Assembly (NCBI GenBank): GCA_964016885.1 | Contig: OZ024742.1 | Span: forward strand, 278,442,001 to 278,506,000 | Direction: 5' to 3' | Length of the DNA: 64,000 bases | DNA from: Eledone cirrhosa | Lineage: Eukaryota | Shown here: one piece after another, positions 1-64,000 of the stretch | How the letters are laid out: each line of letters starts with the position of its first letter | How positions within the stretch are numbered: position 1 is the first letter of the stretch | Notes under the pieces: model-generated | The model's database searches: none | What the model was told of the DNA's origin: nothing | The model's input: only the letters and a program-made list of their open reading frames with translations | Made by a program: the position numbers and the translations under genes

Positions 1-399
1 GTGATTCTGTTATTCATTTGTCTCGTTCTTTTCATTGTAGATGTTTTTGTTGTTGGTGGTGGTGTTGCCATTTCTATAGTTGCTGTTGCTGTTGTACTTG
101 TGGTTGATAGTGGTAATGATGTTGATCTTGATAGCTTTGCTGTCACTGCCGTGATTGTTGTTATTGATACTATTGTTGCTGTAGTAGGTAGTGGTGATGG
201 ATGATTTTTCTGTTGCTGGTGGGAGTATTCTTGCTATTGTTGCTGTTGGTAGTTTTCATATTGGATGGAGCGGTGATGGTGCTGTTGTCGTCACTGCATT
301 ACCGAGCGCCTCTGATTTGATGTATATATTTGTATGTTTGGGTTTTGTTTATGTACATGTGTCTCTATCATTATTCCCAGAGTACTCTCAACACAATCG

Positions 400-1155
400 T
401 CTAAGGCCAACAATTTAAGGGGAAGAGAAAATTGATGATATCGACTCCACCTCTTAACTATTATTTAATTTTATCGAACCCAGATGGATCAAAGTCAAAG
501 TTTACCTTGCAGTGATTTGAACTCAGACAATAAAACATTCTAGAAATTCTTTTAAGCATTTGTCCAATGTTCTAACGATTTTGCTAACCTACTGCAATAC
601 TTCAATTTCTAAACTGATGATTTCTAATCTCGGTACAAGTTCGACAATGTGTCGGGCCTGAAAATTCGATTATATTGACCACAGTTCAGGCAAACTTAAC
701 CTCAGCGGGATTGGAACTCAGGATGTAAGTATTCGCAACAAATACTGCTAAGCATTTGTCCATTGCTCTAACGATTCCACTAACACCCTGCAAAACTACT
801 GTTACTAATAATGGTTTCTACTATTGGCATAAGGCCAGCAAGTATTCCAGTACGCTACTGATACTTTATTTTATAGACCCAGTAAGGATGAAAGGCAAAG
901 TTAACCTCGGCGGGATTTGAACTTAGAACGTAGGGCCGTAATTCTATGCTGCAAAGCATTGTGTCTGACGCTCTACCGATACTGACAATCAACCGCCATA
1001 CTACTGTTATAAATAATGGTTAAACACAAGGCCAACAATTTGGGGGAAGGGGAAAGTCGATTAAATCGACCCCAGTGCGTTACTGGTCCTTTATTTCATC
1101 GACTATCTAAGGATGAAAGGCAACGTTAACCTCGGTTGGATTTGAACCCAGAATA
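400..1155 (-). mobile_element. Cluster of degenerate tRNA-derived SINE copies (family 1); best copy ~811-997
   Basis: Reverse complements of the SINE seen intact at 8008-8200 (AAGGATGAAAGGCAAAGTTAACCTCGGCGGGATTTGAACT; ACAAGGCCA). Confidence 0.8.
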
Positions 1156-1610
1156 CAAAGCATGTTACCCATTCCTCAGCACTTACACTACTACTACTGC
1201 CACTAATAATACTAATAGTTATTACAATATTATCGAGTTCTATATACAATAATAAAATCAAAAGCAACAATAGTAATCATTCTATGAAACATCGAGTGGA
1301 AACGTAAAATTACTTTAATGATCTTGAGGCATGAACTGTGCAGCAGAAAATATATTTGTTTTTTTTCAATCCATAAACGGATGAAAATTGAAATAATATG
1401 CCTAGAGGAAAATGTTTATTTATTTCTATTCTTTCATCTTGGCTGGCCATCCTGATGTATTCATCTTTATATCTAAGAACTATGCAGTTCATTTCTCGGC
1501 GTCTCCCTTCTCCCCAACCCCTCTCTCTCCCCCTCTATCTCTGTCTTTCATCTTCTTTACTTTTTCTTTCTTTCTATTTTGTTCCTACTCTATCTGCCCC
1601 CTCTCTCTCA

Positions 1611-2205
<595 letters not shown>

Positions 2206-3381
2206 GTTATATGATGTTAGTCTGTTTGTTTGATGGATTTGGGCAAGAAACACTCTAAACATGCACTAAATGAATGACATAGAATCAATATAGTATTTGT
2301 TATCTATAGTCACTGCCTCCTTCGAAATTTAGACGACGTTACCGGCTTTTCAAAACAGTTTTTAGTAATTTTATTCGTATCTTTTTATCTTTTTTCCCAG
2401 GTCTTACATCATCACACACGCACATATACGCTCTCCCCCTTGTTCTAATACACGCCACCATAGTGATTTTTGTAATTTAACGTCATATGTCGTACTGACC
2501 GTCGCCGTCTTCTTCTTCTTCTTCTTCTTCTTCTTCTTCTTCTTCTTCTTCTTCTTCTTCTTCTTGTCTGTATGTAAGTGTTGTTTGTATGTGTGCGTAT
2601 GTATATGTGTGCGTGTATGTATGTATGTATGTATGTATGTATGTATGTATGTATGTATGTATGTATGTATGTATGTATATATGTATGTATGAATGTATGT
2701 ATGGATGGACAAGTGTAGTGTTTGTACCAGAGTTTTCAAGTCGCTGGCTGGACTAAAACGTCACACTCGTTCAGCGCATCGGTAGGGGTTCTCCTACATG
2801 GATATAAAGTAGTGGCCGTACTCGAAAACGAGTGGCAGCCACCATGTACGTATGGATAGCTGGCTGGTAAGTTGGATGGTTGATTGGCAGAATTCTTACA
2901 GTGTCAGACAAAATGCATTGCATTATTTGATCCAGCGCTGGTTCGGCAGTATCGGTAGAAGGTCGGGCGACATGTTTTGCAGCTTAGAGTTACGGCCCTT
3001 TACGTTCTGAGTTCAAATCCCGCTGAGGTTAGCTTTGCATTTTATCCTTAAGGGGTCGCTAAAATAAATCACCATTGCTGGCTTTGTGCCCAAACTAGAA
3101 ACAATTATTTGATCCAGCTCTTTATGTCCTGGTTTCGAATGTAGACTTGGTTATCTTTACATTTCAAACTTGCGATCTTTAAATTAACTTTGCGCTCTCC
3201 TTCAAATTTCTGGCTTTGTGGTAAAAGTAGAAACAATTAATATATTTTAGGCAGTGGATTGACAGAATCGTTAGAGCGTCGGACAAAAAGCTTTGTAATA
3301 TTTAGGTACAAACCATTACGTTCTCAGCTCCAATGCCGCAAATTTCAAATTAGCCTTTCATAATTGTGGAGTCGATAAAAT

Positions 3382-3571
3382 AATTGTTTCTACATTTGGC
3401 ACAAGGCCAGCAAATACCCAGTACATTACCGGTACTTTATTTTATCGATCCCGTAAGGATGAAAGGCAAAGTTGACCTCGGCGGTATTTGAACTCAGATT
3501 GGAAAGGGCCGTAACTCTATGCGTCAAAGCATGACGTCCGACCCTCTACCGATACTGCCAATCCACCGCCC
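3382..3571 (-). mobile_element. Full-length family-1 SINE inserted into an older SINE, 18-bp TSD
   Basis: TGGAGTCGATAAAATAAT at 3367-3384 and 3572-3589; the body is the reverse complement of 8008-8200. Confidence 0.9.
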
Positions 3572-3749
3572 TGGAGTCGATAAAATAATGTAACACTAAT
3601 GCACTGTTGGCCTTCTGCCTGAATCAGAAACCATTATTATAACTTTGCTTTCATCCTTACGGGGTCGATAAAATAAAGTACCAGTAATGCACTGGGTAAT
3701 TGCTGGCCTTGTGCCAAACGTAGAAACAATTATTATAATTTCAATAAAT

Positions 3750-4305
3750 ATCTTCATCATCATCATCGTCATCATCATCGTCATGATTATGATCATCATG
3801 ATCATCATCATCACCATCAACATCATCATTATCATCGCCATAATCAACTGCGTCATAATCACCACCACAATCATCACAATCATCATCATCATCGACGTCA
3901 TCATCATCATCAAGATCTTCATCATCATCATCATCATCACCATCACCATCATCATCGTATTCTTCAACGCCGACATCATCATCTGCACCACCACCATCAT
4001 CGTCATCATCACCGCATCACCATCAGCACCACCACAATCACCACAATCATCATCATCATCATCATCAACGACGTCAACATCATCATAATCATCGTCATCA
4101 CCTCCACCAGCACCACCATCATCACATCTTCATTACCCTCCTCCCACGCCTCCCCTCCTCCCCTCCTCCTCCTCCTCCTCATCATCATCAATAACGACAT
4201 GATCGTCATCATCAGCGTCATCATCATGATCGTCGTCGTCATCATCATCATCATCATCGTAATCATCGTCATCATCATCATCATCATCAGCATCAGCATC
4301 GTCAC
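3750..4305. repeat. Degenerate (ATC)n trinucleotide repeat
   Basis: Directly visible. Confidence 0.95.
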
Positions 4306-4611
4306 CATATTCATTATTACTACAATTCTTGTTATTTGTAATGAAGAATTTCATAGGAATCCCTCGTGACTAGAGAGGGTATGTAAGCCATGTGTGTCTT
4401 AACAATATCTTGACAGGGCTTACAATCTTTCTTTCTTAACCGACAGCCTTCAATGTTAACGGTCCCTCGATGATTGTAGAAATATGGAAGCCATATGTGC
4501 CTGATACATTCACTTAAATATTTTCACTTACGATTCTTTATAATCTCTACCGTCATAATTGTTAAACTCTAATGACTAAGATATACACATAACTAATACA
4601 TACATTACATG

Positions 4612-4651
<40 letters not shown>

Positions 4652-4913
4652 GGTGTGTGTGTGTGTGTGTAGATATACGATTCTTTATAATCTCTACCGT
4701 CATAATTGTTAAACTCTAATGACTAAGATATATACATAACTAATACATACATTACATGTATGTATATATATATATATATATGTGTGTGGGTGTGTGTGTG
4801 TGTGTGTAGATATACGATTCTTTATAATCTCTACCGTCATAATTGTTAAACTCTAATGACTAAGATATACACATAACTAATACATACATTACATGTATGT
4901 ATATATATATATA

Positions 4914-4944
<31 letters not shown>

Positions 4945-5036
4945 AGATATACGATTCTTTATAATCTCTACCGTCATAATTGTTAAACTCTAATAACTAA
5001 GATATACAAATAACTAATACATATATTACATGTATG

Positions 5037-5152
<116 letters not shown>

Positions 5153-5233
5153 CGATTCTTTATAATCTCTACCGTCATAATTGTTAAACTCTAATGACTA
5201 AGATATACACATAACTAATACATATATTACATG

Positions 5234-5283
<50 letters not shown>

Positions 5284-5285
<2 letters not shown>

Positions 5286-5395
5286 AACCAGTAAGACCCC
5301 GATGGCTGAGCTCAAGCCGTTTCGACGGCTAATTCTGGACTAAATGAAAATTTATCCTGGTATTTAAATAGCCGAGCTTCTCAAGGGGTAATTCC
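5284..5395 (-). ncRNA. Inverted copy of the U3-A8 hammerhead (cleavage triplet mutated to AUC)
   Basis: Reverse complement of 6595-6706 with few substitutions. Confidence 0.7.
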
Positions 5396-6594
5396 ATATA
5401 TGGTCAAAGTGATTGTCAAGAGTCAGTAGTAATTCTGTGATTGCAAATTAGTAGGGGAGATGGTGGCTAAACCTGCCAGTAGGAGAAAAAGGGGAGGGGT
5501 GGAGTAGACCCAATCATGCGTGGGGGTGGGGGGTGGGGGTAGACTAGGGCTATAATACCCCACTTGCTGATTTTGCAATGGCTTACCCCTGCTTGCCAAG
5601 GGAGACGTAAGATCTTCTTTTTATTCTTTTATCGCTTCCTTTATTTCCTTCTTCCCCCATCCCTCCTTAGTCCTTCTACCCCAGTTCTTCTTTGTCGGCG
5701 TCTTTTCTCGCCCACCCGAGGCTGTCCTTTGGCCCCTTGTAGCCTCAGTACCCCACCCCTCCCCTAGTCTATGATAGATTTGGCGGACTCCGCTTTTTAT
5801 AGCAGTTGTGTTAGACCTCGGATACTTGCCCCCTTTTCCGACCGCTCCCACTATTTTCCGTGCTTTCCATATTTCTTAGTGGCACTTATGCCTTATTTTC
5901 TCGTTTCAGTATTTCCCTCTTCTCTTTTCTTTTGGGCGGGGTGGATTCTGAATTTATTTTTCCCGTATCCTACCTTTATTTTGTACGAACTTTCATGTAG
6001 CTTGTATAAGATCTTTTAGAGTTAGCATTAGTATATATTTTTTTCGGGACTCAGAATTATTATCTCTTACTAGTTTACTTTGCTGCACTGGGTGGTTGCT
6101 GGCATTGCGCCCGGGAAAGAAACCTTTATTATTTATAGCGTGGTAGTTTCTTTAGTATTTTGGCCCCATTTGTTGACTCGTCACCGTATGATTTACGTAC
6201 TTATACCTCTTAAAAGGGTCCTTGCCTATTCCGTCCCACCTAGTTTATTTACTTATTTCGTTATTTCTTTATTTCTTTCTTTATTTCTTTCTTTCTTTAT
6301 TTATTTATTTATCTAGCCTAACAATAGCTAGAGACTTAGGTCGTAGAACTTGCTTTTATACTTTTTTTCTTTACACTTATTCGCTTTTCATCACTCTCAG
6401 TATTTTTTCGTTCTCCCCCTCCCCAGTATCTTCTTTGACCTCATGCCCAGCTGTAGCTGGGACTACCAACGCATGATTGGGTCTACTCCACCCCTCCACT
6501 TTTTCTTCTACTGGCAGGTTTAGCCACCATCTCCCCTACTAATTTGCAATCACAGAATTACTACTGACTCTTGACAATCACTTTGACCATATAT

Positions 6595-6706
6595 GGAATT
6601 ACCCCTTGAGAAGCTCGGCTATTTACATACCAGGATAAATTTTCATTTAGTCCAGAATTAGCCGTCGAAACGGCTTGAGCTCAGCCGTCGGGGTCATACT
6701 GGTTCC
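6595..6706 (+). ncRNA. Type I hammerhead ribozyme, U3-A8 core variant; predicted cleavage GUC^ after 6689
   Basis: Stem I ACCCC/GGGGU plus GGAAUU/GGUUCC; core UUGAGAA; stem II G-C then CGGCUA/UAGCCG with a branch hairpin; GAAA; stem III ACGGCU/AGCCGU; GUC. Confidence 0.78.
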
Positions 6707-6785
6707 TATTACCCACTCTACTACCCTAAGTATTGAGTACTTTGGTGCGTTATGGTCCACCTGGTTCCTTACCACATTTCCTTCG

Positions 6786-6829
<44 letters not shown>

Positions 6830-6911
6830 AGATATACGATTCTTTATAATCTCTACCGTCATAATTGTTACACTCTAATGACTAATATATACACATAACT
6901 AATACATATAT

Positions 6912-6980
<69 letters not shown>

Positions 6981-7389
6981 AGATATACGATTCTTTATAA
7001 TCTCTACCGTCATAATTGTTAAACCCTAATGACTAAGATATACACATAACTAATACATATATTACATGTATGTATATATATATATATATTCATATATACA
7101 TGCACGCTTCCACACAGAAACACACACATACACACACACAAACACACATACTCACACATTCACAAGCACACACACACACACCCACGCATCCACACCCACA
7201 CGCGCACACACATGTATAGAGGCACACAGAAACGCGCACATACATACATACACACTCACATATACATATATGCATATTTATATATCATTGTTAAAAGAGA
7301 AATCACCTAATTTTGGCGAACGTCATGATTAAATTAATCTGAAAGAATTGTCGTTGGACGAGCACACATAGACACATACACGCACTTAC

Positions 7390-7454
<65 letters not shown>

Positions 7455-8007
7455 GCTAACTACAGCGGGATTTGAAATCAGAACGTAAAGAGTCGTAACT
7501 CTATGCTGCAAACATGGTGTCCGACGCTCTACCGATACTGCCACCACCGCCAACCCACCACCCAGTGTTAATAATAATATTTGGCACAAGGCCAGCAAAT
7601 ACCCCAGGGAATTAGTGGTGCTTTATTTTATCGACTCCATAAGGATGAAAAGCAAAGTTAACCGCAGTGGGATTTGAACTCAGAACGTAAAGAGCCATAA
7701 CTCTATGCTGAAAAGCCTGGTATCTGATGATAAAGAGTAGGAACGGGATGTCAAAGTATCATCACTAAATTTATTCAGGTGAGACGGCCATTTGGCGAAT
7801 GATCTTAACTGTTCTCCTTTTTCTCTTTCTTCCTTTCTTTTTTCCCATATTTGGATATCTCGTTCCTACCTGAGTTCAAATCCATCCGAGGTTAACTTTG
7901 CCTTTCATCCTTACGGGGTCGATAAAATAAAGTACCAGTAATGTACTGGATTAACTGCTGGCCTTGTGCCAAAAGTAGAAACATTTATTATTATTATCAT
8001 TATATGA

Positions 8008-8200
8008 GGGCGGTGGATTGGCAGTATCGGTAGAGGGTCGGACGCCATGCTTTCCAGCATAGTTACGTCCCTTTATGCTCTGAGTTCAAATCCCGCCGAG
8101 GTTAACTTTGCCTTTCATCCTTAGGGGGTCGATAAAATAAAGTACCAGTAATACACTGGTTTAAATGCTGGCCTTGTGCCAAAAGTAGAAACAATTATTA
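8008..8200 (+). mobile_element. Full-length tRNA-derived SINE (family 1); further copies at ~2940-3108, 7450-7730(-), 7871-7990, 25903-26103, 28150-28330
   Basis: Pol III A-box-like TGGCAGTATCGG, B-box GAGTTCAAATCC, conserved central GCCTTTCATCCTT..GGGGTCGATAAAATAAAGTACCAG, ATT-rich tail. Confidence 0.9.
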
Positions 8201-8217
8201 TCATTATATATATATAT

Positions 8218-8250
<33 letters not shown>

Positions 8251-8414
8251 CGTTATTCCGGGTTGAACCGGAGGTAACCACAGTAAGTAAGGTACTCAAT
8301 ACATAGCAGAGTATAACAGTTTTAATATAGATGAGATTCTACAGGACTAGAACTGTTTCATTCATAAGAATCCTGATGATTTCTTATGAAGGAAACAGTT
8401 CTAGTCCTGTAGAA

Positions 8415-8420
<6 letters not shown>
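8251..8420 (-). mobile_element. Short PLE 3'-end fragment with fold-back (hairpin 8331-8420) containing an HHR core; second copy at ~20295-20466(+)
   Basis: 29-bp perfect arms; CTGATGA-T-TTC TTAT GAA-G-GAAA-CAG..CTG-TA at 8373-8411; shared GTATTGAGTACCTTACTTACT.TGGTTACCTCCG end. Confidence 0.75.
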
Positions 8421-8494
<74 letters not shown>

Positions 8495-8496
<2 letters not shown>

Positions 8497-9888
8497 CGTT
8501 TCTGAATTTGTTTAGCAAGATTCTTTATCTGAAAACGTGTGTTGAAACCGATATTGTTATACTTTGGGAGGGTCATGTTGCCAATAAGAAACACACGCAC
8601 CAGAGGTTTTCCTTCAATTTATTATAATAAATTTATAAATTTAGGAATTTATAAATTTCCGGTTGGTTGGTTGGTTGGTTCCACAGCCAGATGATTGTTT
8701 ATATATTGTCAAAGTTCTTTCGTCACACATTCTGTGACCTCTTCAGTGACTGGGGATTCTTTTCTTTGTTTTTGTGCCTCTCCTTTGTTCTGTCCTACGC
8801 CATCTTGTTTTTGTGTGTGTTGCGTGCTTAGTTTGCGCATGTGTCACATCCGGGTGTCTGTGTGTGTTTATATTCGTTTATTCATTAGTTTATTTACATG
8901 TTATGGTTGGTTGTTTGTTCTATGTGCGTGTGTGTTTTCATTTTGTCCTTAATTGTAAGTTGTGATGTTGCTGTTCCATTCATGTTTTCTATTTAATTTT
9001 GGTTGGAGTTCATTTATGTTTATTGCCTCTGTGATTTGTCTAAACGTTGCGTCTTTTCTGTGTGTAGATTTTATTTCTATTTCTATGTTCTCTAATTTAC
9101 CCTAATGTTCTATTTTAGCATGTTGGTAGAGTACAGATGATTCTCTACTATCTTGAAGGTCTCGCCAGTGTTCATTTATCCGTTCCCCTATACTACGAGC
9201 TGTCTCACCTATGTACACTATATTTTTATCTCTACATTGTCCTTCAGTACATCTTATACTATATACTACATTTCTAGTTTTACAGTTAATATGGGGGCTT
9301 AATTTACAGATTATACATTTCTTATCTATACAGGGAGGTTTTTGAAAAAAGCTATGTATTCCTAATAAGTGTTTTTATGGAGGTACCTGGTCTTTCTACT
9401 ATCTTAATATTGAGTTTATGTTTATCTAGGGCCCATCTAAATTTGTAAGGTAATTCACCTCTAGGGGTTGTATCGATGAACATTACACTCTGGTATTTAT
9501 TGCTATGAGTTTATTCTATTAACCTTATTCCTAGTACTTTCTATTCTATTCCAAAATTTGCTCCTATACAAGGGGAAGGTCGCATATGTGTCATTATTTA
9601 CCATTTTTTTCCCATTTGGTTCTGGCTCTTCTATATTGTCTGATTTTATCTCTCTGATTGTAACCAGAGAACTGCATACGGTGGATGAAGTGTTGTATGT
9701 GTCTCTCTAGTCCTTTAGGGTTGCACATGCGGGACACGTTTCTCATCACCCGTACCAAATCCGCAATCAGTATGTTGCCAACCAACCGGAAATTTATAAA
9801 TTCCTAAATTTATAAATTTATTATAATAAATTGAAGTGAAGCACTGGTGCGTGTGTTTCTTATTGGCAACATGACCCTCCCAAAGTAT

Positions 9889-9896
<8 letters not shown>
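8495..9896 (-). mobile_element. 5'-truncated Penelope-like element (RT thumb/linker plus GIY-YIG endonuclease, degraded) with inverted arm ~9780-9896
   Basis: Minus strand reads CIDKKCIIC...NCKTRNVVYSIRC..GQC..VYIGETARSIGERINEH...ITEAINI..LQPKLNRKHEW; 9780-9896 mirrors 8552-8670; flanked by (TA)n. Confidence 0.88.
8708..8750 (-). ncRNA. Minimal type I hammerhead ribozyme in the PLE 3' region
   Basis: GUCA-CUGAAGA-G-GUCACA GAAUG UGUGAC-GAAA-G AA C-UU-UGAC. Confidence 0.75.
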
Positions 9897-9919
<23 letters not shown>

Positions 9920-10012
9920 CGTCAATACTCATCTTTTTCCATTTCTCTGAGGGTTCTTAACCCAACTATCAGGCTAAATAATTTCTTTAGTCAAAAGGGG
10001 CGATAGCTTATA

Positions 10013-10082
<70 letters not shown>

Positions 10083-10109
10083 TATATATATATACAGTAA
10101 ATATATATA

Positions 10110-10298
10110 AGTAGTAACACAACAGTTAGTTCACCATACCGAGAACAATTGTTTCATCTTATGCGGATGTTCAGCTCTAAGGTGAAACAATTGTTCTCGG
10201 TATGGTGAACTAACTGTTGTGTTACTACTTCTAACAAACTCATCCCATGGACTGAGTGCTCTACCACTACGGATATTACCTTCCAATGTTCTACCTCT

Positions 10299-10300
<2 letters not shown>
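10110..10300 (+). mobile_element. Short PLE-end fragment (family D) with 48-bp fold-back and minimal HHR; other copies 38963-39154 and 11667-11712
   Basis: Arms 10110-10157 / 10183-10230; reconstructed CCGAG-CUGAAGA-U-CC GCUAA GG-U-GAAA-CAAUUG-UU-CUCGG (core intact at 38963-38996, minus strand). Confidence 0.75.
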
Positions 10301-10363
<63 letters not shown>

Positions 10364-10508
10364 AGAGCGATGCGTTATGTCCTTGAGCAAGACACTTTAT
10401 TTCACGTTGCTCCTTCTACCTGGAGTTGTGACCGATAGAGAGTACTAGCAATTGGAAAGACCAACGGAAACATTGTTTCCACGGTCCGATTTGACGAAAG
10501 TCGATCGA

Positions 10509-10948
<440 letters not shown>

Positions 10949-11077
10949 GTATATATATATAATAATAATAATAAATTTGAAGACTAAAATCCAAAGAAGG
11001 CTCGATAAGGATAAATATATATCAAATATATAAGAACCGTAGAGCAAATATTTATTAAACTTTAATCTGTTATTTTA

Positions 11078-11142
<65 letters not shown>

Positions 11143-11354
11143 ATTGGAAATCAGTAAAATCGAATCTCTGGCGGTTTGCAAGTAAATTCGGCCTAATTAT
11201 ATGAACTGACGGGTTAGCAAAGCACTCGACAAGATAGGTCTCAGAGTTATAACATACGTTTAAATAGCTTGACAAATCAAACATTGTGGTAGGCTAAACT
11301 AACACACAATACATACCAAAGCAACGAAAAAACTAATCAGGTTGAGAGAAATAG

Positions 11355-11477
11355 ACCTGGACAAATCAAACGAGCGTTTGAAATGTTTCTCTGACTCCGA
11401 AATCAAATATCAGAATTACTTGAATGGCAAGGTCATGGTATTGGTGACTGAACAGAGGACTCAGTTTATCAACAGGT
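11355..11477 (-). ncRNA. Type I hammerhead, U3-A8 variant, second unrelated family
   Basis: ACCUG-UUGAUAA-A-CUGAGUCC...GGAGUCAG-A-GAAA-CA UU UCAAACG CU CGUUUGA UU UG-UC-CAGGU. Confidence 0.7.
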
Positions 11478-11720
11478 TTTCGTTCTGGTTAGAATCAGGA
11501 GTGATAAAATATGTTGCTGCTCTTTTGTCTGCTAATCGAATCTATATTTATCACGTGTTAATTCCGGCAAGGGAAATAACCCCTGGTTTTTGGCGGGTCA
11601 TTCAAATGCTAGCGAATGGAAATATTTTAATTTCCGCTAATCATCATGATAAGCTCTATATATATATACTGAGTGCTCTATCACTACGGATATTACCTTC
11701 CAGTGTTCTACCCCCCCTCC

Positions 11721-11757
<37 letters not shown>

Positions 11758-11789
11758 GATACAGTTATATCTGTGTATATACAGGGTGT

Positions 11790-12445
11790 ATATGCCAAAT
11801 ACACGTATTTCCTCGTATAGCAAAAAAGGTTTTTTAAGTGGGGAAAGGCCTTCCACTCGACCAATCCCACTCTATGACCATCGAACACACTACCCGAAAA
11901 GGAGAATTGGTCAACATCATCGGATGCTTCCAGAGCCGCAGGTTTTTTTTTTCAGTGTTTCCCTCTCCTAGAAAGGTGTGTCAACAACTGGGGGACTTTC
12001 ACTCCCAGGTGGGTGAAACAAAGTACTATTTCGATGGCCGTTGATTATGCTGAGTTCTTCCGCCCTTTGCCGGGTCTTGTATTTCAACCCACAGGGTGTC
12101 CAAATATCACTCTCTTCACCAAGCAAGCTTGGTGAGGTTGTCAGTTTAGTCGTCGACGATCCGACCATGAGACGGGTTGTACTGGGTTACATGTTACCAG
12201 GAGCACTCGAGAGAGATCTGACATACGTACATGCATACATACATGAGGATGGCTGCAACTCGACTGTTGAATCATGAGTATCATGAACGTGGCTTTTTAG
12301 TCCTGCTAAGGACTTGCTTATGACCAGCAATACCATGCATCGCAGAAAAGTCACATATCAAGCGATGTCTGGACTTGAAGCTTTTTTAGGTGAGGAAAGG
12401 CTTTGCACAGGGCCAACCCACTATAGAATAAATTTGCCCCCCAAA
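11790..12445. repeat. Unclassified interspersed repeat (two fragments); homologous copy at ~42240-42560
   Basis: GGCTTTTTA.TCCTGCTA...AATACCATGCATCGCA.AAAA...GGAAAGGCTTTGCA.AGGGCCAA shared between loci. Confidence 0.65.
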
Positions 12446-12798
12446 TAACATACATACATACATACATACATACCTTCTTATTTATGTACATACACACAAA
12501 TATATGTATGCGTATAACACCTATTGAATATGAGTACTTATTTATGTAATATTTAACGACATAGGCCTTCAATCCCAAAGAGTTAGATGTTTAGTTGCTC
12601 GAATAACTGAACACTTATAGAGGAAGCCGACGATGAATCCATTATGAATAAATAATATTGACGAATCTAATCTGGCAGTAAGCATATTATATCAGGCGAG
12701 TCTCTAATCTTCATATATCAAAATATTTCATCTGTCTTCCCAGGATTTGAAAGAATCCACGGAGGCGTTGCGAAGTACATCTATCTATCTATCTAGAC

Positions 12799-14319
12799 CA
12801 AAGGTTCTCAAAGTGGGCACTACCACTCCCAGTGGACGTTGGGAAAGTCCAGGTGGAGCTGCGGCCTAAGGGGTGGTGGTGGTGTTGTGGTAGAGATGAT
12901 ATAATAGTATATTAAATATGAAATGATACATCTGTATATATATAAAATTAAGTATGTGTGTGTGTGTGTCTGTGTGTCTGTGTATTACCTATAGGGGCCT
13001 ACATCTTACGACCGATCTTCAGGAAAAATTACAGGCTCATAGATTATTCATCGGGGAGTGTTTTCTATATATTAGTGTATCGTTCTTTTATTCCGGGGTC
13101 GTTCTGCAGATAAAGATCGATAGGGAGCGTCACCTTTTTTTAGGTATCGAAAAATAAGATTTTTGGCTCTAGCTCCCACATTTTGCCACCGATTTCGTTC
13201 AAATTTTAAAGCAAAATAGAATTTATCATTGCACATCCTGTAAGCGCTTTATATTTTGTATTTGTTGTTCAGGAACGGCGCGGCAGCCGCTTAAATATTC
13301 AAAAATACTACTTTTAGACTCAAATTTCCACTTTTTCGGCTCTAGCTCCCACATTAATCAACCTACTTTGTTCAAATGTTACACTACGCTAGATCTGATT
13401 ATTACATGTCTTAAAGTGGCTTTACATTTTGGATGTTTTTTTCAGGAACGTCGTGGCAGCCGCTTAAATATTCGAAAATACCACCTTTTCGCACAAATTT
13501 CCGCCTTTTCAGCTTTAGCTCCCACATTTTTCAACCGATTTCGTTCAAATTCGAAACTTCGGCTCCACCTCAGGTATAAATCAATATTTTTGGTTCAACT
13601 TTTATACTACGATAGAGCCTATCATTGCACATCTTATAGTACCTTTACACTTTGCATTTTTCGTTCAGAGACGGCGACCTATCATTAGCTCCCACAGTTT
13701 TCAACCGATTACGTTCAAATTCGAAACATCGGCTCCACCTCACACATAAATCAACTTATTTGGTTTAACTTTTATACTACGATAGAACCTATCATTGCAT
13801 ATCTTATAGATGGTCAAAGGCAAAACGATGGCCACTGACGTCGTCTGAGCTTTTAGCTGTGTATTTGAGAATTCATCGGTTTCCAATCAAGAAATTTGGC
13901 TTAGTGTTAGAGGTCATTACCTCCCTCCCCCAACATGCCCCTTCATCTGTCACCCGCGTTTCTCAGTGATAGAGTTCATCACCATCCTCGCATGGCCTGT
14001 GTGTGGCCATAGATGAGTAATGAAAAGCAGTCGCTAAGATCAACACCTTTTCACCAAAGCAGATATTATTTTACCTACCCAGGCAACGCTGGGTACTGTT
14101 GCTACTATTATATATAAATATAGTAAAATAAAACAATATATGATATTTATTTACACATATATATATTATATCATATATTATAGTTAAATCAACGATTTTA
14201 TTTATTATATTTTTACAATTTGCATGTTGGTAGGTCTCTCTGGAAATAAGGTTGAAGGGCGCTGGGGGTATTACGTGGACCTGAGGAGGGCGGTGGCCCC
14301 AACAGTTTGAGAACCCATG
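12799..14319. mobile_element. Non-autonomous hAT (Charlie/Buster-like) element hosting a Helitron
   Basis: TIRs CAAAGGTTCTCAAA / TTTGAGAACCCATG; 8-bp TSD ATCTAGAC/ATCTAGAT. Confidence 0.7.
12931..14105 (+). mobile_element. Non-autonomous Helitron with internal tandem sub-repeats
   Basis: A|TC..TATATAAAA 5' end; 3' hairpin CCCAGGCAACGCTGGG then GCTAC|T; repeated TAGCTCCCACA....CAACCGATTTCGTTCAAAT blocks. Confidence 0.72.
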
Positions 14320-14344
14320 ATCTAGATATACTATAATCAGTGTG

Positions 14345-14645
14345 AGTGTCACATCGAATGGAATAGCATCGACCTCCGTCGGTTTCGACGAAAAGTGATT
14401 CAGTGGTTTGATCAGTGGAACAGCTTGCCCGAAGAATTAGCTTGCAAATAACTGAGTTTCATTCCACAGACACGTGTACACTTAATGTAATTTACAGAGA
14501 GATTAATCGGAACACATTGTGTGACAAGCTACTCTTTAAATTATAGGTAGATGGATAAATATTCCATCGACACGTGTACTCTTAATATAAACCTCAGTGA
14601 GATTCAGCGGTACTCAACATGCACAAATGTTGAATTACAGGTATA
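14345..14645 (+). mobile_element. Degenerate second SINE-like family; related copy ~60105-60290
   Basis: TCCACAGACACGTGTACACTTAATGTA...GAGATT...TGTGACAAG...AATTA.AGGT motifs repeated locally and at 60 kb. Confidence 0.55.
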
Positions 14646-15369
14646 ATCCATCCGACAAACCTCCGAATATTTTTTCTCCGCCCAATTAAGACTTGGGTTT
14701 AACCGATGCTATGTTTAATAAAATCTATTCAAGATACCAATAAAAGCACATTTCTGAACTGCTCGACCATATATATAAACTATGATATATATAAACTATG
14801 GTTGTGGCATGCTAATGGTACATATATAGCAACTCAACATACTTATGAAAGAAAGGGGTTGGTTGACGAATGAGTTCAAGAACACTATGTTCCCATTTCT
14901 AAGACTATCTGCTGGTCGCAACTCTTGGCTGAACATAAAGATGTATACATACATACATACGTTCATACAAACATGCATGCAGGCATATATATATACATGC
15001 ATGCATATATATGTGCATGCTTACATACATGAACGCATAGATATACCCGCGCATACACCGACACACGTACATATATACATGTATGTAAGTAAGGATATAC
15101 GTGTATATATATGAATACATGGCCATATGGTTTAGAAGAGGTTGTGTAGAATAATGTATATGAAAATCCCTGCTACCAGTGACAATAGTGATAGAAATAA
15201 AGAGCGGAATAGAGATATGTTTGTAAAATAGAGATAGAGAGAAGAAGGAGGTATGAGGAAGAGAAAGAATGAAAATCAACGCAAACTATTAAGAATCAAG
15301 AAAAAAAAAAGGTTTTCCTAAGACGGAGGCAATTCTTGAAATCTTGAAGTCCTTCAAATTCACTTAAAA

Positions 15370-15402
<33 letters not shown>

Positions 15403-15612
15403 TGGTGATGGTGATGGTGATAATAATAATAATACTAATAATGATGTTAAAAAAAAAAAAATTCGTGTAATTTCAAAGTTTACCTGAAATTTTCTCCCGA
15501 AAGCGTATTTGCCTGGGTAGAATTAAAATTAGCCGTTAGATATAGCGCTGTTGATCTTGGTAGCCTGCAGGACGTTGTAAATGTTAGAAGAAGCATAATG
15601 GTTCTGCTTCTT

Positions 15613-15664
<52 letters not shown>

Positions 15665-16023
15665 CACTACTACTACTACTACTACCACCACGTTGTTTAT
15701 ATTACCAGTGTCTTTAAATAACCCATTTAGGATGGCCTCTATTTTTAAAACAAGAAAACAACACAGGTTGTCATGAAGCATCATGTATTGTACTCGTAAC
15801 AAATTTATATTTGAACAATGTTCAAATTACATCGCAGGAAGATTCTTAGCGGCTTACATTGCAAACAACGTAAAATAAATATGCAAATAAATATAACATA
15901 AATTTGAATTTAATTTAAAATATTATAGTTCTAAATACATTAGATAACTTATTCTGTCATTTGTTTTTCTTTAGTAGAATATTAATCAAACTCCTTTCAA
16001 GAGTAATTAAAATCCAAGCATAA

Positions 16024-16155
<132 letters not shown>

Positions 16156-17739
16156 GTCCATACATTTTTGATATTTAATTTAAATATGAGCGCTGTAAAA
16201 CCACCAGATACTATAAGTGCTTTTTCACCTTTATCGATTTTAAAATCCTCATACGTTGCTCAATTTCCTGCTAAGTGGTATTATCATAATCATTCTGATG
16301 TATATAATAATATATATATATATTTCAAAACAAAACACAAAAAAAAAAACACTATAAATTTTGGATTAATTACATCGTCATGTGGCTAAGCTAGTTTTAG
16401 AGTATACATTCAAAATTTATATAAAAAATAGAATGCTAAACGGATTAAATGTTATATTAATCTTGAATAATATTATCTATATTGGTGGAATGGAAACGTC
16501 ATCAATTACTTTTATCGTAATAATGATAAAAATAATAAGCTGCAATCTTGATTTTTGTTTGTGTCTCGACAGGATTATGCCCGGCGTATTAAACGTTTAA
16601 TACTAGGCATCACTCGTAGATATCTCTAAGTCGTGGCTTAACGTGCTAGAAACAGCAGCCAAATTGCACAATGAATACCATCCTTCTAACTTAAAAAATA
16701 AAAACAAAGCAAAACAAAATAAAACGCTGGGTGAACATATAGGATAACGTAGTTCTAGATAATTACAAATAAACAGCATGGGTACGGCTGGAACGCCTGT
16801 GAACATATCTTAGTCAGATAATAATTATACTGGGATAAACCAACAAAAACAACATTTGATTGAGTGAAGCAATTTCTCCGTGGTTGCTCGACTTGCTACA
16901 AATAGTAATAGCCATTATGCATTTTAATTCCCATCTTTAACTCTTTAGACACTAATCCAACGGAAACCGCCACTAGTTCTGCTATAAAAAATCATTTACT
17001 TCAAACTATTCATGGTTAAATTTAACCTTACCCCACCCCTACCATAATTGTAAAAATTAAATTTGTTGTTGTTTCAAAATATCACCTGCATAATCATCAA
17101 AAACTTAGTTACATTACAAACAATCCCACGAAATTCTTGATTATTTTCAAAATTAATAGAACATCATATACACAGTAAATGTCATCAGAAGTATGGTAAC
17201 GAAAGCGTTAGAAAAGGCAGATCACATTTGATAATGCAGTTCTAAATAACTATAAATAAAGAGCATGACTGCAACTGAAACACATTTCATCACAGAGCAG
17301 CTGGATTATGATAGACAACTTTAACAACTACAAAAATAGCGAGGAAGTCAGTATGTGGTCGCTAGACTTGAAAACGATGTACACTTGAAATTGTAGTCTT
17401 AGAAACCCCAAAATAGGACATTATCATTTGTTGAACGCATTACATTATATGTCAAATGGATTAAGATTGAATTTAAGCGAAGCAAAACAATGTTTAAGAC
17501 CACAAGTAAGATGTCTATTGATTGACTTGAATGTGGTATCACTCATAACTCCATACAGATATATAGCAATAAATTGTGATGGGAGGGAGGTTTGGCTGCT
17601 ATTTATGTCAGATCTAGTTTCTTACATACATACATGCATACATACATACATACATACATACATACATACATACATACATACATACATACAAGCATGCATG
17701 CATACCTACGTAAAGCGTAACGACCCCATTCGGCCACGA

Positions 17740-18012
17740 ATGGCCACGAGATTTGTACCTAGAAAGTTGGCCTAGACGCAATGCCGAACAAGGTGATTTC
17801 GTGAAAGACAACAGTCAACCATGCGTACCAGTCTCCTCTCTCCACGCCTCTTATTTTGTTCACGGGAAACGCTAAGGCCAATACTACTTGGCAACAGTGA
17901 CATCGCCACTCATTTCTACAGCTGAGTTAACTGGAGCAGAGTGAACTAAAGTGTCTTCTTTAAAAGTACAACGCATCACCCGACCAGGGAATCGAACTCA
18001 CAACTTCACGAT
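17740..18012 (-). mobile_element. Degenerate tRNA-headed SINE (third family)
   Basis: Minus-strand B-box GAGTTCGATTCCC near 17985-18000 followed by a SINE-like body. Confidence 0.45.
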
Positions 18013-18039
18013 TTATAAATAATATAACCAGCAAAACAT

Positions 18040-18478
18040 ACATACAATGCAATCCGGAGAAATGATAGTCCTGGGAATATAAATATAAAAATTACCTTGA
18101 TGTGGAAGGCATAAGCAAAGAGTACAGGTGGAATGTTTCAGTTAAACTCAAATAAAATGAAAACATAAATCAGATATAATGATATGGAACAGAGAAAAGA
18201 AGGTATGCACAGCAGATGCCAATATAATTCTAAAAATTAGCGAAGGGAGAACATTGATACTGAACAACTGATGAATCTGCAGATAATTCACCTTAACTAT
18301 ACAATTAGAGTTGTACCTGTGATCATTGGGGCTCTTGGGTATGTTACTAACTCCTCCATTACAAATCTTGAGAAGCTGGGTTTCATAGAACCAGACAGAG
18401 CATGGCTAGTTAGGAATTACAGTCCATTAATGGGAGTGTAAAAATATCTGAAACATTTCAGACATTCAGCATGTAATA
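18040..18478 (+). mobile_element. 3' relic of an R4/Dong-like non-LTR retrotransposon (restriction-like endonuclease region)
   Basis: Translated fragments KSDIMIWNREKKVC and VVPVIIGALGYVT match typical R4-clade REL motifs. Confidence 0.6.
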
Positions 18479-20514
18479 ACTACATATAAACATATAGAGC
18501 TGCAAAATCATATGCACGTGTACACATATAACTCAAAACGTAGATTCACACATGCAATAACACCCATACCTGTACATACACACACAAACACACACACACG
18601 CGCGTTCACAGACATACACAAACACACACACACGCGCGTTCACAGACATACACAAACATACAAACACATACATGCATGGGTACGTATTTATATTCTATAG
18701 CGGGCCATGTTTCTATGTTAGAAACCGGATACATGTTCGTGAAAATGTCTAAAATAGTAAAACCAGAATAACATACTGTTCTTTATACATAAAAACATTT
18801 ATACATGCATACACTCATACATACAAATATAGAAACATACACAATAGAGAAAGGCAACATAATGTGATTTTTTACTGTTCGTCAGGTTGAGACATGTAGA
18901 TATCTGTATGGTTCGATCCCCATATCCTGCATAAAACTGTCTCCCTGGGTCTATCTTAACAGGGAGATTAATTGTATATAGATATGAGTCTGTATATTTA
19001 TTTATTCATTAGCCTTTATCAGCTTCATTGAAATTTTTTTTCAATTTTTCTATTTATTAATTACAAAACGAACTTAAAAGGGAAAAATAAAACATTTAAT
19101 TAATGTGGAAAAAAAATCAATATTACAAAAAAGAAATCTATATATTTAATAAAATAACATCGTAGATATATTACTTGTTTGAAAGAATTTCTTAACAGAT
19201 AGTTCAAATTATAACTGTTGCACTTCAATGGTCAATGGTAAGTACGTAAATCAAAATATATTCGATTTTTTTAACTATAGATAAATGAAAACAAAGATAC
19301 TAATGATTTCTTCTGAGCACAATTGATTTCTGATATAGACATGAGCTTGGTATTTCTGCCTGAAGTGTAGAGTTGGGTATTTCACATCCCTAGCACACAA
19401 CTGGTATTTATTCTATCGACACGAGATTTATGACTGAAACTGAAGACATGACGGAGCCCTTCACTTTCAAAGGCTGAACAGAGCTAAACTTTTATAGAGA
19501 GGGTGGGGTGCATTGGCTACAGTACTGAACTGTCATTTTATATATTGACTCCAAAAGAACGGAAAGTAAAAGTAAGCTTGAACTCTGACTGCAAAGAGCA
19601 GGAACGAATACAGCAAGGCATACTGTAACGGATATATTAACAATTCGCTGTTTTATATCTCCTGAGATGACAGCACTTTAATATTTCGTCATTTTTCACT
19701 TTAGTAAAGGCAGCCTACTTTTTCTCTATAGGAAATCATCTTCACGAACAAAGTGTGTATTACGCAGAATGGCTTTTTACTACGCGGTCATCAGTAACGA
19801 ACAAATCATTCTGTTATTCGTTAAAAAAATATAAAAACATGACAGTAGTATTTGCTATGCATTTGTATAGTGTATGAAATATAAAAAAAGAAGTTTGTTC
19901 ACCTTTTTTAAGTGGATTTTACTATTAAAATCATCTCTGGTTAACTTCGAACTTCAAATCTCAGTAAGTCAATTTTTAGGCACACTGTTGTTCGCATAAA
20001 AAAACAAGGAGTAGTAAAAAAATTAATACAATAAGTAACAACAACAATATGTTTTAAAAGAAAAAAATAGGTGATAAGGATGAAGTGATTTAAATAATTT
20101 ATACACCGGATATCAGAAAATCGATATCAAAGACACGTAACATCTTGTATCGATCTGGTATCATTTGGTAATGTACATGAACGAGTTGAACTGAATGCAT
20201 AAGAAAAAAAACATCGTTTTTATACGTGTGTGTGTGTGTGTGTGTGTGGGTGTACGTGTGTGTGTCTGTGTGTGTGTATCAAATTTAATATATAAATGGC
20301 TTAGAACTATTTCATTCGAAAGAAATCATAAGGATGGTTTGTTTCGAATGAAACAGTTCTAGTCCTGTAGAGGACATTTTAAAAATTAAATTTGAGGTTT
20401 ACATTCTAAAAAAGTATTGAGTACCTTACTTACTCTGGTTACCTCCGATTTAACCCGGGACTCACGCACACACACACACACATATATATATATATGTATG
20501 TATGCATGTATGCA

Positions 20515-20875
20515 CGAGAAGATCAAATGGGATGTGCGTAAGCAATGCCCTGGTTTATATTTCGAAACAATCGGTGTCTCCATTGAATTGGTGTGCCCTG
20601 AGTGTGGACATATTTGCTTGAGCAAATCTTGTCTCAGGAGCCACAGTAGCAGCCATGGTCAGAGAGAACCAGTGAACTATGATCTCCACGGTACTATGAA
20701 GGTTCACAGGCAACCTGATGCAAGATCTGAGGCCAGGGAGATCCATAGCTGTCGTCAATGTGCGAAAGAGTGCATGTTTTTAGCATGTTTCAAAAGACAT
20801 ATCCGAGCGTCACACATCTGAATCTGACAATCGATTGCAATACTCTTAGAAGAGTTTGCAGCCATCATGTATGTA
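20515..20875 (+). mobile_element. Probable LINE (RTE-like) 3' end encoding two C2H2 fingers
   Basis: CPECGHICLSKSCLRSHSSSH and CRQCAKECMFLACFKRHIRASH, then stop and short (TGTA) tail. Confidence 0.5.
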
Positions 20876-21217
20876 TTATTGATTCCAATACTACAATGAA
20901 GATATATCACGGAGAAACTCACCTGTTACCTCTAGGGGCACGTGTCCGAAGTGCCAAGGCAGCAACACTGAAAAGAACAAGGAGGTTGAACCTCTAGAAG
21001 TAACATATGCCTACCTAAAGCTGTCACATTTCAATGAGAAGACGATAGCTGTTGTAATATTGCTGGCGCAATAGGAACCCTCACTGAAGAGACTGTTCCA
21101 CACACACCGACCTAATATACAACTGTATTTCCGTATTTACTAATTGTCCTATCAACAAGACAGAACTGTGCATGCGAGCGTATGTAGTTCTTTGTACTTT
21201 GGAAGCAACGTCTAGAT

Positions 21218-21462
21218 CAGTCATGGGCAACCTGCGGCCCGCGAAGTTTTCTGAATGGCTCGCCTAAGTCACCTAAGTGATATCTTTCTAATATTTTTAC
21301 CCAACTTTTCAGTCGCACAATTTATCTCTCTATTATTTTTACGATCTAGGAAAACAACGTGTACGAATATTGAAGAAACAAATCAAAACAACCTGAGTTA
21401 CTGCCCTGATGATGAGCCATATCTCATGCGGCCCACTTCTCGAAAAAGGTTGCCCATGCCTG
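21218..21462. mobile_element. hAT MITE
   Basis: TIRs CAGTCATGGGCAACCT / AGGTTGCCCATGCCTG; perfect 8-bp TSD GTCTAGAT; GCGGCCC subterminal motifs. Confidence 0.9.
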
Positions 21463-22059
21463 GTCTAGATGCTGCACATAGTCTAAAAAAAACACATGAC
21501 AATGAGAGATTCTTCTGTTAAAATTCATCTTGACAGATGCCGCTGTGATGACATTGTGGTCACCATAGAGGTGACAGAAAGGAATATGGGCAATTTTAGA
21601 ATCAAAGAGCCAATTATCACAAACAAGAAATAAAAACACAAATAAAAACATATTTGAAATGCACGAAGGAAATCGACTATTATAACTAGTTCAGGCATGC
21701 GTATTTCAGACACGTAGGCCAGTTAAGGAAGAACACCGATAGATTGTTTTTGTTTTGAAACGTTTCCGTTGCACATTTGAAAAGTGGGTTATACCCCTGA
21801 AATATCATACTGAAATATACTGGGTAATGCATTACTTTGTTTTGTTATATTTGTCATCCCTTGCCCTTTATATATTTGTAACACATTTTACTGGTCTTAT
21901 ATCACAGACACAGACACAGACACACACGGAGATACAAACAAACACAAACACACATACAGACACCACACACACACATATATATATATGTATATATGCATAT
22001 ACACACACACTAATATATGTATACACTTCCACTTATATATATTCACTCCCACGAAAGAA

Positions 22060-25000
22060 TTTCTGAGTCAAATGATCCAGATAAAGAATGATCCTCTTCG
22101 CCCTAAGATGGGGAACCCTGAAAAGCAAAAAATTAACAAAGCAAAACATTGAAACATGTAAAAAAAAACATCTTTCAGCATTTCAACATACACACAAAAC
22201 CGCAGCCCAGAAAACGCTGAAACAAATAAACAAAACAAAACCAGATACTTCCACAACACCAACACCAGATCCGCCAACACTACCACCACTACCAACGGCA
22301 GCACATTAAAATAAAGGAAAGCTCGCACAACCGCATCAACCAGCAAACACAACAAATTTCGTAATAGTAAAAAGGGACGTTCAAGATTTGATGACCCTCT
22401 TAGCAAAAGTAAATAATGAGAGAGAGGTGGAGATCTTTACCACCTGTACCTTCAAAGTTCAACAGATATTCATGATGGTGCGAATGCACCAGAAACATAT
22501 GGAAGCATTAGAGAGAGCGACATGCATGTCGCGGGCACACCCAATGTAAGAGCAACAAGTTGTCTCTTAAAGGGATTCCCAAAGGATACACCATCAAAGG
22601 TAGAGATCGAACCACCTAATCAATCTCCAACAGCACCCTGATATTAAGTAGCCACACCCATTTTTGTCTTTTAACTAACCAGTTAGCAAGGCGATTATGT
22701 CACGAGGTCAGGATTTCCGATACGCGCACTAGTGCCCATTTTTGACGACTATCAGATCTTTGCATCTCTTAGTCAGTCTGGAATAGGAGATGGGGTGACA
22801 GTGTTTATCATAAAACGGCCTGGATTTGGAGGTAAGGACGATCACCCTTGAACCGGACGTTAAATTGGTGGCCCTGGATGTGAGCACTAGGCAAGGTAGT
22901 GCCTTTAGACTGACCGTTTACGCCCCTACCGGAGCTGGACAATCGAATTTCTTCAGACGTCTTGATGTATTTATAGGAATGACTTGCCATTTACTGTTAG
23001 TGGGTCACTGGGACGACATATTGGGCTCACGTTGGGATTGGGTGGGAGTAGCAGTTAGAAGCTGGGAATGCGAAAGCCACTAGAATCTGACAAGGCAGTT
23101 CCAACTGTCTGACAAGAACGAACCAGATTTCCCGAATGTGCCAGTGTCATTTATAGATAGCTTTTCATTAGGTTAGCAGATAAGGAGAGCATAAGGAGTC
23201 CAGAATTCTAAACGGTCGCCTAATCAGACAAAAAAATTCGTGATTTTTTTGCAAGGTCGACCAAGATAGAAAACGTGGACAGGGACTCGGTTATTGGTAG
23301 CTTGACGCGTCTTTAACGCAATGACGGGATTAACACTTCAGTTAAGAGAATGTTGACAGGAGAAGTTGGCAGCAACAGGTCGTAGGGATGATCTCAAGAG
23401 AGAGATTAGCGTAGAATCAGTATATTTTAGTGAAGAATTAGTGATGCAACAAAATAAAAAGAGGCCAAATTAGAAAACGCATTTGGGAGTGGCACTCCAA
23501 CCGACGTGATTGCGGCGAGTATGACACTAGACCATTTCTTCAATGCGAAACACAAAAACTGCATTGTCAGAGCTAAAGCGTGTGCTCTAAGAAACGAGGG
23601 AATGAAAGCTGTTCAATGTGCCTGAGTGACTGACGAGCATTCTGACAATAAAACCACAATCCAGTCATTGACGGACCGACACGAACACGATTCCAGGCAG
23701 ATGTGTGCAGCTTTTCGCCAGTACTTTTCACGACTGTTCGAAGAGAGCGGGATTCGGAGATGCTGGTGTACTTTAATTCTTACATCGATGGCCTGATGGG
23801 GAGTGCTGATAACAGCAGACGAGGCTCGGGAAACCCTGGCCGACTGTGCGAGGCGTAAATTGCCTGGTTTGAATGGCCTACCCTGTCAGATTTCCGGAGA
23901 CATGCCAAACTTCTTCGTTGATCTTCTCGAAGTCGTCTACTGTCCCTGGCAGCAGACCGGGAGAACTCTCAGTTCAGTGAGTCGGGGTGTAGTAATGCTG
24001 ATGAGGAATGACGAGAACTAGAGGGACATTATAGATAAACTCTGGCCATAGCTCTGGTAAACACATAGGTTAAGACTTTGGTCAAAGGGCTTGCAACGAG
24101 GATGGTGCTTGTTGTCGACAGCTAGGTTGGATAGGCGCGGATGTGCGCAATTCCGACGAGGTTCATACAACCATCACCCTGTGCAATACATCATAGAGAG
24201 GGTAGTGAGTAAACTTGGCAATGGTGGCGCTCTGAACAATTTGTGTTGATAGGGTCGACCATCGATACCAAGTTGCTGTCCTCGAAGACGCCGGCTTCGG
24301 GCTCGTCTTCTGAGATTGGATCACTGCAATGCACAACGGTATCTTTCGGTGGTCAAGGTTAACAGCCACCTATCGGAATCGTTTCAGATCACGCGTTCAG
24401 TTTGTCAATGCTGCCCTATTTCCTCCATTATCTATACACTGACTACCCAGCCATAACTGCGGAAGCTATAGTTGCTGCAAGTCATCCCGCTAGATCCGAA
24501 ACGTGGAAGGGCTGCGACGGCATACGCAGATGACGTTAACGTGACGATGTCAGCACCTCGGAAATCGAGCTGTTCGGTAGCTTGTTAGAGGAATATAAAA
24601 GTTTGAAGGGAGCAAGGATTAACCCCGAAAAGTAAGTGGGTTTGCAACTCGGCATCTAGAGAGTTAAATCCATGCAAATCAACAGCGCCGTCGGTGATGT
24701 CATTTAGACTTTGTTTTCGAGCGGGTTTTTTTAGGTCGATAAGAACTGGGACGAGGTAACGAACTGGCTGGTCACTCTCATCCAGAAATGGGCCGAGAGG
24801 ATGCTATCCCTCATGTATCGTGCTTTGCCCTCGTGCACTCGCCGCCAAATTGGAACGCCTGCTGTTCCACTTCTTGTGGAAAGGACCGATTATATTGACG
24901 AGGCGGTCCATCTACTGCCATCACCTTCTACGCGGCATCTCCAGATATGTCTAACACTGAACAAGTGTGGACGCCGTTTGTTCGACAGGTCTTTTCCCAG

Positions 25001-25060
25001 CACATCTCTTTGATTGTGTTGCAGTCGTGGCTCAAGCGAAAACCGAGACTGGATCCATGA
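22060..25060 (+). mobile_element. Heavily degraded Tx1/L1-clade LINE (APE endonuclease plus RT)
   Basis: FRLTVYAP, LLLVGHWD (GDWN-like), KLPGLNGLP, DRVDHRY, SFQITRSVCQCCPIS, AYADDV in order, with many stops and frameshifts. Confidence 0.85.
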
Positions 25061-26149
25061 AATTATTAAAATTATTACTATTATATGTTTTGTTAGTTTT
25101 CAAAATGCTGGATATTTGATGTAATACTCTTAGCTTCTAAAAAGCAGATGTAAGTTACTCTCATTTATATTTTCAATTGTGATCATTTCGTCGCGCCGTG
25201 ACCAATGAAATAATTGTTTATAATATAATTACAAGGCAAGGCATATCAAGGGACTTGGCATTAGTGGATTAAATCAAACCTCAGTATTGGGAGGGGTGAA
25301 AAATAAAGTTAACTTTAGTGAAATCGCAGCGCAGAACGTAAAGAACTGGAAGGCATACAGCAAGACAATATATCCAACACTCTCGATCGGAGACACAAGC
25401 CCAAATAATCTTTGGAAAGTGGTGTTAGCCGAATAAATTGATCTTAGCAATTGACATATTCATCAACAAAGTTGTTGACCTCGGTGAGATTTGAACACAG
25501 AACGTAAAGAGACGAAATCATATCAACACAAAGTACATCAAATGTACTTTGTTTAGATTTAAGAGACTAGTGACCTTCTCTTCCATCCTATCTTAACCAC
25601 TCAGAAAAAAAAAAACTGTGACTTTTTGCCAAATCTAGTAATCGGTATTCTTTGCCAATTTTGCAAACATCGGAGAAGAATAAAAAGTATAATTCCATTA
25701 TTCGATTTCAATTCAGTTTTGCTTGAGTAAACTAGGAAACGACTATCAATATATTTAATCTGATATCGTAAGTTGAAACTAAAACTTATATTGTGATAGA
25801 GTCATATTAGCTATTTATACTGACATGTTCTACTATATACTAGTAAATTCATGTATTTTTGTTACAACAATCATCATCCTTTACAGTCATTATCCACCTA
25901 CTCGGTGAATTGGTGGAATCGGTAGAGCGTCGGACACCTTGCTTAGTGGCATAGAGTTACGGCCCTTTACATTCTGAGTTAAAATCCCCCCTTTCATCCT
26001 TACGGAGTCGATAAAATGAAGTACCAGTCACGCACTGGGGTCAATCTAATCGACTTTCCTCCTCCCCAGAATTGCTGGCCTTGTGCCTATATCAGAAACC
26101 ATTATCTACTCACTGTCGCTGTTAATAAACTGTACAATTCTTATCCTCT

Positions 26150-26580
26150 TATTAACCATAAACTTATTGATCCCATCTCTATCTCGTTTTTGGCCTTCCT
26201 CGACGAGGTGAACATCTTCCTCTCGATTTCCATTCTACACATAGCTTTGTCCATGTGTTGTCATTTCTACATGATATAACCTGCCTACCTTGATTTTTTT
26301 CTTCTTTGTTTCGTAGTATCTAGTACTTTTGTTTGCGCTTTTACTCATAGACGCAGTTTTCTGTCATTTTAGTTATTCCAGCCATGTATATTTCCAAACT
26401 TCGTAGGATTGTTATGCATGTCTGTTCCATGCTTTATGCATAGGCCATTGCTGGTATGATGTTCTAGTCAAACGTTCTGGCTTCTATGCCTAGTAGCATC
26501 TTACTTTTCTTGATGTCATTGATAATACGAAAAAGCACGCACGCCGGGTTCAATTCGTCTTTTTACTTCCTATAGACTAT
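26150..26580 (-). mobile_element. RTE-like LINE 3' relic
   Basis: Minus strand reads NDNTWTKLCVEWKSRGRCSPRRGRPKTR, resembling the RTE C-terminal W..W.P...R.RGRP motif. Confidence 0.5.
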
Positions 26581-27019
26581 GCTTAATTAAATTTCGCAAC
26601 ATATTTCCCTGTCTTTCTGTTTTATCATCGCATATAGCAACAACTAAAGCATGCAGGTATCATACAAATGAAATTATTTTATCGTGCTTTAATAAGCAAT
26701 ACGTCTTTAATGGATTAATATATATGTGATATATATAAGCAATATAAATATTAAAATGATAAATATACATTGCTGCATTCGCTCCTTATCTCAAAGTAAT
26801 GGAATTGAAAGTGTAGATTAAGTAACACCCAAAACAGTGAAAATCTGCGAGAAAGTCGAAATTGCAAAACAATAATAACATTTCTAAATTAAATAAAATA
26901 TATGATTAAAATAGATGAAATTCGTGACAACGGAGGTATACCGCTGTAAATAAATAAAATTAAGTAAACTTTTATATTATTCTTTTAAATCGCAACTGCT
27001 AAAACTCATTGGAATTGAG

Positions 27020-27130
<111 letters not shown>

Positions 27131-27137
27131 TATATAC

Positions 27138-27213
<76 letters not shown>

Positions 27214-27598
27214 AGGGAGAAAGAGACGATTATGAGGAAGAAAAATATATTTATATATATATATATATAGGTATAAACATATGTAATAACTTCATTTTTC
27301 ATTTAGATGTTTGAATATATCCATAATGGCATGGTTCACGTTTACGCATTTACTCTCTAAATAGATGTGTGGATTCTTGTCGAAGATTTTTAAAAATGTT
27401 TAACATTTTAAGAAATTCAGCCATTTGCATTTGATCTATTTAAGTAATATCATTCATAATAACTTCTATATAAAGGTTTATTCTTTTAACCCATAGATTT
27501 CTCTTTATTAAAAGTTGTCACGTAGGTGAATATAAAGGTGGTTTGAAAAGGAAATTTTTAAAACATTTCAAGAATATATGTATATATATACACACACG

Positions 27599-27631
<33 letters not shown>

Positions 27632-28749
27632 GGAACATTCTCTTGATATTTTTGAATACAAAATAGAGAGTATAGTTTTCTTCCTGAAATTTATACAAAC
27701 ATACATACCTATACCCTCCCACACACACTCTCATGCACACGCACACACATACACCCACACACCCACCCACACACCCACATATATGTATATATATATATGT
27801 AGACCGAATCTCAGCTATTACTTCAGGTTACTTAATTCTCTATCCTTCCGTATTTCACATACATAATTTTATTTGTGAATATTTATTATACAAAGGTGTT
27901 GTGAACAAAGAGTGAGCAATCAATGAATATATTACAGAGTAGTCAAATATTATTGAAAATTGAAACTGATCGTTAGTCGAAGGGAACTATGCTTTCATCG
28001 ATCTTTTCATTGCTGATGCTATTTGAAGGTCGAAACTTCCGAAAGAAGAAGGTGGAGTTTGGACTCAGAACGCACAGAGCCAGATCGAATACTGCAAATA
28101 ATCCTGTCCAACTCTTTAATTGATTCTGCCAATCTACATCCTCAGGAATCTTGGATTGGCAGTATTGGTAGAGAATCGGACACCATGCTTTGCAGCATAG
28201 AGTTACGGCCTTTATGATCTGAGTTCAAATCCTGCAGATTAACTTTGCCTTTCATCCTTACAGGGTCAATAAAATAAAGTAATGCACTGGGTAATTGCTG
28301 GCCTTGTGTCAAAAAGTTGAAGCAATTATATTTACCGACCCTGAGAGAATGAAAATAAAAATACACATTGACAGGATTTCAGCACAGAGCGGTGACTCAC
28401 TAAGAATACTACTAACTCCACCTGGTATGAGTATATTATACCAGACAAAAAAAAAAAGAAAAGTAATAATAATAAACAAAACAAAATCAAACCCGCACTT
28501 TTACTGCCTACTAAATCTATCTCCAAAAGTATAGCATGTGTGTATATGTATGTATGTGTGTATGTATGCATACATGTATTATGTATGTATATATACATGT
28601 ATGTATATATGTAAGTTTGTATGTATGTATGTATGTATGCATACATGTATGTATGTATTATCTGTGTATGTATGTTTGTATTTATGTATATATGTGTGCA
28701 TGCCTGATACCTGCATGCATGTATGTATGTACGTATGTGTGTGTATGTA

Positions 28750-28780
<31 letters not shown>

Positions 28781-29889
28781 GTATGCATGTATGTGTCTGC
28801 GTACTTCTTATATATAAAATCTCAGTTGCTCAATTTTTTTCTCTAATCCAATGCGCCAATCCACCAATTACTGATTATTCCAGATTGCCTGCAGGAGCCC
28901 ATTTTCTATGAAGGTATTCATGTTAAGCTCGACGCAGAATTTTATTCGTTTCACGGAAACCCGAACCAATTACACAATTATAAAACCAACGATCAACTAC
29001 TGCTGCTTACAATATGTCTCTCTCTATTATAGCTTATTATGTTGCTGGCTGGGTCATTATATAAAATTTCACTGTTCTGATGCTCACACAGAAGAAATAC
29101 TAGCTACTTCACAAGAAATAAAGGGCAGAGCATTCAGACAGTAAGTCATCAATGTATCGACTAGTTTTAATGTATTTCTCTCACTCTCCCGCTAATCTGT
29201 GTCCGCTGTTGTTGCTGTTGTTTAATCCTTTCCTTGCCGTATTTCTACTGAAATACACTGTCTATGATTTTTAAATAAGTTTGAAAATAATCAAAAATTG
29301 GGATGAATTTATTAATATATCTAAGTTTCTGGTTACTAAGTTGATGTTTGGTATAACAAAGGCTCTTTTAGGGTGGAATATTTTTAGAGAAATATTTAGT
29401 TAGTAAGCCATTCGTTATTGTAATTCAACTGATAGAGCGCTTATGATTTTTAAATAATTTATAAAATAATCAGAAAAATATAAAGATTTAAAAATATAGA
29501 GATTTAAAAATGAAATAATAGGTTTGGGTATTAAAGCGAGATACATCTACTTTTTGTCAGTAGGCCGTGGGATTGTCTAAAATATTCCCTTTGGCTTGTC
29601 TTTCTATATACGTTAATAAGGTGACGTCGTGGGTGTAGCAAAATATGAAATGTAGAGCTAAATTACTTGAGGATAGGCTTATAATCCTGATGACTATAAT
29701 CAGTTGAAATTCTCCATGTGGTTTATTATATATCCAGCCAATCTAATAAAGCCTACTACATTTTGAACTTCAAAGTCTCTGTCAAGGTTTTCCCTGTAAA
29801 AATATATTTTAAATTATACACACTCATCCACACACACACAGATACGCGCGCTCACACACACACATAAATATATATATACATTGTTACAG

Positions 29890-30066
29890 TGTTGGTTACT
29901 ACTCGATATTAAGGTTAGTAGAGTGGGCAAGGGTTAGTGTTAGGGTTCAGATCTAGCTGTCAAAACAGCCGGAGTCCTGACTCTTTTCACAATACGAACT
30001 CTACTACCCTAAATATCAAGTACTCTGGTATGTTATGGTCCACCTGGTATCTAACCACACCCAGTT

Positions 30067-30068
<2 letters not shown>
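29890..30068 (+). mobile_element. Short diverged Hydra-type PLE 3' end with small inverted piece
   Basis: ACTCTACTACCCTAAATATCAAGTACTCTGGT..GTTATGGTCCACCTGGT matches the ends at 6716-6786 and 30116-30190. Confidence 0.75.
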
Positions 30069-30116
<48 letters not shown>

Positions 30117-30194
30117 CAAAGGAATTGTGGTAAGGAACCAGATAGACCATAACGCACCAGAGTGCTCAATACTTAGGGTAGTAGAGTGGGAAAT

Positions 30195-30311
30195 AGGAAA
30201 AAGTATTACCCCGACGGCAGAGCTCAAGCCGTTTCGACGGCTATTTCTGGACTAAATTAGAACTTTTAGCCTGGTGAATAAATAGGCGAACGTGTTAAGG
30301 GTGTACTTCCT
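30195..30311 (-). ncRNA. U3-A8-type hammerhead copy (core decayed to UUAACAC, GUC intact)
   Basis: Homologous to 6595-6706; distal stem I AGGAAG/UUUCCU, same AUACU bulge. Confidence 0.6.
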
Positions 30312-32016
30312 TATATGAGAAGATGGTAGTTGTCAAGAGGATTGGTTAAAATTTGTTGTAAACACAAATAAGTCTATCATGGCATTTGGTGGGAGGTAGG
30401 GGTGGCTGAACTTGCCTGTAGAACAATAGGGGAGTGAGTGGAGCGGTCAAGCGTTGAAGGTGATATGTATACAGAAGATTCTAAGGATAGTGTATGAAGT
30501 GGAGGAGGGAGGTTATAGAATAGGTAAATCGAATGAGAGTAGGGGGACAATAAAAGATAATAGAAAGAAATAAAAAAATATATAAAATTAGATAGTGAGA
30601 AAAGAATAAAAAAAATCACAATGCTATCTTACAATTACAGGTTAATAAGTTGAGAATAGAAAAAAACTTGTAGAATGAGTAGTAACAAAACTGATACAAA
30701 ATTAAAGGGGTTTTAACACATCTGCTATAAGTAGTGAGTAAAACGTATTCGGCCAATTCTATCTTAAAATAACAAGGGTGGGGGAACTGATGCTACAGAG
30801 GCCCGTTGGGATGCATCGAGGTAGGTGAAAGGGGAAAAGCAGACGAGGAAGAAAATAGGGGGTGGAAGGAAGTGATAGGATGAGACAGGGGGAAGAAGAA
30901 GACAAAGAGGAAAAGAAAAGAGATACATATACCTATGTAAGCTGAGGTTTTCCCTAACTTATTCGGCAAGTGGGGGGTTATCAGCCCTTATCTACCCACC
31001 CGGGTCGTTATGGGGTTTGAGGGCGAGGTAAGTCCTACGCAATTTGTGTATGCATGCGGTTACCAGTTCGTCTTTCTTGTTTAGGAGTTAGTCCTTCGAA
31101 AACAGCATTTGTAATGTTTCCTCCGAGCATAATTTACACGGACGGCTTCCTCCCGTGTAATAGTTAGCTCCAGACAGTAAGTTCCAAGTGAGATTGTAGG
31201 TTATATTATTATCTTGGAGGTCCCAGATGTGGCCCGAAAGTGTAGTGACATGTCGCCAGACCGGATTTCGGGAAGTATGTCGGTGTTGGTAGAACCGGGT
31301 CTTGAAGTCACACGCGGTTAATCCTATATAAGCTTTGTTGGAGGTGTCCGTCCTCACGTTGCACTGGTAGATCACGTTACGTTCTCGGCATTTGTTGTTG
31401 AGGGGGCACGTAGATCTACCAGGGCAGTTACACCTCCTAGTTGGCTCTCCACTGATGTTTAGGTTATTTCTTCCATAGGGGTTGAGCTTTTTGTTGTTTG
31501 AGGAGACGATATTTTGTGCGAAGTTAGGTGTGGTTCTGTAGATGATTTTGATGGTGTTTTTGTTGATTATGTTGTGGTAGCGGTGTTGTAGTGGGAAGTG
31601 TTTTTCGAGGAGTCTAAAAAGATTTTCCCGATTGGTGTTGCGACCTAGGCATTATGGGGAGGATTGAACCACGTTACGTTGCGTGAGTGGTGGTGTCGCC
31701 TGCTGGATTCGCTAAGGGAAGCTGGATAAAAGGATATTTCCCCCCGCAAGCCACTCCCCTTGAGGGCCTTGTTGTAATGAGGTGCGTGTTCGTCGAATAT
31801 CTGCTCATTAGCGACAAACGATATATGCGGAGGGAGATGTTTTCAACCAGGTTATTGGTGATGTTTCTAGGATGGTTAGAGCGGCGGTGGATGTAGTGCA
31901 GGTTGTCGTTTGGTTTCCTGTATGGGTAGTACAGATAATTTTCGAGGGTAAAGGTAACGTCCAGGAAATTGACTCGGGTTAGGGACATTTGTAGGGTGAT
32001 TTTAAATCCCCAGTCC

Positions 32017-33940
32017 TATAAGATCTGTAACCTTTTCCACCTGGTCAAGAGAATTAAATTCAAAACCAGACACGACAGATTCCTACAACAACTCCGTAGC
32101 AAAATAACAGAGTATGGAAACACCAACGACATCATGGTGCTCTCGGACAAAACAGGAAACCTCTACTGAGAGATACCACACACTGATGAGGAGCAGCCTA
32201 AACTCCACCTATAAAAAGGCTAACCATTCAAGTATCGAGGACATAAATCGAGATGGACAACAAATTACCTCCAGCCTCGGCGTCGCCGACCGCACTGAAC
32301 CCCTAGACATACGGACTCCCTACTTCACACTGAAGGACCACAAATCCGACTTCGACCGCAAACCATCCATTAGGCTTATAAACCCAACGAAGTCGGACAT
32401 AGGGAGAATCAGTAAAAAGATCCTAGACCGAGTTATATCAAAAGTTAAGCAAAACGTGAGACTTAGCCTATGGGTCAGCACCCAGGAAGTAATCTCATGG
32501 TTCAGGAATATGGAGGACAAACGAGACACAAAATTCATCCAGTTTGACATAGAGAGTTACTATGCATCTATTACCTTTCCGCTCCTTACGGCCGCCTTGC
32601 ACTTTGCCGAAACACTCACAACTATCACTGAGCAGGAAAGAAATATCATTCTCCACGCCAGGAAAACAGTCTTACTTTTCGACAATCTTAGTGGATAAAG
32701 AGAGCTCCCGACCGCCCCTTCGACGTCAGTATGGGCACGACGGATTCGGCCGAGGTCACAGATCTTATAGGATTATTACTACTATTTAAACTCACCGAAA
32801 TGTTTCCTGCATTCGGTGGTGGATTGTACCGGTATGATGGGCTCCTCACCCTCAAAGAGTACAACCCCAGTCGTACAGACCGGGTCCGTAAACAACTAAT
32901 CAACTTCTTCCGGGACTAGGGATTTTAAATCACCCTCCAAACGTCCCTAACCCGAATCAATTTCCTGGACGTTACCCTTAACCTCGAAAATTATCTGTAC
33001 TACCCATACAGGAAACCAAACGACAACCTGCACTACATCCACCGCCGCTCTAACCATCCTAGAAACATCACCAATAACCTGGTTAAAAATATCTCCCTCC
33101 GCATATCTCGTTTGTCCGCTAATGAGCAGATATTCGATGAACACGCGCCTCATTACAACCAGGCCCTCAAGCTGAGTGGCTTCCGGGAGTAAATATCCTT
33201 TTATCCAGCTTCCCTTAGCGGATCCAGCAGGCGACACCGCCGCTCACGCAACACAACGTGGTTCAATCCTAACCATAATGCCGAGGTGGCAACACCTATC
33301 GGGAAAATCTTTTTAGACTCCTCGAAAAAGAATTCCCACTACAACACCGCTACCACAACATAATAAACAAAAACACCACCAAACTCTCTTACAGCACCAC
33401 ACCTAACTACGCACTAAACATCGTCTCCTCAAACAACAAAAAACTCAACCCCTATGGAGGAAATAACCTAGACATCAGTGGAGAGCCAACTAGGAGGTGT
33501 AACTGCCCTGGTAGATCTACGTGCCCGCTCAACAACAAATGCCGAGAACGTAACGTGATCTACCAGTGCAACGTGAGGACGGACACCTCCAACAAAGCTT
33601 ATATAGGATTAACCGCGTGTGACTTCAAGACCGCTCTACCAACATCGACATACTTTCCGAAACCCGGTCCGGCGACATGCTACTACACTTTGGGGCCACA
33701 TCTGGGACCTTCAAGATAATAATATAACCTACAATCTCACTGGGAGCTTACTGTCCAGAGCTAACTCTTACACGGGAGGACGCTGTCCGTGTAACTTATG
33801 CTCGGAGGAAACATTACAAAAGTTGTTTTCGTAGGACCAACTCCTAAACAAGAAAGACGAACTGGTAACCGCATGCATACACAGATTGCGTAGGACTTAC
33901 CTCGCCCTCAAACCCCATAACGACCCGGGTGGGTAGATAA
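32017..33940 (+). pseudogene. Disrupted PLE RT-GIY-YIG ORF (Hydra type)
   Basis: TLKDHK, IRLINPTKSDIG, FIQFDIESYYASI, FDVSMGTTDSAEV, GLYRYDGL (YRDD mutated), NFLDVT, CNCPGRSTCPLNNKC, VIYQC..AYIGLT, CNLC; frameshifts and stops. Confidence 0.9.
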
Positions 33941-34610
33941 GGGCTGATAACCCCCAACTTGCCGAATAAGTTAGGGAAAACCCCAGCTTACATAGGTAGA
34001 TGTATCTCTTTTCTTTTCCTCTTTGTCTTCTTCTTCCCCCTGTCTCATCCTATCACTTCCTTCCACCCCTTATTTTCTTTCTCGTCTGCTTTTCCCCTTT
34101 GGCCTACCCCGATGCATCCCAACGGGCCTCTGTAGCATCAGTTCCCCCACCCCTGTAATTTTAAGATAGAATTGGCCGAATACGTTTTACTAACTACTTA
34201 TAGCAGATGTGTTAAAACCCCTATAATTTTTATCAGTTTTGTTACTACTCATTCTACAAGTTTTTTCTATTCTCAACTTATTAACCTGTAATTGTAAGAT
34301 AGCATTGTGTTTTTTTTATTCATTTCTCATTATCTAATTTCATTTTCTTTTCTTTGTTTCTATATTCTTTTATTGTCTCCTACTCTCATTCGATTTACAT
34401 ATTCTATAACCTCCCTCCTCCACTTCATACACTATCCTTAGAATCTGCTGTATACATGTCACCTTCAACGCTTGACCGCTCCACTCATTCCCTATCGTTC
34501 TACAGGCAAGTTCAGCCACTCCTACCTCCCACCAAATGCCAAGATAGACTTATTTGTGTTTACAACAAATTTTAACCAATCCTCTTGACAACTACAATCT
34601 TCCCATATAA

Positions 34611-34715
34611 AGAAGTACTCCCTTGACAAGTTCGTCAATTTATTCACCAGGCTAAAAGTTCTAACTTAGTCCAGAAATAGCCGTCGAAACGGCTTGAGCT
34701 CTGCCGCTGGGGTCC
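34611..34715 (+). ncRNA. U3-A8-type hammerhead copy (core UUGACAA intact, cleavage site mutated)
   Basis: CCC-UUGACAA-G...UAGCCGUC-GAAA-CGGC UUGAGCUCU GCCG-CU-GGGGU. Confidence 0.65.
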
Positions 34716-34719
34716 TATA

Positions 34720-34785
<66 letters not shown>

Positions 34786-34787
34786 TA

Positions 34788-38087
<3,300 letters not shown>

Positions 38088-38099
38088 TATATATATATA

Positions 38100-38185
<86 letters not shown>

Positions 38186-38462
38186 GTATATATACAAGAG
38201 CAAAAATGAAGCGTTCATTCTACTGACATGGCTATAAAATTGAGGCTTGTTTGCATAATTACAACCGAATCGAGTGTTATTATTAATATTCGAAAAACTC
38301 AGATTATATTCATTGTATTCAACTATGTAGAGTGAACATTTTGTTTTATCCAGGAATAACTTGAAACGTTAAGATCCTTTTCCTGGTTATGTCAATATTC
38401 ATAAAACAAACTTTGTATTTTATCTGAAGAGAGCGTACCAAAGTTTTGGTACCCTATATATT

Positions 38463-38502
<40 letters not shown>

Positions 38503-38507
<5 letters not shown>

Positions 38508-38648
38508 AAGTATGACCCCGACGGCTGAGCTGAAGCCGTATCGACTACCCTAAGCATTGTGTATATTTGGTGGGAGGTAGGGGTGGCTGAACTTACCTGT
38601 AGAACAATAGGGGAGTGAGTTGAACGGTTCCTTACCACATTTCCTTTG

Positions 38649-38649
<1 letters not shown>
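38503..38649. mobile_element. Four-segment mosaic of Hydra-type PLE 3'-UTR pieces in alternating orientation
   Basis: Segments match 30196-30240, 6720-6735, 30384-30447 and 6763-6786. Confidence 0.75.
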
Positions 38650-38704
<55 letters not shown>

Positions 38705-38717
38705 GGATATATATACG

Positions 38718-38749
<32 letters not shown>

Positions 38750-39463
38750 TATATATTCTTTCGTTACTTTGGTATTGTGTGGTTGGGTTTTGCCTCCCGC
38801 AATGTTCTATTTGTCAAGCTATTTAAACGTATGTTATTACTCTAAGGAGTGCTTTACTAACTTATTGAGTGCTTTGCTAACTCATTCCTATTGTAGTTCG
38901 ACTTTGCTTGGCCACAGCCAAAGCTTCGATTTTACTAAGTTTCCTCTTGTATATATATATATACAATTGTTTCACCTTAGCGGATCTTCAGCTCGGATTC
39001 CATTTGTTTTAATACGTCATCATTTTGTTTACATTGGTTGAAACAATGGTTGTCGGTATGGTGAACTAACTGTTGTGTTCCCACTCCTACCTAACTCGTT
39101 CCATGGACTGAGTGCTCTACCACTACGGATATTACCTTCCAGTGTTCCACACTATATATATAGTGCTCATTCAGTGAGTGTTTGACCCGTTTTATGTATA
39201 GTTACGGTTATGCATAAAACGATTCTATTGATGAACAACAAGCATAAAATAATCATTGTGTTGACTTTTAGATTTTCTCAGTGTGAAATGATTATTGATT
39301 GACTTTTTGGCATTTCAAATATGGACATAAAGACAAATATGAATGTCACCAGGTCGAGGCTGGCCTGGTCTTCAGTGTTTCTTTCATCAGACTTTCTTTA
39401 CCGGTCATCTGCGTCTATGTGCATTTCTAAGTGTATGTGCTTATATGCATCTTTGAGTGTGCG

Positions 39464-39565
<102 letters not shown>

Positions 39566-40092
39566 CATACAGTCAGTGTATCTCTTTCAATGTGTGCATA
39601 TGCATGTTGATATAAATATGCATGTCTGTGCGGGGCCGTTTATGGATGTGTATCGAGCTTTTGCTATATATATATCTGCTGATGAATGAAATCCAACCGT
39701 GACCATCTCCACTGAAAGTTTTCATGAAATATTCTTTTAAGACTATACAGAGCATTTGATGTTATTCCAAATTGAAGGATAAGTGTTTCAAACTTTATTT
39801 TATCATGAGTTAAAGGTCTATAGATTTTTCCCTGGATTTTACTAAATTCTGTGGATGAATTTATATCCTGATTCTCTTTTGAGATGAGTTTGAGTTATTT
39901 TTCCTAAATCTTTCGTTAACTACTTTTCCCATCTTGACGTTATAGTCGCATATATGTTATAGAATGCCGTTAGCTTCTTGCTAAAACAATCTCTATACCT
40001 CTCATTTATATATATATACAAAAACTCAATACACACACACATACATATATATATATCAAGTAAGTAAGTTTTGAAACAGTGAGCAAGTTTGA

Positions 40093-40310
40093 ATTAGAAA
40101 AGAGAAGTTTTCACCGTATTTTTAAACTAAACAAATTTAAAGCCTGGTAGTGGGGTTTAGAACCGTCAGAGAAATGGAAAAAGATAAGTATTGACATACA
40201 TGTACGTACATGTATGTCAATACTCTTCTTTTTCCATTTCTCTGACGGTTCTAAATCCCACTACAGGCTAAAATTTCTTTAGTCAAAAAATACTGGGAAA
40301 GCTTCTATTC
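40093..40310. repeat. Imperfect ~220-bp palindrome made of two opposed copies of a ~100-bp repeat (single copy at 9920-10018)
   Basis: Centre AGTATTGACATACATGTACGTACATGTATGTCAATACT is a perfect palindrome; arms TTTTTCCATTTCTCTGACGGTTCTAAA. Confidence 0.8.
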
Positions 40311-40352
40311 TCTCTCTCTCACGCGCGCTCTCTCTCTCTCTCTCTTCTCTCT

Positions 40353-40437
<85 letters not shown>

Positions 40438-40441
<4 letters not shown>

Positions 40442-40569
40442 TTTCTGAGGACGGCATGTATATGTGAAGGTATGTATATTTCCTCTCATAATTTGTAATA
40501 TTTTTACATAGATCTATATGATATACATACCAACACACATATACGTCTCAGAAACGATCGTAAAATGAT
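40438..40569 (+). ncRNA. Type I hammerhead with ~100-nt stem II, at the start of a PLE-end-like fragment (40438-40765)
   Basis: AUCAUUU-CUGAGGA-[GUAUAUGUG..GGUAUGUAUAU...AUAUACAUACC..CACAUAUAC]-GAAA-CGAUCG-UA-AAAUGAU. Confidence 0.7.
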
Positions 40570-40762
40570 GAATTTTTTAATATAAGGAACTTGTTCTTTG
40601 TTTTTATTTCATTGTTTTTATTAATTTATCTTGACTCTGTTTTCCTATGATTTTTATCGAAAATTTTTGAATGCATCTTCTCTTTTCATGATATTTGGAT
40701 TACATTGAGTTCTTCATACGGATTGGACACTACCGCATATTTTGGTAGATTTATCTACATAT

Positions 40763-40822
<60 letters not shown>

Positions 40823-41046
40823 ATATATATATATATATACAATATAAAGAGGAAAAACACTAAACTGAATGGTTATAGGCTGCCATCTCTAGCCGCTTCT
40901 TGTACCATTTATACCAGTAGTCACTGCCTCACACAGACATTCTCTTCCCATTTACACGTGCTACAGGTCAATTAATTTATGTCTCCTTAATAATTGTTTC
41001 TATCTACTATTTTTTTTCTAATAGTGAGGACAATACCGGCTTGAGC

Positions 41047-41116
41047 GCATGCTGATGATCCATAAGGCTGAATTGGTCCTCACGAATTTATGGTGAAACT
41101 TTCTCCAAGTTAGTCT
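41047..41116 (+). ncRNA. Hammerhead motif (stem I decayed) in PLE-end-like fragment 40838-41359
   Basis: CUGAUGA-U-CCAUAA...UUAUGG-U-GAAA-CUU UCUCC AAG-UU; the fragment has a small inverted 5' piece and (TA)n flanks. Confidence 0.6.
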
Positions 41117-41356
41117 GTACATGTGTCATTTGGTTATGGGGTTGGGTTTTTTCATTTGAATTTATCCTTTTAACTATAATGTATTTCCTAAACCTCTCGT
41201 AGCTTATATGTTCTTCGCGCTAGTGGTCTTGTAATTGAAAACACACTCTCTTGTGTTTTTTCTCTATATATTGTATTTTGAAGTGCCCAGGAAAACTTTT
41301 TCCGCTGAGCTCATTAAATTACAGGCTTCACGAGTACTTTACTCCGTTGCATTACT

Positions 41357-41422
<66 letters not shown>

Positions 41423-41443
41423 GTACACACACACACACACACG

Positions 41444-41553
<110 letters not shown>

Positions 41554-42608
41554 CAAGCGTGTGTGTCTGTATACCAGTGTCAATATGTGTAAAAGTTGCA
41601 GATATCCACACAGGTCACGTTATATTGGAAAATGAAAAGCGGAAAGTGCACTAAATACTTTTACATAATTTTACATAAATCCAGTGTACATCTGAAGAAC
41701 ATGATAGAGTGTAAGTCGGTCGGTAAAGTATTCTGCATTTTATGTTTTATATTATATTATTTTGTATTGTAATATACCGTGGATTTATGTAAAATTATGT
41801 AAAACAATTTAATGGTAAAGAAAAAAAATTTGACTACTTCTGTCTTCCAAAACTTCTGACATTTTATATATAATACATTGTATATTTTCTATAAAGAATT
41901 TAGTGAAAGAAATATATGTATTTATGTAAAAGCATTTCGCGCATTTTCGACTTTTTATTTTATGTATACATACATGCATACACCTAGTGGGGTCATATGG
42001 GTGTCAAAATGTCATACGGCGTGTCTTGGGAATTTTAAATAGAGGAGCCAATATACTCTCAATGAATGAAGTCTGCCGGTTTCTTCCATAGTAGGAGACA
42101 GAGGGAGAGTAAAAGTGAGTTTATGAGAAATAGGAATAGAAGGATCGACTATAGTAGTAACCGGATACATTTTTATGATCTCCGCGGTTTCTATTAGTCG
42201 TTATAGAGAATCTGCCATTTGGTCGCGTATTATACATACATAATGGCTGCAACTCGATTTTGAGTAATGCCATCACTTGATACTTAAGCATGAACATCAC
42301 AGACATGGCTTTTTAATCCTGCTAGACACTTGCCTATGGCTAGAAATACCATGCATCGCAAAAAATGTCACAAATTAAGCAATGCCTCTGCTTGAAGCTT
42401 TTTTAAATGCGGAAAGGCTTTGCATAGGGCCAATCCTACTATGAACATCGAATGCTTTTGCCCAAAATGAAGAACTGGTCTACATCATTGGTTGCAAAGG
42501 AAGTTGCAGGTTTTATATCGGAGTGACCTTCTCCCAGAGAGATGCCTTAATGAAGACTAGTAGTCTCTCGCTCCACAACCCCCCCCCCAAAAAAAAAAAA
42601 TCAAGACG

Positions 42609-42672
<64 letters not shown>

Positions 42673-42680
42673 ACACACAC

Positions 42681-42713
<33 letters not shown>

Positions 42714-43629
42714 AATGTGGGCTTTTGTGTGTACATACATGTAGTCCACTAACATACTTGTATTAAGTCAAGAGATTTCGGTTCATTGCAATATGCCTTT
42801 AGTGATGAGAAATATCATTATCTAAATGAAAATCTCGGGACAAGAAATGGGCGGGTGATGTGTTTGTGCGTATGTACTTGAGTCGGGGATAACCCTAAGA
42901 TTTAAATTAATTAAAGTTATTTAATTATCTAATGTCCAGGGGAATGAGTTCGATTTTTAACACTATAGTGATATTCCTATTCTTGTTTCATCAGTGAAGC
43001 GTACTCTAAACGTAACTACTATATCATAGAATAAATTAAGTGTCATAAGATATTTGTGAATGAACACTGAATGGCATAATAACTTAAAAGATGTTCTGGG
43101 GAAATACCCAGGGATGCCTACTGCAGGAAAATTTAATAGTAAAGTTGGTGCTAGAATAATTGATGCAGTTAGCAAAAAATAATCATTAATTAAAATTATA
43201 TCCTTAGTGATGAGAACAATTAGTCTCATTTCCCTCTGCATTCCATATTTAATTAATTTTTATTAATTAAACTTTTGGCGTTGACTTTCTTCCTTTTTTG
43301 ACCAGAATTAGTAATTTACATAATAACTGCTCTCACGACTAAAGGTGTAATATTAATTAATCATATTTTCTTGGTATACTTCATCAACAATGCTAGTACC
43401 CATTTTATTGTGAAGTTTCCCGCAGAAAGTATCTCAGGGTAATTTCCTCCAGTCAGTCTTCCTATATACAACATTTCCCAATCACTCACACACATACACA
43501 CCAATGTGCACACACTAATAATATAAAACTCAGAGACACGCACATGTACACACACACACACACACATACTGACGGAAGCAATAAGGCTCACCTACCAATT
43601 TCACTCCATCACCACACACACAACCACAC

Positions 43630-43740
43630 CCTTGAGAAACTAAGACCCTCCACCTCGGCTCCCACTCCCGAATGCTAGAGCAGTGGCCTACCAACACCAA
43701 CCTTCTTAACAACTTTTTCAAACTCTGGTGTGCCTACTTG

Positions 43741-43829
<89 letters not shown>

Positions 43830-43990
43830 ACCCTCTCTCTCTCCTAACTCTACATTTCCTGACTTCCTGACGAAGGACATCCGTCTGAAGTGCCGAACCC
43901 TCCTCTACTTCTTCCTAAGCTTGATACTAATAAACTTTGTTTTTGATTCCCTGTTTTTGTGTTATTCGTCAATATCCTGTATACATACGT
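43630..43990 (+). mobile_element. Old PLE 3' relic with decayed HHR (CTGACGAAGGACATCCGTCTGAA at ~43867)
   Basis: Similar to 47370-47500; LHLGS-like endonuclease tail remnant upstream. Confidence 0.45.
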
Positions 43991-44721
43991 TTATGTTTAT
44001 GTTTTTGTGTAGGGAAGGACAGGCACCTTGATTCTTATACATGTTTTTGGCGATTTGAAAAATCGTACCCATTTACCGCCATAAAATATAAAGATAAAAA
44101 AAGGCAAATTCCTCCTAGGCAATATTTGAGCTCAGTGCAAAGACCCAGAATAAAATCACTATTTTCTACGCTCTATCGATTCTGCTAGTTTGTATATCAC
44201 CAGGCAGGGAAAGTCCATTTGGACATACATTCACGAGCTCTTGTTTAAACGCCTCATTATGCATTAAACAGCGAGCACTAAGAGCTACAGAAATGCAAAA
44301 TCAAAAACAAAGCACTCTAAAATATAGAACAATTAATAATTGAAAGAAACTAATACGATAAATTAAAATGCTGCGAATAATTAGAAATAATATTAAAAAA
44401 AATAATATAAAAAGTACAAACAAGAAAAATACCAAAATCATTAATTTTTTATGGCTCTCCTATTTTTTTTTTTTTTTTCATATTTTTTCAAATAATATTT
44501 AATGTCCGATCATTTTATGACATTTCGCGTAGAAATGTGCAGAATAATTTATGATATTAGAATCATGAATAATAACACATTTCATCTCATGTAAACGTAT
44601 AGCAGTCAGGCTGTCTCCATGTAAGCGGTGAATTGGCAGTCATTAGAGAGTGAATGAAAAAGTGAATGTCTATGTGTGTTAGAGAGTGAGGGAGATAGAA
44701 AGTGTGCGTGTGTGTGTGTGT

Positions 44722-44771
<50 letters not shown>

Positions 44772-44959
44772 TGGGGAGATAGATGAGAGAGAGGGAAACA
44801 GTGGGAGAGAAAGAGAGAAAGGGACAGAGAGAGTCAAAGAGAGTGATAGACAGAGAGAGAAGGGTAGAGACAGAGAGATAGAAAGTGTGTGTGTGTGAGA
44901 GAGAGAGAAAGAGAGAGAGAGAGAGGGAGAGAGAGGGATAGAGAGAGAGAGAAGGAGAG

Positions 44960-44996
<37 letters not shown>

Positions 44997-45094
44997 AAGA
45001 AAGATGGGGAGATAGATGAGAGAGAGGGAAACAGTGGGAGAGAAATAGAGAAAGGGACAGAGAGAGTCAGAGGGGGTCGGAGAGAATGACAGAC

Positions 45095-45158
<64 letters not shown>

Positions 45159-45376
45159 AGAGAGAGAGGGAGAGAGAGAGGACATAAGACAACCACAATC
45201 TGGTCTCAAGGTCGGCTAGGATTAGCAGACAAAAACCTCATTCAAGTTATGTCTGCAGTCAAAATGTCTCTATGCGTGTTGCCAATTAGTAGAGCCGTTA
45301 GAAAGAAAGGGCGATAGAAATAGATAGATAACTAGATATATAGATGAGAGAGAGGGGGAGAGAGAGTGAGAGATAG

Positions 45377-45459
<83 letters not shown>

Positions 45460-45582
45460 GAGAGAGAGAGAGCATAAGACAACCTCTATATAGATCAGCC
45501 GGATTACTAGTAATAACATTCAAATTCTTCCTTGAAATTATACTCTAGAAAGCGTACAACCCATCCGCACTTTTTTTCTGTG

Positions 45583-45618
<36 letters not shown>

Positions 45619-45627
45619 CCTTTTACC

Positions 45628-45705
<78 letters not shown>

Positions 45706-45709
<4 letters not shown>

Positions 45710-45810
45710 ATACTTTGAGAGGGTCATGTTGTCAATAAAACAATATCTGTTTCAATACACGTTTTCAGATAGGAAATCTCGCAACAGAAATTCAAAAACA
45801 AATATTTATA
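45706..45810. mobile_element. ~100-bp inverted-junction fragment of the 8495-9896 PLE family
   Basis: First part matches 8554-8587 directly; second part is the reverse complement of 8495-8558. Confidence 0.7.
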
Positions 45811-46126
45811 TATATATATATAATAAATACAAAGTGGAGGTGTTACATAGGAGATTTATTGTTCAATCCTGGTTACAAATGTTTCCCAGGCAGCCGGCTC
45901 GTGATCTCAGTTCATCCCAGACCAGACTCCGAGACTGCCTGAACCTCAAACCTGTGTTAACACAACAAAAATCACATCAAATCTGAAAACAAACCAACCA
46001 GACACAAACAAGCGTATAGAATGACCAATGAACGGCCCATTATCCAACGGACGCATTACAAGAAATTAACCGTTATAAACAAACACACAAACGAAATATA
46101 GGTGATCACACACATACGCACACACA

Positions 46127-46645
46127 TGCATACATGCATAAAATACCTACGCACTCATACGGCCGCCAACACGTAGAAATTGTAGATGTACATACATATA
46201 CATACACACACACGCACGTATATACATATACATACACACATCCTCACACACACATACATATACATATATATATATAGATGCATACATGCATAAAATACCT
46301 ACGCACTCATACGGCCGCCGACACGTAGAAATTGTACATTTACATACATATACATACACACACACGCACGTATATACATATACATACACACATCCTCACA
46401 CACACATACATATACATATATATATATAGATGCATACATGCATAAAATACCTACGCACTCATACGGCCGCCGACACGTAGAAATTGTACATTTACATACA
46501 TATACATACACACACACACACATACATACATATACATACACACATCCTCACACACACATACATATACATACACACACACACGTACATACATACATACACA
46601 TACACACATCCTCACACACATACATATACATATATATATATATAT
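46127..46645. repeat. 152-bp tandem repeat, about 3 copies
   Basis: TGCATACATGCATAAAATACCTACGCACTCATACGGCCGCC at 46127, 46279 and 46431. Confidence 0.9.
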
Positions 46646-46924
46646 AGATTATGCTGACAGAATAACTATGTAGCTTGTGCCCTTCCTATATACGGTTAGC
46701 TTTCCTCTTTGTTGTTTACTTGTCTCACTCGCTTTACGCGTTTTAATTGTCCTAATAACTTAATTTAGTTATTATTGCACCAACGTGAGGTATATGATTT
46801 TTAATGCAATGAAATATCTATGATCGTTGGCAAATCACTGATGAGGGACTTATTTTATAACATGTTATCCATGTGCAACCTGCAGTATTCTTCTCCCCAT
46901 TTTTTCACATATATTTATATATAT

Positions 46925-46955
<31 letters not shown>

Positions 46956-47372
46956 CGCACACATAGATATACATATATACATTATAAAAAAACGCAAAAA
47001 ATGAAAGAATCTACCCTCAAATTCGTGCAGAAGTACATTGTGAGAGGGGTTCATACGGGATTTCAACTAACCCTTTAGGTCCGAAGGATCAAGGTCAGGG
47101 GTAATGTAGTCGCTGGTATGGCGCGGTCAAAATGCTAAGCAACCGTTGGGTAAATGAGTCCGTGTACTGTAACATCCTACACAGGCAAGTGCTGTTATCT
47201 GGTATTGGTATGTCCTCTGAAGAAGATGCCCAGGTAGACCTCTCCATGGTATCAGCTGTAAGCGCTCTACCCAGGGGGAAAGAGAGTCAGCATGAATGGA
47301 CCTGTTATTTTTATCTAAAGACATTTTTACAAATCCATCCCGTCAAATCAATCTATTTTATTCCTCATTCTT

Positions 47373-47408
47373 CTTTCTGATGAAGGACTAGCGTCCGAAA
47401 CGTTAATC
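47373..47408 (+). ncRNA. Minimal PLE-type hammerhead motif (weak stem I)
   Basis: CUGAUGA-A-GGAC UAGC GUCC-GAAA-CGUU. Confidence 0.55.
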
Positions 47409-47516
47409 CCCTCTTCCTGCTACATCAAGCGTTAACCTAATTTATACCTTCCATATACTGTACCGATTGTGTTGTTATTTCTGTTTACATTTTACATACA
47501 TATATATATATATATA

Positions 47517-48483
<967 letters not shown>

Positions 48484-48518
48484 ACATATATTTATATGTT
48501 TGTATGCTTATATATATA

Positions 48519-48562
<44 letters not shown>

Positions 48563-48585
48563 ACATATATTTATATGTTTGTATG

Positions 48586-48675
<90 letters not shown>

Positions 48676-48712
48676 AATAACCAAAGAGTGCTTAGAAATA
48701 CATTGTTTTATT

Positions 48713-48759
48713 AGCTAACAGTGTTTCATCCATACACCATGGCAGGAATCTTCAGAGCC
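48713..48759 (-). ncRNA. Minimal type I hammerhead near a (TA)n-abutting 3' end
   Basis: GGCU-CUGAAGA-U-UCC...GGA-U-GAAA-CACUG-UU-AGCU. Confidence 0.7.
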
Positions 48760-50723
48760 TATAAACATGAGTATATCAGTAGTTGCATGCTCCATCCAGC
48801 GTCACCAGATCAAGGTTAAATGACCAGCAGGGGGTTCCGAGGCCAGCGCTATATGGAAAAAGACAGAATACATGAAGCACATAATGTCATAAAATGTCTT
48901 AAAAATTTAAAAATTAAAAAATTAAAAATTACACCAAAAATGTATCACTTAGTTGGTGCAATAGATGATAAAGAGGTTGAGAGAGGGTAGCAAGGGATGA
49001 GTGAGGGTATTACTCAGCATGATCAGAAACAATAATAAAATAATAAAAACATAATAAAAAAGTACAAAAATACAGGGATAAGAAAATTTTGATAAATACA
49101 AAAATACAAAACAATAAAGGAGCAAAAAGCCCGGAAACCCCAGAAAAAAAAATATAAGACAAAGCCAAGCATAGATGCATCAAAGCACAAGCAGTGCAAA
49201 AAGAAGGTGTACAGGCAGATCAAGAGAGTTTGCAAGCATGTGTCTGTGAAAAGAATAGTTGGTTAGCAGTAATGCAGCCTTACATGTATGATAGTCCATA
49301 TGAGGGATAGTGTACTTCAATTATATCGCCTTATAACAGGTCGATTCTCCCTAATCATATCCACACCCTACGAACCACATCGATATGTTCCCGTTCCGAA
49401 TGTTAAGTGAGATAACACTATTTTTTCAAAACCTAAACCCAGGGGATTTAATAGCATAGGCTGTCTGGGATATACACCTAAAATCTACAATAAAAATAAA
49501 AGAAAGTACGACGAGTTAAAGAAATGTATGGCACATATACAGCCGGCACAGATGTGAGGAAATTGAAAACATTCGGTCACTCAATCCAACGTGCAGGTGA
49601 AATTCACTGTATGCCCAAGTTGGCGTTCAACCAATGTATCGCACCGCATACAACTGTACCACAGTAAATATAAATTGTGATGGCAATCCCGTTACATATA
49701 GAGAAAAAGTGTATACAGGAAACTCCGCTTCCAGAATCACATATAGCAGAATGAGCATATATTGTTATAATAATAGGCGGGTTTATTATAGTGAGTGCAA
49801 ATTTCTGTAGAATATATACATATATATAGAAGGGAGAACTCACAAACAAACCTGTCTATGACAGTTATGTTATTTATATTTCCGCCACGTGGTTTTCGTT
49901 TAGATTATTGACTCCGGAGGTTGTGACCCTTCCTGTGTCGGCGGGAGTTCAATATCCAGTACTGCACTTTGCCTTGAGTGTGTTTCTATAATTTATCAAA
50001 GCTGGATCACAATTCATATTCAAATAACTCCAAGTTTCAAAGATTCGTCTCTCGCTATTGACACACAACGGTATTCTGAATATAAACACAGGAAGTCGTA
50101 GTGTACGTATGAAAGGTATGGGAGGCAATTCGCGTCATAAAGGGCGGATTCATTTGATATCCAATGGGATGCTAGGGGCGAGTCTTTTGTTTGATTCGAA
50201 CCCCTCGGCGATCAACCTCCCCTTCCCCATGGGGCTAGGTCGATTCAGCGGCGCCCAGTCCTCGCGATTTGCTAACATAGTTCTCTATACTAGGTTAGAT
50301 CTATTACACACTTTAGGTTTAAGGTTAACTAGACCCCGGGTGCCCAATTCACCCGCTTTATAGCTGCGGCGACGTTTCCTGGGATGTCAACAGACTATAG
50401 TGCTGTGCTATCAGTTAGCGCACAATGGGTGTGTTTATATACCATACTAACATGGTTAGTGTGGGTATGCGCATCTATAGGGTCATGCTGTGATAGGTAT
50501 AGTGAAAAGCCTTAAGTAGGTTCAACCCCAGGGTTCTTGGCTTGTGGTCCAATAAGATGAACTATGGAAGAGAGGAAGAAAAGTAAGAGAGGGGAGAAGA
50601 GAAGATGTATTAGAGTAGTCTATATACACCTGAAGGGCAGTTATCGTCACAAAGGAACCAGGATGCAGTGAGGCGTGGTTTTACGTAGGCCAGACAGGAC
50701 GGATGTATGCATGTCCTACAGCG

Positions 50724-53340
50724 TTAGCTAATTGGTCTAAAATAATAGAAGGAGCTAAGATTTATGTGCGGGCAAGAAGAGAATATCTCCGACTTCCTAT
50801 TTAGCAGGTTCAGTTTGGAGTGTATTATGGCGTGTGATTCGGAGAGACAAATGTCACAGGTCTTGTTAGGGGGTCTGTACTGCGATGATTTAGTGATGAT
50901 TCTCCAATCAAGCGTGTATTGAATATCAGTGTTCTTCAAGAGGGATTTGTAACTAGCTAGGGATGTAGTATTCTTAAGTCCATCATGTCTAAATGTATAG
51001 CGATGGGAGTTGTATCTGGTCTTAAAGGGGGTCGATGTAGACCCTATATATGTTTTGGAGGAGGTCCGAGTTGTAACATCACATGCGTAGACAATATTGT
51101 TTATAAGGCATTGTCCCTTTAGGGGGCAATCCGTCTTTCGTCTGCAGTTACATTTTCGGTGCATGTGAGTCTGCGGCACAGGAGATGTTTGGTTTTCCGT
51201 GCGTTCCAGATTCGGCAACCGTACATCAGATGTGTGGATAGTATTGCTGGGTGACGCCGCATCAGGTCCATCTAGTGTTTGCCGGTGTGCCGCAGCTGCA
51301 ATGGTATCGAACACCTTTCTAATTTTGTTGTTGTCCGTTATGGCTAGGTGACGAGCTAAATTTGGAGTAGTGGAGAATGATAGCTTAATTGTGTTTTTAT
51401 TAATGATACTATGGTATTTACTACCGGGGGGTCGGGTTTCCAAGATCGAGAAGAAAGCCTTTGGTATATTGGTTGATACCTCCGAGTTGTAAGGTGGATT
51501 AAAGTAGATCTTCGTCTACTTTTCTTATTTTTCGTACTCGGGGAAGAATTGGTGCTGGGCATAGACAACCCATCTTCCGTGGTAGAGAGAACCTGGGGTG
51601 GTAACCTTACCCGGATGGGTTCACAGGCTTCCCTGTCTTTTCCATTGCACTTCAATTTTCTAGATTTTATCCTAGTGTTAGTGTTATTGCCATACCGATG
51701 AGGCGTGTTAAATAGAGTGCCTTGAGGTTGGTCAGAGCTGCCTACAGTACCCGTGTAGTTCCTATTTTTGTGTCCGCTTCTATGAAGCAATGCCATATTG
51801 TGTGTGATTACATTATATTTTCCGACCCTGGTGGTTTGGGCGTTGTTATGTATGTAGTATATTTTTTCTCTAAAACCGGACTTTACTAGTGCTTTATTAT
51901 AGTACCTTGCATTAGACCTAAATGCATGCTCATTATGCGATAGTCTGCTAATCCTGTTAGATACCCCTTTAATTATGGCATTTCGGACGGGTCTAGGGTG
52001 GTTGGAATTTGCATTCACGTATGTTAGTGTTTCATCTGGCTTGTGATAGGGTGAGATGTACTTATTTTCCAAGTCCAGAGTTACGTCTAGAAAGTTAACC
52101 GTTTTATTATTTATGTCTATCGTTATGCTAAGGTTAAAGCTCTTGAAGAATTTATGTAGTTTTCTTCTCGTCCTTTCTATATTATGTTTTTTATATTGAA
52201 TAGTGAACAGGGCGTCGTCACGGTATAGCCCGCCTTTGAAATGCGGGAATGTTTTATGCAGTTTATGTAGGGGGTAAAGTCCAACCAAGTCAGTGACCTG
52301 CGCCGAATCGCTGGACCCCATTGTGACATCAAAGTTATTCGGCGTGTTCTTTCGGGTCCAACGTTGGTCTTCGAAGAGGATGATAGTTCTCCGGGCAGCA
52401 ATTTGGGATCTAGTCAGGTCACTATTTTGCATAGCTAATATAAGGGCCTTATTTAGAAGGATGGGCGAGATCGAGGTATAGTATGAGTTGATATCGAATT
52501 GGATGAACTTCAGGGAGTTATGGTTACTAATGCTTCAGAATCATTTAATGACCTCCTCAGTATTCCCTCATAGGTCAAGGTAAATTTTACTTCGTATAAC
52601 AGGGATGACGGCGTCCAATATTTTCTTACTTATTATCCCTAAGTCTGACTTAGAGGGGCTAATGAGCCTAATTGAGGGGTTACTAAGGAAGTCCTCTTTG
52701 TGATCCTTCAGTTTGAATATGGGTTGCTTAGGGCCGAAAGGCTGGGTGTACCTTTCCAGGTTCAGCATCTTAACGATTTCTAGCCCTATCTTATTTATCT
52801 CGTCTAGGTTTCCATAGGTAGTTTTCTTATAATTTCTGTGGAGTTCCCTGTATATGAAATTTCTGTAAGTCTTGTAGTCCAAGTTATATAATTTTTTTGT
52901 TTTATCTGAGGGACGAGAATGTTAGCATTTTCCTCGAAGCCCTTAATAATAGAGCTAAGATCTCTACGGAAAGGGTTCTTGCTATGGCTTTTAGTCCTAT
53001 ATCTAATACTCTTCACAAGGTTTAGAAGGTCGCTTTCAAAGCCATCCAGACCACTATTGTGCGGTGGGCTCTTGCATGTCTTGAATCCATACCTATTTAC
53101 CCGGGTTGTTTGCTGAGGGTTATCCCGGTTCCTATCGTAGTGGAAAGCACGCCACCTTAATCTTTTAACAAATGAGTTTACGCTAGTTATGAGCAACCTT
53201 TCGTAAGTATTCCTAGATGGGATGGGAGTGTTCTTGAGTGACAAAGGTAGATGATCTTTGGTTAGCATACTGTCAAGTTTATACACCAGATGGACAATCA
53301 TATGGATCATTTTGCATATATGTACTCTGTGGTTTTGCAT
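50724..53340 (-). pseudogene. Near full-length Hydra-type PLE ORF (RT plus C-terminal GIY-YIG), disrupted
   Basis: SLKNTPIPS, KRLRWRAF, KLKDHK, FIQFDINSYYTSI, FDVTMGSSDSAQV, GLYRDDAL, VNFLDVT, CNCRRKTDCPLKGQC, IVYAC..TYIGST, CDIC. Confidence 0.92.
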
Positions 53341-54143
53341 TTATTCACTATTGGTTCTGTTCTTTTCTTTTCTTTTGTGTACTTTATGTCTGTTTTTCTT
53401 TGATTTTGATTTTCTTTGATTTTGTGATGGAAATTATGACTGTGTAACAGATTGACTAATGCCCTGTAGTCTGCCCTCCGTTATAATGTACGGCACTGTC
53501 GTTCAATATGTGGATAGAGTAACTGTGACACTAGAATCCCTCTCAGAACTTATTACTTAAACATCTCTCTGCATATTATTTACTCACTTCAATCTATATT
53601 TTTACTCAGTCCGAATTATCACTTGAAACATTTTTGAATTTAGAATTTTTGAATTTTTAGTTGTTTAATTTATAATCTCTGATATTTAATTTAGGATTTT
53701 AATTTTTAATATTTATTTCCAAATCTTAACTTACAATGTAAAACCACGGTACCTAGAATTAAGTTAATTTTCCCTTATGAGTTGATGGTCAGTCTTGCTG
53801 TCAACACTTAGTGAAAGGTAGTGTTATGACCTATAAAAACTAACACCCTCCCATGCCCTCTGGCTTTCGGCTGACTGCCACAGTAGTGATGGGTAGCAGT
53901 AAACTTTGGTAGGGCATAGGTGGGCCATTGTTTTGGCCGTGAGGGTGAACTGACAGCGCTTTTCGTTAAAATCTGCGGTGGCTAATGGCCAACTTCCTTT
54001 GGACATGCGCTTGCGCAGACCGGTGGGGGTGAATTGGTACTCACAAGGGAACGGATGAAAAAGCCAAAAGCACGAACTTCATCCGTTCCCATGTCGATTC
54101 AGTTTGGATTGCCTCGGAAACATAACCTTATTATGTAACAAGC

Positions 54144-54211
54144 TGTCTGATGATGACAACACTCGCACACTGAACAGTGTGGCCAGTGTCGTCATTGAAA
54201 TATATATCACA
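54144..54211 (+). ncRNA. Hammerhead-like motif with long stem II, followed by a SINE tail (54213-54262)
   Basis: UGU-CUGAUGA-UGAC AACACU..CACACUG AA CAGUGUG..AGUGU CGUCA-UU-GAAA-UAUAUA-UC-ACA; register off by 2 nt. Confidence 0.5.
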
Positions 54212-54376
54212 ATACACTGGGTAATTGCTGGCCTTGTGCCTAAAGTAGAAACAATTATTATTAAAGGACTTGAACATCTGAAACTACTTCGCTTTTCCTT
54301 ATTCGATACTTACTCCGTCACTCCTATGTGGAAAACGTACGTTGAGTGCTTGAATTGAATTGCATCAATATTAACC

Positions 54377-56143
<1,767 letters not shown>

Positions 56144-56336
56144 AAAATAACAAAAATAATAATGCTGATGTTACATAAATTGTTTAATCATTATAATTAT
56201 TTCTACGGTACTCCATGCAATCGAGAATTCTTTCATACATTTGTTGTTATGAGAACGGTATCCTCAGATGAAAACCGATTTATTGATATGCTGCTGGCAG
56301 GAAAAAACACACATCCTTCTGTTTGTGTGCCCAGCA

Positions 56337-56376
<40 letters not shown>

Positions 56377-57071
56377 TTTTTGCGGCTGTATGTATGTATG
56401 CAAGTGCGTTTTTCCATTTACAAGGTTTGTGCAGAATGATAGATAAGGTAACATAGAACATTTACACAAATTGCCAGTCAGTGGGTCGAACTTGTAACCA
56501 AGCATTTGCAAAATACTAACATCGATGAGTACGCTAATATCTAAATAGTTTCTTTTATTATTGCAGGATTTTGATCCTGCGCTCTTCATTTCGAATTCCA
56601 ATCCAACCTAGATCAACGTCGCAGTTCATCTTGTCAAATCAATTAAATGAAGTATCAGTCCTAGGTAGTGAAATATTAAAGCATTGGATGGGATAGATGC
56701 TTTGTTGTATGCGTTGTGCTTCTTTATGTTCTGAACTCCCACTTTAACCGACTTAAATGCTTGAGATTATCATTGACTTGGTTTCGCAGGACCACCTAAT
56801 ATATAATCGGAGGAGCCTTTAAGGCCGTTCAGAATAATGATATTCTATGTTGTGTATAAGTGACGTTTGGGAATTGAATACAAGGCCACAAGTCATTAAC
56901 TGACTCTACTTTACCCTAACTAATAAATCTTCACCCTTCGTACTCTTATTCTATTTTTGCTTCTGTTCTCATTTTATCTTAAAACCTCTTCACTGTTTTC
57001 ACCTTCTACTCTCCTCCTGCAAATTCGTAGATAGCGTAATTTGTCTTTAATGCCACCGTTTTATTTACTAA

Positions 57072-58380
57072 CTAGCAGTTTAGCCCGGCGTTGCTCAGGT
57101 TTGTTTATTTGCTATGAAAAGTTACATACAGGTAAACGTGGCTTGAAAGCGAATAAGCTTATCAATTAAGTGCATAAAGCAGTTGAACCATTTATTAAAA
57201 GTTACGAACCAATTAGCACTTTGGACAATCAATGATGGGTGAATAATCTTCCAATAGCGAATTCAGCAGACCAGAGTTGCAAGGTGGTGGCCATGATGCC
57301 GCTGGGTGTCAGATCTATGCGCCATGGGTGACCCTACCAGGAAATAGTTTTCCAGACGGCATAGCTACAACACCTCCAACACCTGCACCAACATCTATAG
57401 CACCACTTTGTAGACGATATTGCGTGTCATCCCTTGAGGAGTGTAAGCAAAAAGTCCATTCCTGCTCGCTACGCGGGAACAGGCAACATAAAGTTGGTCA
57501 TGGGAGAAGCATCGCTCCCCCAAATAGATGCCAGTCACCGACAATGTTTGCCCTTGTGACTTGTTAATGGACATGGCAAAACATGGTCTCACCGGGAATT
57601 GGGATCGCCGGAAATCGAACGGGATATCTGACGCCGAGAAGAAAAGGTTCATCCTTGGCAGTGTATCCGGCAGAATTGCCAGAAGTACAACACTATGGGT
57701 GTTGTCATATTAATATTTAACCAATGAAAGTCTTAAAAAGTAAATAATTTAAACAATCCGATTCATATGTCTATAGCATTAATCTGTTACATGAAGTGTT
57801 ATTTTGCGGGTTGTTATTTGCAATAAGCCGATTTAAAATATCCCAGAAAAGCGGTGTGTCAATACGGAACTCCAATGACTCCCCCAGCAGTTAAATTATA
57901 GAGAGGGGGACTAATCTATTATAGAGAGAGAGTAAAGCTAAGAAACTATAGGGAGGTGTGTTAAACGGCAAAGCATGAAGAGAGTAAAGCAGTTAAATTA
58001 TAGAGAGGGGGAATGATCTATTATAGAGAGGAGGAAGAGCGACGGAGAGAGCGTTATGACTATACTTGTTGTTGTATAAAATGATGTGTTTCTTAGTTTT
58101 CAAAGTTTATGTCGCGTTCCTGAACGAAGTTTTGTCGCTGTTGGGTAGTAGAGAGAGTGAACAAGCGTGTAAGAGAGAGGGTTACAGCATGTATTTAGTT
58201 TTATCGATTTTTTTTCATAGAAGCAGGAAATGTTTGGCAACGTTTATTACGCGTTGACCACCGTTGGTAAATTTGGAGCACATTGGAAAAAAAATCATTA
58301 AAATCGGTAGAGAAATGTGGAAATGCATAAAAATTATACACACACACAGACAAACGCCTTCCCTTTTATATATAGAGAGA
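57072..58380 (-). mobile_element. Non-autonomous Helitron retaining the helicase C-terminus
   Basis: 5' TC..TATATAAAA at ~58380; 3' hairpin GAGCAACGCCGGG then CTAG at 57072; helicase fragment inside. Confidence 0.85.
57395..57660 (-). pseudogene. Helitron PIF1-like helicase C-terminal fragment
   Basis: [20 protein letters not shown]...[13 protein letters not shown]...TRNIVY. Confidence 0.9.
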
Positions 58381-58560
58381 TAGAGATAAGCGAATAATTT
58401 GCTCCGAAGAATCTGACGTTAATTCCTCCAACGGCATACAAACTTAATCATTTTCTTATTATATTTTTAATAAAATATACTGTCTATGATTTTCAAATTA
58501 TTCTCAAAATCATCCAGAGTTTGTACTGATTTAATAATTTAACTAACTTTCTCATTATTA

Positions 58561-58910
58561 GGGGCGGTGGTTTGGCAGTATCAGGAGAGGGTCGGACGCC
58601 ATGCTTTGCAGCATAGAGTTACGGCCCTTTATGATAAAATAAAGTACCAGTACGCAATGGGAGCGATTTAATCGACTTTCCCCTCCCTCAAAATGTATGG
58701 CCTTGTGCCTATATAAGAAACCATGGATTGGCAGTATCGGTAGAGTGTCGGACGCCATGCTTTGCAGCACAGTTACGTCCCTTTACGGACTGAGTTCAAA
58801 TCACGCCGAGGTTAACTTTGCCTTTCATCCTTACGGGGTCGATAAAATAAAGTACCAGTCATACACTGGGATAATTGCTGGCCTTGTGCCAAAAGTAGAA
58901 ACAATTATTA
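58561..58910 (+). mobile_element. Two family-1 SINEs in tandem (first internally deleted)
   Basis: Two GGCAGTATC...GGACGCCATGCTTTGCAGCA heads and two GGCCTTGTGCC tails. Confidence 0.85.
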
Positions 58911-60619
58911 AGTTGGTATTTGGAACATAATTTGGAAAGTTTCTTACGAAAATATAATAAAATGCTTTTTAAATAAAAACATCAGGATGTATGTTAGGCA
59001 GTTTTGTGTCGTAATTTGGGACATAACAAAAGCCAAATATATATTATCATATTAAACTGTTGTTTAGAATATAATTGAACAAACGTTCTTATATAAAATT
59101 ATGAGGAAATGTTTTCATATAAATATAGATATTTGAAATAAACGGTTTTGTATGATAAACCCAGGTGGAATTCTATGTGGTTTGGTATCAACAGCGTTAA
59201 TATTTGTTTATACTTCATAAGATAAAACATATTTGTCAACACGGAATCCTACAGGTTTATCTGGAATGTGTGCTTTGTCACTTAAAATATGATAAACCTT
59301 CACTAACATTACTTTTGTTAAGTCACAAAACGATGTTAAATGACACTTGTTTAAGTATCTTCCAGTTGAATCGAACCCGACACCACGTAATTGCGAAATG
59401 CACCTATTAACTCTATGAATATGTACGTGCGTGTATGTGTGTCTATTCAGTTTCAGATAAAGCTATAATCTTATTTGTTACGCTACCTGCTCCCATTACA
59501 AACAATTCAATTGGGACTGCTACTGATGTTGTTCATGGTGCTACACTGCTGGTGATGCTGCTATTACTACTGCTGTTTTAATGTGACCTTTCTGTCTTCG
59601 AACCGTTTGTTGAATCGATTTCCAATTGAATTATTGTAATATTTTGTCGCTTAAAGCACTCACGCAACTGTATACGCGTTCACAGAGACATACGCACGCA
59701 CATACAAACGTAGACTCACTCATACTCAAATATATACAGAGAGGGATGTTTGAACCTCTCCCACTACCTCGCTCTCTACACATACACACATACATATATT
59801 TATATATCTACATTCGTCGTGTGCCAATCAAAAATGACATGTTTCGGTATATTAGGCGTCAACAGCATACTAATACCTATTCATGACTGTTTGATCAGTT
59901 AACAACGATTTTAGAGATTGGAAAATATCCCGAATAATTTTTTAACTAGTACAACTTTGCCTATTTAAAACGATGAAATCAGCTTCGGGAAGCAATTCAA
60001 ACGAACCAATAGCATGGAATTGCGAAAGAGTAAAGTCGCTATGTAGTGAATACCTCAAGGGAAACAGTCTTAATGCCTATTAGGATTATCATTTTTGAAT
60101 AAATGCAGAGTGATCCGTATCAGTTTGGACGATGAACGTTCCTTTGATCTATCAACTGAATGTCTAACGAGTTAATAACATGTACGTATTTGCGTATTCC
60201 TCAGTTGCATGTATTCTTAATGCAAATCCCAAGCCGAATTAGCGTAGCTCAATATATGACAAGACTGGAACTTTTGAATTAGAGGTAACATCCACCCAAT
60301 GGGCTTCCATACAGTTTTCCTCTACCCAAATTCACTTATAATGCTTCGGTCGACCCGAAGTTAGTGTAAACGATCCTTCCCAACAACCTATCCAGCTGGG
60401 GTCGAACGAAAGAGGGAACTCATGACAAGAAATAAATTAAATACAATATTTGAAATAAAACAGAAGATTCGCTGCAATATATTTGACTATAATATTGTCT
60501 AATAATGGGGCCTATAAACTCACAAGTCTATATTATAATAAAAAATGTTACGGCGAAGCTTCTATTTTATTTCAGTTCTAAACTTCGCTCTCCATGTTTC
60601 AAACATGCTTCCTAAATGA

Positions 60620-62040
60620 AATACAATAGTTGAAGGAATGGATATAACTATGATGAAAAACATTCAAGCCACGTACAATATCACGTCTTTTATGTTTTTC
60701 ATTCTGCATTCAGGAAATAACATAGTAAAGATGAATTAAAAAATACCCTTCCCCTCCATCCTAATCTATCACAAATCAGTAGGAATATGTTAATTAACAA
60801 GTTTGAAATAGTTAATTCAAAGACAACTTAAATACCATAAGTAGGGGTGAAACATAAGTGGATGAAACAGACCTGTAAAAATTTGTTTTTTGAGGAAAAC
60901 CAGGCAAACATAACAAACCTGGTTAGAGCTGGGAGCTGGAGCACGAATGAGCTTGCAATCGTCCTGGATGAAGATCTCTTGTCACCCAGTTCTCCATAAG
61001 GATTATCGAAACTAACTATAGTCAGCCATAATGGGGAAATATACATATGATGAAAGATACCAGCTGTGAATATGACATCATTATTTTGTTTCAGCCGGGC
61101 GGTGAATTGGCAGAATCGGTAGAGTGTTGGACGCCATGCTTTGTAGCATAGTTACGTCCCTTTACAGTCTGAGTTCAAATCCCGCCGAGGTTAACTTTGC
61201 CTTTCATCCTTACGGGGTCGATAAAATAAAGTACCAGTAATGTACTGGATAATTGCTGGCCTTGTGCCTAAAGTAGAAATAATTATTTTGTTTCAGCCTG
61301 CATGACGAAATATACAATGAAAAATTAAAAAAACATTTCTTCTGATCATATACCATCCAAAAACTGAAGAAATATATTAAAAACCAAAGTTCAATGGATG
61401 GCTATATCCAAGGAGAAAGGCATTCCAGTTGTGGCCATCATGCCTTTTGTATTTTTCATTCTGCATCCAGGAATACATAAAGATGAATTGAAAAAGTAAA
61501 GTATAAAACCTCCCATTATGAACTATTCCAAAACAGAAATCTAATAAATACCAAGTTTCAAATAGTCAATTCAAATGTATACAACATACCAGAGGTGACA
61601 TGGTGCATACCGAACGGTGCAGACATATAAAGACGTACAGGTCGACCTGCAAAGATTCATGTCTGTTGAGAAGGATCTGTCAGCCATGAACCAGGCCTAG
61701 TAGCAAGCTCATGACTGTGTTTGCAACAGAAAAGTTGGAGTTCTATAACACAATACACCATAGGGGACAGGCTGAACAAAGTAACTATAATTTAGTTCAA
61801 GTTCAACCATGATTGCGTAAATATACATATTACGAAAGACCAGTCAACCGTGGCCATCATATTGTTTAATTTTTTCAGTCTACGCCCAAGAAATCAAGCA
61901 ACATATAAATATGAACTAAAAAAAAAAATAAATAAAAAAAACAAAAAAACTTTTCCTTATTCATTGAAAACCATCCTAAACTGAAATTCATGAAAAACAA
62001 AGTTGAAATAGTTAATTCAGAAGATAACTCAATGACCAAT
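60620..62040 (-). repeat. Diverged local tandem duplication of exon-like units
   Basis: TTTTTCATTCTGCAT.CAGGAA...TAAAGATGAATT and AAGTT..AAATAGT.AATTCA blocks recur. Confidence 0.6.
61097..61281 (+). mobile_element. Full-length family-1 SINE with 17-bp TSD
   Basis: ATTATTTTGTTTCAGCC at 61080-61096 and 61282-61298. Confidence 0.92.
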
Positions 62041-62289
62041 GAGAAGATTTCTTGTGTAATTTACTGAATAAAACTATAATGGAGAATTTTGATGAAAATA
62101 ACAAGATTCACACTTAATTTGCTTCCTGACTATTTTTCGAAAACAATTTTTTTGCAATATTTTAGTATTGTTTATTTTTATGTTAAATTGTCCCTTTCTC
62201 TTTCTTTCAATTCTAAATGTTTCTGATTTAATTTTTCTCAACTAAGTTATTTAACCTCCTCGTTATTTATGACTTTTTTCGATATATGT

Positions 62290-62485
62290 CTGTCTGTCAG
62301 TCTGTACACACATATACACACGCACACAGACACATATACAAGAACGCATACACATCGATACTCACACGCACACACTCACATAAATACATATATATAAATT
62401 AACACATATACATATATATATGTAAATATATGATAACTTATTCATGATTATATATACAATGAAGGAATTGCATATATAAATTACG

Positions 62486-62538
<53 letters not shown>

Positions 62539-62597
62539 CTCATATATAGTTCTACAAATATGTATGTGTACATTTACATATATACACACAAATATGC

Positions 62598-62644
<47 letters not shown>

Positions 62645-62711
62645 TATATATATATTTGTATATTTGTATACACACGCACACATAAATATTTATATATATA
62701 TAGAGAGAGAG

Positions 62712-62764
<53 letters not shown>

Positions 62765-63211
62765 TATATATATATATATACATATCTATATCTATATATA
62801 TACATATATATACATGTGTGTGTGTGTGTGTGTATGTCTATGTGAGTGTATAATTACATACATACATTCCTTGACCATTCTAACGCACAATACATAAACA
62901 TATATTGAGAAACAACACCTACATCTACACATTTGAAGTACCCACCAAACATCTGAAAGCATGCATCAATAGTCACAATCCATCATATATACACACTATA
63001 CATAAGTACGTACACTATACATAAGTACGTACATCATCTACAATATACTAAACGCTTCATTCCATCCTGCCTTCTACAATTAACACACAATCAGAATGCA
63101 TAAACACATACGCAGAGCAAATACACACGTATACACACACATACACACATATATTTATATGTTAAAAAGGTGTATATATCTATAATATATACATATATAT
63201 ATATTAATAAT

Positions 63212-63251
<40 letters not shown>

Positions 63252-63294
63252 TTCTTATATATATATGCACATATATATACATGTATATATATAT

Positions 63295-63366
<72 letters not shown>

Positions 63367-63545
63367 TATATATATATGTATGTTATATATATATATACAT
63401 TATATATATATATGTATATATATATACATTATATATATATATACATTATATGTATATATACTATATAATATATATATACGTTATAAATATATATATATAT
63501 ATATATTATAAAAAATATATATATATATACATATATGTATATATT

Positions 63546-63588
<43 letters not shown>

Positions 63589-63595
63589 ATATATG
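62290..63595. repeat. (TA)n/(CA)n-dominated microsatellite field
   Basis: Directly visible. Confidence 0.9.
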
Positions 63596-64000
63596 TAAAA
63601 TATTTCAATAGACATTTTCAATGTTCTACTTGTCTACCGTATTAAGACGGTCAATTTAGCACAGACGGTTGGGTGTTGAATTTAAATGCTTCACTTCTTG
63701 CTTCACCACCTGATGCTCTCCCTTTCCACTGAAAATGTTGTTCTTGTTATTATTGTTGCAGTCGTTAATAAACAAATCATTATTGTTGCAGTCGTTCTTG
63801 TTAGTATTGCAGCTGTTTTACCTATTGTGTTATTATTTTTGTTGTTGTTGATGATGTTGCTGTTCACGTAATATGATATCATTCTTATCAGTGCTATTTA
63901 ACCCCATTGAAGATTTCCACCTTTTAAAAACTTCTAGCTTTGACCATCCCGTAATTTGATATATATAAATATAACGTAAAAGGAAGGGAATGGCAAGGGC

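Follow-up and report, generated by a model that had tools for sequence, protein, structure and literature searches.

Penelope elements of the Hydra clade are characterized by a single ORF, by RWK, DKT and CxCX5C motifs and by the lack of CCHH (PMC8557442). Hammerhead ribozymes were described as universal in this clade by Craig et al. (PMC8557442), so that the statement in the sequence-only reading of the present locus that canonical ones were not reported there does not hold; the role of the hammerhead in Penelope elements is called still unclear in the same source. The U3-A8 pair is also not new to Penelope, because about 1,300 such motifs are known in Schistosoma elements (Cervera and de la Pena 2014, PMC4209133). 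Penelope hammerheads were assumed to be normally minimal, i.e., without a large helix III, but monomeric types with a large helix III were already published from fungal and protist elements, and the one of Serpula cleaves as a monomer (PMC4209133). U3-A8 cores occur naturally and were reported active, and a weak stem II is tolerated (PMC3088659). In the anole Penelope PAc, the one system studied biochemically, cleavage was protein-assisted and unnecessary for insertion, and RNA reads with a start or an end at the cut were not found (PMC11167929).

The window, i.e., the whole stretch of 64,000 nucleotides analysed, carries a type I hammerhead motif at 6595-6706 (+), which is a copy of subfamily S1 and departs from the S1 majority at 2 of 112 nt. 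The 5' strand of stem I was assigned to 6595-6605 (distal 6595-6600, proximal ACCCC 6601-6605) and the 3' strand to 6690-6706, with GGGGU at 6690-6694 and a variable internal loop at 6695-6700; tail-less halves of insertions stop just past 6706. The core UUGAGAA at 6606-6612 is read as U3-U4-G5-A6-G7-A8-A9, in which, by the established hammerhead structure (PMC3088659), U3 (6606) pairs with A8 (6611), replacing C3-G8. Stem II (6613-6666) consists of the pair G10.1 (6613)-C11.1 (6666), a 2x1 internal loop, a helix at 6616-6621/6659-6664, and a variable inner domain containing a hairpin at 6633-6653, and the spacer from A9 to G12 is 54 nt long. GAAA at 6667-6670 is G12-A13-A14-A15.1, with G12 at 6667. 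Stem III, of 5-6 bp, pairs 6670-6675 with 6683-6688, ends in U16.1 (6688) and has the palindrome GAGCUC (6677-6682) in its loop. The predicted cut lies between C17 (6689) and G1.1 (6690), and genomic copies start in excess at 6690.

Stem I ACCCC/GGGGU, the core, GAAA, stem III, its loop and GUC were all found where the sequence-only reading had placed them. U4, G5, A6, N7 and A9, G12, A13 and A14, the A15.1-U16.1 pair and H17 of the type I core are present within 6606-6689, and the core is surrounded by three helices and G10.1-C11.1, with the pairs kept and several two-sided changes. The 3-8 pair is Watson-Crick in this copy, which is not the case in 1,569 C3·A8 relatives. Stem II was described with a branch hairpin; the G-C pair, the 2x1 loop and a helix of 6-9 bp hold, but the branch hairpin varies between families. 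No conserved loops for a tertiary contact of stems I and II were found, i.e., the stem I loop had 12 changes at 7 sites across nine subfamilies and the inner part of stem II is family-specific. The AUACU bulge in this loop is not conserved as claimed. A6696 is private to the 6595-6706 copy, and the match to AUACU is accidental because this base departs from its own subfamily.

Rfam hammerhead models gave no match in 6540-6785 at E up to 10, and no hammerhead was among the best 150 of 266 Rfam matches of the whole window. The motif is missed by Rfam, as expected from the first reading, and also by CUGANGA descriptors using short spacers, which undercount such motifs. The Rfam miss reflects the limits of the models rather than non-membership among hammerheads.

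An abundant Penelope family carries the motif in its terminal repeat, between the 3' UTR and the tail or next ORF. The tail, of about 80 nt, occupies 6707-6786 (+) in the window. In a tandem copy, locus L419, the motif is followed by the tail, and the tail passes into the 5' UTR that precedes an open frame of about 717 aa; this frame is linked to the motif and UTR of the family. The frame is a single ORF with RT and then a C-terminal GIY-YIG, and shows RWR, DKT, YRDD, CxCX5C (CNCPDRSIC), YIG, CxxC (CNLC) and CxH (CKH). As in the Hydra clade, the CxCX5C linker, CxxC and CxH are present and CCHH is absent (by eye), with RWR for RWK, and the (TA)n targets and the inverted and tandem arrangements agree as well. 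The element therefore shows the Hydra-clade motifs, as had been proposed, the assignment being made by motifs. The canonical small hammerhead of the clade is not found here, i.e., the core is a variant and the spacer has 54 nt, and the oldest relatives have the canonical core. Homologs at about 40% identity numbered 2,217, almost all of them unnamed, and a Pfam search of the L419 ORF found no family. At 3879-4082 of L419, no stop interrupts the reading frame between the first ATG of the ORF and stem III of the motif, some 68 codons further upstream.

Two other groups of hammerheads were compared. Non-LTR retrozymes are non-coding hammerhead tandem repeats, but the inspected copies are dispersed truncations and inversions of a coding element. 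In the minimal dimer type helix III is absent or 1-2 bp and has a palindromic loop, whereas helix III here is 5-6 bp; the palindrome is present.

Four full-length motif copies and one fragment were identified in the window, i.e., 6590-6708 (+), 5282-5400 (-), 30194-30315 (-), 34606-34727 (+) and 38501-38628 (-). The insertion at 5281-6786 lies within (TA)n and is composed of a 5'-truncated direct half (5522-6786, +), which is 3' UTR only with no ORF, and an inverted tail-less half (5281-5524, -) with a second hammerhead copy at 5395-5284 that has one stem III mismatch. A tandem array of a unit of about 140 bp (4529-5283 and 6787-7100) is split by this insertion. An older inverted insertion of subfamily S6 (30193-34728), in which the RT and GIY-YIG frames are broken, contains the hammerheads 30194-30315 (-), with a dead core, and 34606-34727 (+), with a broken cut site. 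Both copies that were cited earlier for covariation are therefore damaged. The 34611 copy, regarded as intact, has UUGACAA, but GCU replaces GUC at the cut site, stem II is mismatched and the sequence stops before the distal stem I arm; the 30195 copy has the dead core UUAACAC instead of UUGACAA.

Other elements are present in the window. A further RT and GIY-YIG element with 241-nt inverted ends (34717-38143, +) adjoins the S6 insertion, and by its motifs we take it to be Neptune-like. A second, broken Hydra-type Penelope family with RWR, DKT and CxCX5C and a long insert before the endonuclease was found at 50200-53900 (-), and a hammerhead was not found in a relaxed scan of its 3' UTR. Three units of about 460-500 bp stand in tandem at 54700-55800 (-), and every one of them has a canonical minimal hammerhead with a CUGAUGA core, GAAACUAGUA; they seem to be a retrozyme-like or Penelope-derived tandem. 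A single canonical minimal hammerhead of a different family is located at about 8700-8750 (-).

Exact pattern searches were run on the 3.0 Gb genome. The U3-A8 pattern had 5,839 matches, far more than by chance when compared with 70 for a reversed control pattern, and the C3-G8 pattern 53, compared with 9; the C3·A8 and U3·G8 patterns had 1,569 and 49, each against 0 in the control, but they are tighter than the other two and the counts are not strictly comparable. The tail of about 80 nt had 44,575 matches. From 210 loci and the window, 195 distinct full-length copies were collected, most loci being chosen by pattern or similarity and not as a random sample, and sorted into 13 families, each with a majority sequence. 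The oldest family, F1, is 20% from its own majority; among its 13 copies that were collected without regard to the core, 12 show C3-G8. F2 is 12% from its majority, and its 28 copies include 13 with U·G and 10 with U-A.

A tree was built from 69 copies and about 550 columns with positions 3 and 8 masked, omitting short copies and using at most 6 copies per family (10 for F2). F1 has C-G, F2 and S8 have U·G (F2b U-A), S7 and S6 have U-A, S5, S4b, S4 and S3c have C·A, and S3, S2 and S1 have U-A again. Nodes around the C·A stretch have a support of 93-100, those of S8-S7 one of 61-75. A constraint that groups the 18 C·A-subfamily rows was rejected (p-AU 8e-61, 57 rows). The young U-A copies thus appear to descend from the mismatch lineage, provided that the tree is not distorted by recombination between subfamilies. 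On the subfamily tree, the order of the 3-8 pair is shown as C-G, U·G, U-A, C·A and U-A. The C·A mismatch persisted for about 0.36 substitutions per site of UTR evolution (summed branches). A C3·A8 mismatch strongly lowers hammerhead activity. The C3-G8 copies in the young family were considered as compensatory changes, and this was rejected; they fit single A-to-G changes from the C3·A8 subfamilies.

More distant relatives were also seen. Still older ones (F0), with the canonical core and the same 3' half, were found at about 1470-1600 of loci L072 and L081. A separate family at about 1490-1590 of L065, L074 and L079 has the canonical core and a stem II domain of about 55 nt, with a Hydra-type endonuclease close to it in L065. 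Large stem II domains may be widespread in this genome. Metagenome scans for the motif in other taxa gave 0 loci in one and 3 in another, and 0 of these 3 matched the model or the architecture.

Among the nine subfamilies S8-S1, 0 changes were counted at 12 core and 30 stem sites, compared with 140 at 134 flank sites. The type I core bases are invariant and the GAGCUC palindrome is identical in all 13 family majority sequences. The 16 core and stem sites upstream of the promoter hotspot described below are likewise invariant, which has a probability of about 1e-7 at the flank rate. By these comparisons of copies, purifying selection on the core and stems is shown. N7 changed 3 times across subfamilies, with all four bases used, but it is not the sole free position as supposed. 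N3 and N8 together also had 3 changes in S8-S1, i.e., 1.5 per site, as fast as the flank.

Covariation is more modest. Two-sided changes between families were found at I.4, II.3, II.8, II.9 and 3-8. Over 15 natural copies, 84% of the cells are paired in the structure, compared with 33-50% when it is slid. In a shuffle test of these copies, 6 pairs had two-sided changes, compared with 6.0 after shuffling, and the score was exceeded in 10 of 500 shuffles. Stem III is invariant and therefore carries no covariation. For distal stem I, the claimed covariation has partial support, with 85% of cells paired and a two-sided change in one pair.

The predicted folding is less favourable. For the 6595-6706 copy, the minimum free energy (MFE) was -29.8 and the hammerhead fold -27.4, i.e., 2.4 kcal/mol above, at 1.4% of the ensemble. 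A competing hairpin in the MFE structure traps GAAA (P=0.72). The gap between hammerhead and MFE across families is 0.8-3.9 kcal/mol, the RNAalifold consensus is the competing hairpin and not the hammerhead, and the folding z-scores are -0.75 to -1.73. With the hammerhead fold 2.4 kcal/mol above the predicted minimum, monomer competence of this RNA is no more than possible.

The ends of genomic insertions point to the cut. Copies starting at G1.1 (6690) gave 793 pattern matches, of which 21 of 30 inspected were true junctions; by eye, 47 of 100 listed matches were true and the rest were mostly intact copies with an extra G, so that about 370-550 true insertions beginning at 6690 are estimated. 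Controls of the same design gave 66 starts at -3 (29 of 30 true) and 109 at +3 (27 of 30 true), counts which are raised by GTC microhomology. Many 6690-start junctions are blunt to (TA)n, or have both halves ending at G1.1 with one extra base. In 7 of 13 such copies the end of the inverted partner lies at 6690 as well, compared with 0 of 14 and 2 of 18 controls (one of the 2 being a mutated copy). In an unselected sample, i.e., the first 100 tail matches listed on contig C1 (99 distinct, 98 mapped), 7 of 99 copies start at -1 to +1 where about 1.9 are expected (Poisson P about 0.003, with 21-22 background ends), 58 start at -35 to -48 and 9 reach beyond -135. Among short insertions, 9 of 34 distinct ones start at the cut, and every other position has 4 or fewer (by eye). 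The excess by tail type, by eye and in small numbers, is 6-7-fold in S1/S2, 3-fold in mixed S3/S4 and 1.5-fold in S6. S6, which is also U3-A8, had 4 of 47 compared with about a quarter of controls (by eye), which is at odds with a simple pairing rule. The pile-up of insertion starts at precisely 6690 suggests that the motif likely cuts its own RNA in vivo, as an indirect footprint, and the position of the cut after 6689 given in the first reading is supported by these genomic ends. Reports of insertion ends at a hammerhead cut, or of such a 3-8 series, were not found among the open papers listed in searches. Separately, an additional G stands at the cut site in 46 of 100 listed 6690-pattern matches, and many of these copies are S6-like; it is either slippage in a G run or a scar of religation or template jumping.

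Most short copies start elsewhere, near 6649. This main 5'-end hotspot of genomic copies (6642-6655, +) is inside stem II and centred on TTAGTC (A = 6649), which is TCAGTC in S2. Its AGT is present in all 13 family majority sequences amid a variable region, and an extra G, which would be a cap signature, stands in 13 of 40 copies. TTAGTC presumably resembles an initiator. Penelope elements have internal promoters within their repeats (PMC2377424, PMC6765202). The hotspot ends lie off the bases of the strong stems, and this speaks for an RNA start rather than a stall; 6642-6655 is likely the initiator of an internal promoter. The first reading contained neither this likely start nor the insertion ends at 6690 nor the 1,569 C3·A8 copies.

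The reading that we consider quite probable is that of a type I U3-A8 hammerhead in a Penelope terminal repeat, which would cleave itself in vivo after 6689, probably in only some transcripts. Those that read through from an upstream element would contain the whole motif and would be able to cut. Transcripts from 6649 would start without the 5' half and would not cut in cis. Reverse transcription primed at (TA)n would begin at the tail end or just past stem I and run off the RNA 5' end, so that genomic 5' ends would record RNA 5' ends, i.e., the cut in about 5% of copies and the promoter start near 6649 in about 60%. Cleavage is likely slow, being gated by the competing hairpin. It would not be needed for insertion, because uncut templates are copied and the C3·A8 subfamilies amplified well. 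The MFE gap, the modest covariation, the fast 3-8 change, the long C·A phase, the weak S6 excess and the lack of a conserved contact loop count against self-cleavage, and so does the anole Penelope, where RNA ends at the cut were lacking and cleavage was dispensable. As a tentative extension, the genome might preserve a dated history of in vivo ribozyme activity and evolution, in which tens of thousands of short insertions map the promoter start and the cut, and the 3-8 walk tunes the cleavage of a ribozyme overlapping a promoter.

Some of the same observations could be explained with little or no catalysis, if a hammerhead-derived motif now persists as a structural or sequence signal, i.e., for promoter, protein binding or RT start, and the ends at 6690 are RT stops. 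The amplification of the C3·A8 mismatch to 1,569 copies, the main hotspot within the motif, the invariant stem III and GAGCUC downstream of it, the minor share of the hammerhead fold and the dispensability of cleavage in vitro in another Penelope (PMC11167929) are consistent with this. However, the unpaired U4, G5, A6 and A9 upstream of the hotspot are invariant, yet N7 is free. Stops at the base of stem III are expected at -1/-2, whereas the observed ends are at 0/+1, and both halves are blunt at 6690, often with one extra base. We consider a signal of this kind unlikely. The C3·A8 subfamilies also raise the question of RNA editing, i.e., A8 changed to inosine to give a C-I pair. The inverted insertions yield long double-stranded RNA, and the host may, as a guess, be a heavily editing animal. 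Editing would be expected to leave A-to-G copies, but about 11 of the 53 C3-G8 matches are in C3·A8 subfamilies, compared with 1,569 C3·A8 (under 1%, by patterns that differ), and in run X1 all A-to-G changes stayed below 5%. A footprint of such rescue was not found, and the rescue is very improbable.

Cleavage mainly as a dimer or in trans, which we find rather doubtful, shares the cut-site footprint and is compatible with the self-cleaving reading. The palindromic loop would join two RNAs, or read-through RNA would lend its 5' half to promoter-initiated RNAs. The GAGCUC loop is identical in all 13 families, the monomer fold is disfavoured in the folding models, and metazoan Penelope hammerheads are assumed to work in dimeric form (PMC4209133, PMC6765202). 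On the other hand, stem III has 5-6 bp within one molecule, compared with 1-2 bp in dimer types, and the palindrome may be a signal at the DNA level.

If the reading of the insertion ends is true, they have a big meaning as rare in vivo evidence of a ribozyme, obtainable from the genome alone, and the method could be transferred to other Penelope families. In the subfamily ladder one ribozyme occurs naturally with C-G, U·G, U-A and C·A in known order, which makes it a test set for compensatory evolution of a catalytic pair.

Compared with known systems, the family is nearest in core to the Cercyon Penelope of Schistosoma mansoni (PMC4209133), which has a type I motif with U3-A8 in its terminal repeat and over a thousand genomic copies. 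The Cercyon hammerheads, however, are minimal, have no helix III and need dimers, whereas helix III is 5-6 bp and the spacer 54 nt in the present family, and all four Y3-R8 states occur in its one lineage. Canonical Hydra-clade hammerheads share DKT, CxCX5C, the absence of CCHH, (TA)n targets and the sense motif at the 3' end, but in all Hydra entries listed the core is CUGANGA, the stem II loops are short and stem III has 3-4 bp with loops of 1-3 nt, and none of those listed has the present architecture (PMC8557442, File S2). Fungal and protist hammerheads with large helix III are alike in the stable helix III and in having no recognisable loop I-II contact; their elements are endonuclease-less and telomere-associated (PMC4209133), whereas the present element bears an endonuclease and a variant core. 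Anolis Poseidon PAc (PMC11167929) resembles the family in the terminal-repeat hammerhead, two RT starts defining the tail, AT-rich targets and the uncut RNA template, but in vivo ends at the cut were absent in the data described there, whereas genomic copies of the present family pile up at the predicted cut. The motif is a real hammerhead variant under selection. Its interest now lies in the architecture within the Hydra clade, the insertion ends at the cut and the series of 3-8 states; the features that the first reading took to be new had each been published separately.
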